From assembly GCA_977017645.1 (NCBI GenBank), contig OZ360239.1, positions 71,672,001 to 71,736,000 of the forward strand: a DNA stretch of 64,000 bases, given 5' to 3'. Shown here piece after piece: positions 1-64,000 of the stretch (its first letter is position 1; each line of letters starts with the position of its first letter). This DNA is from Torpedo marmorata. Taxonomy: Eukaryota. A program made the translations under genes and the position numbers. The notes beneath the pieces are model-generated. The model ran no database searches, had not been told where the DNA came from, and saw only the letters and a list, made by a program, of their open reading frames with translations.

Positions 1-1316
1 CTGCTGATTTTAGGTGGGGTTGTTGCTGCGGGGAAACACCAAGTGAATTTGAGGCAATGTAATTATTGGCATTTACTAAAAAGAATGTGTCACATCTGAT
101 GTGGGAGCTGAGAACATTAAGATGGGCAAAAGATTCCTGCTCAACTATAAGACAAGTCATTTGTTCCAGACTGGAAAAATAATTAAATCATTTTAAACAA
201 TTGATTCAGTGCTTTTTTACAAAATATTGTTATAGTTTGCTGACATTGATAATGTGATTTGCCAACATGACTTCACAAAAGCAACTTGCTAAAGTGCAGG
301 TAATTTGAAATAGAAATGAAAACAAAAATTGATGACTATACTTGTTACTCTGCCTTTTTTTAACCAAAGCCCTTATATTAGCAAAATTGTACAACTACTT
401 CAGAACTTTTAACTGTTAAGAGTCGAAGCGATGATATTATGAGCAATTTGAATCGGGTCATAATGAATATTTTGAGATCAGAATGAACGTTTTCCTTGTA
501 ATTAGCCTTGTCACTTTATACTTTTCTTTTAATGATTCATTAAAAATGTAAGCAGATAAGATGGCTATTGAACATGAACAACAGATTCTTTGCTCAAGTG
601 GAGATAAAATTGAAATTAAATATACCAGACTCGGTTTGCTTCAACAAATGCTCCTGGAATTTTTTTAATATGGAAAACAGGAGGAGCTACTCAAAGCTTT
701 TATTTTGCTATATAAATTATAAAATTGTATTTAATTATAGTCTTGCTACAAAGCTGTAGAGACTTGAAGGAAAGCTTCAACTCCTAAGATGTTTAGTCTT
801 TGCAGCATCAAGTTAACTTGGGAATCTCGCCAAGCAAAATACAGTACAAAGGGTTCTGTGTGCTTTTGAAGCATTTTGATAATTACTTAGAAAATGAGTA
901 TTCTGCTTTTTCTAATTATACATCATTTCATTTTTTTCTATTTCTCTGAAAATGATCTCATTTTTCAATTGAACAGTGCTTACTCTAGGTGTAGTCATAG
1001 CGCTAGGACTATATTGCATGTTTGCATCATTTTTTTAAGCTGCATTTGCCACAAGATTTGGGTGAATTAACAAAAGATTCAGTGGAATGTTTGCAAAGTT
1101 CTTTTTAAATAAACATTATTGATTTTTATCTGGAAAATAATGTATTTTTTTCTCTCTTGAAACAGCTTTTTTTGCTGGTATCTCGTCTTGTTTGAACATT
1201 GCAAGAAGCTACTTGGTCAATCTTGTCTCTGCTGGCTCTCGGCAAGAGCAATCCAGCCACTGCCAATCCCTGCCCTCTCCCCATAGCACTCCAAGTACTT
1301 TCCTTTCAAGCAACTA

Positions 1317-1540
1317 CAGTAAAACCCCCGTTATCTGGAATTCAAGCAACTGGCAGCCCCAAGCAACTGGCAACAAAAAAAAATCGCTGAAAATAAATAG
1401 GTAAAAAATACAGAAGTTTAAAATTGCATGCTTCGCCATTAGTTCACCAATTACACAACACGCAGTCTCATGCAACCGGAAAAATCATTTATCCGGCATC
1501 TACCAATCCCCATAGGTGCCAGGTACCAGGGGTTTTACTG
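1317..1540. mobile_element. Tc1/mariner (pogo/Tigger-like) MITE
   Basis: TIRs CAGTAAAACCCC...GGGGTTTTACTG flanked by TA (1315-16, 1541-42). A related fragment starts at about 56406. Confidence 0.8.
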
Positions 1541-3167
1541 TACCTAGTTGGCTTGAGAACACCAGAATTGAATAGGGCTCCTTCAGACTCAGACAAAGCA
1601 TTCCAAACTGCAACCTCTCGCTACGCAGAAAAGTTTTGAAATTGACACTGTTTTTTGTTCTTTTAACATCCATGTTCTCATTCTTGATCCTTCTATCTGT
1701 GGAAACATGTCTTCTATCTAACCTCTCTAGATGCTTCATGGTTTTAAATATGCTATCAAACTTTTGATCCAAGAAATGCAACTCCAATTTCTGCAGTTTG
1801 TCGACACAACCAAAATCTGTCATCCTTTGAGCTTCTTTTTTTTTTGCTCTCTTTTAGCCCTCTGCATTTTTCTAAAGTGTGGTGCTCTAAATTGGACACT
1901 ACACTGATGCATCGACCAGTGTTATACAAATATTTTACAAAGGAACAGCACAAAATAAACGGCAGGAATTTTCTCCTGGACTCCCAGAAATCTCTGCTAA
2001 ACAGTTGGAAGCAGACTCCAGTAGAAATGATCTTGGTATCCCCATATTATGACCCATTGCTTGGTCTCAATAGGGACTTCTTTGTAGAGTTGCACCCTAC
2101 AACAACCGGGAAGTTGTGGAGGTGGGGGAATCATTCAGGCTTTGGCTGCAGAAGTGGAGCTTAGTGCAAAATCACGTTCGAAATGCTCATACAAGACACC
2201 ATCTGCTGACCTTTGGTAAGGTTTGCGACCCTCCTGTATCGTAGGCTTCAGGAATCTGACATTAATCTCCTACTGCAAGCAACCATTGAGACATATCAAT
2301 GGGGAATTGTCACAATGAATACTCGAGGGTGAATCAGATTTACCTTATCACCTTCTCCGTGATGTGCTGGAGATTGTTGAATTCAATTAAGGCCCCTGGT
2401 GATGACCTGCTGTCAATTACCTCATTGTTATTTACTTGATGTGAATAAATATGTTTAAATAGTGTCACTTCCATAATTTCACTGTTTACCAAATATCCTA
2501 GCAGGTCACTTGGAAAGCCAGATGTGGCAGGCAATTTTAGTATCCTTCTTTCTTCGGCAGTCCCTCAGGATTGAGGATGGCTTGCTTCCACTCCAGTTTT
2601 AGTGGGTTCCCAGGTGGCCGACGAGGCCAGCTTGGGAACCATAGAATTGTACATTAAAACGGCAAAAAGTACACTGGTCATGGCACTGGATTAGTAATCT
2701 AAAGGCTCAGATGGATGGTGCGTGTGCTGATATTTGTAAAAGAGGCCGCAAATTGTTTTTAAATCCTTCATGGATGGGAATCTGCTATCCTTGCATATAG
2801 CCCCTGGTTTACTCTTAATCTCCGTCTGAAGTGGACTTTGCCAGCTACTCCGCTGTCAGCACCTTGTCAGGAAAACAAGGGATAAGCAAACGAAAACGCT
2901 GGCCTTGCCAGTGACTTCAGAGTCTGCAACTGAATAACAAGGTAATAAAACATTTGTCAAGACCACGTGGAATTAAATAAATGTCTGTTTATCTCGTTAT
3001 TTTTTTACTTTGCCTGTGCACATCAGTAGAGAAACTTTAAGGGAGAACAGAGAATTCATGTCTATGTGATTGACTTCAATGCAGTTTGATAAGGAATAAA
3101 ATTCACTTTTGGATTATTGAAAGCAATGGAGAATCAAGAAACCTAGTCTTACATTCTAATGAGGTAA

Positions 3168-3388
3168 AAAGTAAACACGAAAATCTGTAGACACCGTGGT
3201 TGAAGTAAAAAACACAAAAGCTGGAGAACTCAGCAGGTCAAACAGTGTCTTTTATGTAGCAAAGGTAGAAATACATAACCGACGTTTCAGGCCCTAGGGC
3301 TCAAGCCTGAAACGTCGGTTATGTATTTCTACCTTTGCTACATAAAAGACACTGTTTGACCTGCTGAGTTCTCCAGCTTTTGTGTTTT
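3168..3388. mobile_element. Miniature fold-back Penelope-derived insertion
   Basis: Perfect 84-bp inverted arms (3209-3292 and 3305-3388) and a one-sided tail of about 40 nt. 14-bp TSD TTCTAATGAGGTAA (3154-67, 3387-3400). Arms match the termini of the element at 40341-43533. Confidence 0.85.
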
Positions 3389-5679
3389 CTAATGAGGTAA
3401 CACCTGTACAGGAATTGAAGGTTACGACTGATGGAATTAAAAAAATTTCTGCTGTACTGTTGCTATTTCATTGCATCTGGCCTTCAGCTGCGAGGTTTAA
3501 AGTATATTGCAATAAATGAGAGTTGTTGTGACCTAATGCAGGGTCAGTGTAAAAATGCTGCATTTCACATTTTTTTTCCAAGATAGCTCAGCAGCTGAAT
3601 TCTTGAAGTGTAACCTGAAACCTATTTGAAAAGATATTAATCACGGCATATGGTATTTTACTCTCTGTGAGTTAAAACCAAAGTTTTTGCTAGCAAATAT
3701 TCGCTCAAGTGTTATATACTTAACTGAATCAACAGTGTCATTTGCCTGCCCTTTTTAATTACACCAAACACAAAAAAGGGAACTGTAGAACTGGAAGCAT
3801 AAAGACGTGCTAATATCACCTCACTCGTGATCTTAGCGGCAAGGCATGAATTTGTGTGCATTTCACTTGAAATCATTTCTTTGTGATGGAAGGATGTGTT
3901 CAATAATCAGTTCTTGGTCAGTTTCCAGCTGTAACATAACATCTGTAAAATATGCTGCTGAAGCAGAGAAAATCTTTTGAAATCCTGAAACCTTTGTCAC
4001 AGCTTGATTGGCAGTTCTCGAGCAAGATTGCCAATACTTGTAATGAATCTTTAACGCAGCCAGCGAGAAGATTAAATTTGGGTTGATTAAGCACCTTTTA
4101 CATTGAGGGGATTGTAGCATGTTTAACCCAGCCAATTTGCAAAATGTACTTGTAATGAACAGATTACATTCGTGATATTATGCTACGAAGCCAATGAACA
4201 GATTACACTTCCTATAGCTATGTTAAAATTAACATGTTGTATTTGTTCAGATAGCGATTGTTGAAATGCATTTAAAAACCTGCGTCAATATTACTTTTTT
4301 TTTGTCTGGGATGGATTTAAGTGATATCCTTGATATCTCTGGGAAGTATGTTTGAAATAGATACATTTTATAAAAGATAATAGAGGTGCCAAGAAAGTAT
4401 TGTTTTAATTTAGCAAAACTTGGCTATGACGGGTTATTTGATTTTTCAGAGAGGGCAGGGATAGGATATAACCTCATTTCTGAAACAATAAATTTCCCAG
4501 AATGTTGTTGATGCTGCAAATTTTGATTAATTTCTGGCATGAAAATGGTATTTTTTTCCATTTCTACACAAATCTAGTCAGAAGCAATGTGTCCATTTGT
4601 CGAAGCAGCTAGCAGCAGTTTACTGGAAAATACATGAGAGTGACATCAGGGAAAGATCACCCACAGATTGCTGATAGTTTATTTTCCAGTAAGTTAGTAT
4701 AAATGTAATTTGTTGTTTCTTGTAGCCATATCCTCTATTGACCTCATTGGACATTTCCAGCTACTTCGTAGAATGAAACAATGTTGTATTTGTATAGTTC
4801 TTAATGTAATACTGCTTTAAAATAAGGCAGTGCATAATTTTAGATGGACTGACAGCCTTCTCATTGGGACTTGGATATAAATTTGCATTTGCCGGTCCGG
4901 TCATGGAAGTTCCAGTGCAAGTTGCCAAACTGCAAGCTTTCGACAGTCAGTGTTCTGTGTGACACTGAATAACACGCGAGTGAGATGGTAATTTTTTTTT
5001 GGTATAGTTCCACTGTAACTAGGATTTGATGGTTGGGATTAAATAAATAGGAGGGTGGGGTTGAGATTATTTTTCTATTGGAAGAGAACTGATATGTGAG
5101 TGGAAGCCTGTTTTGTTTATTTTTCATTGAAAAATGTAAGAACTAGCAAGAAGCAGTGAATGTAATTGTGTTTAACAAGCCAGGTTGTTCATCTTGCCAA
5201 AATAATTTTGACATTTTCATTATGTCAATGGGACTCTGGGCTGTTTTACTTCTGATTTAGCTGGGATGAAATTCCAGAGGTTTCAGGAGGTCAGCAGAAA
5301 GGGGCATCGGTCTCAAAACAGTAATTCAGCAAAAATACTTTGGCTTCAGAAATTCACTTGAATGAAACTATGGCCACAGTATTTGTGAAAGCAAGTTTTT
5401 TGCTTGATATTAAGAATTGGTTCATGATTTGATTTAACCTTCTATTCCTGAGTTTAAATTAACTTAATTCTGAGCAAATGTTAAATTTGCTATAAGGCTA
5501 GTTTGCAGAATTAAAACCCGCTAAACAAAATGGTCGGTGATGGCATTGATATGAAACTGCCTGGGATAACAAGCAGAGGTCATGGTAAAGAGTTATTTTT
5601 GAGACTGCAGGAAGCTGGACTGTGTTCTTCACCAGGGATCTGTGCTGGAACCATCTCATTTTTTTATATGTTAGTGACT

Positions 5680-5880
5680 TAGACATGGGTGTGCAGGGCA
5701 AGGACTCTGAATGTTGCGGATAATGTAAAGCTTGGAAGTATGGGAAGCATTAAGATAGTTAATAGACTTCAGGGGGGGGGCGTAGCCAGGTGAAGTGGAC
5801 AGACGTGGCAGATGAAATTTAATCCAGAGAATTCCAAAGTGATACATTTTGGCACTGGAACAAGGAAAGATGACATGAAG
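5680..5880 (+). mobile_element. Degenerate CR1 LINE RT fragment
   Basis: WQMKFNPENSKVIHFG resembles the CR1 ORF2 segment WQMEFNTDKCEVLQFG in the element at 57 kb. Confidence 0.6.
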
Positions 5881-5919
5881 CCAAGAATACAGTTCCAAAG
5901 GGGGTGCAAGAAGCTGGAT

Positions 5920-6990
5920 ATTGAATTGTTTATTGTCACTTGTACTGCGATACAGTTTGTTTCGTGTCTACCTCGGCAAGTCAACTCTTATTTAAGTACA
6001 GCAGGTATACAATGATAAAACAAGAAGGCAGGGTGCACTGTTACAGTAAGTCAAAGAATGCAGGGTGTAATGTTACAAAGACGGTAAAGAGATAAAGTAC
6101 ATTTTAAACAGTGCAAAGGCATCAGCTTTTTGCCAATAAGGTACCTGGTGCATTTTGGGGAAACCTGCTAATGACTGATATGATTGTGTGATTGCAAACT
6201 TCAACTGTGAAGTGTTTTCCTTTACACGGAGTGGCGGATGTGAAGGAACAAATGCATCCAGGACTCTGGCTGGTTCTGGGCATGGGAAGTGAGCTTTCCT
6301 TCAAGGGTCTGATTGGGGACCTGGAGAAAATTGGTTAAGTCTGTTTGTCACAGCATACCTGCAACAGTGAAAAGGGTTCTTCTGCGAGCAGTCTAATGGG
6401 TTAACTCTCACGTTCATGAAGCCCGATAAAGTAAAAAGTGAGGACAATTTCAGAGATAGAGTTAAAAAGAAAAAAGATAATTTGGCAGCATGATAGGACT
6501 TTTGTGGGGTTCATTCAAGAGGCCGATGGCTACAGGGAAGAAACTCTTGGTGTACGATTTCATACTCTTGGGTCTTCTGTGAGGGAGGAGGGAGAAGAGA
6601 GTGTTCGGGGTGTGATGAAGTAACCCGAGTAGCTCGGGGTGCGATGGTCTTTCATCCGAGTCCATGGAGCGAAGGCAAGTTTGTGTTATGTTCTGAGCTG
6701 CATTCACTGCCTTCTGTAGCTTCTTCCAACCTTAAGTAGAGCAGCTCCCATACCACGCTGTGATGCATCCAGCAAGTATGCCTTCGATAAAGCACCTGCA
6801 GGAGGTGAGGGACATGGGAGACATGGCAGACTTCCGTAGGCTTCAAAGAAAGTAGACGCATTGATGCACTTTCTTGACTGTCGAATCAATGTGGTTGGTC
6901 CAGGTCAGGTCATTGGAAGTGTTTACGCCTTAAAACTTTAAGCTGTCTCCACTTTCCACTTCAGTGCCATTGATGTGGACAACAGTATGG
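5920..6990 (-). mobile_element. Rex1/Babar-like LINE 3' fragment(s)
   Basis: Broken frames VHINGTEVESGDSLKF and SFFPVAIGLLN. The 3' UTR at 5920-6140 resembles 47360-47600. Confidence 0.6.
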
Positions 6991-7849
6991 AGAGGAGCAT
7001 AAAATCTTGACGAGTAAAAAAAAAAATAGCATGCACAGTATAAATGGGTTGGGTCCAAGATGAGAGGACAGTGACCTAAAGTGATCGGTATAATATTTGG
7101 GGGTGTCATGAGGAAGACCTCTTTTAATGTATAGTGGTGATGTGAGACGCATTTGCTAAATCTGAGAAAGCATGATGGATGCTGACTTTTGGAAGGATAT
7201 TTGCAGGTGTCATTAGGCCCTTTTATAGTGCAAAAAAAGCAATTGTAAAGACAGAACATTTCTGTCTTTAAGTTGCTTCATTTACCTCCATAAAAGATCC
7301 AATGGTGGATTGGCCAGTCGAACTCCGATCCGCCTAGGGGGTTACACACAGAGGTGGAGTGAATCACTCCACCTCCTCCATAAAACGAATGCCGCTGCAA
7401 GCGGGTGCAAAGGGGAGGGATGATGACGTCGCGATGACGCTGTCAGCCCGTGACCCAGGAGCGCGAATTTTAAAAAACCCATATGGTTAATAGAGGCTAT
7501 TACGCTGCGCAGGAGATCTGCCTGAGTCCTCAGACTCCCTGCACAGATCTCAACCAGCGTTTTTACCTGCTCTTCGGTCACCATTTTTGGGTATAGGCCG
7601 CTTTCCCTTCTCGGCGCGTATGTTTGATGTCACGGCGGCGGGCGGCGTTACTGCACCACTCGCCCCGCCTCCCTCAGATCGGGAAGCCGGCTCCCAACGC
7701 AGCTCAGCATAAAGGCAGCTGGATACGCCATATAGGTCGTCACCATAAAAAGTAATTTCACCTTTTTTTTTACTTGAGCCGGCTTTATTGCGATGTTTAA
7801 GCATAAAAAGGGTTATTGTGAAGTGGCTTGAAGGAGCCGCTGCTTGTAG

Positions 7850-8125
7850 CACCAGGCACCGGGGACTCAGTCCTGACCCGAGTTTGCCTCTTCTCCCTCT
7901 GCCTACATGGGTTTCCTTCCATGTCCCACAGATATACGGGTTGGCAGGTTAACACAAATTGTCCGCTGTGCGTCAGTGAGTGGTAGAATATGGAAGTTGT
8001 CAACGAGACATGGGGGGAGGGGGGAATAAAAATAATCTGATTAATGTAGGTTAGTGCAAAAGGGGTTGGCTTCGAACGGGCCCAATGAGCCTGTTTCAAC
8101 ACTGAATCTCTTTATGCCTCTGAAT
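7850..8125 (+). mobile_element. Degenerate tRNA-derived V-SINE/HE1-like SINE
   Basis: Core gagtttgc...ttctccct...tgggtttcc is shared with the other SINE copies. Confidence 0.55.
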
Positions 8126-8499
8126 ATTGGAAAGTAATTCACTGCAGATGTTTTTTTTATTGAGACATGGTGGGAAAGAAAAGTTCGTAAAGTGGTGCCA
8201 CATAGAGTGGTGTGGTGCCAGCATCCTCTTCCTGCCCTAGAACGGTTCCGTGATTCTAAAAAAAACTGATCGCTAATCAGTTACTCAGTGCGTTATTCCC
8301 TTTTTATGAGCGATTTTAACCAGATGCCAAGCCATCTCTTACCTGAAGCAGATTTTCCACAACAGACGTGAATCCTTGAAGTAGCAAAGAATCATCAGCA
8401 AAGATTTCTTTGGTGATGTGAGATAGAGGTTTGACACTAGAGGGCAATTGAGTGCTTTGGTGAGCATGGCACTCTGGACCATTGTTGAAATTCTGCTTA

Positions 8500-8605
8500 T
8501 TCCTTGAGGAAGGGCTCAGGTCCGAAACAGCGGCAATGTATCTTTGCTTTTTATGGACGCTGAAAGACGGGCTGAGTTCCTCCAGCATTTCAGTGTGTTT
8601 TTACA
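8500..8605 (+). mobile_element. Penelope terminal-repeat fragment
   Basis: ttgaggaagggctcaggtccgaaac...gctgagttcctccagcattt motif. Confidence 0.6.
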
Positions 8606-11554
8606 CTGTCGGTACTTCCTCAACTTGGGCTGTTGAAAGGAAATTCAGCCTGACTTTGTGCCTATGGAGACTTTTTACTCTGCTCTTCTTGGACGCAAAG
8701 ACTGCAATACAGCTAGAGAGCAATTACAAGCTCTATTGGAAAAAGGGGAACGTTAACATCCTTTTCCACCTCAGGAAACCCCATAGAATTAAGTTTTGAA
8801 GAGCAACCTATGTTCTAATAAAAGGTGCTGAAAAAAATAATTTACACTCAGCATGCTTTCAGAGAGGGAAGCGCAGTAAACGACCAAGTAATTTTGGTTG
8901 AGTGATGGTTGTTGAACAAGTGTTTGGGCAAAACCACCATGCTCTGAGATCTTCACCAAAGATGCCAAGTGGGTCCTTGGTTTAGTGCTGAAAGACAGCA
9001 CCTCTGGCAATGTGACACTCCACTGGCACTGGAATGTCATGCTGGATCATGTGAATAAAGTTATGGAAAAAGATCATTTATTTCTCTTTCTTTGCCAATT
9101 CTTCTATTATGAGTAGATTTGATCAGGAAGTTAATGTCAATGTTTTGTGAGGGCCACGTGGAGACAGTGGCTGGTTGGTTGTTGTATTGGATGCTGAGGG
9201 TTGTGGGCTGTTTGGAATAAAACAGGTCTTTGACTCCTCCACAGCAACGTAATCATAAATCAGGCCTTTTATTTTAATATGGGAGCCTAATGTGGCCAAT
9301 TATGCTCGAATAGATGAGAAGGATAGTCAAGAAAATCTTCTCTCTCAAAATTGATTCCAGATTCGTTGGTACATGGTGATGTGTTCTGGCCAATATCAGT
9401 AAACTTTAATGATTTGTTGTTCGATAACTATTGATTGGAGCAAGCCACTATCTTTATCTGGGGGCTGCTCATTAGCATTAATTACACTTGCCAACTTTCC
9501 AAGATCGATCAAGCTCTTCAGGACATTAAAAATTAATCTCGAAGACGTGGCTATGCGCCAGCAGGGAGAAAAGTTAAAACAACAGTTGTTTTCTGTGGAA
9601 AAATATTGCCGACGTGATGCTGGTTCATTTGATTGGATAGGAAGGTAGGAGGTCAGAGGTCATGTGATGAATAACGTCCAAGTGGAGAACCTCATCTCTC
9701 TGCTTTTGTTTTATTATGAGGCTAGATTTGCTGTCCTGCCACCAGTATGAGAGCCTCAGCCATGGAGTGCCTCTTTACCGACCTGTGCTCCCTTCTAGCG
9801 CAGCTCCCTACCTGCATCATGACACTGTGAATTACGGTGACAGCTGTCGGAGCAAACATTAGCGCAGTTAGGATACAAATCCCAGGCCCACGAAACATGG
9901 GGCCAGATCTTTGATGTATTAATTCTGATAGGCTGACAAAAGAGGTGACCTTTTAGTCACCTCTGAGACTGCGGGTCACTCATTCAAACTCCCCCCCCCT
10001 TCCCCCTCCCCCTCCTATATTCCCAGTCATCCCGAATCTACTCCCATCCCAAGATTTGACATGCAGTCTTGATTGACACTTAATTGCAGTATTAAGGTAA
10101 CATTTTTTAAGCTGGTGTGTAGGATTCCATGATGCTTCAAAGTGGAGCAGTAAATTCTCCAAATATCCTGATCAACCTCAACAAATTAACTGGTCGCTCA
10201 TCTTTCTCTGTGACGTTACTGGGAGAGTTTGTTTGCTTAAAAATGCTCTTTAAAAATCAAATTGTTGTTGCAAAATGCCCTGTGACAGCCTCAAGTTAAT
10301 TTTCTCCTTGTTAAAAGTTGTTTTTAAATATATTTTTATTTTGGTTTTATTTTTCGTGAAATGAATAAAAGTGTTGCCTATTGCTGTTTTGGCCCATGCC
10401 AAAGAATTTATTCAATCATTGAGTGCCTCTACTTAACCTGCCTACTGGGCTACATTAGCTGCCACTGTATCAACAGCATGAATTCTCATCCTCGTGTTCA
10501 AATCCATCACGGCCTTACTCTCTAACTTCCTTTGCCTTTTCTGCTCTCTTTGAAAATGTGGTTCCCCCAGCTTCGGCCTGCTGCACAAACAACCATCGGC
10601 TATTTTGTTTCAAAAATAAACTTGGTTCATAAAACTATATACAGGAAATACATTACAATCAGCACACGTGTTTATAGTGTCATCAAAACAACAATTCAAA
10701 ATGTACAATGCCATCATGTCGATGCTTCATATTCTTAATGCATCAAAACCACTCATATTTCCTGCTCCATTATTGGTAGCCACGCATTGAGCTTTTGATT
10801 CTTCCTCAAACTTCTTTGTCCGCTGTTCGTCTCTCCTCCTTTAATGTGTTCTGATAAACACTCCTCTTTTGTTCTAATATCTTGTGTGGTTCAGCAAAAG
10901 AACGTCAGAAGGAGGATTGAATAATGTTGGGTAAGATGAATTTTTATCAGATCGTGTTTCTGCCTGGTTCTCTGGAATAACTGACTGTGGTAATTGTGTC
11001 ACGTAAATATGTACAGTATTGTTAATTTGGTGAATTCCGTATCTTGCTAATAATTTTTAAAAAGGTGGAAAATAAAAACTAGGCAGGGTGTAAAATGGAT
11101 AGTTGATTTGCTATTGCCTGCTTGCATTACCATCAAGATCAAATTTCATCCTCTGTGGGAGGTTGGTGATGGTGAGCATGTGACATTTTAGCAGTAATCT
11201 TTATGCCTGAGTCTCATGATCAGTTTGTACATCTTCATGTTGAATCAATTTTGAATTGGATTTTCCTAAACTTAAATCATTAGGTAATCTGCAGGAATCT
11301 TACTATGAAAGGACAGCAGATTACTTCGGGTAGGTCAACACCAGCTGCTTCAGTAGGTTTCAGAAATATGTTAACCTGTTAAATTTTATGAAGGATTTTA
11401 TGGAGTGAATTATTTAATTAAGATCGGTTGTTTTGATATTATGGTGCTAGATTGAAACCTGTGTTCTTAAGAGATTGTTGATTGCTTTTGAGTAAGGACA
11501 TTGCATCAATGCCAAAAATGAACCTTGGAATGTGCACTAGAACTTCACATTTTT

Positions 11555-14500
11555 AAAAATATTTTATTTTCATTTTTAACAAACAACAAAAGAAAATACT
11601 TCAAAAACAGATATCACATTATATAGTAATACAATAAAAGTAACATATATAATAAAAAAAAACAACCAAATTACCCCAAACCTCCCCCCCAAGAAAAAAA
11701 AACGAAACAAAACAAATGGTCGACAATGTTTATATAATTACTAATTTCAAATATATAAAAGAAAAACTCCAAGGCTTCCCGGCAACAGGGCTTATCGCGT
11801 GAAGGAACTCAAAACAAATTAATAGCAAATCTTCTTTGATTTAATTTATCCTGACCCCAAATAATCTAAATAAGGTTGCCAAATTTTATAAAAAATAACC
11901 TGTTTGTTTTTAATGTTATACGTAATTTTCTCCAATGCAATACAACTATTTAGTTCTGAGGTCCATCTATCAATAGACAATGGGGAATCTGACTTCCAAG
12001 TAGTCATTAAACACTTTCTAGCCACACAAAAAGCTATTCCCAAAAATATAATTTGATATCTGGTTAGGGTGTCCTTAATAGTAGTAAAATTTTTCAAAAG
12101 GCATATCTCTGGATCTAAAATTAGAGTAACTCCAATAACTTTAGATAAGATGTCACAGAGATTATGCCAAAATTGTCTCAACTTACAGCACATCCATGTT
12201 GAATGTAAAAAAGAACCAACCTCCGTTCCTCATCTAAAACACATCTCTGATAATTCTGGTTTAAACTTATGTAATTTCTGTGGAGTCAAATATAATTGAT
12301 GAAGAAAATTATAGGAGACCAATCTATAACGTACATTTATAGTAATTAACATACTATTCTGACACAATTCTGACCATAATTCATCATCAATTACTATACC
12401 TAAGTCTGATTCCCATCTTATCCTGGACTTATTATGTCCCAATTTAGGCTCTTGATCTTGTAACAATAAATACATTCTCGAAATAAATTTATATGTATTT
12501 CCTTCTTTTTTAAAAAAATATTTTATTTAAAAATTTAAATCACACATACATAATACATGTTTATAAAATACAAAATTATCAGAATAACATGTGATATATT
12601 TTCACCCTCCCCTCCCTCCATTCCCCCTCCCTAACCCACCCACCCCTACTACTCTAATAATATAGAAAGAAAGAAAAAAAAAGGATAGTAATTAGAGAAT
12701 GTCAATCCAAAAAAACAAACAACTATACATTAATTTTATTGTGGAACACAGGTTCACCAGCCAGACATGATATCGAGAGATCCTCAAATCCTTAAACCCA
12801 CAGTTTTTATATATGGGCTCCATATTTTCAAAAAGAAATGATATTTATTTCGTAAATTATAAGTAATTTTTTCAAGTGGTATACATGAACGAAGTTCTGC
12901 ATGCCATCTTTCTAACCCTAAATCTACATCAGATTTCCATGTAATAGCAATGCATTTCTTTGAAACAGCTAAAGCAATTCGCAAAAATTCTATTTGATAC
13001 ATATTTAATCTAATTTTAATACTAATTCTTTTAATATCTCCAAACAAATATATCATAGGATTCATTGGGAGTGTAATTCTTAATACTTTGTCAAAAAACT
13101 TTTAAACTTTGAGCCAAAAAGCATGTATCCTTGGACAAAGCCACGTAGAATGTACAAAGGAGCCTTCCTCTCTATTACATCTCAAACATAAATCTGATAG
13201 TCTCGAATTAAATTTCTTTAGTTTATCGCTTCTGTTTCTCCCTCCACTTCTTCATATATTTCTTTCTCTCTCCTTTTGTCCTCTGATTCCGTTGATGATG
13301 ACAATTCTTGTCCAGTATCATATTAGAATGATTGAAGGACTCTTCTTTTGCTGTCAACGCTAGTCAACGCTAGTTGACAGCTCCCGTTCTTTTTCGCGCA
13401 TGCGCGTCATTTCGCGCATGCGCAGTCGTTCACTCACCCGTTGTAGTTCTTTAGTCTTCCTTTGAGCTCCAGCGCCATCTTCCCCAGCTCCCCGGGAAGG
13501 TGGTGCTAGTGCTGCAGTTACTTTGACCGTCTTCATCCGCGTCATCCTGGGAGGGAGAGAAACTTGATCCCGCAGCTGGGAGGTAGGCCCAACTTCTTTT
13601 AAAAAAATTTTTTAAATATTTTATTTAAAATTTTTAAATCACAAAATACATAAAATAAAATATAAAATTATCAAAATATTTGTGATACATTTTCACCCCC
13701 CCTCCCACCCTCCCCTCCCCAACCCTCCCAACCCCACTAATCTAATAAAAATAAAAATATAAAATAAAAATAGAAAAAGAAGAAAAAAAAAGAAGAAAGA
13801 AAAAGATAGAGTAAGGAGAATGCCAATCTAAAAAAAAACATACTTCTATAAACTAATTCTATTATGGAGGTCAGGTATGCCAGTAGATCCGATACCCAGA
13901 GATCTTCAAATCCTTAAACCAACAACTTTCATATATGGGCTCCAAATTTTTAAGAAAAAATGATATTTGTTACGTAAATTATAAGTAATTTTTTCAAGTG
14001 GTATACACAAACGAAGTTCTGCATGCCATCTTTTTAATCCTAAATCTAAATCAGATTTCCAAGTAATAGCAATACATTTCTTTGAAACAGCTAAAGCAAT
14101 TCGCAAAAATTCTATTTGATACATGTTTAATTTCATCTTAATACTAAATTTTCTAATATCTCCGAACAAAAATATCATAGGATCCATTGGAAATGTAATC
14201 TTAAATACTTTATCCAAAAAAATTTTAACTTTCAACCAAAAATCATAAACTTTTGGACAAAACCAAGTAGAATATATAAAAGAACCTTCCTCTTTATTAC
14301 ATCTAAAACATAAACCTGATAATGTCGGATTAAATTTCTTTAGTTTTTTAGGTGTTAAATATAATTGATGAAAAAAATTGTATTGTACTAATCTATATCT
14401 AACATTAATAATCTTCGTCATACTTAATTTACATAATTCTTTCCAATGATTTTCATCTATTATTACATTCAAATCTATTTCCCATTTTAATCTTGATTTA

Positions 14501-14877
14501 TGAATTCCTACTTTAGGAATTTTCCTCTGAAACAATTTATACATTTGAGAAATAAATTTATTGACATCTCCTTTAGTAACTAATAATTCTAATTCATTCT
14601 GTCTTGGTAAAATCAAAGCGTAACCTAATTTCTCAATCAGAAAAGCTCCGCCCAACTTCTTCTTGAATTAGACTTTCTTTAAGCACTATTTTATTTGACT
14701 TTTGTTCTTTTCCTTTTCTTATAGACATTCTTCAGTAGTTAACAAACGATCTTAAATTCTTTAATAACCAAATAAAGTTTTTTTTAGTACAGTTTTTGAT
14801 TAATTCTGTTGGGAGAGGTGTATTCCCACGCTCCAGCCTACGCCATCACGCCACGCCCCCCCCCCCCCGTGATTTTT
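11555..14877 (-). mobile_element. Nested cluster of three L1-clade LINE copies
   Basis: Three ORF2 C-termini (e.g. RYRLVQYNFFHQLYLTP...CFRC...KIWSPY) each with an A-rich 3' tail (about 11555, 12505, 13599). Outer TSD GAACTTC(A/T)CATTTTT (11540-54, 14878-92). Inner TSD GCCCAACTTCTT (13587-98, 14650-61). Confidence 0.85.
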
Positions 14878-16079
14878 GAACTTCTCATTTTTGATCTATT
14901 TTTATTATTTGTATCTTGCCCAAAAGGAACAATAAAACTCTTGACCTCATTAATTTGCCCCATGCTATCAAATCCTTTAGGAGCAGTCTAACCAGCCTGT
15001 CTCAAATGCAAAGTACTTGTTGATACCTCCCAAATTATTCCAGGAATTGCACAGTGGCCGACACCATAAAATCTGTTGTTCGCTTATCTTGAGGGTCAAA
15101 TAAAACTTAAAACAATGTTGCGTTTGGATTAGGATTCCCACCAGAAGATTTACTTGCTTCTCACTCTGATGTGACTCTGAATTGCTAAGGATATTCAAAG
15201 GAAAATGTAAATTTCCCAGAGGAATTGAGGGGCCTTGGAAATTCAGAGTGGCAGCAATGATGCAGTGCGAGGGATGTAGATTGGGGATCAGGTTATGGCG
15301 GGGAGCCTTGATGCAGCGCATCGGAAATGGAGACTGCAGAGGGTGAGGGACTCGGCTAATAGGAATCCCAGGAAAGTGCCTTGCTGGGAAGACCTGGTTG
15401 CTCAAAGGGTGCTCCCAAAGCAGAGTGGCTTTGTCCCCTGTATTGCTTACACTGAAAGCCCCCAACGTGACTTGCACGCAGGAATGCCTTGCTCAATGAT
15501 ATGAAATAAACTTTGGAGTGAGAGGTTTAGGGGAAAATGGATTTCAATCACATTAGACTTCTATTTAAAAAAAGTTGTAGAATTGAATTTCTGGGTGCGC
15601 ATTTGTCCTGTCCTTGAAGTTGATAATTAATTCTTGCTCCAATTTCACACAAAAAGATCCTCACATCAATATAACAACACAAAAAAAAAGTGATTTTAAA
15701 TATTGTTATATTACTGTGATTATTGAGACCTAATTTACTTTAGTAATGAAGGTGCACAAAAGCAACAAATGTTGAGTTGTGTTACTAACTGATAGCAGAA
15801 GGCTCGAGAAGAGATGGCATCGAACTATCTGAGTTGCAAAAGAACCAAAGCAGATAAAACACATGAGAGACTGCAGATGCTGGAATCTGGAACAACAAAA
15901 ACCATTTGCTCCAGTCCCAGTATATCATCAGTGAGAGGGGAAGAATGGTCAACGTTCCAGGTCTGAATCTTTCATAAACTTTTTATGCAACAAATGGTTG
16001 AGACCTGAAATGCGCTGCCAGTGGTAGGAGTGAAGGCAGGTTTAATTGAGGCATTCAGAAGCCAGAGTCACTGAACCCT

Positions 16080-16905
16080 GCAGCTTGACAACAGGCCTTA
16101 ACTCATCCAAGCTGAAAACCTGACCAAGTCCCACTTGCCTGCGTTTGGCCGATATCCCTCTAAACCATGTGCCTGTCCAAATGTAGTAATTGTACCTGAT
16201 CCTACAACTTTCTCTTGCACCTTGCTCGTTCCATACACCCACCGCCCTCTGTGTGTGGAAAAAAAATGCCCCTCGGATCCCTTTTTAAATTTTTCCCCTG
16301 TTGCTTTAAACCAGTGGTTTTCAAAATTTTCTTTCCACTCACATACCACCTTAAGTAATCCCTATGCCATAAGTACTCTGTGATTAGTAAGGGATTACTT
16401 AAGGTGGTATGTGAGTGGAAAGAAAAAGGTTTGAAAACTACTGTTTTAATCGTACCTAATTGACTCGTTATGTGCACGGTTTCATAACTCCAAAGGAAAC
16501 GGGCCAATGACAATTTTTCTCAAGCAAAATATTTCAGTAACAATTGGGTCCAGAGCAGTGGTTCACAACCTTCCCTTCCCACTCACATATCACCTTAAGC
16601 AATCCCTTGACCAATCACAGAGCACCTATGGCATAGGGATTACTTAAGGTGGTATGAGAGTGGAAAGAAAAAGTTTGAAAACCTATGCTCTGTAGTTTTA
16701 GACTCCCCTACCCTGGTGAGAAAGAGGATGTTTATTTGTCTTATCTTTGCCCCTCATGATTTGATATCCCCCCTTAAGGTCACCCCTCAGTCTCCCAGGC
16801 TCCAGGGTAAAAAAAAGCCCCAGCCTATCTGGCCGCTCCTTCGAACTCAAGCCTCCAGTCCCAGTAACATTCTCAAGAAGTTTTCTGCACCTTTCCAGAG
16901 CTGAA
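16080..16905 (-). mobile_element. CR1 LINE 3' fragment interrupted by a MITE
   Basis: GEKFKRDPRG.FF-like and LEGYRPNAGKWD C-terminal ORF2 motifs, interrupted at 16312-16683. Confidence 0.7.
16312..16683. mobile_element. hAT/Charlie-like composite MITE built from two palindromic units
   Basis: CAGTGGTTTTCAA terminus. Palindromic units 16312-16443 and 16556-16683 are inverted relative to each other. The right terminus is truncated. Confidence 0.7.
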
Positions 16906-18093
16906 TGTAAAGAATTTATGGAGCTATGAGGGACAACAGCAAAGGGGTAGGACTAGCTCTTGTGTCAATCCAGTACAATTTTGACAGACTGATTGGCCTC
17001 CTCTTTCCTGCACGTTCTGTTATTTTATGCAAAATGTTGAGTTGTATTTATCGTGCATAAAAATGTAAATTTGCAACATTCTGCACAATGCATTTTGGGA
17101 GGATCGTTTTAATCATTAAACTGCCTTAAAAACAATGCTGGCAGGACTTTGGTTCAGAGGTTTAAGTATTTCTCATTGGAAGATCTTTATCACTAAGCCT
17201 TTAACAAGCTCAGCACATTCAAAGTTGCACATTATGGCATGCAGTAATTGCAAGACTAACATTGGCAATTGTTGAAATGTTCTGCATTAAAAGAAAGAAT
17301 ATTTTTTAGGCAGTAGGTTGCACTGGTCATTGTCAAGTTGTATCTCCTCGATAATTTATTCAAGACCAAATTTGCAAAGGAAAGCATTCACTGATAGTAA
17401 TGCAAATGTAAACTAATATGGAGACTCTGTAAACATTTACTGAGATGATTGACCTGACCATTGAATTTTGTCATTTGTACTGCACGTCAATAATGAGGCC
17501 TAAAACCATCTGCAGGGCTTTTTTAGGTGCCATTCTTTAATACCAAAATCCAATATTATGAAGTCAGGAAATAAACAACTTTGCATTTGTAACCATGATT
17601 TTTACGCCCAAAGTACTATGAATAATTTTTGAGATGTTGCCACTATTGTAATGTAGAAAGCACATCAGCCAACAGCAGGAGGGCCTGTGTTCTCTTGTGG
17701 AACTTCAGCCTGAAATGCCATCCATACCTTTACTGTTCGACCTGATTCATCCCTCCAGATGATTTGTTTTTTTGCTTTAGATTCCAATGTTGTCCGCTTC
17801 TTGCGTCTCCTAAAAGGAGCAATGTAATGGTGATTTACGATGTATACTGGGCAAAATGTCAGGTTTAGTTCTCTGGTCTTCAAATAGTGCCAAGGAATCT
17901 TTTGTGTCCATTTGAGAAAACAGGAGGAGGTCAAGGGGCCAAATAAAAGGCTGGTGCTCAAGATATGAGCCATGGTATTTCAGGAAGAGTGTTAGCTTGG
18001 ATTGTAGATTGACTACCGCTTAGAAGACAGAATTGGAATAAACAGGGTTTTTTCAGCCTGAAAAAATGTAACTGGTGGAGTTCCCTAAGGATC

Positions 18094-18326
18094 TTTTTTT
18101 TTTGTTGATATGCAGCATGGTAACAGGCTCTTTCTGCCCAAGAGCCCGTGCCGCCCAATTACACCCAATTGACCGGCAACCCCTGATACATTTTAAACGG
18201 TGGGGGGAGGGGAAACCGGAGCACCCGGAGGAAACCCACGCAGACACGGGGAGAACGTACAAATTCCTTACAGACAGCACCGGATTCGAACCCCGGTCCC
18301 GGTCGCTGGCGCTGTAACAGCGTTGC
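18094..18326 (-). mobile_element. tRNA-derived V-SINE/HE1-like SINE
   Basis: B-box-like GGTTCGAATCC, core GTACGTTCTCCCCGTGTCTGCGTGGG and A-rich tail. Confidence 0.85.
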
Positions 18327-18389
18327 AGTTCTTCTGTAATCAGTTCTTGGCTGTCAATTATTTAAGACTTACATTAATCACCAGGAGGA

Positions 18390-19670
18390 GGGTGCAAAGT
18401 ACAAGGTATCCAAGTTTGCAGGTGACACAAAAATAAGCGGGAGAGACTGTTGGTGATGAAGATATTAGGACTCTGCAACAGGATGTAGATGGGTTGAATG
18501 AGTGGATGAAAACTTGGCAAATCGAGTTTGTTGTGGGAAAGTTTGAGGTCATGCACTTGGGTAAGAGAATTCTAAAGGCAAACTGTCATCTAAATTGAGA
18601 AAGATTGCATAAGTAGAGAGGGATTTAGATGATTGCACAAATCACAAAATGTTAGCAGGCAGGTGCAGGAAGTGGTTAGAAAGGTAAATTGTACATTGTG
18701 CTTCATTGCAAATGAGTTGGTCTTTAGAAATGGGGAAGTCTTGTTACGATAGTACAAGGTGCTGGTGAGGCCACTCCTGGAGTATGTATGGTTTCAATCC
18801 TCTTATATACTGGCATTGAAGGCCATCCAAAAGTGATTCACAAGGCTAGCTCCTGGGGTGAGAAATTTGTTCTGTCACAAGTGGCTGAAGAACTTGGGTT
18901 CAAGATGTAATGTTGCAGCAATACCCAACTTGGAATATTGTGTTAGTTCTGGTCACCTCACTACAGGAAGGATGCGGATACTAAAGAGAGGGTGTGGAGG
19001 AGATTAACAAGATGCTGCCTGAATTGGAGAGCATGCTTTATGAGGATAGTCTGAGTGAACTTGGTCTTTTCTCCTTGGAGTGATGGAGGATGAGAGGTGA
19101 CCTGATAGTGTATAAGACGATGAGAAGCATTGATCATGTGGATGGCCAGAGGCTTTTTCCCAGGGCTGAAATGGCTAATACCAGGGGGCATAGTTTTATG
19201 GTGCTTGGGAGTAAGTACAGGGGGGACGTAAGAGGGAAGTTTTGCCACACCAGAGTTGTAGGTGCTTGGAATGCGCTGCCGGCAATGGTGGTGGGGGCAG
19301 ATCCAGTAGGATCTTTTAAGAGACTATTAAATAGGTACATGGCACAGAGAAAAATGGAGGGTTATACAGTAGGAAAATTCTAGGCAGTTGGTAGGGTAGG
19401 TTATTGGGTCGGCAAAACACTGTGGGCCGAAGGGCCTGCGCTGTGCTGTATATTTCTATATTCTTCGTTCCATATTTGGCGATTAGGAGAATGAGGCATA
19501 ATCATATTAAACACATGGGATCCTTTGGGAATAACAGGGCTGTGGAGAACTGTGAAGAGATAAGGCCAGGAGCAGGTCAGCCGTGATCGTATTGAATGGC
19601 TGGTCAGGCTAAAGATGGGGTGGGGGGGGGGGGGTGGCAGACTCCTGCTCCAACTTTCTTGGGCTCTTGT
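18390..19670 (+). mobile_element. Old CR1 fragment with a younger CR1 3' end (about 18895-19465) nested inside
   Basis: SKFAGDTK (degenerate YADDTK) at about 18410. Inner copy reads MRGDLI...LFPR...VVGAWNALP and has a (TTCTATA)-like tail. Confidence 0.75.
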
Positions 19671-19804
19671 GGGCTTTGAAGTGATGTAGAATTTGAAAGG
19701 TTTGCATTACCTCAGCGTCACATGGAAATGTCGACCTGGATTAGATACCCAGTGGTTTTTCTGCATGTTGTCTTACAATTCAGAAGGATGAGTACTACCA
19801 TGTA

Positions 19805-20040
19805 TCCACCTGTCGTATAAGAATAGTTCTGTCTCTTTAATAAAATTGGCGGAATCTGGTGGGGTGGTAGATGAGGATGACGGGAACCCTGTCCTTGCTG
19901 TGTTCCAGGTGTCCTGGAATGGGAAACCTCATCCTGCGAGCAGACGTGGTGGAGGCAGAGAAATTGAGGGAAAGGAATAGAATCCTTCCAGGAGATAGGG
20001 TGGAAGGAAGTGCAGTCAAGATAACTGTGAGAGTCAGTAG
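19805..20040 (-). mobile_element. Penelope-like ORF fragment
   Basis: KDRVPVILIYHPT resembles KHRIPLILTYHPT of the 40-43 kb element. Confidence 0.65.
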
Positions 20041-20519
20041 GGTTTTTTTTTTTTTTTTTTTGCAGAATGGTTCATTCAGTGAATTTTCCCACATCAGCTT
20101 TCCACAGGAAGTGTATTAAAGGTAGAATTCAACTAAATCGGTGAAGTTGGCCGTTTCTTCGTGCCAACAAAATAAAGTTCCCATAAATTTGTCGCCACCT
20201 CTGGAGGCCCATTTGTTGGGAAGCATGTCTGGGCCAACAGGCCTTGCCACCGGGGTGTCCAGTAGTACGTCAGCCACAGAATGGATGGAAGACCCAAAAT
20301 GAAAAGTTCAAACTTGTGCGAAGTCCCCAGTTTTTATTTCTGTTTCGTTTTCTTTGGGATTGAACCGTGTAAAGCTCACACACACAGAATTGTGCAACCT
20401 GATTTCTAGGCAGACTTTTACATTGGGTAAAGTTTGGAAAAGGCAGGCCAAGTTTATAAAATGTAAAGCACCCTGAACTTGGGAAACTACAGTATAGAAA
20501 ACAAATTGAGGAAGTTACG

Positions 20520-21025
20520 CCTCACCTGATAAGTCGTTAGATAACTGAATCTTCAGTTTTCGTTCCACTTCTGTACACAAGTTAGAAATGATGTCAAGGG
20601 TTTGAGGGACATTACATGAGATGGTACCAAGGATGGGACCTTCAGTTACATGGAGGTACCGCAAGTGTTGGACTTGTACCTTTTAGAGTGAGAAGGTTAA
20701 GGGGCAGTTTAATTCGGAAGTTCTGAATTATAAAGGATATTAGTTGTGTAAATAAAAAGTAATCAAGAGTTATTACTCAATTGAAATATTTAAGATTATT
20801 GGTCAAAGAATTTGCAAGGTAAGGAAATGAACTGTTATAATCTGGAATGTTCTCTCCGAGGCACTGCACTAGTAAAAGAATATTCAACAACTTTCGCAGG
20901 GGAATTGGATAAATCCTTTAGAATTATGAAAGAGGAACGGAGAGGCGCAGGGATAGCGCTTTGAAAAGGCTAGTATAGGAATAGTGGGCCTAATGGTCTT
21001 CTCCATTCATATGTTTCTATGATTA
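20520..21025 (+). mobile_element. Highly decayed CR1 3' fragment
   Basis: Remnants such as ggacttgtaccttttagagtgagaaggttaaggggcag (LGLYSLERRRLRG-like) and a CR1-type tail. Confidence 0.5.
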
Positions 21026-21699
21026 TGAGCTTCAATTCTCTGTGCACAGCAGAGAGAAACCAGCTGTCTCCTTCATGTGGGTCGAAACAAAATAAAACAT
21101 CCTAAATTTGAAACATATTATTCACTTGGCTAATAAAATAAAAATGCTTGCAATGAGAAATGGCGGATTGCAATGCTCTTTCAGGGTTTATAATGCCTTA
21201 GAATATCTGGCATTATTGCTTTAATCATTGGCATAATGAGACAGGATGTCCGATCCCAAAAGGGAGATGGTTGCAAACTGAACTGTTTATACTTTGTGTG
21301 TTTTGGTCTGTGAAAAGAATTATGAAGGAATATAATAACTGAAGTAATGGTATCATGTTCCAGTGAAACTTAAATTGGATTTTCATTTGCAGTAATTAAG
21401 AGGTTGTTTTGTTCACATTCTGGCACCAGTACTTGAAACCCAATAGTTGAAGAATATATTTATGTCATGGTTCAAGATAATCCTTTGTTAAGTTTTCTAC
21501 ACTGCTCGATTTACATGCCTGATTTTAAACCTGGGGTTTTTATGTTCATTAATATTATAAGGGGATACAGTACATTAGCTGAATAAATTACTTGTGATTT
21601 GATTTTATGGTTTAATGCTGCCTTTTAGAATTAAACATTTTAACTCTGACTCTTTAGAATAAAATTTAAACTCTGACTTCCAAATAAAATGAAGAATTA

Positions 21700-22732
21700 A
21701 CTCGCAAGCGTATTTTAATTACTGAAACTGTTGCTTAACTAGGAAGTGATGGCCTCTGCTCTTTGCACTAGAAAGTGTGATACCCTTTATACCTGCCGTA
21801 GCCCTTTGGACTTTAAAATTGTCCATGTTCATTTCAGATTGCAGCTTTTAACAAAGGAAGTGGTTTGTGCTTGGCAGCCCTCAACATACCAAGTTTTAAA
21901 GCAGATCTGTGAATGAACCTGCAGAGTTGATTGCAAGACACGGATTTTAATGAATTGGTCATAAGCTTCAATCTACAGGAAGCATTAGGAGGGAGAAGTG
22001 GTTCTTAAAGGACACAACTGCCTCTGGTAATTCATTACCTGAATGCTATTAGGTTACCTATATTCTCCTTTCCAATATTTCTTCAGCTGGTGCCCAGTTT
22101 GTGCAGAGCTGCTGTTGTGTTGCATTATGGTTTTATGCACTTAAAAAATATCGACAAACTGATCTATCTTTACAGTCGCTTTTAAATGCATGGAACATTT
22201 TGTTCGTAGGGCACTTGCTTGTAGGCACCAATCCATCTCTAACCATTCACAGCAGAACCTGGGCCTCTGAGAAGCTGAAAGTCACGTAAATACCAAATTG
22301 CATAAAACCATCAACTATCCTGTGCTACATTCCTTGACGTGTGTAACTGGGCTGAGTTGTACGCGGGTGCAGTGCCTTTCAAATGAGTTGGCAATTAGAC
22401 CCAGGAAAGCCACTCCAGTAATTGAAATCGTTGCTACTATGAAAGAGGTGGGACAAGATGACAACAAATGGGCTGCAAAGAGCTGCTGGTATGCAAGGTT
22501 CTTTTTCCGCTTGGCAGTTCATCCTTTTGTTTTGTCAGTGATCTGTTTGTTCCTTCAGTAATCGTTCTCTTGAGCCCAAGTAAAAGCTGTTGTGGGCACA
22601 AGACAGGAAGCACGATTATTGGCAAATGGTTCAGTTTACCGAGCATCGGAGAGGCAGGAATGATGCATATTACCCCATGCTGCAAAGCTAATGTCACAGG
22701 CTGATAGGACCTGGTTAATTTAACTGGAATGG
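21700..22732 (+). promoter_or_regulatory. ARID5B: Candidate internal promoter and alternative first exon of the short ARID5B isoform
   Basis: Repeat-poor region with several GGAAG(T) ETS-like and TGACGT/TCACGT motifs. It ends in GGA-ATG-G|gtaaca (ATG 22729-22731, donor 22733), a phase-1 donor that would splice to 27022 and give MAPNLKGRPRK. The 5' limit is unknown. Confidence 0.4.
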
Positions 22733-22976
22733 GTAACAGTTTTTTTTCAACTTTCTATGTTTATTCTTTGTCTCCTTTGTATTTTGTGACTGCGTCGTTG
22801 ATGTCAGGAGGACATTAAATGTATTTTGGTTGGTGTACCCTGTGGCTAACTGTCGGTGTAATGTTTATCAATGGTCCAGAGGTCTCCCACAAGAGTATTA
22901 AATGAACTAAATTAAGAAATAGCTGCTGCACATCTCTTAAACATAGTGAAGTGATTCAGGAGATCATGGTACTAGG

Positions 22977-22999
22977 GGTGTGTGTGTGGAGTTGATGGT

Positions 23000-23036
<37 letters not shown>
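22977..23036. repeat. (GT)n microsatellite, bipartite
   Basis: Two GT runs, each preceded by atggtactagg. Confidence 0.9.
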
Positions 23037-23039
<3 letters not shown>

Positions 23040-24734
23040 ATAAGGAGGTTCATGTCACTTTAACTGCAATCTATACAGGATGATGTTATCATATTTTAAT
23101 AATAGTGAAATTATTTCCATCTCAAGCCATTTTTGGACATATTCAGCTGAGCTGCAGTTTGTCTGCTTTTCTGAATCAGCTTGAATTGGATCACTTCCTC
23201 AGTCAGTGCTATTTAAAGGTCACCTCCACATTTGTTAAGTATGCATCAATAACTTGCAATGTACAATGGAGAGCCTTTTCTTAATTAACAGAATAACATT
23301 TCTAAAAGATTGTACCAAAGGACCAAATGGACAAAGCACTATTATGTTACTTGTATGTTTCAGCTACAAACACAAATATCAAAAAATAAACACGAAGATG
23401 TTTGCCCGAAGGTAAATAATTCAAAGCACCAAATAAATAATACGTACATGTTTACCATGTATATATTATGTTTATTCTCAATGAACATACAAATGCAGTC
23501 CTTCTCTGAGACCCCAAGCAACCAGCAACACGATTAGATTGTTTCTTTGCCATATTTTCACTGATTCTTTGGCTTTACAGTTACTTTGCTGAGTCTCATT
23601 ACTTATAGTTTATGTTTGAACCCTGTCATTAAAATAGTCATCAGCTACTGAACAAATATACAGTAATTTAATAGGAATTGTCGCTTATTTCATGCAGCTT
23701 TTGATGTCTTGGCTCCCTTTTATAGTATGATATGAAAGAAAATATGAACTTAGCTTTTGAGTTGTCAAACAATGTGCTTAATGATTACCAATCTCTCTGA
23801 TCTTTTGCAACTGGTTTCAAGTACTTAAGCAAAACAATCTCTAATAGTCGTATTCCAGGCAGTTCTTGTTTAGTTCCAGAACATTTTGCAAGATTGCAAA
23901 ATATGTTTGAAATCCCTTCCTTGAATATGGAATTGACACGAGTTGCATACACTTTGGGCATTACCACCATGGTATGAATGGTATCAGTAGACAAGTTCAG
24001 AGTACGATTTATGGTAGGTTAGGCCCTTCTAGGCACTAATATCAAAACATGGTAGAGGTGTATTTGCTGGTAAATGAAAGTCCAGGCTCAGCCTCGTATG
24101 GGATAAGCACTGTACATCAATCTGATTAATCACGAGCAATTTCACCTTTTACCACCTGTGTGCAGGAGGTTAAAACAACAACCTGAAAACACAAGTCCGA
24201 TGGTCATCAATCTAGTTATAGCTGAAATGCATTTCTGCAAGAGTCACCTTCAGATTATTTATGCATCTTTAGCTGTTCAAAAAGCACAAATGTGTCCATT
24301 GCAGGATTGGTAAATGGAGAAGTACCACAGGAACCCAGCAAGGTTCCCATGGATTTGCTGTCGTAAAATCCAGCTGCAGCAGATCCCCATAAAATAGTAA
24401 CACCACCATGCACATCTGCTCTTCAGTCAGCTGTTGGACCTCATTGGAAGTCCATCAGCAGTTGAGTCCATCTTTTTCACACAGTTACTCAAAATCAAAG
24501 TTGGCCCCCAAGATATCCGTTGCTTGAGGAAGATCTGAGCACATTACTGGCGCGAGTCAAGGAAGGAATAGCTCTCTTTGCAGAGTGCATCGTAGAAAGG
24601 TTTGTTTTTGGGCCCACTGTTTCAGTGGGTAATGTTTCCTCCCGACTAAATCTGGTGGCACGCTCACACTTGTTCAATGGGCCAGATTTGCTGCGGTGAC
24701 ATCATGATCTAATGTTGCACACAGTAATGATGCA

Positions 24735-25730
24735 CATGACAGTTGCCTCATCAGCAACAACGATGAGTCGCACTACAAGAGAAGAAGTGGAAAATCTCAT
24801 GAAATGGTGCGAGCATAACAACCTGAGTCTCAACGTGGACAAGACGAAGGAGACAATAGTGGACTTCAGGAGGACCAGGGACGACCACCCTCCACTACAC
24901 AATAATAGCTCGGAAGTGGAGAGAGTAGAGAGCACCAAGTTCCTCAGAGTCCAATTAAGAAGTGACCTATCCTGGACACACAACATCTCCTCACTTGTCA
25001 GAGGCGGGCAAGACCACCGGCCATCATCCTGTCAACTTTCTGCAGGAGGTCTGTCGAGACCGTCCTGGCCGGCTGCATCATAGTGTATTACGGTTGCTGT
25101 AGAACATCAGATCAGAGGTCAATCCACAGGACCATAAGAGTGGCAGAGAGGATCACTGGGGTCTCCCTCCACCCCATCGACGTGATTTACCGGGATCGCT
25201 GTTTGAAGACGACTTGCAAAATCATTGAGGACCCCGCACACAGCATCTTCCAGCCACTCCCATCGGGAAAGAGATGCAGAAGTATTAGAGTCAGAACCAC
25301 CAGGCGGAGAAGCAACTTCTTCCCATGGGCAGTGAGACTGTTGAACGACTGATGAACTGCTCACGCGATGACTCTACGATTTATTTAATAATAATATTTA
25401 TTTATTTATTTTAATGTGTACTGTGTACTTTTATAATAATTTGTTTGTTGAATAGGTTTGTTGTTGGTTTTAATTGCACATGTTTTATTGTGATGTATAT
25501 AGCACTATTTTTTAACTTCCGGTTGGACGCTAATTGTATCTCATTGGCTTGTTTTGCACTGGTACAATGACAATAAAGTGTATCTAATCTAATCTAATCT
25601 AATCTAATATATATCGTTTGTATGTGTTCTATCTGTGTGTGTGTTTGCAGTGTTTTGCACTGAGGACCGGAGAACGCTGTTCCGTCAGGGTGTACTTGCA
25701 CAATCGAATGATAAATAGACTTGAACTTGA
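24735..25730 (+). mobile_element. Rex1/Babar-like LINE 3' portion
   Basis: EVENLMKWCEHNNLSLNVDKTKETIVDFRR and LPSGKR...NFFPWAVRLLN. (TCTAA)n run at about 25582-25608. Confidence 0.75.
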
Positions 25731-26227
25731 TTAAGGACCTGCCTTTCTGAACATGTAGGCTTCCAACCATGAATATTCAATGAGCTCACAGACACCTGTG
25801 GTTTCAACCCCGGTCTGAGGAGCCAACGACACCAGTGAAATGGTAATTCCTAGCCACAGGAAACCAAATGCTGATAGTGTCAAACATGACTGAGCTGCTC
25901 ACACAAGGATCATGGTTTATGACTGAGGGACGAGGATGCTGCAAAAAGTAGGCATTGCCGTTGTGAGCAAACGTTTCTATTTATGCCATGTGACTTTCAA
26001 AAATTGAAAGCAAAACGTCAGCGTTAACTTTCTCTGCAATTTCAGCTGACGGAAATGCGCTTTGTTGAATATTTTGTAGAGTAGGTTATTTATAGTAGCC
26101 AAGTAGTGCAGCTGCACAAAATGCATACTGTGCCTGTCAACGGAGAAGCGATCATTGCAGTTCGCACTGGGATCTGCAGTTTCTGTGGAACATTGGATCA
26201 AATTCTGTGGAACATTGGATCAAAACG

Positions 26228-26509
26228 GGCGGCACGGTTGGCGTAGCGGTTAGCGCAACACCTTTACAGCGCCAGCGATCGGGACCAGACCGGGGTTCGA
26301 ATCCCGCGCTGTGTGTAAGGAGTTTGTACGCTCTCCCCGTGTCTGCGTGGGTTTTCCCCGGTGGCTCCGGTTTCCTCCCACCGTTCAAAACGTACCGGGG
26401 GTGTAGGTTAATGGAGTGTAAATTGGGCGGCACAGACTCGTGGGCCGAAATGGTCTGTTACTGTGCTGTCTGTCTAAACTTTAAAAAATTTAAAATTAAA
26501 AATAAATAA
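26228..26509 (+). mobile_element. Full-length tRNA-derived V-SINE/HE1-like SINE
   Basis: A-box-like TGGCGTAGCGG, B-box GGTTCGAATCC, conserved core and AT-rich tail. Confidence 0.9.
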
Positions 26510-26617
26510 ATGCAGGACCATACAGAAAATGCCTATTTAAAATTACACCTGTACTTTAAGTAGGAAAGCAATGCATACAAATATCGTGCCTTGTATGTAA
26601 ATGGTTTAATTTCTTAA

Positions 26618-26860
26618 AAAAATAATAATTTAGAGATACAGCACGGTAACCGGCCCATGAGCTCGCTCTGCCCTAACACACCCAGGTGACTAACCTTCTA
26701 ACTCCATACGTCTTTGTAGGGTGGGAGGAAACTGGAGCACCCGGAAGAAACCCATGCAGATATGGGGAAAACGTACAAACTTCTTATAGACAGTGCCGGG
26801 TTTGAACCCGGGTCACTGGCGCTGTCACAGCATTGTGCTAATCGCTGCGCTAACCATGCA
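26618..26860 (-). mobile_element. tRNA-derived SINE, tail-to-tail with the preceding copy
   Basis: Reverse-complement similarity to 26228-26509. Confidence 0.85.
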
Positions 26861-27021
26861 GTTTTCTTAAGGAAATGCAATTGCATTGATGTTAGGCTGC
26901 TTTGACCGATGTAAACACTCAATAATATCAATGCAGAACCATAAGTGTGACAAATTTTTCTAATGTTTTTTGTTGGTGTCTTTTGGCTTCTGAAAGTTTG
27001 TCCTCATTTTATCGATTTTAG

Positions 27022-27140
27022 CACCTAATCTGAAAGGGCGACCGAGGAAGAAGAAGCCTTATTCCCAGAAACGGGATGGGCCGGCTCTGAATGGCTGGAG
27101 AGATTCCAATGAGGACTCGGATGGGAAGAGCAATCCCAAG
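27022..27140 (+). CDS. ARID5B: ARID5B coding exon (human exon 5 equivalent; AT-hook-like KGRPRKKK)
   Basis: Acceptor ttttag, donor AAG|gtatgg. 119 bp, phase 1 to 0. Translates (A)PNLKGRPRKKKPYSQKRDGPALNGWRDSNEDSDGKSNPK, matching vertebrate ARID5B APNLKGRPRKKKP. Confidence 0.93.
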
Positions 27141-27569
27141 GTATGGTCGAGTCCTCGTCTGTTTCAGCTCGTAGCTTTCTCTCCCCGCTATTCCTGTAAT
27201 CACTAGCAATGTGTCCTCTGAATGAAAGACTGTGGGTTCAAACCCCACTTTGGTTGAAATCTGAGTTAGCTGCTAGTTGTGGAATGAGCTGACCACCCCT
27301 GCCTCAGCCCCTTCTCTTACTGAGGTTTGTACCCCATGCATTTGTTACTTCTAGCACTTGATTTCTGTAAAGATGATCCTGGCTGGTTACCCAGCCATAA
27401 ACTTGAGAATCAACCAGAGCACCTCTTGTTTTTTAATAATGTGCCAATGCACATATTTGCTGACATACATTGACTCCTATTTAACCAATATCTGATTTTA
27501 AAACTCTTATCAAACTTTTCCACGTTTGTCTCCTGCCCTGATTCTCTGTCATCTACTTCAGCCCTACGA

Positions 27570-28685
27570 CATAGAATCATAGACAGTCACACAGGCGACA
27601 GAAACGGAACCTCTGACTCACTGTGTCCTTGCCGACCATCCAGCACCCATTTACGTTCACTCCACTTGATTCTCCCCGCGTAGCCATCCACTCTCCTAGA
27701 TTCCGCCACCCACCTGCACAGTGGAGGCAATCCACAGCGACCAATCAACTTGCCAACCGGGGACATAAGGAAACTGGTGCAGCTGGGGTCAAACCACTCG
27801 GCCACTGGGAAAACTGGGAAGACTCCACACACTCGGAGGCCAGGATCGAACCTGGATCACTAGGCCTTTTCACACCGCCGAGTGCATGTGGGCAGACCGT
27901 CCGATTTCTTGGGAACTTACCTGTAAAATGTCCAGTCTGAAAAGGCCCAACCTGGCATAGCAGGTCAAAATCGACCGGGCTCCGAGACCTACTCAGGGGT
28001 ACTCTCGGAACCCGGCCAAGTTAACCCAGCAGCAGTCCTCTGGTGGTCTGAAAATGCAAATGGCTCACCCAGTAATATTACTGACGTCAGCGCCTGCGTG
28101 CTTGCGTCACATAAAACCCAAAAAAATAGAGATAAGAGATACAACAATATAAATGTCACTTTAACGATGTCAAAGGGACCTAAGCCACAATATTAAAAGT
28201 TTTTTAAAATTGAAAAACTTGTAGCTTACCAAGATCAAAGAACAATGGGCCCGCGCAGGGCGGCAGCGGCACAATGCGGGATCAATGGCCGTCTTTGTTA
28301 CCCATAATCCCCCACGCAGCTGGAACCGCTCTGCGTTTCCCTGGCGCTGGCAAAGTGGCAGAGAGGTTCCAGCTGCGTGGGGGATTATGGATAACGAAGA
28401 CGGCCATTGATCTCGCACTGAGCCGCCGCCCTGAGCGGGCCCGTTGTTTTTTGAAACATTTCCTGTGAGTGCGTAACGCGTCACTCGCATCGTCTTCGTT
28501 GGAGGCGGGACCGCCCTTAAATTGCCTGGTTGCTACTTCTCCAGGTAAGTTACGCTGCAGTCTGAAAGAACCCAGAGGTCCAGGCTTCGCTGGAACTTTT
28601 CCCGGGACACAAGATGTCGGCGGTCTGAAAACGCCTACTGGCTTTGCGGGGCAACTGCTCGACCAGACGCTCCACTGTGCCGCCT
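27570..28685 (-). mobile_element. Degenerate SINE split by a DNA transposon
   Basis: SINE halves 27570-27861 and 28640-28685 flank the insertion next to the B-box. Confidence 0.6.
27862..28636. mobile_element. Non-autonomous PIF/Harbinger-like DNA transposon, copy 1
   Basis: TIRs AGGCCTTTTCACACCGCCGA...TCGGCGGTCTGAAAACGCCT, 3-bp flank ACT on both sides, long internal hairpin. Confidence 0.75.
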
Positions 28686-29080
28686 AAGTACCTGGAGTCC
28701 TTTAATCCTGGTCACACGATCCTAGCCTGATTATTTCCCTTGCTATTCCTTTCAAAGTCTTTATGTTCAGGATTCCCTCATTGTGCTTCTCCACCTCTTT
28801 CCTGTCTTGAGGCATCTTGAAATCTATTGCTCTAATTTCATTGTCACGTTGCGTTTGATCACATTTCACTTCACATTTAATTGTAAAGTGCTTTGGAATA
28901 TCGTAAAGCTGCAAAAGACTGTAACTAAATGGAAGTGATCAGAGCCACGGTCAGAGCTTTTTTACTGCAATATTTAGGAAATAATAATCTTCAGGTCCCA
29001 TGCAAACTTTGGATCCAAGTACCGTATCTGAGTGTCAATCACTGGGCTGTTACAAATTCTGTGCGTATTTTCCATCTCAG

Positions 29081-29285
29081 TCGAAATGCGATCCCAAAAC
29101 CACGATGGCAAAACCCAAGAATAACAACAGCAACTGCAAAAATATCGCAGCTGATGAAAAATCAAAGGTTGCAGCAGTCGACGAATGCAAAGCGGAGGAA
29201 CAGGCTTTTCTCGTCACTCTTTACAAGTATATGAAAGAAAGAAATACTCCAATAGAGAGGATACCGTACCTTGGTTTTAAACAGA
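29081..29285 (+). CDS. ARID5B: ARID5B coding exon (exon 6 equivalent; start of ARID domain)
   Basis: Acceptor tccatctcag, donor A|gtaagt. 205 bp, phase 0 to 1. SKCDPKTTMAKPKNNNSNCK...EEQAFLVTLYKYMKERNTPIERIPYLGFKQ. Confidence 0.96.
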
Positions 29286-30638
29286 GTAAGTGTCACCTTT
29301 TTTCCTTTTCTGGTGTCTTTCAAGAATTCGAGATATTTGAAATGAGTAAAAATTTATCATCAATTGGATGCACTGACTGAGAAAGGTCAGGTGATGTATT
29401 AGATTATTAATTTAAAGGATCCTTTGTACCAGGAGCAGATTGTTATCAGCAAGCAGGCTGATGCAGCATATATAGAACTTGGTAAACTGGTTTGCATTTG
29501 TTTCTGGCCATCACACATCGTTTCTGTTCAATTGCCTAATTTAGAGCCAATTGAAACCCATCTGCAGAAAAGAATAAGGGTTTCTCCTGGCATTGTTTAT
29601 TGAACAAGTGGAAACGTTCCCCCCCACAAAAGGGTTATGTTCTGTGACATGAATGGAATTCTTCCCCACTCCCCCTGCCCCCCCCCACCGCCCATCCACC
29701 CACCCACCTTACCTCCACCCCAGTGTTTAGTTCATTACCAGAGAAGGAGTATAAATCTCTAGCGTCCATTGTGGGGTCTATCCCTACACAATTAAAGTGT
29801 GTTCACTGCTCATTAAGACCTTGTTAAAGGCTAGTTGTGAGAAGTGCCTGCAGAATTACACAGCTCAATGAGCATAAAAATATTCAGCCCCGGCCATCAC
29901 AATAAGCATAGCTCCCTGTCTCTCCATGCCCATTGCAGGGTTTCTCAGAGGAAAGGCTAACTTGGAAGTTCAAAGGACCTTTGGAACCTCCCCACTGGCA
30001 CCTTGAACTTCACAGGGCAGCAATTATATCAGTTTCTTAGATAATTCAGATGCATTTCATTACATGTTCCAAAGGAAAGACACCCACCAAGCTGCAACCG
30101 ACCAATGCCTTCTGAAATATGTGCATCTGCAAGACCCTAACTGGAGGTCACAAGACTTGGGGTATGCAGCAAACTCTCCATAGTCAGGAATGAAGTCCTG
30201 TCATGCTTTGTGCCCAGTTATCCATGTTGAGCTTGCGTCACAGCAGCCAATGGTGGGTGTTGGGTAAGTGTTTAGCAAGCTGTCGCTGTTCCTCGGTTGT
30301 AAGTGACTGTGTGACTGCTTTCATTCATTCACTTTCCTGTATAGCAACTCTGTAGCATATCTAAATAAAATTGGCATTGATTCACCATATGCACATCTTG
30401 TTTACTGCTGTGCCCCATCGTGCCTGCTCCCCTGATTGTCACGTGGATGGTCAGCTACGTGGTCGTGATGTCACTTTCATATTTTGCGGGTATTGTTGAT
30501 GATTTTGATCTGGCTCTCAATATTACTAATAAAGCGATCACCTCACTGGGGATCAACCAGGGGATTATCAGAGAGGGGAGTGAGGGACGGGCTGCCGAAG
30601 GGCCCACAATTGAAAGAGGAGACTAAACGCGGAGAGCA

Positions 30639-30781
30639 ATACACAAAAATCGCTGGAAAAACTCAGCAGGGTGTGTAGCATCCGATCTGCTGAGTTTCTC
30701 CAGCATAGATGCTGCTGAGTTCCTCCGGCACTTTTGTGGATCGCACTCGACCCCAGCATCTACTGCTTTTCTCGATTAACT
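30639..30781. mobile_element. Miniature fold-back Penelope-derived insertion
   Basis: Inverted gctggaaaaactcagcag / ctgctgagtttctccagc. TSD CTAAAC(G/A)CGGAGAGCA (30623-38, 30782-97). Confidence 0.7.
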
Positions 30782-31659
30782 CTAAACACGGAGAGCAGTT
30801 GGAGAGGGTGGAGGAATACGTGTGAGCTTTTGATGAATTAATGGGGATCTAAGGGAGGCCAAATGACACCTCTCTGCATCCCTGGAAAGCACCAAGGCGT
30901 GTAAAGAAGAAATAAAGATATCTACATAATCATTTAAAGCCTTCAGCAAGGTAGTTTTCTCCTGGCTCCTGTCAATAGTTCCTCTACTTATTACAAGCAT
31001 TTGTGCTATCGATTGTATTACTATCTGTTAAATAAACAAAAAGGATGCATGCATAATTTTGGAGAACATCAAACAATTCTGAAGACATTAGTTACATTCA
31101 GATGGTTTTTATTGGACATCATGATCTAAATCTCACTAGAATCCCATTACGCAAGATCGTCGGTATAGCCTGCAGTGGAACAAGATATGAATGCTCTCTT
31201 TTTGTTGATGAGTACCCTGAGGAGACTCACAGCAAGCTTTAAATGGTATGAGTTTCTCCAGTAATACCATTCAGAGGCTTTACAGATCAAAGATAAAACA
31301 AATTGCACTGTACACCCTCAAATCTTTTTAAAAGGGGGAATTCAGGTTGATCTCATAATATCTATTTGCAGGAAAGTAATTTCCATTGCCAATTACTCAG
31401 CTGGAGTTATCAATCCATTTGTACTGCAATATGAAACAGGTTCTATTCATATGGAGACATTGTGGTGAAAGACTTGCTTATGGATACAATAGCACGATGG
31501 TGATGTTACTGAACTAGTGATTCAGAGAACAGAAGTTCAAACCCCACACAATGCCGGGTTGAAAATTTGAATTCAGTTTTAATAAAACTATGCAATCTAA
31601 TTAATGATAACATTAAATTGACTGGAAAAGCAAATGAACATTAAATTGAGCGGAAAAAG

Positions 31660-31915
31660 AGGACATGGAGTCTGCAGAGATACAGGCAGGTTAACAGAGT
31701 GGGCAAGTGTCTGGCAGATGGAATACAACGTCAGCACATGAGTTCATCCACTTTGGAAAGAACAATCGTCGATTGGACGAGTATTGAACCGGTGAAAAAT
31801 TGTTGTGCCAAGAGAGCTGGGAGTGCTTGTGCATGAATCACAAAAATTGATTACTGCACCTGCAAGCTGAGAAGGCAAATGGGATGTTGGCCTTCATTGC
31901 TAGAGGCAATGAATT
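31660..31915 (+). mobile_element. CR1 RT fragment
   Basis: LQRDTGRLTEWASVWQMEYN-like translation. Confidence 0.65.
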
Positions 31916-32486
31916 CTCCTCCTTTGTTCTCAGCTTGCCCTTCAGCTTCAACAGACTTGGCTATTCCATTGGTCTACCTCCAATTTTCCAGCGCATTAAA
32001 CTTAGTCGTCCCCTGCTCTTCAGTCTGATCAACTAGCCTCCAGGCTACCTAAAGATCTCTTGTCCCTTCCTATTCCCCAATGACACATCACAGCTTTCAA
32101 TCAGATACTGATGCCATGCAGTGATCACATTCTTGCTTTCAATCACTCTCTCTCCTGCTCTCTCTTTCTCTCTTGCTCTCCCTGTCCCTGTGTTTTGACT
32201 GAACTAAGTCAGTATCAGGAAGTATGAAGCTATCCCTTTTGCACCTATGCTAAAAACTGTTACGTAGCAGTGTAACGGTGCCAATTGCTGTCACGTATGG
32301 TGACCCTTTGGAATGTGCTGCTGATATTTTCTGGAATGTCCTGGACTGTAGATTGTCCACAGAGTCACCAATTTCTGTGGACAGTGGGGAAAACACACAG
32401 CATGCGTCCTGTGTTATCAATGAGCTCCCGTCTGAAGCTAGACAAATGCCAGCTGTGCACGAAGAAGTGCTCAGGTCTGATGGTCA

Positions 32487-32640
32487 ATGCTGGAGGAACT
32501 CAGCTGGTCTCGCAGCGTCCATAGGACGCCTCTATGAAGCTCCTCTGGACACTGCGAGTCCGGCTGAGCTCCTCCAGCATTTTCTGTGTGTTTTTACTAC
32601 AATCACAGCATCTGTACACTTCCATGTTTCACTCATTTAC
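32487..32640. mobile_element. Miniature fold-back Penelope-derived insertion
   Basis: Inverted atgctggaggaactcagc / gctgagctcctccagcat plus one-sided tail. Probable TSD CTGATGG(T/G)CA (32477-86, 32641-50). Confidence 0.6.
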
Positions 32641-32685
32641 CTGATGGGCATCATTTCACCTGGGAGTTATCAGTAGCGCTGTCTA

Positions 32686-33565
32686 GGACATTTTGGTGCC
32701 CACAATTTGGTGCCGGACATTTTGGCGCTGGACAGTTTGGCCTGCCGCCCCACTCACTGTCTGCTGGCTGACTCCATCCCGCCGCACTGTCTGAAACCCC
32801 GGCGTTGCAGCACTACCTGAACCCCCTGTGTTGCAGAAACTCCCTCCCCCCAGGAAACCGCTCTCCTGGCAAACAAGGGCTATTCGTAGCTTATAGCGAT
32901 ATATTTAAATTATTAAAAATAGTCGGGGAACAATCAAAAACAAGGGCTTTTGGCAAATTAAAATGATATATTTACTGTAAGTTATTGTAAGTTTAATTAC
33001 ATATAATGGAATATATAATTAATTGAATTTAAAATTATTAAAAAATTAAAAACTCTCATTAAAAACAATCCAGTTGTCTTAAAAATTATTAATTAAATTA
33101 TTAAAAACTGATTATGAAAAAAATTTGCCGGGGAAGGGTTAGATTATTTGTATTTGTATAATAAGTGATGTATTTTTGACTTCGGTAAGCAGTAACTAAT
33201 TGGGTGGGCCAGGGATGATAGCTGGAAACCCATTGAACGACTATCTCTCGTCATGATTGAGTTTATTCTGCGGACAAATCCTATGACATGATGGAAGAGC
33301 GAAGAGATCAAAAATGTCCTCAAAGGGTATATTCGGTTTTCTCAATGGGAAATGTATTTAATAAGTGTAACAATAAATCCCAAAATGTTTCTGAAACGCC
33401 GCAACACCGCGGGGAGTCGGGCCAGCGCCAAACTGTGGGCGCCAAAATGTCCGAAGGGCTACAAAAGTTTTTTTTTCGCCAAAATGTCCAGCGCCAAAAT
33501 GTCCGTCGCCAAAATGTCCGGCGCCAAAATGTCCGGTGCCAAAATGTCTGGTGCCAAAATGTCCG
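32686..33565. mobile_element. Foldback/MULE-like non-autonomous element with 15-bp subterminal tandem repeats
   Basis: GGACATTTTGGCGCC-type repeats at the left end and the reverse complement GGCGCCAAAATGTCC (about six tandem copies) at the right end. AT-rich interior. No TSD identified. Confidence 0.6.
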
Positions 33566-33800
33566 ATTCTGTGTTTACCCTGTGTAAAACTGCTGTTATG
33601 TATGATATGCATCTTTAAAAAAGTGTATAAATTGGTACAATTTCTCAGCTGTTCTTACATCTAATATTTTCATAATATAGTGTACATATAACTTTTCATC
33701 AGCTAATATTAACTTTTATATATATTAACTTTTATATATATTCCAATGGCTCCTACTTAATTCTTTACATTATCCTTACACATTGTTCTTTTTTAAACAG

Positions 33801-33853
33801 TTAACCTTTGGACTATGTTTCAAGCAGCCCAAAATCTAGGAGGATACGAAGCG
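33801..33853 (+). CDS. ARID5B: ARID5B coding exon (exon 7 equivalent; ARID domain)
   Basis: Acceptor ttttaaacag, donor GCG|gtaagt. 53 bp, phase 1 to 0. (I)NLWTMFQAAQNLGGYEA. Confidence 0.95.
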
Positions 33854-34604
33854 GTAAGTCCAAGATCTGTGACTTTGCTTCTTTTGGTCTTGTCATTCAG
33901 CAGTTTGTATAAATAAACAGTGGCTATGACAAGCTCTTACCATGGCTGCAACCATTCTGAGTATGTTTCAAAAAAACTTTTCTTTTTTTTTTTGCACAGA
34001 GGCTTGAGATTAGATCCAGATTTAGAATGGAGCAGATTTATTGTAAAAAGCTATAAGTGGAAAACACATGTAACAGCTCCTCTGTCAAGGAAAGAAGTGA
34101 GCTCTGTAATTTTTTCCCATGTTGCCTCTCAAAGGGGACAATTATAAAGCCAAGACTGCAGAAAGGAATTTTTATTTGGCTGCTTATTTGGCATCTGTTC
34201 ATTTGTAATATGGGAAAGTATTAATGGCTGAAAAGTGAGCCAGTAATGGTTGTTAAAGAATTGTAAAGACCATTTGTCAGTTGTTGTTTTTTTGACAAGC
34301 TAATATGGAATATTAAAAACCATCAGTACACTGAGGAATGATGTACATCTCTGCCTTACGGTAGACAAAAATTAAAGAATTTCATGTATGTTACATTCTA
34401 AATGTAGTATTACGTGACAATAATGGAACCTTTACCCTTTACATCTTTTGCTTGTCTTTTGGTCAATCATTCGGAGATCAATTCAGTCTGCATATAACAT
34501 GATTAGAATTTTTTGGACCAACAATTATAGTACTAACATTCCAGCTATTTGTGCAGGAAAGATTTGCTGTAAAAATGGACTTTTCGATACACTAATCTCG
34601 GGTG

Positions 34605-35212
34605 TCAATCTGAATTTATTGTCATGAACATGTGTCACGAAATTCGTTGTTTTGCGGCAGCGTTATTGTGCATGACAGGTGCAAAAATTGCTATAAATTA
34701 CATTTTAAAAAAATAAATTAGGTCAAAAGAAGAGAAAAAGTGAGATAGTGTCTGTGGTTCATTGTCCATTCAGAAGTCTGATGGTGGCCGGGAAGAAGTT
34801 GTTTTTGTACCGTTGGGTGTTCGTCTTTAGGCTGCTGTACCTCCTTCCTGATGGTAGCAGTGTGAAGAGGGCATGGTGAGGGTCCTTTATGATAGAGGCT
34901 GCTTTCTTGAGACACCACCTTTTGTAGATGTCCTTAATGGAATGAAGACTGATGCCCCTGATGGCACTGGCTGAGTTCACAACTCTCTGTAGCCTTTTCC
35001 TGTCCTGTGCATTGGCACCTCTATATCAGACAGTGATGGAACCAATCAGAATGCTCTGCACGGTACACTTGTAGAAATGTGCAAGAGTCTTTGGTGACAT
35101 ACCAAATCTCCCCAAACGAAGTATAGTCACTGGCGAGCCTTCTTCATGATTGCATCGACATGAAGGCCCCAGGATAGATCTTCAGAGATGTTGACACCCA
35201 GGAATTTGAAGT
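34605..35212 (-). mobile_element. Rex1/Babar-like LINE 3' portion
   Basis: CLKKAASIIKDPHHALFTLLPSGRRYSSLKTNTQRYKNNFFPATIRLLN. Confidence 0.75.
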
Positions 35213-37314
35213 CATCATCGGTTATCAATGGAACTCCCGCCATTGATTTCAAAGAGTGTGGATCGAGGGCCTCTCCAGGGGAAGCCCCTTAAAAGAATAC
35301 AGAGGGGGAGAAACAACAAGGGTCACAGTGATGGCATTGATACCACATAGAGAATGAGTGTAACAGTGTACAGAGATGGAAATGTATAGATATGACGCCA
35401 AGGATGCGATAAGACTCTGCACGGATTTCCTTTGTAATTTTTTTATTGTGAGTAAAGTTTAGTTTTGGAATAAAATATTAGATGACATATTTAGCCAAGT
35501 CCTTTTTAAAGGATTTAAAAGCATAACAAGTTTATTGGGTGGTTCATTTTAGGTGTTTAAGGGTTTAAGGTCGGTAGATAATGTATGCAGGGATAAATCT
35601 ATACTGTTGGGGAAGAGGGTTCAGAATGTAATTTAATAATATAATTAGGCCCTTCAGGATTAAAGGATAGCATTTCTTCACACAAAGGGTAGAGAAACCC
35701 TGAAACCCCTTCTCCCTCCTCTCAAATCCGGGAGTCGGTTGAAAATTTCATATTTGAAATTGATACATTTATATTGGATAACTAAGTAAGTGAAGTTTAA
35801 AAAACATATTCTCTCTGTTTAAGGGACTTTGTAGTGCTCAGATTTTGCATCACATTTAAAGTTGGTGAGTAATTATGAATTATGATTCAATATAAAACTT
35901 TACTTTTACAGTAATCTCTCCAGATATTGAACAGTTCTGAGTGAATTATAATCTTGTGATAAATACCTAGAAAAGCTCATTTTTTATCTTTGCAATAGGG
36001 AACTAACAGTTTTGGTAACTGAAAGACTTGTTTTATTTCTGGTGAGGCAAATGTCTTAATGGAGGGAAATTTTCATAAAAGATCATAAGACCTGATATCA
36101 GCCAAGAATAAATGCCAGTCACTGCTTACATCAGAAAGAGGAGGTTATAAATTTCCATCATGTTATTTTGGCCTGATACAATCATGCTTTCTCTCTCTTG
36201 CCACTGTTTTTCTTTCCTCTCTGCCAACTCTCTGCTCCCTCTGCCACTCCTCTCACCCACTCTTTCTCACTTAACTCCATTTCTTGTAGTCTGACATTCC
36301 CTTTCTTTTTCGTCCCCTTCACACTCTCCACCTTTCTCTGCACTTAACCGAATATTAATCTGATAGTGAGTGAGCTGTGACAATCTCGGTAATTTTAGCT
36401 CCGGGCACTGATATGAAATGTTTAGCCATGGCATTGTACACAAAGAAGATTATGTTTGCTTTGTGCTCAGTGTCAAGAATTTATAATGTGTATATTCATA
36501 CATCTTGATAAACCACCAGTTTGTTAATAAAGCATAAAAGCTCGTTTCATAATAGAAAGTTATAAATATTATTTACTGAAAGTAGAAAATGTAATTGCTC
36601 TCAAATGAATGCAAGAAACAGTATTGTTTCTGAAAACAAACTCTTTTGTTTGTTTTAATAATAACAGTACCACTGTTGCCTAGGTTTTCCATTACAGCCT
36701 TTAGTAATGAAATTCCATTGACGATTGCACTGAGCAAAAGCCCATTTTCTCTACATGATACACTGTTCTCATACAGGGCTTTTATGCAAATGAGGCTACA
36801 GTGAAGCTGCTTTTCCTCTTTGTGAGGCCTTTCTGAATATGTAACTTGTGCACAATAGTTATGTCTTGTAAAAATTGAATAGGCATTGTGAAATATGACT
36901 GCAAATCAAGGAGATGCAAATTGAAATATAAAAGGAGTGCCTTGTAACAAAATCCTGGCACTGAAGAGAAAATCAATATGTTCTTGTGGATCGTTTTATC
37001 CATCCTCACATTACCAAGGTTTGCACATGTGTTCCAGCACCAGCTCTGCTACTGGTGCAGAGCACTTACAGCCTTGCACCACTGTGTGTTAGTGTTGATG
37101 TTTTGGAAGTGAAGGAAATTGAGCGCTTCCTCCACTGCAGAGAGTTGAAATGGTTTTGCTGGTGGCATTTCAGGCAGGGCCGGCAGGCTGTGTCACCAGA
37201 TTAGGGCTGCGGCTAAAACCATTTCGTATGGACTCCCATCGTTCAAGAGTAAATGAAAGCATTTGACACTTGTACTGATGGGTTGAACTTTCCTAATTCC
37301 ATCACAAAACCACT

Positions 37315-38101
37315 AGGCCTTTTCACACCGCCGAGTGTATTTGGGCAAACCGTCCGATTTCCTGGGAACTTACCTGGAAAACGTGCAGTCTGAAAAGGCC
37401 CAACCTTGCATGGCAGGTCAAAATCGACCGGGCTCCGAGACCTAGTCGGGGGTACTCTCGGAGCCCGGATGAGTTAACCCGGCAACCGTCTTCTGGTGGT
37501 CTGACAAAGCAAATGGCTTACTCAGTAATATTACTGACGTCAGCGCCTGCGTGCTTGCGTCACATAAAACCCAAAAAAATAGAAATAAGAGATACAACAA
37601 TATAAATGTTACTTTAACGATGCCAAAGGGAACTAAGCCACAATATTAAAAGTATTTTAAAATTGAAAAACTTGTAGCTTACCGAAATCATAAAACAACG
37701 AGCCCGCTCAGGGCGGCAGCGGCTCAATGCGGGATCAATGGCCGTCTTCGTTACCCATAATCCCCCATGCAGCTGGAACCACTCTGCGTTTCCCTGGCGC
37801 TGGCAAAGTGGCAGAGCGGTTCCAGCTGCGTGGGGGATTATGGGTAATGAAGACGGCCATTGATCCCGTATTGAGCCGCTGCCGCCGCCACCACCCTGAG
37901 CGGGCCCGTTGTTTTTTGAAGCATTTCCTGTGAGTGCGTAACGCGTCACTCACATCATCATCGTTGGAGGCCGGACAGCCCTTAAAATGCCTGGTTGCTC
38001 CTTCACCTAGTAAGTTAGGCTGCGGTCTGAAAGAACCCAGAGGTCCAGGCTTCCCTGGAACTTTTCCCGGGACACAAGACGTCGGCGGTCTGAAAAGGCC
38101 T
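37315..38101. mobile_element. Non-autonomous PIF/Harbinger-like DNA transposon, copy 2
   Basis: Same orientation and colinear with 27862-28636. Flanked by ACT (37312-14, 38102-04). Confidence 0.75.
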
Positions 38102-38109
38102 ACTGAGAG

Positions 38110-38460
38110 CTAAACAAGAAAGTCTGCATTTGCTGGGGTCTAGTGCAGTACACAAAAGTGCTGGAGAAACTCAGCAGGCCACGCAAGCATCCATAGGAAA
38201 TGCAGTCGATGTTTCTGGCCTGGGAGTAGGCTCTTTAGATAGTTTGTCTCCCGAGATGGAAACAGGGAGATCGACAAAGGGGAGAGTGTTGCGAGAGATG
38301 GACCAAGTGAATTTGAGGTCAGGATGAAAGTTAGCAGCAAAGTAGATAAAGTTGACAAGGTCTTGAAGAAGAGCTCAGGCCTGAAATGTCGACTGCCTTT
38401 CACTTTCTATGGTGCGCGTGACCTGCTGTGTTTCTCCAGCACCTTTGTCTCCTGCGCACA
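38110..38460. mobile_element. Penelope-derived insertion with inverted termini and a short internal RT fragment
   Basis: Inverted gtgctggagaaactcagcagg / cctgctgtgtttctccagcac enclose a minus-strand fragment similar to 41555-41670. Confidence 0.65.
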
Positions 38461-39043
38461 ACCTCTGACCTTCAATATTAAACATCCCCAAATCAGTGAA
38501 AGTGAAAACCAGCAAATATTATATCGGCTGTTCAAGGGCAGCACCACCCAATTTACAGTTCAAATTGAGAAATTTTCCAAATTGCTCCTTTTGAAAGAAA
38601 ACATTGTTTTACCTTTGTTTGGAATTCCTGGGTCCAGTCAAATTGATGCAAGTCAGGCATTCTCTCAAATGCAAAAGTACATGACTGAAAAGATTCTGTT
38701 AGTTCTTCCATCCAAAGGAATAATGTTTAATATGTCTTGGAGCAAATTTATAAACTTTGATTTTTACCAGCTATCGAGTGCCCAGGGATGAGGTGCTAAA
38801 GGGAATCAATGGATACAAGAGATAGCTGCTCACATCCACCCTCTAGTGGCCATTCACAGAGGAAGCATCATCAGACCAAGTGAAGGATCATGTTGCCTTT
38901 CAACACTGGGATGACACCTGGAGCTGGAGAAAAATAGATTTTAAAAATTAACAATGAAAGCATTTGCCACCTACTTTGGAATAAATGGCAGACATAATTT
39001 CTTTCTAATTGCATTGAAAGAGATTTAATTAATGTGTTACTTT

Positions 39044-39303
39044 ATTTTTTATTTTTTTAAATTTTAGACATACAGCACGGTAACAGGCCATTTCGGCCCA
39101 CGGGTCCGTGCCGCCCAATTTGCACCCAATTAACCTACACCCCCGGTACGTTTCGAACGGTGGGAGGAAACCGGAGCCCCTGGGGAAAACCCACGCAGAC
39201 ACAGGGAGAACGTACAAACTCCTTACAGACAGGATTCGAACCCCAGTCCCGATCGCTGGTGCTGTAAAGGCGTTGTGCTAACCGCTACGCCAACCGTGCC
39301 GCC
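39044..39303 (-). mobile_element. Full-length tRNA-derived V-SINE/HE1-like SINE
   Basis: Close reverse complement of 26228-26509. Short flank duplication cttt. Confidence 0.9.
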
Positions 39304-39847
39304 CTTTCTGGTCATTGCAGTAACATTATGACATAATCACTCCTTTGGCTCTGGAATTTTTGAGTCGTGTGGGCTTCTTACCTGTATGGGAATAGTGCTG
39401 GCTGGTGAACAAAAAATGGGTTTATGTTGTGGAAATGAGGGTCCATCTGCTTCTATAACACCTGGCAGGACATTATTATAGCTCAGTATACTTGGACACT
39501 GTCGAGGTGCCACTGTAACCAATTGTGGGGCTCACCTGTTGAGAGAGGATTATTATAGAAATGCTGCATGGATAAAGGCCCAAAAGCCCATTGAGTCCGC
39601 GAGCACTCATCGACTCTGACCCTACGCTAATCCCATTTCATTCTCGCCACATTCACATGAACTCTTCCCCGATACTACCTGATTGATTTCACCTTCACCT
39701 TGGGATTTTCTTCTCAAGTCCCACTCGAAAATCCACGTAAACGGAGCAACGGTGGCGAGAGGTCCCCACGTCAGGTGGTGTAGCCGACAGTAAGAGGATG
39801 ACAATGAGGCTGTGAACTAACGCGGGCTTTCACTGTGTTTACGGCAG

Positions 39848-39945
39848 ATAACCGCACGGCGTCAGTGGAAGCAGATCTATGATGAATTGGGAGGTAATCC
39901 TGGAAGCACCAGTGCAGCCACGTGCACTCGCAGACATTATGAAAG
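39848..39945 (+). CDS. ARID5B: ARID5B coding exon (exon 8 equivalent; ARID domain)
   Basis: Acceptor acggcag, donor AG|gtaagt. 98 bp, phase 0 to 2. ITARRQWKQIYDELGGNPGSTSAATCTRRHYE(R). Confidence 0.96.
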
Positions 39946-40340
39946 GTAAGTGTCCAACCACTGGTCCTTACCCTCGTGGGCTCTCTGCACCAGTCTCACT
40001 GAGGATTTTAGAAATATTCGAGCAACCGATCCGAAAGGATTCCTGTTTTGTTATCTTCACGGTGAAGCTTCCCTTAATCATGAAATTGCTGGTGCTAATG
40101 AGAAAATTTCACATCAGCACCAAGGCTTATCCCCATCATAGAAACTGCTCAGCTTTTATTCCCACCGGTTTCTTTTTTTAAAAATTTAGACATACAGCAC
40201 AGTAACAGGCCATTTCGGCCCACGAGTCTGTGCCACCCAATTTACACCCAATTAACCTAACGAACGGTAGGAGGAAACCGGAGCACCCGGGGAAAACCCA
40301 CACAGACACGGGGAGAACGTACAAACTCCTTACAGACAGC

Positions 40341-43300
40341 AGTAAAACACGAAAATCTGTAGACACCGTGGTTGAAGTAAAAAACACAAATGCTGGAGAA
40401 ACTCAGCAGGTCAAACAGTGTCTTTTATGCAGCAAAGGTAGAATACATAACCGACGTTTCGGGCTTGAGCCCTTCATCAAAGTATAAGAAAATGCCGGCA
40501 GGCGTCCGAACAAAAGAGTGAGGGGGGATGGGGGGGGGTGGCAAAGGCAGGAGATGATAGGTGGAGAAAGGAGGGAGGGGACAGCAGCAAAGAGGGGGAG
40601 GAGGGATGGCTGGGTGGGTGGAAAAAAACAGGAAGGACAGTTGAGGGGGGAGGGGAAGGAAACGACAAGCAGGTTTAGTGGAAAGCAGAAAAGTCAATGT
40701 TAATGCCATCTGGCTGGAGAGTGCCTAGACGGAAAATGACATGTTGTTCCTCCAATTTGCGGGTAGTCTGGGTGGGATAGTACATAAGGCCATGGACAGA
40801 CATGTGAGTGTGGGAGTGTGACCTGGAATTGAAATGGTTAGCTACTGGGAGGTCGCTGTTGTTGCGGACGGAGAGGAGGTGCTCAGCAAAGCGATCTCCC
40901 AATCTACGACCGGTCTCTCCGATGTAGAGAAAGCCACAAAGGGAGCACCGGATGCAGTAAATAAGTTCTCTGGATGTACAAGTGAAGTGTAGTTTCACTT
41001 GAAAGGCCTGTTTGGGGCCCTGGACCGTGGTGAGGGGGCAGGTGTTGCACCTCTTGCGGGCACAGGGGAAGGTGCCGGGGGTGCGATGGGTGGGGAGGGA
41101 TGAATGCACGAGGGAATCGCGGAGGGTGCGGTCCCTATGGAAGGCCGAGAGGGGAGGAGAAGGAAAAATGTGTCTGGTGGTGGGATCCTGCAGTAAGTGC
41201 CGGAAATTCCGGCGGATAATGTGTTGGATGCGGAGGCTGGTGGGGTGGTAGGTGAGGATGAGGGGGATTCTATGTTTGTTGCGTCTGGGGGCAGAGGGGG
41301 CCAGGGCAGATGAGCGGGAAATAGAGGAGATGCGGGTGAGGGCTGAGTTGATGGTGGTGGAGGGGAAGCCACGTTTGTGGAAAAAGGCAGACATTTCAGA
41401 AGATCTGGAGTGGGACACCTCATCTTGGGAACAGATGCGGCGGAGGCAGAGAAATTGAGAGAAGGGGATGGAGTCCTTGCAGGGGACAGGGTGTGAGGAT
41501 GTGTAGTCCAGATAGTTGTGGGAGTTGGAGGGTTTGTAGTAAATGTCGGTGGAAAGCTTGTCTCCTGAGATGGAGACAGAGAGATCCAGGAAGGGGAGAG
41601 TGTTATCGAAGATGGACCAGGTGAGTTTGAGATCGTGGTGGAAGTTGGATGCGAAGTGGATGAAGTTGACAAGCTCATCGCGGGTGCATGAGGCAGCCCC
41701 GATGTAGCCGTCGATATAACGGAGGAAGAGATGAGGGGTCTTGCCTGTGTAGGCTTGCAGCATGGATTGCTCCACAAAGCCCACAAACAGGCAGGCATAG
41801 CTGGGACCCATGCAGGTACCCATGGCTACTCCTTTGATTTGGAGGAAGTGGGATGAGTTGAAGGAGAAGTTATTGAGAGTGAGGACACTCCCAATGGAGC
41901 TCCCAACGCGACAGCCGCCAACCCGAGCCTGGACCCTGGCCGCCGTCTCACCGGAGCTCCCAACGCCGCGGCCGCCGACCCGACCCTGGTCCCCAGCCGC
42001 CGTCTCACCGGAGCTCCCAACGCCACAGCCACCCACTCCTACCCGCGCCCCGGGCGCCGACTCGAAGGTACTCCCAACGCTACGGCCGCCCACCCCAGCC
42101 CGGGCCCCGCATGGGTCCCAGCTACGCCTGCCTGTTTGTGGGCTTTGTGGAGCAATCCATGCTGCAAGCCTACACAGGCAAGACCCCTCATCTCTTCCTC
42201 CGTTATATCGACGACTACATCGGGGCTGCCTCATGTACCCGCGATGAGCTTGTCAACTTCATCCACTTCGCATCCAACTTCCACCACGATCTCAAACTCA
42301 GCTGGTCCATCTCCGATAACACTCTCCCCTTCCTGGATCTCTCTGTCTCCATCTCAGGAGACAAGCTTTCCACCGACATTTACTACAAACCCTCCAACTC
42401 CCACAACTATCTGGACTACACTTCCTCACACCCTGTCCCCTGCAAGGATTCCATCCCCTTCTCTCAATTTCTCCGTCTCCGCCGCATCTGTTCCCAAGAT
42501 GAGGTGTTCCAGTCCAGATCTTCTGAAATGTCTGCCTTTTTCCACAAACGTGGCTTCCCCTCCACCACCATCAACTCAGCCCTCACCCGCATCTCCTCTA
42601 TTTCCTGCTCATCTGCCCTGGCCAACTCTGCCCCCAGACGCAACAAACATAGAATCCCCCTCATCCTCACCTACCACCCCACCAGCCTCCGCATCCAACA
42701 CATTATCCGCCAGAATTTCCGGCACTTACTACAGGATCCCACCACCAGACACATTTTTCCTTCTCCTCCCCTCTCGGCCTTCCATAGGGACCGCTCCCTC
42801 CACGATTCCCTCGTGCACTCATCCCTCCCCACCCATCGCACCACCGGCACCTTCCCCTGTGCCCGCAGGAGATGCAACACCTGCGCCCACACCTCCCCCC
42901 TCACCACGGTCCGGGGCCCTAAACAGGCTTTCCAAGTGAAACTACACTTCACTTGTACATCCAGAGAACTTATTTACTGCATCCGGTGCTCCCTTTGTGG
43001 CTTTCTCTACATCAGAGATGTAGATTGGGAGATCGCTTTGCTGAGCACCTCCTCTCCGTCCGCAACAACAGCAACCTCCCAGTAGCCAACCATTTCAATT
43101 CCGAGTCACACTCCCACACTCACATGTCTGTCCATGGCCTTATGTACTATCCCACCCAGACTACCTGCAAATTGGAGGAACAACATCTCACTCTCCAGCC
43201 AGTTGGCATTAACATTGACTTTTCTGCTTTCCACTAAACCTGCTTGTCGTTTCCTTCCCCTCCCCCCTCACCTGTCCTTCCTGTTTTTTTTCACACCCAC

Positions 43301-43533
43301 CCAGCCATCCCTCCTCCCCCTCTTTGCTGCTGTCCCCTCCCTCCTTTCTCCACCTATCATCTCCTGCCTTTGCCACCCCCCCTTCCCCCCTCACTCTTTT
43401 GTTCGAACACCTGCTGGCATTTTCTCATACTTTGATGAAGGGCTCAAGCCCCAAACGTCGGTTATGTATTTCTACCTTTGCTACATAAAAGACACTGTTT
43501 GACCTGCTGAGTTTCTCCAGCATTTGTGTTTTT
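40341..43533. mobile_element. Penelope-like retroelement insertion: two 5'-truncated copies in inverted (divergent) orientation
   Basis: RT motifs QIKGVAMG.CMGPSYA and RYIDD (RYIDG in the left copy). GIY-YIG nuclease LIYCIRC...YIGETGRRLGDRF.EH. Left copy on - (40341 to about 41886), right copy on + (42110-43533, frameshifted). 14-bp TSD (40327-40, 43534-47). Confidence 0.92.
41896..42110. repeat. GC-rich 57-bp tandem repeat, about 4 copies
   Basis: GG(AG/TA)CTCCCAACG recurs at 41896, 41953, 42010 and 42067. Confidence 0.85.
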
Positions 43534-43760
43534 TCCTTACAGACAGCGCGGGATTTGAACCCCGGTCCCAATCGCTGGCGCTGTAAAGCTGTTGCGCTAA
43601 CCGCTACGCCAACCGTGCCGCCCAATAGAAGTATGAATGGAATGGTTGATTGACCAGACATTTGATCTGCAGGGCCCTTCAATCCCACTTTATATATCAG
43701 CATCTGATCCACGGGACCTTCTAATCCCAGTGAATTAAATTTCAACACTCGTCTTGACTA

Positions 43761-43902
43761 GATGTTTGCATTCAGGCACCTGCCTACATTTTGCTCATAC
43801 CTTGATGAAGGGCTCAAGCCCGAAATGTTGGTTATGTATCTTTATCTTTGCTATATAAAGTACACTGTTTGACCTGCTGAGTTTCTCCAGTATTGTGTTT
43901 TT
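43761..43902 (+). mobile_element. Penelope terminal-repeat insertion
   Basis: Contains the hammerhead-like motif. Perfect 14-bp TSD ACTCGTCTTGACTA (43747-60, 43903-16). Confidence 0.8.
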
Positions 43903-44007
43903 ACTCGTCTTGACTAATTGGTTCATAGCGCCAGTTACTTTGGGCAGTTAATCTGCAGTGCTAGTAAATTCCTGGTGAATGAACTGTAGTGGTTGATAGC
44001 AAGCCAA

Positions 44008-44103
44008 GGACTCAAGCCCGAAACGTCAGTTATGTATTTCTACCTTTGCTACATAAGGTCACTGTTTGACCTGCTGAGTTTCTCCAGCATTTGTGTTTTT
44101 TAC
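44008..44103 (+). mobile_element. Penelope terminal-repeat fragment
   Basis: ctcaagcccgaaacgtc...ctgctgagtttctccagcatttgtgttttt. Confidence 0.75.
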
Positions 44104-45844
44104 TGAACCAGTGTGTCAGTTAGTCCTGCTTACTGATCTGCAGAGCTGGTTAATGATGTATAACGCTGGTTAATCTTGAATGAGCAATTCACAGCACTGA
44201 TTGATCTTGCATTAGCTAATCACAGGCATTGATCTGTAGCACTGGTTGATACACAGTATTGCTAATTATAATGGCAAATTGAAACTTATTTCCATTTTGT
44301 TTCTTTGAAAGCTTCATGTAGCACAAAAATTCTGAGTGCATCTTCAGCGTTCGATGCTGGACCAAGTACACATTACCTATCTTTCTAATTGCATTGAAAG
44401 AGATTTAATTACTGTGTTTCTTTCTGGTCATTGCAGTAACATTGAGCACAAAAACAAGCAGCTTCTAGCTGATACTGATAGAGTGGCCTGATTTAGAGGT
44501 TTTTTTTTCCCTCAGGAAAGCAATGACTAAATATGTTTACACTGCCGATTCAGGCTTTGCTACAACACTTTAAAATGATTAAGTGGGGCAGTGTGCTGTC
44601 ATGATGAACTGTTCTCCGTTTCAGAACATGCACAGAGCTTATTTTCACATGAACTATTTTGTATTCAGTGGAGAATAAATTCATTTGATTTTTTTTCCTC
44701 CTTGTGATGTAGTCTCATGCTGGATGGAAGCTTTTATTTTGAGCAAAGCAGAAACAATTTAATGCTGATGATTTCACTAATGTCCCTCGGGCTTTAACTG
44801 GCCCAAGCCTGCCTCTACTTTGTTTTAATTCAAATCAACTCAGATACTTTATAAGCAAATGTCTTAGTCAGCTCTAATTCATTCAGCAACTATCCATCAC
44901 TGTCAGAATTTAATACAAATTACCAGCTACTTGGCTAAGGCTCTTCACTGCTCTAAATTTAATTAGTTGGATTACTGATGATTAACTGTAAAGTCAGCAT
45001 TGAATGTGATTCTCTCTGTGAGGTTCTGCTAAGAGTGTATTTAAAGTTAATTTTATTCGGGCCTATAATTAGATTAGAAACATGAATCTGTTTATGAGTT
45101 AATTTAAAAAACACAATTGGTATTTGCAAACTATTCTAGGGATCTGTAATCAGCAATTAGCTTCTTATTAGTTTTGCAGTCCTTATTTAAAATGTTAAGA
45201 AAACTGTTGGAGAATGTACCACTACAGTCTCGAAATTGAAAACAGGATAATTTTCCCTGCATGGCTAGAAATTGCCATATTAATGGTAAAGTGCTTTCTT
45301 TATGTTGACCCGCAGTCTGAACGACGCAACACGAATGGTTTTCAACAAGATGCCCTTTCTAAAATATTTACAGATTTAACCTGTAAGATCTTGGTGGTGA
45401 AATGGAGCCCGCCTCAAGAGACCAAAATGAGCTTTTTCAATATACAATTTCAGTTATTATAATAAAGCACAAATGTACTGTTACTGCTAATTGGTAATTT
45501 ATAAAAGGAAGCTACAATACAGATATAAACCATCTTAGCAAACCATGCATTTGTAAACTGCTGCCACTTTTTCAAGGGCAATTAAAGATGGAAAATAAAT
45601 GCACGCCTTGCCAGCTTGCCTTGGGAAAAGCTCCAAGCCTAACAAAGACAGGAAAACAAAACTGGTTAACAATAGAGCTTTAGGTGATTTTTCTTTCGTC
45701 AATCTTCCGTGCTAATGGATTAAATGAAGAAAGGGCCGCACTGATTTTTTTTCTCTCCAGAAGAAAATGTCATATTGTCATACTTGGGGCAAGATCATGA
45801 AAGTTAGTGAGATGTGGTCCCTCACAAGATTCTAGGTCGGGCCA

Positions 45845-45990
45845 GTTAAACAAGAGAATCTGAAGATGCTGGGCTCAAGTGCACTACACAAATGTTTTGG
45901 AGAACCCAGGCCCGAAACGTTGGTTACCCTTTACTTCCTATAGATGCTGTGTGACCTGCTGAGTTTCTCCAGCACGTTTGTGTGTTGCAC
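45845..45990. mobile_element. Miniature fold-back Penelope-derived insertion
   Basis: Inverted gtgcactacacaaa / tttgtgtgttgcac plus tail. TSD TCTAGGT(C/A)GGGCCA (45831-44, 45991-46004). Confidence 0.7.
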
Positions 45991-46580
45991 TCTAGGTAGG
46001 GCCACAACTGTTTACAGTATTTATTAATGACTTGGGTACATGGCTTTCTTTCCTGTCGTGTAAAAGTTGGGAAGTCATGTTGCAACTGTATAAAGCTTTG
46101 CCAATTCATGAATGATGAAGCAAAAATGAATGCTATTCGTGGCATAGATGGCAGTTTTAAATGAGAAAAAGTTGTCCATTAATATGAGTGGGCCAATCCA
46201 TGGAAAGCATGAGGTCATTCTGTTTGGGCCAAAAAAATAATAGAACATTGTATTTTCTACAACAAAACACAGTTGCAACTCAATTTTATCAGAGCCAGAT
46301 ATTGTAAGTTGCATCACAGGCAAGTTCACAGAGCTTAACATGAACTACACAGGAGAGACTGGGATAAGTGGCCTCCAAGTGGTGGCCTTTAAGGATTCAC
46401 AAAAAGATGTGGTGATGCAGAAGGGTTTTAGGAGGGAATTCCACAACATTAGCCCTTGGTACCAGAAGACAGTGGTGGAGCAATTACATTCATGGATGGT
46501 GAAGCAGCCAGAACTGCATTGATGTTGATGTCAAGGAGGGTTGCAGGCAGGTGGGGGAAATAACTTAAGTTTCTGACTGG

Positions 46581-47090
46581 TAGCACCTTCGCTCCGAGCA
46601 CCTTTGCTCCGTCCGCACCAGTGACAGAGACCTTCCAGTAGCCAACCATTTCAGTTCTGTGTCACTTTCCCACACTCACATGTCTGTCCATGGCCTTATG
46701 TACTGTCCCACCAAGACCACCCGCAAATTGGAGGAACAACACCTGATTTTCCGTCTGGGCGCTCTCCAGCCAGATGGCATTAACATCGACTTTCCGGTTT
46801 CTGCTAACCTGCTCTCCCCTTCCCCCTTCCCTTCCCCTTTCCAGTTCTCCTCCCTCCCTTCCCCCTCTATTCACCTAGCCATCCCTCCTCCCCTTGATCG
46901 CTGCTGTCCCCTCCCTCCCTTCTCCACCTATCACCTCCAGACTTTGCGACCACACCTCCCCCCCATCTCTTTTGTTCGGATGCCTGCCGACATTTTTCCA
47001 TACCTTGATGAAGGGCTCTAGCCTGAAACGTCGGTTATGTATTTGGTGTATAAAGGACCCTGCTGAGTTTCTCCAGCTTTGTGTTTTTAT
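46581..47090 (+). mobile_element. Penelope 3' fragment (GIY-YIG C-terminus plus terminal repeat)
   Basis: SHTHMSVHGLMYCP...RKLEEQHLIFRLGALQPDGINIDF. TSD TTAA(G/A)TTTCTGACTGG (46565-80, 47091-106). Confidence 0.85.
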
Positions 47091-47359
47091 TTAAATTTCT
47101 GACTGGCATAGTCGTGTAAATTTCTTCCCAAAAAGCTGTGTTGCGAGCGTAGCTTACTCGTGCACTGGTGTCTTCCCACACCAGTTTGTTGTCACCCCTG
47201 GTGGAAGGCTAAAGGAGATTGCAGAAGGTCAGGGGCATGCAAGAATTTGAAAGCAAGGATGGGATTTTTTTTTTCAGACCAGGCCTTTGCTGAACGAAGA
47301 GCCTGTGAAGGTCAACAAGCACAGGGGATGTGTTAACGGGACTTGATTGCCTGCTGGGT

Positions 47360-47770
47360 TTACCTTAGAATTGAATTGTTTATTGTTACGCGTACAGAGA
47401 TACTGTGAAAAGCTTTGGTATGCGTGCTATCCAGGCAAGTAAACTCGTGCTCAGGCACAGCAGGAAGTGCAATAATGAAACAAAAGTGTAGGGTGTAGTG
47501 TAACAGAAAATCAAAGAGTGCAGGGCATAGTGTTACAGAGGCGAAATACAGGGTACAGAGCAAAGTTAAAACAGTGCAAGGGTATCATCTTTTACCAGTG
47601 AGCGGTCTATCTAAGAACCTGATGGCAGCAGGAAAGAAATTGTCCTTGAATGTGGAGGTTCGTGTTTTCAAGTTCCTGTATCTTTTGCCTGATGGAATGG
47701 GGGAGAAGAGAGTGTGACCGGGTGGGATGGGTCCTTTAATATGTTGTCGGTTTACCTGAGACCGCTGGAG
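47360..47770 (-). mobile_element. Rex1/Babar-like LINE 3' end
   Basis: Similar to 34605-34900 and 5920-6140. Confidence 0.65.
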
Positions 47771-50700
47771 TTATAGGCTGTGTAGAAAGAGAGAGCCTGG
47801 CAAGTAATGTATTGAAGTAGACCAGTTTTAAATGAACAATGATGTGAGTAAGGATTTCAGCAGGAGATGAGCTGAGACTGAGGGGCAGTGGGTCAATCTA
47901 ACAGATGGCATTCGGCAGTGATAGTGATGGCAGAGATGGGAACAGATTGTGAAGCACAACCATGATGTCAGCATTCTGAACAATCAGTAAAAATCAAAAT
48001 CCTGCAGAGAGGGCAAATCTGAAAATGCTGGAAACACTCAGCAAGTCAGGCAGCAGACTCAGTGTGCTACAGTTTATACCCTGTTAATGTGCACTTAATA
48101 CACGCAATCGTTCCCACTATTGACAGATGGAAAGTATTGTTTCTTTGATAAGGTGTATCTGAGTGACCGTGTTCTTCACTCCAATTTAGAAGATCACGAG
48201 TCCAAGACAATCTAGAAACTTGAGAACATTTTCTGTGTTACTGTTTCAGCACTGCACCAAGTCAGTGCTCATTTTTTGGGTGAAATCTTCCTTCTGAGGT
48301 GAACACTCAAGATCTCATGGAGTTATTTCTTACAATCAACACCAGTTTAAAAACAATTAATGCGGTAATTTAATAAATAGCTACTTATTGAATCTTCCTA
48401 TAAATAAATTGGCTCTCACCCTTCACGGCATTAACAGTGAAGACAGTGTTTCAAATATGGTGCCAGTTATACAGCACAGAAGCAGGCTCTTTGGCCCAAC
48501 CTGAGATCATGCGGACCAAGTTGCCTGTCCAAGCTAGCCCCATTTTCCTCTGTGCTGTACATGAACCTTTCCTATCCATGTACCTGTCTTTTAAACATTT
48601 CGATGCCCACCTCCACCACTTCCCCTAGCAACCAGATCCATACTTTTTTTAAACCATATTTTAAACGTACAAAAACAAAATCTCCCAATTTTTATTCTTC
48701 AGAGTATCTGGCGTCAATACACCGGATACGACAGAAGAGCCCTCTCTTCTCCACAACATCCCCTCTCAAAGCTCCATTCTTTGATGCCCAGAGGGGTCAT
48801 TCTTGTGGAAAGGTCTGCGGTCACTGCTGCTCTCAAGGGCTTGAGATCCCCGGGGCGAACCGTATCCGTCTATTCATTTGTGTCCAGCATTGGGATGACC
48901 ACTTGCCAAGTTAGCAGGGGTTGTGATTGAGTCTCTGTCACAACATTTTCCCTTGGGAGGGGTGAACGTGCCACCCTCCCACCACCCCCGGACACCGACC
49001 CATCAGCAGTGAAGCATTTTGGGACTTGCTGAATTTGTCAATTTTGGTTCTTAGTTTTTCATTCTTCAGAGATTCATAACATAATTTATTTTTTGTCAAG
49101 ATATTTTTAAGCTGTTGCACTGGAAAGTTGGCAAAGGGTTAACAAACAACAGCTTAGAAATTACTCATTGTCATCTGCTTTTTTTCACGCATTAAATGGT
49201 GATTGGCAAAATGTCAAGCTACATGCAGTAAAATATTTTGTTGGTCTTTGCTCCAGACCTGCAGTGAAAGGTCTAACAAGAAATTAATATGAATTGCTGA
49301 CTAGAGCAATTTGGGTATTTTGCAGGGTCCGAATCCAAAATGATGAACACAAGTTGCTTCAATAAACAGTTCCTCAGACTAATTTAAAACAGAGCATTGC
49401 ATTCCATCCAGCTCTGCTCGTGTTACAGTAACCTTACCTCTGTGAGGAATCAGTAAAAAAAAATGCACTGCAGAAAAACCTCTGTGTTTACTTATTGTCA
49501 AAGTTTAAAAATTCACAAATCAGATGGTGTGTGCTCCACATTCTCTCAGGCTTTTGCATGCCTGTAATTGGGTTGAGATTTGCATTATTTTTAATGTGTC
49601 TTTCAAGGGTGATCAGATTCTTTTCTTTGGAAAGTTTCCTCTGATCTTTGTTTACTGGAAAGTTGACGAGATTCAACCAGTAATGCCACAGATCAAAGGG
49701 CGATGAATTGGTCCGTGTTGAGTGCCCCAAGTCCAGGTAGGTTTCAGCGATTGTCAAACCTGACGATTCCACTCATTCAACAGAAGGGTAGCACATTATT
49801 GTAACTCTCAATTTTTCTTTCTAACTGATGATATTTTTTAAGCTCAGTGAATTGGATCAATGCCTGACCTGCCATTTTGACACTATGTGCTACATTCCCA
49901 TTGAGATGTGGAACTCTTGTGTAGTATTTCATTCAGACTGAATCCTTGAGTGTGTTCTAAACTCACTTATTCATGACTTTTTACTATCATAGTTACAAGC
50001 ATCACACCGGAGCATAATCTTATTTTGCAGATTGATGGATTGTTTATAAAGTAGTGGAATATATTATAGGTTTGAGCTATTGTGCATTTACACTAAGCCA
50101 GGCTATCATTAGACAGGATGTCCCAATAGATGAATCTCTCCACCCTCGCTCTGTTGTTACTGTGTCATTTTCGTATCTGCACATTGTTGAAGAGATACTA
50201 TAAATCATTTTCCCCAACCAAGACAATACTTGAAAATGTGGACTATTGCTCAGTTTGTTTCTTTGAATTGCTTAAGTAATTCTAGTTAAGAATATTGTTT
50301 CTTTTTCAGCAACAAATATTTTAATACATGTGCCATTCTCCTGCTGTGTTTTTTTTCCAGATTTGTTGTAAATTTTCTATGGTATTTTTTGTTTTGTTTG
50401 ATAAGAATGTTTAAACCATGCTGATAGAACTGTGATTGCCCCAGTTGAAAGCTACACTCTGGTTTAAAATTGCAAATGTAGTGTTGGATGGGTTGATAGA
50501 ATCAGGTCACGATGAGTAAAAACTACAGGACACAGATTTAATGGTACATGGATATGTTTCTGATACTGTTGTTCAGCTACTGTATTAACATTAAAAGAGC
50601 ATTCAAAATCACAGTCAATCAGTGTTTTTCCACTTGAATTTTTCAGCCTGAATATTGTGTTAGGGTTTAGTTTACGTTCATAGCGTGTTGCTGACACTTA

Positions 50701-53700
50701 TTGCCCATCCATGCTTGTCAGTGGTAAGACTCCTTCGTGTTATGTAAGTCCTTGTGGTGAAGGTTGTCCCACACTGCTACTGAAGGACCTGCTGAGTTAA
50801 ATGTTTTCCTCGAGTGCAGGATCTTACACTTGTGCTTTCCAGCAAACATTTGCTTATGAACCTCGGAACTAGAATGGTTTGAAAGCTTCCCAATGTCCAA
50901 AAAGAAGACTGTGTTCAAAATTCCAACTTAGTCCCATGTGTATCACAGACCATGGAACAGTTTGCCTATGTTTTATATGCTGCCCTGATTAATATGGTGT
51001 TTTGGGCCAAAACATCATTTCATTAAGAATGTGAAGGAAGGCAAGTTTCCTGGGAATAGAGACATTATTTGAGGCTGTCCGTTACCTCAGCAGTTACACA
51101 GACAGCAAATTGTTGTGAGCAAATTACTGGACGATAATTCACTGGAAGGGATCAGATGACATAATACAACAGGAGGGCCAAGCTCAATCAGCTAGAACGT
51201 AGTGTTTTGAATTCCAGACAGTCCTTCATCTTTTACTGTCCTGGAGTTTAATTCCATTAGAAGGCTCAGTTGAAATGACTTTTTCAGAGCTTATCAGAAG
51301 GCCACTTGCCAGGTTTTAGAAGTCGCACCTTTTAATTGTCCAGCATGTAGTTTTGTAAAGTTGTGTATAACATGACATGACAATGTTTTATAAAGCCGTA
51401 CAACATAGGGTTAATGATGGGATTAGATGCCAGGATGAAGGAGTGGCACTAATGTTATTTTACAAGGGTCGACCTACTTATCTAAAACCAATTGAAGCTT
51501 GCACAGTGCCAAATATTAAACTGGCAGAGGCACCATTATTCTAAATCCCCCATTAGTTTGCCCACCTGCCAAATCTGGAAGGGGGAAGACTAATGAGAGG
51601 GATTTAACATAATGAGGGGGGTCGACAGGATTGGTGTTGAGGTGAGGGATCGAGAGACCAAACGAGAGGACATTATCTAGTGGCAACTTTGATCCACCCA
51701 ATATGTTATAGTCTGTGACAAATTCACTGGACCCCCTCCCACATCAGGGCGAACTTCCTAAACACATCGAAATGGCAACTGGATTAGTAGATGAGAATTA
51801 GGATATGCTGAAAGGATGAGAAGAGACTAGAAAGAGGTGCATGGAATCAGCAGTGAATAATTGGAGTGAATGGTTTTGCTTCTCAAGTAAAATTCTGTGC
51901 TATGTACATTTGCCTACAAATGCACCTTATCCTTGGCACCACTGAACTTCCGTAGAATTACATTCTCCTCTGTACTGCACAACCATTTCTACCTGGGCTA
52001 CGCATTGTCATTTAGTGTAAAGATATTTTCCTTTTTTTTTATTATTTCCATAGTTCCATTAGATAAATGGAGGCAATTGCTTTTATTTTTAAATCTCACA
52101 AACCATAATGCCTCACTAAAAACAACCATCAAATTAATTTTGATTAATACCTGCCTTTGTTTCTGTGCAATTCTTAGAGTTTTTATATAAAAAATCTTGA
52201 ATTGATTGATTTCACAGCCAGCATAGATTTATTTCCATCCAATTTTATAGCTGTCGTAATATGTGCTGAACCTGTTACTGTTGCTATTCATGAAATGTCA
52301 ATGCAAAAAGAGAATTATAGTGCAACGTGACAAGGACACAGCTGTTGCTGTGTAATAAGTTCAGGCAACAACAAAATAACAGTTGCAAGGACCGGTAGAA
52401 CAGTAATTTTCACCAAACGGAGCTCTGTTCTTGATGCTCAGCAGGAGCTAAAAAAACAAAATAATGATATGATGTGTACTGTCAGCATTCTTAGTGTAAT
52501 GGCTGGTAGAGAGAAAGTTTACGACTATGGAGAATTTAATGAGTGTTTGTGCTATTTATGTGAAATCATATATCATGTTTGTTCAGCTGCTGTCATGGTT
52601 AGCTGCACAACCGGAAAAAATGATGTTTTGTTTATTCCCCCTCTCCAAATTCCATCACCGCATTCTAAAATAAAACCTCATGTCTGTACCAAGCAAATAT
52701 CAGCTTTTGAAATCAATCCAGTTTCGATGTTTGCACCTCTGAAGGATAATTCCTTGCGACTCTGTAGTCTGAATACAAAACCGTGTCGAATCCCCAAAAT
52801 GAATGCTGTAGAAAAGGCACAAGCAGAAAGTGAATATTGACAGTTTTGGAATTGTATTCAGCTGTTGTTTTCATTGTAACCTTGCCAGTAAGTGTTTAGA
52901 CTGTTTCCTCCAATTCCTAGATAAAATGTTTAGCAGAAGGAAAAAGAAATAATGTTCACATTCACTTAAAAATCTAAACAAAGCCTATCTTTGAAGGATC
53001 AGGCATAGAATGTGTCTCAAGTTTTAGGCTGGAATACCCTTTGAACCTGAAGCAGCTCCTCCCCCGCCCAAAGTATCGTGTACGTTATTATCCATAAGCA
53101 AACTCCCTTTGGTCTAGTTGATTAATTTGCTTTGATATTTGGAGAAAATTAGCTGTTTTTGCTAAATCTTCCAAAGAAGGGAAGGCAATTTGTGAAATGA
53201 CCCATTTATTTTGCTGTACTTTGTATTCTGAGTGCAGTGTAAAGGCAAATATTCAGGATTAATAGTAAACAAAGTTTGTGCATTTAAGAGCCAGTAGTTC
53301 AAGGGAATTTTTAAGATCGAGTCGCATCCCATGAGCATTCTGCTGTTTGTACTTTGTGACTTTTCCCTTTGCCTGTTTTTTTTCTTAATTTACAGTCTGA
53401 CCTGATGCTCAGAAGCAGCAACAGTATATCTGGATATCCACGGCAAAACTGATAGCCAGGAACAAGCAAATCTTGTGTTTTGATTCCAATTTTACCTTAG
53501 TCATGACTCTACAGATACAAGGAACATTGAATTCTAGATCTCCTGCAGCTGGCAGAGATCTCCAGGCCAGCTGTGTTAAATGTATTTTTACCTTTGTCTC
53601 ACTGCCAGCTTTTGAGCTCTGTGAAAAATAAAATAAAATGTTTCACGTCCCAGCTGAACTGTTAAAAGAGATTTAAAAGGGAAGTTGTAACCATAGGCAC

Positions 53701-55241
53701 CTAATTTGCTAGCAAACAAAGTGAGCTATTCTTTTATTTTGAAGATAGGCTTGTATAACAAACTGTGGAAAGAAAGACCTTTTCAGATATCACCGTAGAT
53801 GGAAAAGTAGAAAGAATGTTGGCTCATTAATCTTGTCAGGCCTGATCTCACTGAATTTAAGATTTCCATTCTGGTCAGTGCAAGAATGTTCACACGGAAC
53901 AAGAATTTTTATTATATGACCTCAAATTGATTAAATTGCAACAAATTATGAATGTAAAGCATGTTATTTTTTCAAAAGACTTAATTCTCTTGTATAAAGG
54001 GAAGACCAGTTAGTGGCAGGCATTGTGTCTGGTAGCTTGGAAAAAAGGGTGAGAGTATCAAAATGAACTTTGGTTGATGCCAGTTTGCAGCAGTGTTGAC
54101 TGTTAACTCTCAGGGTTGTAAGAGTTGCAGGATTGATTAGTGCTCTTTATTTGTTATCTTTGCTCTGAAACACCCCAGCATGCAAAATGACTACTTTACA
54201 TTTGTTCAGTCTTGTTTGTTATCACTCGTGTACCACTACTCTTTAATAATTAGATTTTTTTTGGTCCTGCCTGCGAGACAGATATCACCGCCAGAAATTT
54301 GCATATCATTTTCATCTTGGAATGCAGTTCAAACTAAATTCCCATCCACTGCATTAATGTGTTATTCATTATATAAACGTTACTCTAACATTACTACAGA
54401 GACCAGGAATTTGGCTGATATTCACTATTTTGGTATCTGTGTTTCCAGTGCTCAGAAAGAACTTTTTCCAGTTTTAGCAGCTGTAAGATATTTAAACATT
54501 CCTTGTAATGGCATCTAATGATAAATATACCCCGTGGTCTTGAACTGAGCATTATCGCTGGCAAATTGCCATTTCCCTGGCAGTAAAAGCTCGATCAGGC
54601 CCCTTTCTGTAAGGAGAATGTGCATTAATATCTATGCTGGCAATATCTGTGCTCTGGAAATAAGATATTTGCAAGATTAAGTTGTTACCTAGAACAGGTT
54701 AGAAAAAAAAAATCGGAAACTTCCCAGATTGAGTAATGTTTCATTATTTTGCTATTTCAAGCTGAGCATTGTTTAAAGGCAAAGCAGATTTCTGACAGAC
54801 TTGTTGAAACTCAAGTTAATATTTATAATTGCTTTGCTCGAACTTTAATCCTCCTGACCCAAAAGCAGTCACAGTCCTTGGATACCAAGTTGCATTTCAA
54901 TCATATCCACATGCCCACCCCCTACTTCATCTCCTTTGATTGTGTTCCCGAGGGCTGGAACTGACCAAACACACATCTGCCTCGTTGCCTGCGATATTGA
55001 TTTTCACCATCACTTTTCCTCCCACTGACCAAAAGCAGGAAAACCACAGAGAATGCAAAGTATTTTTGAAAGTCCTGCCTAGTTGATGTTGTCTGGTGTG
55101 ATTCCCTGAAAGAGAGCATCCTCCAGTCCCCACACCCGCCATTTAGTTTTGCTTCTGTATTAAAGGTCAGAGCCAATGTAACTGTGGCGTGTGCTTTCAC
55201 TGAGCTTCTCTCTCACCGTGCGTGTTTCATGGCTGTTGCAG

Positions 55242-55440
55242 GCTGATCTTGCCCTATGAAAGATATATCAAAGGAGAAGAGGACAAGCCTCTACCCCCAA
55301 TCAAGCCTCGGAAACAGGAGAACAGCTCCCAAGAGACAGAAAGCAAGATGAAGTCAGCTGGAAACAAACGGAAAAGTGACCAAAACAGAAAAGTGAAAAA
55401 AGAGAAGGACGCCACTCAGAAAATGAAAGACTACTCTGAG
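55242..55440 (+). CDS. ARID5B: ARID5B coding exon (exon 9 equivalent; end of ARID domain and basic region)
   Basis: Acceptor ttgcag, donor GAG|gttagt. 199 bp, phase 2 to 0. LILPYERYIKGEEDKPLPPIKPRKQENSSQETE...DYSE. The large terminal exon was not seen in the window. Confidence 0.96.
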
Positions 55441-56447
55441 GTTAGTGTTGATCCCTTCTCCCCTGTAAATCTATTTACTTTTGCTGTGTTACAACATCGT
55501 GAGTCAGTGTTAGTTCTGCTTCTCGAAAGTGCCAGGTATTTTATTTCTGAAACTCTCAGCATGTTGGAAGTAGATGATACTTTTTGAAACTGTCCCATTT
55601 CTACAATTTGCAACTTTTACAGAGGCAGCAAAGCTACAAGGCATGTGGCATCAGCAGGATTTAAACCATTTAGTTCAGTGCTGGACAAACATTCTCATCT
55701 AACCATGGGTTCCTGGCCAGGATTGTCGCATAATACTAGCCATATTTTCCTTTAAGTATGTCTCGAATCAACCTGCAGCCTTTACACTGGTACTCAGTTC
55801 CAGATACAGGGATTGCTGCACTTGGAGCTGTATATAGCATCGGTTGTGGAGTGACAAGTGCTTTTGCCAAATTATGCTATTAATTTATAGTGTTGCTCCC
55901 TGGCTTGGTGCGAAATTCTTGTATAGTCTAGTGTGTAGAATTGCCAGGTGCTTTAATCTGTACTATGCACACGTGATTTGGTGTTGCACATTCGTCTGCC
56001 GTAGCCACATGGTTCATTTTGACTGTGGTCACATGGTTTGGTATGTGCTTTCACCACGGTTCACTTTATACGATTGCCATGTGGTTGATGCTTCATGTTG
56101 CTGCGTGACTTGTTTTGTACCATTCCGCGTGATCTGCTGGATACCGTTCCACATGGTTTGGTTGATGCCCTGGGTGCTGGTTTCACACGTGCTCATCAAA
56201 CTGATGCTCAGTTTGGGTTTCACGGGGTCCACTTGGCTCTCGACCAAAGAACTGATTTCCAAAAGTGATATTTATTTGTCTCCTGGCTGTAGACATCATT
56301 TTAACTGCCAGTCCTTGAAAGGTCAGATGGATTGGTGGGGTCTGACGGCACACGTGGAGCAGGCTGAGCATAGAGAGGAGCTTCCTTCCCGGCTGAATTT
56401 TAGTACAGTAAAATCCCTGTTTATCCGGAATTCAAGCAACTGGCAAC

Positions 56448-59400
56448 CATATAACCATATAACATTTACAGCACAGAAACAGGCCAGTTCGGCCCTTCAA
56501 GTCCATGCTGCACACATTCTCCCACCTAGTCCCACTGACCCGCACCCGGCCCATAACCCTCCACACCTCTCTCGTCCATATACCTATCCAACTTTTCCTT
56601 AAACATTAAAATTGAACCTGCATCTACCACTTCGGCCGGAAGCTCGTTCAACCCTCCTACCACCCTCTGAGTGAAGAAATTCCCCCTCATGTTTCCTCTA
56701 AACTTTTCCCCCTTCAATCTCAATACATGCCCTCTTGTTTGAATCTTCCCCACTCTCAATGGAAAAAGCCTGTCCACATTGACTCTATCTTTCCCCTTCA
56801 TAATTTTAAATACCTCTATCAAATCACCCCTCAACCTTCTTCGCTCCAGGGAATAAAGTCCCAGCCTGTTCAACCTTTCCCTATAACTCAAACCCAGAAA
56901 CCCAGGCAACATTGTTGTAAATCTCCTCTGCACTCTCTCTATTCTGTTTATATCCTTCCTGTAATTCGGCGACCAAAACTGCGCACAATATTCCAAATTT
57001 GGCCTCACAAATGCCTTATACAACTTCAACATGACATCCCAACTCCTATATTCAATACTCTGATTTATGAAGGCCAACATACCAAATGCTTTCTTCACCA
57101 CCCTATCTACGTGTGACTCAAGTTACAGGGAATTATGTACCAGAATTCCTAAATCCCTCTGTTCTACTGCACTTCTCAATTGTCTTCCATTTAACATGTA
57201 TGACCTTTGCTGATTAATCCTACCAAACTGTAGCACTTCACATTTATCAGTATTAAATTCCATCTGCCATGTTTCCGCCCACTCTTCTAACTGTCCTATA
57301 TCCCCCTGTAAGCTTTGATATCCCTCTTCACTGTCCACAACACCACCAATCTTCGTATCATCTGCATACTTACTAATCCAATTTACCACCCTATCATTTA
57401 GATCATTAATATATATGACAAACAACAATGGACCCAGTACCGATCCCCGAGGCACTCCACTAGTCACCGGCCTCCAATTTGACAAACAATTTTCCACCAC
57501 TACTCTCTGGCATCTCCTATCCAACCATTGTTGAATCCATTTCACTACTTCGTCGTTAATACCTAATGCTTGAACCTTCCTAACGAGCCTCTTATGCGGA
57601 ACCTTGACAAATGCCTTACTAAAGTCCATATAGACAACATCCACAGCCTTCCCCTCGTCAACCCTCTTAGTAACCTCATCGAAAAAGTCTATGAGATTTG
57701 TCAAACATGATCTACCACGAACAAAACCGTGTTGACTACTCCTAATCAATGCTTGTCTTTCCAAATAACTGTATACACCATCTCTTAGAACACTCTCCAT
57801 TAATTTACCTACCACCGATGTCAGACTCACAGGCCTATAATTTCCAGGTTTACTTTTGGAGCCCTTCTTAAACAGCAGGACAACATGAGCTACCCTCCAA
57901 TCCTCCGGCACCTCCCCCGTGGCCAGTGACATTTTAAATATTTCTGTCAGAGCCCCCACTATTTGTACACTAACCTCCCTCAGGGTCCACAGGAATATCC
58001 TGTCAGGACCTGGAGATTTATCCACCTTTATACTCTTTAAAATAGCCAATACTACCTCCTCATTAATCTTTATATTATCCATGAGCTCACTGCCAGATTT
58101 CCTTACCTCCCCTGGCTCAATATTCCTTTCCTTTGTAAATACTGAAGAAAAAAATTCATTTAAAATCTCCCCCATCTCCTCTGACTTCTCACATAGCCTA
58201 CCCGTCTGATCCTCAATGGGCCCAATTTTATCCCTCACTATTCTTTTGCTTTTAATGTACCTGTAGAAACCCTTTGGATTTATTTTTACCTTGCCTGCCA
58301 AAGCAGCCTCATATCTCCTTTTAGCCTTTATAATTTCTTTCTTAAGATTTTTTTTACACTCCTTATATTCCTCAAGGACCTCATCTATTCCCTGCTGTCT
58401 ATACCTGTTGTACACATCCTTTGAACCAAATTCCCAATATCCTTTGAAAACCAAGGCTCCCTATATTTTCTAACTCTTCCTTTAATCCTCACAGGGACAA
58501 ACCGACTCTGTACTCTCAAAATTTCCCCTTTGAGTATCCTCCATTTATCTGTGACATCCTTTCCTAAAAATAAATTATCCGAATCCTCACCCTCTAAATC
58601 CTTCCTCATCTCCTTGAAACTTGCCTTATTCCAATCAAGAATCTCAACCTTAGGCCCAGCCCTATCCTTCTCCATTATCAACCTAAAACTAATGGTATTA
58701 TGATCACTAGACCCAAAGAGTTCCCCAACACAAACCTCTGTCATCTGACCTATCTCGTTCCCAAATAGGAGATCCAATACTGCCCCCTCTCTCGTCGGTT
58801 CTTCTATGTATTGATTTAGAAAACTTTCCTGAACACATTTGACAAACTCCAACCCATCCTGCCCTATTACAGTATGGGCATCCCAGTCAATATGTGGAAA
58901 GTTAAAATCACCTATAATCACCACCTTATGTTTATTACACATATATTCTATCTCCTTACAAATTTCCTCCTCTAATTCCCTCTGCCCATTCGGTGGTCTA
59001 TAATACACTCCCATTAGTGTTTTCATGCCTTTCCCATTCCTCAATTCCACCCAAATAGCCTCACTAGACGAGCCCTCCAATCTATCCTGCCATAGCACCG
59101 CTGTAATGCTTTCTCTAACAAGCACTGCGACCCCTCCACCTTTTATCCCCCCTGTTCTATCACGCCTAAAACAACGGAATCCAGGAATATTTAGCTGCCA
59201 ATCATGCCCCTCCTGCAACCAAGTTTCACTGATGGCTACAATATCATATTTCCATGTATCAATCCATACTCTAAGCTCATCCACCTTTCTTACAATGCTC
59301 CTTGCATTGAAATATATACACTTGAGAGAATGTCCCCCACATACACTCCTTTGATTACCCTCTCCTTCATTAACTTTAACATTCTGGTTCCTCTCTTTCT

Positions 59401-60400
59401 TCAAATCTAGCTGTTCTTCTACCCTACTCTCCACATTCTCATTCTGATTCCCACCCCCCTGCCAAACTAGTTTAAACCCTCCGCAACAGCTCTAGCAAAC
59501 CTACCTGCCAGGATATTGGTCCCCCTCCAGTTCAAGTGCAGCCCGTCCCTTTTGAACAGGTCAGACCTTCCCCAGAAGAGATTCCAATGATCCACAAATG
59601 TGAACCCCTGCCCCCAGCACCAACTCTTTAGCCACACATTCATCCTCCACATCTTCCTATTCCTACCCTCTCTAGCGCGTGGCACAGGCAGCAATCCTGA
59701 GATTACCACCCTTGAGGTCCTGCTTTTTAACTTCCTTCCTAACTCTTTATATTCCTTCTTCAGGACCTCATCCCCATTTCTTTCTATGTCATTGGTCCCC
59801 ACGTGGACCACGACACCTGGCTGCTCGCCCTCCCCCTCCAGAATGCTGAGTACTCGATCAGAGACATCCCTGACCCTGGCACCTGGAAGGCAACATACCA
59901 ACCGGGAGCTCCGATCTTGTCCAGCAAACCTCCTATCTGTTCCTCTAACCAGCGAGTCCCCAATTACAAAAGCTCTCCTCTTTTCCCCCCTTCTCTTCTG
60001 AGCCGAGGGGCCATCCCCCGTGCCAGAGACCTGACCCCCGCGACTTGTCCCTGGTAGGTCCCCCCCCTCAACAGTATCCAAAACAGTATACTTATTATTG
60101 AGGGGAACGGCCACAGGGGTTCCCTGCACTGTCTGTCTACCCCCCTTCCCTTTCCTCACAGTCACCCAGTTAGCTGACTCCTGTCTATTTGGGGTGACTG
60201 TCTCCCTGAAACTCCTGTCTATGACTACCTCTGCCTCCGTCATGATCCGAAGTTCATCCAGCTGCAACTCCAGTTCCCTAACATGGTCTTGCAGGAGTTG
60301 CATCTGGATGCACCTTTTGCAGGTCTGGTCAACAGGAACATTTGTGATGTCCCTGACCTCCCACATCCTGCATTCGGAACACATGACTAACCCAACTAAC
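56448..60400 (-). mobile_element. Near-full-length CR1 LINE: ORF1 (Cys motif plus SGNH esterase) and ORF2 (APE endonuclease plus RT)
   Basis: ORF1 59467-~60400 is open: CSEC...CKRC, VIGDSLVR, VHVGTND, DGLHLN. ORF2 has YFNARS, ISETW, GDFN, SDHN and YADDTK, with one frameshift near 58400-58450 and one stop at 57123. Short tandem 3' tail (ATATGGTT)n. No 5' UTR visible. Confidence 0.95.
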
Positions 60401-61189
60401 CTCAAGCAACCGGCAAAAAAATACTGAACATTTGGTTATTTTTTAAATAATTGCACACTACACTGCAGCATTTGACTAGAGTGGCATCAGGAATCATGGG
60501 AAGGTTGACGTCTGTGTGCATCAAGGTGAAAGCACTTCACGGGATTGAGCCATAGCCTGCACAGGAGAAGGTGGTCGTGGCTGTTGGAGGAAATTAATTT
60601 CAGCCCTTCCCTGTCATTAAAGAGCTCCTCAGAGCAGTGTCCAAGGTCCAACCCTCTTCAGCTCCTCCTTCAATGACCTGCCTTCTATTAGAATTGGAGC
60701 TGTTTGCTGGCTGTTGGACAGCATTCAATTGCACTCATAAATCCTCAAACCTCAAAGTGAATCAGTCTGTGCCTAGATGGAGCAAAACACAGGCATTCCA
60801 CGTGATTGGCATCTCATCCATCATCCAGACTTTCTTTCCCTGTATTGATGGTGCCCTTTGTCTGCCTGACATGCCAACATGCACAGCAGTTATTCAACCA
60901 GACTACTTCTGACAGCATCTATACCTTTTTGGGGGATCAGGGCATCAATGCAAGGCAAGCATTCATTGCCCTTGGGAAGAGAGATGCGTTGGATCACTGT
61001 GGTCCCTCTGGAGACGAGGGGCCGGTGATGTATCTGCAGATCAAAATGGCATGTGACTTGCACTAGCCTCCATTTGATTATGAATTGCTCCACTGTTGGC
61101 AGCTATGCCTTCCTTAAAAAATCCTGCTTTTACTTCCCCCCCCTGCAAGATAATCCTTACAAATCTCCCACTTGACCAATCTGACCTTA

Positions 61190-61715
61190 TGTCCTCCTTT
61201 CCGTTAGATAGCATTGCTTTGAAACTCTTTGCTGCATTAAAGGTGACATAAAAACACACCTTTGCCCATGGCCTCGTGTATTGCCAAATCGAGGCCACCT
61301 GCAAGTTGGTGGAACAACACCCTTTATTCTGTCTCGGCCAGTCTCCAACAAGACGACATTAATATCCGCCTCTAATTTCCCTTAACCACAACCCCCCCTC
61401 CCCGGTTTCTCTCTTTCCCCACCCCTCTGTCTCCTTTCCTGCAGCTCCACACCCCTTCCCTTCCTTCTCCTATCAGAGAGCTACCCTTCTTAGCCCTCTT
61501 TCACTTCTCAGCTTTATTCTCTGTTAGCCTTGCTCCTCCCCTTCCCCTTCTTCCCTCCTCTCCTCTCCAGCACCCCCCCTCCCCACCTTTTATTCAGGTG
61601 TACACCTGTTTATTCCTCATTCCTGACAAAGGGACCAGGTTCGAAACGTTGGTTACCTTTTACTCCCTATGGTTGCTGCATGACCCTAGTTTCTCCAGCA
61701 CATTGCTTGTTTAAC
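61190..61715 (+). mobile_element. Decayed Penelope 3' fragment
   Basis: catggcctcgtgtattgcc...ggaacaacac, a pyrimidine tract, and cctgacaaaggg...cgaaacgttgg...tttctccagc. Confidence 0.65.
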
Positions 61716-61884
61716 TCCATATATAAACAGATGCCTTTATCACTGTATTACTGCGGTGGGGGTTTATCTACACCCTTTGAATGGAAGAGCGTGGATGATG
61801 GCCTGTTCGATACACACCACTGTTTTGGATTTGCTGTTTGCCTCCGCTGGTGGTGTTGCTTTGTGCTCTTGGTGTATACAGTCT

Positions 61885-62276
61885 NNNNNNNNNNNNNNNN
61901 NNNNNNNNNNNNNNNNNNNNNNNNNNNNNNNNNNNNNNNNNNNNNNNNNNNNNNNNNNNNNNNNNNNNNNNNNNNNNNNNNNNNNNNNNNNNNNNNNNNN
62001 NNNNNNNNNNNNNNNNNNNNNNNNNNNNNNNNNNNNNNNNNNNNNNNNNNNNNNNNNNNNNNNNNNNNNNNNNNNNNNNNNNNNNNNNNNNNNNNNNNNN
62101 NNNNNNNNNNNNNNNNNNNNNNNNNNNNNNNNNNNNNNNNNNNNNNNNNNNNNNNNNNNNNNNNNNNNNNNNNNNNNNNNNNNNNNNNNNNNNNNNNNNN
62201 NNNNNNNNNNNNNNNNNNNNNNNNNNNNNNNNNNNNNNNNNNNNNNNNNNNNNNNNNNNNNNNNNNNNNNNNNNNN
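61885..62276. other. Assembly gap (392 N)
   Basis: Run of N. Confidence 1.
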
Positions 62277-62383
62277 ATAAATTGTAAATTTCTGGAATTT
62301 TCCATTTAATATTTTCGGACTGCGGTTGACTGCGGGTAACTGAAACCACGGAAAGCGAAACCACGGATAAGGGGGGACCACTG
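62277..62383 (-). mobile_element. pogo/Tigger-family terminus resembling MER44/Tigger7
   Basis: Minus strand reads TA-CAGTGGTCCCCCCTTATCCGTGGTTTCGCTTTCCGTGGTTTCAGTTACCCGC... and is truncated by the gap. Confidence 0.75.
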
Positions 62384-62924
62384 TATTCTGGTTCACGCCT
62401 TTGCTATGAGGTTTGGCACATCTTGTTAGGGAATTGCGGTGATGATGCAAAGTTTAATTCAGCCAACCTGCCATGTTTGCTCTGCATTTATAGGTCACAG
62501 TGGTTCTTGGGTCCCTTCCACAAATTTTCAGGTATCAGAAACTAGTGGTTGTGACCTTGTGGTGAATTTTCTTCAACCCGAAATATTTCCACCCTCTGGC
62601 TGGCAAGTTCATCCATATCATTGATGAATTTTCCCTCCAAAAAGAATGGCAGATTAGGAAGGTGCAAATTTCTGTCAGGGAAAAACTATTGCATGCAGGA
62701 TTGTGTTCAACTGGAAGGGTACAAAAGGTAATGTAGATGTGTTGGGCCTTTTAGTTTCTGGACTGTGGAATGCTCCCATCTAGTGGTTTGGCCGAGAACT
62801 GACGACAAAAAAAACTGAGCCTGGCATTAGGAACTGCTGACTCTGCACTTGGAAGCTTCGGATCCAGACACTTAAATTTCAATGAGAACTACATTGTTTC
62901 CAATCGGGTTCCTGCTGACAGCTT

Positions 62925-63110
62925 GGGTTGCAACAGTGGTAGCACTGTGCTACCTCACAGCTCTAGTGATCCAGGATCAATCCTGATCTTGGTTCCTGTC
63001 TGTGTGGAGTTTGCACGTTCTCCCTGTGGGCTTCCTCTAGGTGTCCAGTTTCCTCCCACATCCCAAAGACGCGCGGGGATGGTGGGTTAATTGGCCGCTG
63101 ACAATGGACG
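62925..63110 (+). mobile_element. Degenerate V-SINE-like SINE
   Basis: Core tgtgtggagtttgcacgttctccctgtggg...tttcctcccacatcccaaagac. Confidence 0.7.
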
Positions 63111-63563
63111 CTAGTGCACAGGTGAGTCATACAGCAGAGAAACGAGCACTTTGGCCGACTGAGTTTGAGTTGACCATCAAGCCCCATTTACTCTGCACCT
63201 ATTTTATTCCCTCCATGTTCACCCCTCACAAGAGTTTATCATTCACCTTGCAGTCTATGAGAAGAATACAACGGGATCAGTGTAGGATTAATGGAATTGG
63301 TTGCTTGATAGCATGGATTCGATGGGCCAAAGGGCCTGTTTTCATGATGTATGATTCTGTGACTGGGACCAGCACTGAAACAAATATCTGGGTAGAGGGA
63401 TAGAGCTACCCCCACATTCCTGCTTCTCTCCCTCACTGATCCTGGTACAGAGGACACGAGGTGCGATTCCTACTCTGGGTTCAGAGTTCCTCTCCCAGTT
63501 AGATGACTGGGGAACATTCTGGCAATGGTTCAATGGGCAATGAACAGTTTCCCCACAAGGTTT

Positions 63564-63641
63564 GACCTGCTGAGTTTCTCCAGCATTTTGTGTTTTTACT
63601 TCAACCACGGTGTCTTCAGATTTTCGTGTTTTACGATTTAC
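63564..63641 (+). mobile_element. Penelope 3'-terminal stub with tail
   Basis: gacctgctgagtttctccagc...cagattttcgtgttttac. 15-bp flank duplication TTCCCCACAAGGTTT (63549-63, 63642-56). Confidence 0.8.
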
Positions 63642-64000
63642 TTCCCCACAAGGTTTCAGGATTTGGTAGCTCAGGAAGGAGGGAGGCGAACAGCCCTGGG
63701 AGAGAGATGAGGAAGTAGCATCTCAGCCTTGCTCAGTCGACGCATTCTCAGCGGGGTTTGGTCACTTTCTGAAATGGCTAGAAGTCAGAACAAGATTAGT
63801 GTTTAAATAATGCAGCATCCAACAGAAGGGGGAGAAATGAGCCTCTGCTATTGCAGAGTCACCTTGCTGACATATCTCAGGTTAGAAATGCAAGCCTTAA
63901 GCAGGATAGCAATAGGTATGAGTTTTATTGTGGCCACATTTCCACAACAGAACCTTGGCCAAGGTTTTGGTGACTGCTAGGCAGGCTGCTTGTGGGCCCT

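Follow-up and report, generated by a model that had tools for sequence, protein, structure and literature searches.

The junction between ORF1 and ORF2 of a CR1 LINE from Torpedo marmorata combines a slippery heptamer and an adjoining stop codon with a -1 register, an open linker and, at a fixed spacing, a G-rich element, and each of these is conserved at the nucleotide level. Comparison across copies gives strong support to the view that heptamer, stop and -1 register are kept beyond the needs of the ORF1 protein and, judged from the sequences, the junction is a real, deeply conserved signal of the recoding type. It is probable that low-level -1 frameshifting at this site yields a fusion of esterase, endonuclease and reverse transcriptase (RT). 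This was the original prediction for this DNA: conservation of the heptamer, stop and -1 register bears it out, a family-wide lack of an AUG does not hold and, because no canonical stimulator was found, ribosomal slippage at the heptamer is a step that we infer.

The window, by which we mean the whole 64,000-nucleotide stretch that was analysed, contains the following features of the element and its junction:

56445..60397, minus strand: dead CR1 LINE copy whose 5' truncation falls within the first codons of ORF1; identity to sister copies about 97%
59467..60384, minus strand: ORF1 from its first remaining ATG, 305 aa, with a Cys-rich start, a coiled-coil-like stretch, a GDSL/SGNH esterase and the end Gly-Leu-Asn-stop
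59492..59494, minus strand: TAG that closes the -1 (ORF2) frame five codons ahead of the heptamer; same place in 8/10 lineages
59470..59476, minus strand: slippery heptamer U_UUA_AAC in the X_XXY_YYZ register of the classic cassette
59467..59469, minus strand: ORF1 stop, adjoining the heptamer; TAG in 6/10 lineages, TAA in 4/10
59450..59463, minus strand: G-rich element from +7 to +20, with a G run from +11 to +16 (59459-59454); candidate stimulator
59315..59469, minus strand: linker of 54 codons between heptamer and endonuclease, open in the -1 frame and free of in-frame ATGs
58385..59314, minus strand: APE-type endonuclease and the part of ORF2 that follows it, with the NARS Asn at 59308, the ETW Glu at 59227 and the first in-frame ATG at 59026
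57123..58460, minus strand: RT part of ORF2, out of frame in the window copy

By domain content the element files as a canonical esterase CR1 LINE, and its junction resembles that of published consensus rows labelled CR1. ORF1 encodes a GDSL esterase (PF13472, E 8e-13), the ORF1 type expected of such a CR1, and domain matches give the APE endonuclease and RT of a canonical vertebrate CR1 ORF2, with the endonuclease matches (PF03372, PF14529) in the -1 frame and the RT (PF00078) after a break. A profile of the endonuclease matched L1 endonuclease structures (E 5e-11), aligning the NARS Asn and the ETW Glu, unlike a single-sequence PDB search, which returned no match. We take the L1-aligned N-terminal Asn (NARS) and the ET Glu to be catalytic residues of the endonuclease. 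As in canonical CR1, the 3' end is a short tandem tail without poly-A and the copies are dispersed and often 5'-truncated, with 2601 first-look candidates in the 6.2-Gb genome. The closest named homologs of ORF1 come from rays and sharks and further ones from sharks to reptiles. The window copy is dead, as it begins inside the first codons of ORF1 and its ORF2 is broken by a stop at 57125-57123 and by the loss of 7 nt near 58,420. Two repeats of about 15 nt, which differ by one mismatch, flank the element (approximately 60417-60403 and 56447-56432) and resemble a target-site duplication. Elsewhere in the window, 18924-19108 and 34607-34804 are older short fragments, about 70% like the RT and 3' region of the element.

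On the minus strand ORF1 ends GAG GGT TTA AAC TAG, which confirms the predicted heptamer at 59476-59470, in the X_XXY_YYZ register and directly before the stop; this pattern fits 3/304 in-register positions of the window ORF1. Two further claims proved correct, namely that the -1 frame is the ORF2 frame, in which the endonuclease matches lie, and that it is closed by a TAG (59494-59492) five codons upstream. The five open -1 codons in between hold neither an AUG nor a near-cognate codon and, given this start-free stretch and the closure behind it, a slip is the simplest entry into the -1 frame at the heptamer, where conceptual translation reads FKL. The ORF2 frame of the window copy was said to lack an AUG until past YFNARS and ISETW, and its first ATG, at 59026, is indeed codon 150, beyond YFNARS (59314) and ISETW (Glu 59227). 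A start there would lose the L1-aligned N-terminal Asn and the ET Glu, because the profile alignment puts both upstream. The count of nearby AUGs needed correction from two to five: between the stop and the endonuclease four are in the ORF1 frame, as had been stated for the two, one is in the third frame and none is in the ORF2 frame.

On the standard model a tandem slip at U_UUA_AAC would yield Leu-Asn of ORF1 followed by Leu-Val-Trp-Gln. A second in-register slippery heptamer, G_GGU_UUA, overlaps U_UUA_AAC in the window copy. We rejected this second heptamer, as it is not conserved across lineages. The upstream -1 stop may bar entry into ORF2 from upstream, or it may reflect an Ala-GCT codon followed by a polar residue. 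By eye, a TGA stands five codons before the heptamer in crocodilian consensus rows, and the protein set contains exceptions to this stop.

To collect copies of the junction, we searched with six diverse ORF1 proteins and with one DNA query; the first 192 loci, less 21 non-CR1 pattern matches and 2 duplicates, provided 168 genomic copies. The heptamer was looked for, with at most 2 mismatches, in an interval placed by an HMM that omitted the last 12 alignment columns, and it was found exactly in 147/168 genomic copies. We distinguish 10 lineages, comprising 8 multi-copy subfamilies and two single copies, L182 and L132, the latter from a metagenome contig. U_UUA_AAC followed by a stop is the modal sequence in 10/10 of these lineages, which are about 50-83% alike and are related by descent, such that lineage counts are not independent; over the ORF1 end the 8 multi-copy subfamilies are 54-83% alike. 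TTA is likewise modal in 10/10, as opposed to 3/52 Leu codons elsewhere in the 43 upstream codons, and AAC in 10/10, as opposed to 8/20. The codon before TTA AAC takes seven forms (G, S, A, D, P, H, C), every one of them ending in T, where the share of T at third positions elsewhere is 0.25. Of 10 control columns in which a degenerate residue is invariant, not one kept a single codon.

The protein record extends this pattern. Leu-Asn ends 81/88 ORF1 homologs with a DGxH tail, which are named from sharks, rays, bony fish, coelacanth, frogs, turtles and squamates. Among the 78 unique Leu-Asn tails the preceding residue has 13 forms and lacks a T-ending codon in 1/78, compared with 22% at positions -12 to -4. 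Three more distant cyprinid esterase proteins end otherwise than in Leu-Asn, which sets a boundary to the signal. Of the 21 motif matches listed for the consensus table of PMC13343379 (motif-selected, from the first 400 letters of each row), 18 fall at the esterase end, in rows that read as sharks, rays, chimaera, bowfin, coelacanth, frog, crocodilians and a lizard; by eye, a G run lies within about 15 nt in 16/18 of them. A control on spellings of Ala-Leu-Asn found the heptamer spelling 8 times, four synonymous spellings not once and a fifth 3 times. Two of these last three stand in an L2 row at a distance from any junction. In the same table SquAca_CR1-3 and SquAca_CR1-18 have a second heptamer-stop-like word, with a G-rich follow-on, in the 5' UTR.

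Other collections yielded 1 viral, 10 prokaryote-genome and 11 metagenome matches to the esterase pattern, of which L132 alone is CR1; the other 21 were dropped as not CR1. An alignment scan of viral contigs returned no relative. Two shark-like CR1 proteins (P0012, P0137) come from 3-4 kb contigs assigned to Pseudomonas aeruginosa and Carnobacterium maltaromaticum, and are probably host contamination of bacterial assemblies. CR1 ORF1 sequence also occurs in host gene models (P0022, P0085, P0104, P0121 and P0125, covering RPS24, TMEM204, NUBP1, HAO2 and steryl-sulfatase isoforms), as either exonisation or an annotation artefact.

Conservation of this kind might have another cause: the end of ORF1 could be under protein constraint, or the site could act as an internal promoter or as a signal for splicing or RNA processing. 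Two observations would suit such a cause, the invariance of Leu-Asn in the protein and the purine richness of the elements, which makes G runs common. However, constraint on the protein cannot account for fixed synonymous letters or for a fixed third base in a codon that varies, a GT donor is not conserved, as the preceding codon varies, and a subgenomic RNA would remain without an AUG in 4 lineages. We hold an origin of this type to be very improbable.

The reading frame downstream of the heptamer is maintained along with it. In the window subfamily, 43/44 scorable copies are in the -1 frame from the heptamer, and the linker contains stops in 2/43 copies in this frame versus 42/43 and 43/43 in the other two. 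Between heptamer and endonuclease the modal distance is divisible by three in 7/8 multi-copy subfamilies (162, 147/156, 198, 141, 198, 156-174 and 234/237 nt) and in L132 too (99), with a range between lineages of 99-237 nt when L132 is included. An opening of the -1 frame from the shift site is modal in 8/9 multi-copy subfamilies once a ninth is included, and shuffled linkers stay open with a probability of 0.002-0.16. The exception is the oldest subfamily, where the modal distance is 188, 5/17 copies are in frame and indels are rife. Among 58 database proteins with at least 30 residues before the endonuclease motif, 5 carry FKL in frame 46-103 residues upstream of it, including ray and stork gene models. 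Searches for longer proteins gave 13 and 10 matches, which are gene models and do not amount to proof of a fusion. In contigs of four sequencing runs there was no recurrent joint across the junction among the 15 listed of 128, a result that is uninformative on translation.

The expectation that heptamer, register and missing AUG would all hold across lineages was thus realised for the heptamer-stop (10/10) and for the register (modal in 8/9 multi-copy subfamilies), and not for the AUG. An in-frame AUG before the endonuclease is absent from the window subfamily and three other lineages (two further subfamilies and L132), and present in 6/10. ORF2 could then be a separate protein, for which ribosomes would terminate at the ORF1 stop and reinitiate at an AUG where there is one and otherwise at a near-cognate or arbitrary codon, with the heptamer and G run serving the restart. 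SART1 uses UAAUG (PMC3894237), and L1 ORF2 initiation is considered AUG-independent (PMC5009743). One CR1 subfamily (L048-L060) has the SART1-type overlap, with UAAUG in 7/7 in-frame copies and the heptamer intact in 12/12. The same UAAUG overlap after the heptamer was seen in a catshark-labelled consensus row. Near-cognate codons are present in every linker.

Several observations nevertheless speak against reinitiation as the general route. The codon overlapping the ORF1 stop is ATG in 1/10 lineages, near-cognate in 2/10 and neither in 7/10, and the window itself lacks the UAAUG of SART1-type stop-start coupling. The linker AUGs sit at non-homologous positions (3, 9, 15, 19, 21 and 52) and shuffles predict one with a probability of 0.34-0.88, such that their frequency is close to chance; taking the 0.9% Met rate of the endonuclease itself, six AUG lineages somewhat exceed expectation. 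Where an AUG exists, the stretch from heptamer to AUG is still open and in register, and the T before TTA AAC is left unexplained. UGGGA is the calicivirus-type restart motif. It has no fixed upstream place and is absent in 4/11 representatives, and was rejected as a candidate here. Taken with the AUGs that do occur, we judge ORF2 synthesis by reinitiation to be unlikely.

The ninth subfamily (L243-L312) bears on this question from both sides. It keeps an AUG 17 nt after the stop and an intact heptamer in 65/71 copies, although its register is scattered, with 31/70 copies at any in-register length and 25/70 at the modal 27 nt. The scatter arises because the copies differ in the G run behind the stop, which ranges from 4 to more than 13 letters as opposed to G6 in the window subfamily. 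A derived clade of about 22 copies prefers no register, and a single out-of-register length does not unite any well-supported clade. This scatter is compatible with homopolymer instability as well as with AUG reinitiation. It might also be that frameshifting is ancestral and obligatory in the subfamilies without an AUG, and that some others added, or moved to, AUG reinitiation and retained the heptamer as a second route. The pairing of an intact heptamer with a close in-frame AUG in both the UAAUG subfamily (12/12) and the ninth (65/71) is in keeping with such mixed use. Against it, the AUG frequency is near the shuffle expectation, the modal junction of the ninth subfamily is in register, and the lack of a clade united by one out-of-register length fits homopolymer instability after copying. 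We find mixed use quite improbable, and return to frameshifting as the reading we prefer.

The sequence downstream of the heptamer does not resemble a classic stimulator. As predicted, the G-rich tract starts after a 6-nt spacer (+7), with its G6 run at +11, and there is no clear hairpin or pseudoknot: downstream folds of the window copy gave z values of 0.47, -0.99 and 0.61, none of them significant. Among 10 representatives z fell below -2 in 1/30 downstream folds, and no conserved hairpin or pseudoknot was found 5-9 nt downstream, the pseudoknots being assessed only indirectly, from a downstream C content of 2-15%; the classic stimulator is therefore missing. The G-rich element is nonetheless constrained in place. 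G occupies +11 to +15 and +18 to +20 in 8-10/10 lineages, +7 in 9/10 and +8 in 8/10, all with varying encoded residues, and the G run begins at +11 in 8/11 representatives. A two-tier quadruplex from +7 is predicted in 5/11 representatives and absent in 6, and 1-34% of shuffles yield a quadruplex. The recurrent best long-range partner of the G tract, a C-rich stretch that lies about 643 nt upstream and codes an S/T-P-V-x-V-P-L motif, was rejected, since it is unchanged where the tract has CA replaced by TT and a motif search did not find it in 7/20 elements. A bare slippery heptamer slips only weakly. Weak slippage may suffice, as ORF2p is needed in small amounts (PMC3894237), and U_UUA_AAC is described as among the most shifty heptamers on mammalian ribosomes (PMC5009743).

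Comparison with known systems places the junction between established categories. Canonical vertebrate esterase CR1 has the same esterase ORF1 and APE and RT ORF2, with the heptamer-stop in its consensus rows, and the main text of PMC13343379 gives no translation route for its ORF2. With the -1 cassettes of coronaviruses and retroviruses (PMC5009743) the CR1 junction shares the U_UUA_AAC register, a short overlap and the logic of a structural-to-enzyme fusion. It differs from them in that the stop adjoins the heptamer and a linear G-rich element stands in the place of a conserved pseudoknot or hairpin 5-9 nt downstream, and since the structure is missing we do not file it as a classic -1 cassette. 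The usual spacer is 5-9 nt, and it reaches 11-14 nt in the protein-stimulated frameshifting of arteriviruses and cardioviruses (PMC5009743), into which the G run at +11 in 8/11 representatives would fit; the CR1 element differs in being G-rich, any protein partner being hypothetical. The same review notes a plant virus whose frameshift needs its nearby stop, and that natural use of a G-quadruplex as a frameshift stimulator was not known in 2016. SART1 and human L1 likewise have ORF2 behind the ORF1 stop, and one CR1 subfamily has the UAAUG of SART1, whereas an overlapping AUG occurs in only 1/10 CR1 lineages and a conserved slippery heptamer is not described for either element in the passages of PMC3894237 and PMC5009743 that treat them. 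A frameshifting LINE would not be unprecedented, as the Dictyostelium LINEs TRE5-A and TRE3-A are stated to require a -1 frameshift for ORF2 (PMC5911963). These are APE-RT LINEs too, of amoebal origin, from another clade and with another ORF1, and we liken them to CR1 by that review's statement. Our literature search found no report of frameshifting in CR1, and a term search of PMC11303007, PMC2734521, PMC5006619 and PMC4316615 gave none; early full-length descriptions of chicken and turtle CR1, outside the reach of the search, may mention the overlap.

It is likely that the U_UUA_AAC-stop cassette makes a small share of ribosomes slip back by one base. In this model most ribosomes would stop at the end of ORF1 and release ORF1p, and those that slip would continue through the linker to give an esterase-linker-endonuclease-RT fusion. 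More speculatively, an unstructured G run, acting as a two-tier quadruplex or a protein-binding site, together with slow termination at the adjoining stop, may replace the pseudoknot as stimulator. On a broader scale we raise, tentatively and as something short of probable, that the RT of the dominant LINE family of non-mammalian vertebrates may have been a Gag-Pol-like ORF1-ORF2 fusion since before the split of sharks and bony vertebrates, made by a -1 frameshift that would depend, in place of a pseudoknot, on the stop next to the heptamer and on a linear G-rich element acting as a natural quadruplex or as a protein-bound stimulator, a type of cassette that would be undescribed in animal genomes.

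How LINE ORF2 is translated is considered an open question (PMC3894237), and a conserved frameshift, if true, would answer it for CR1. The ratio of ORF1p to ORF2p would then be set by a retrovirus-like rule, and the working RT would carry an esterase. CR1 ORF2 models that start at a downstream Met would be mis-annotated or without catalytic residues, and active CR1 constructs would be built differently. With the junction in hand, the long-standing question of ORF2 translation becomes testable by one short reporter.
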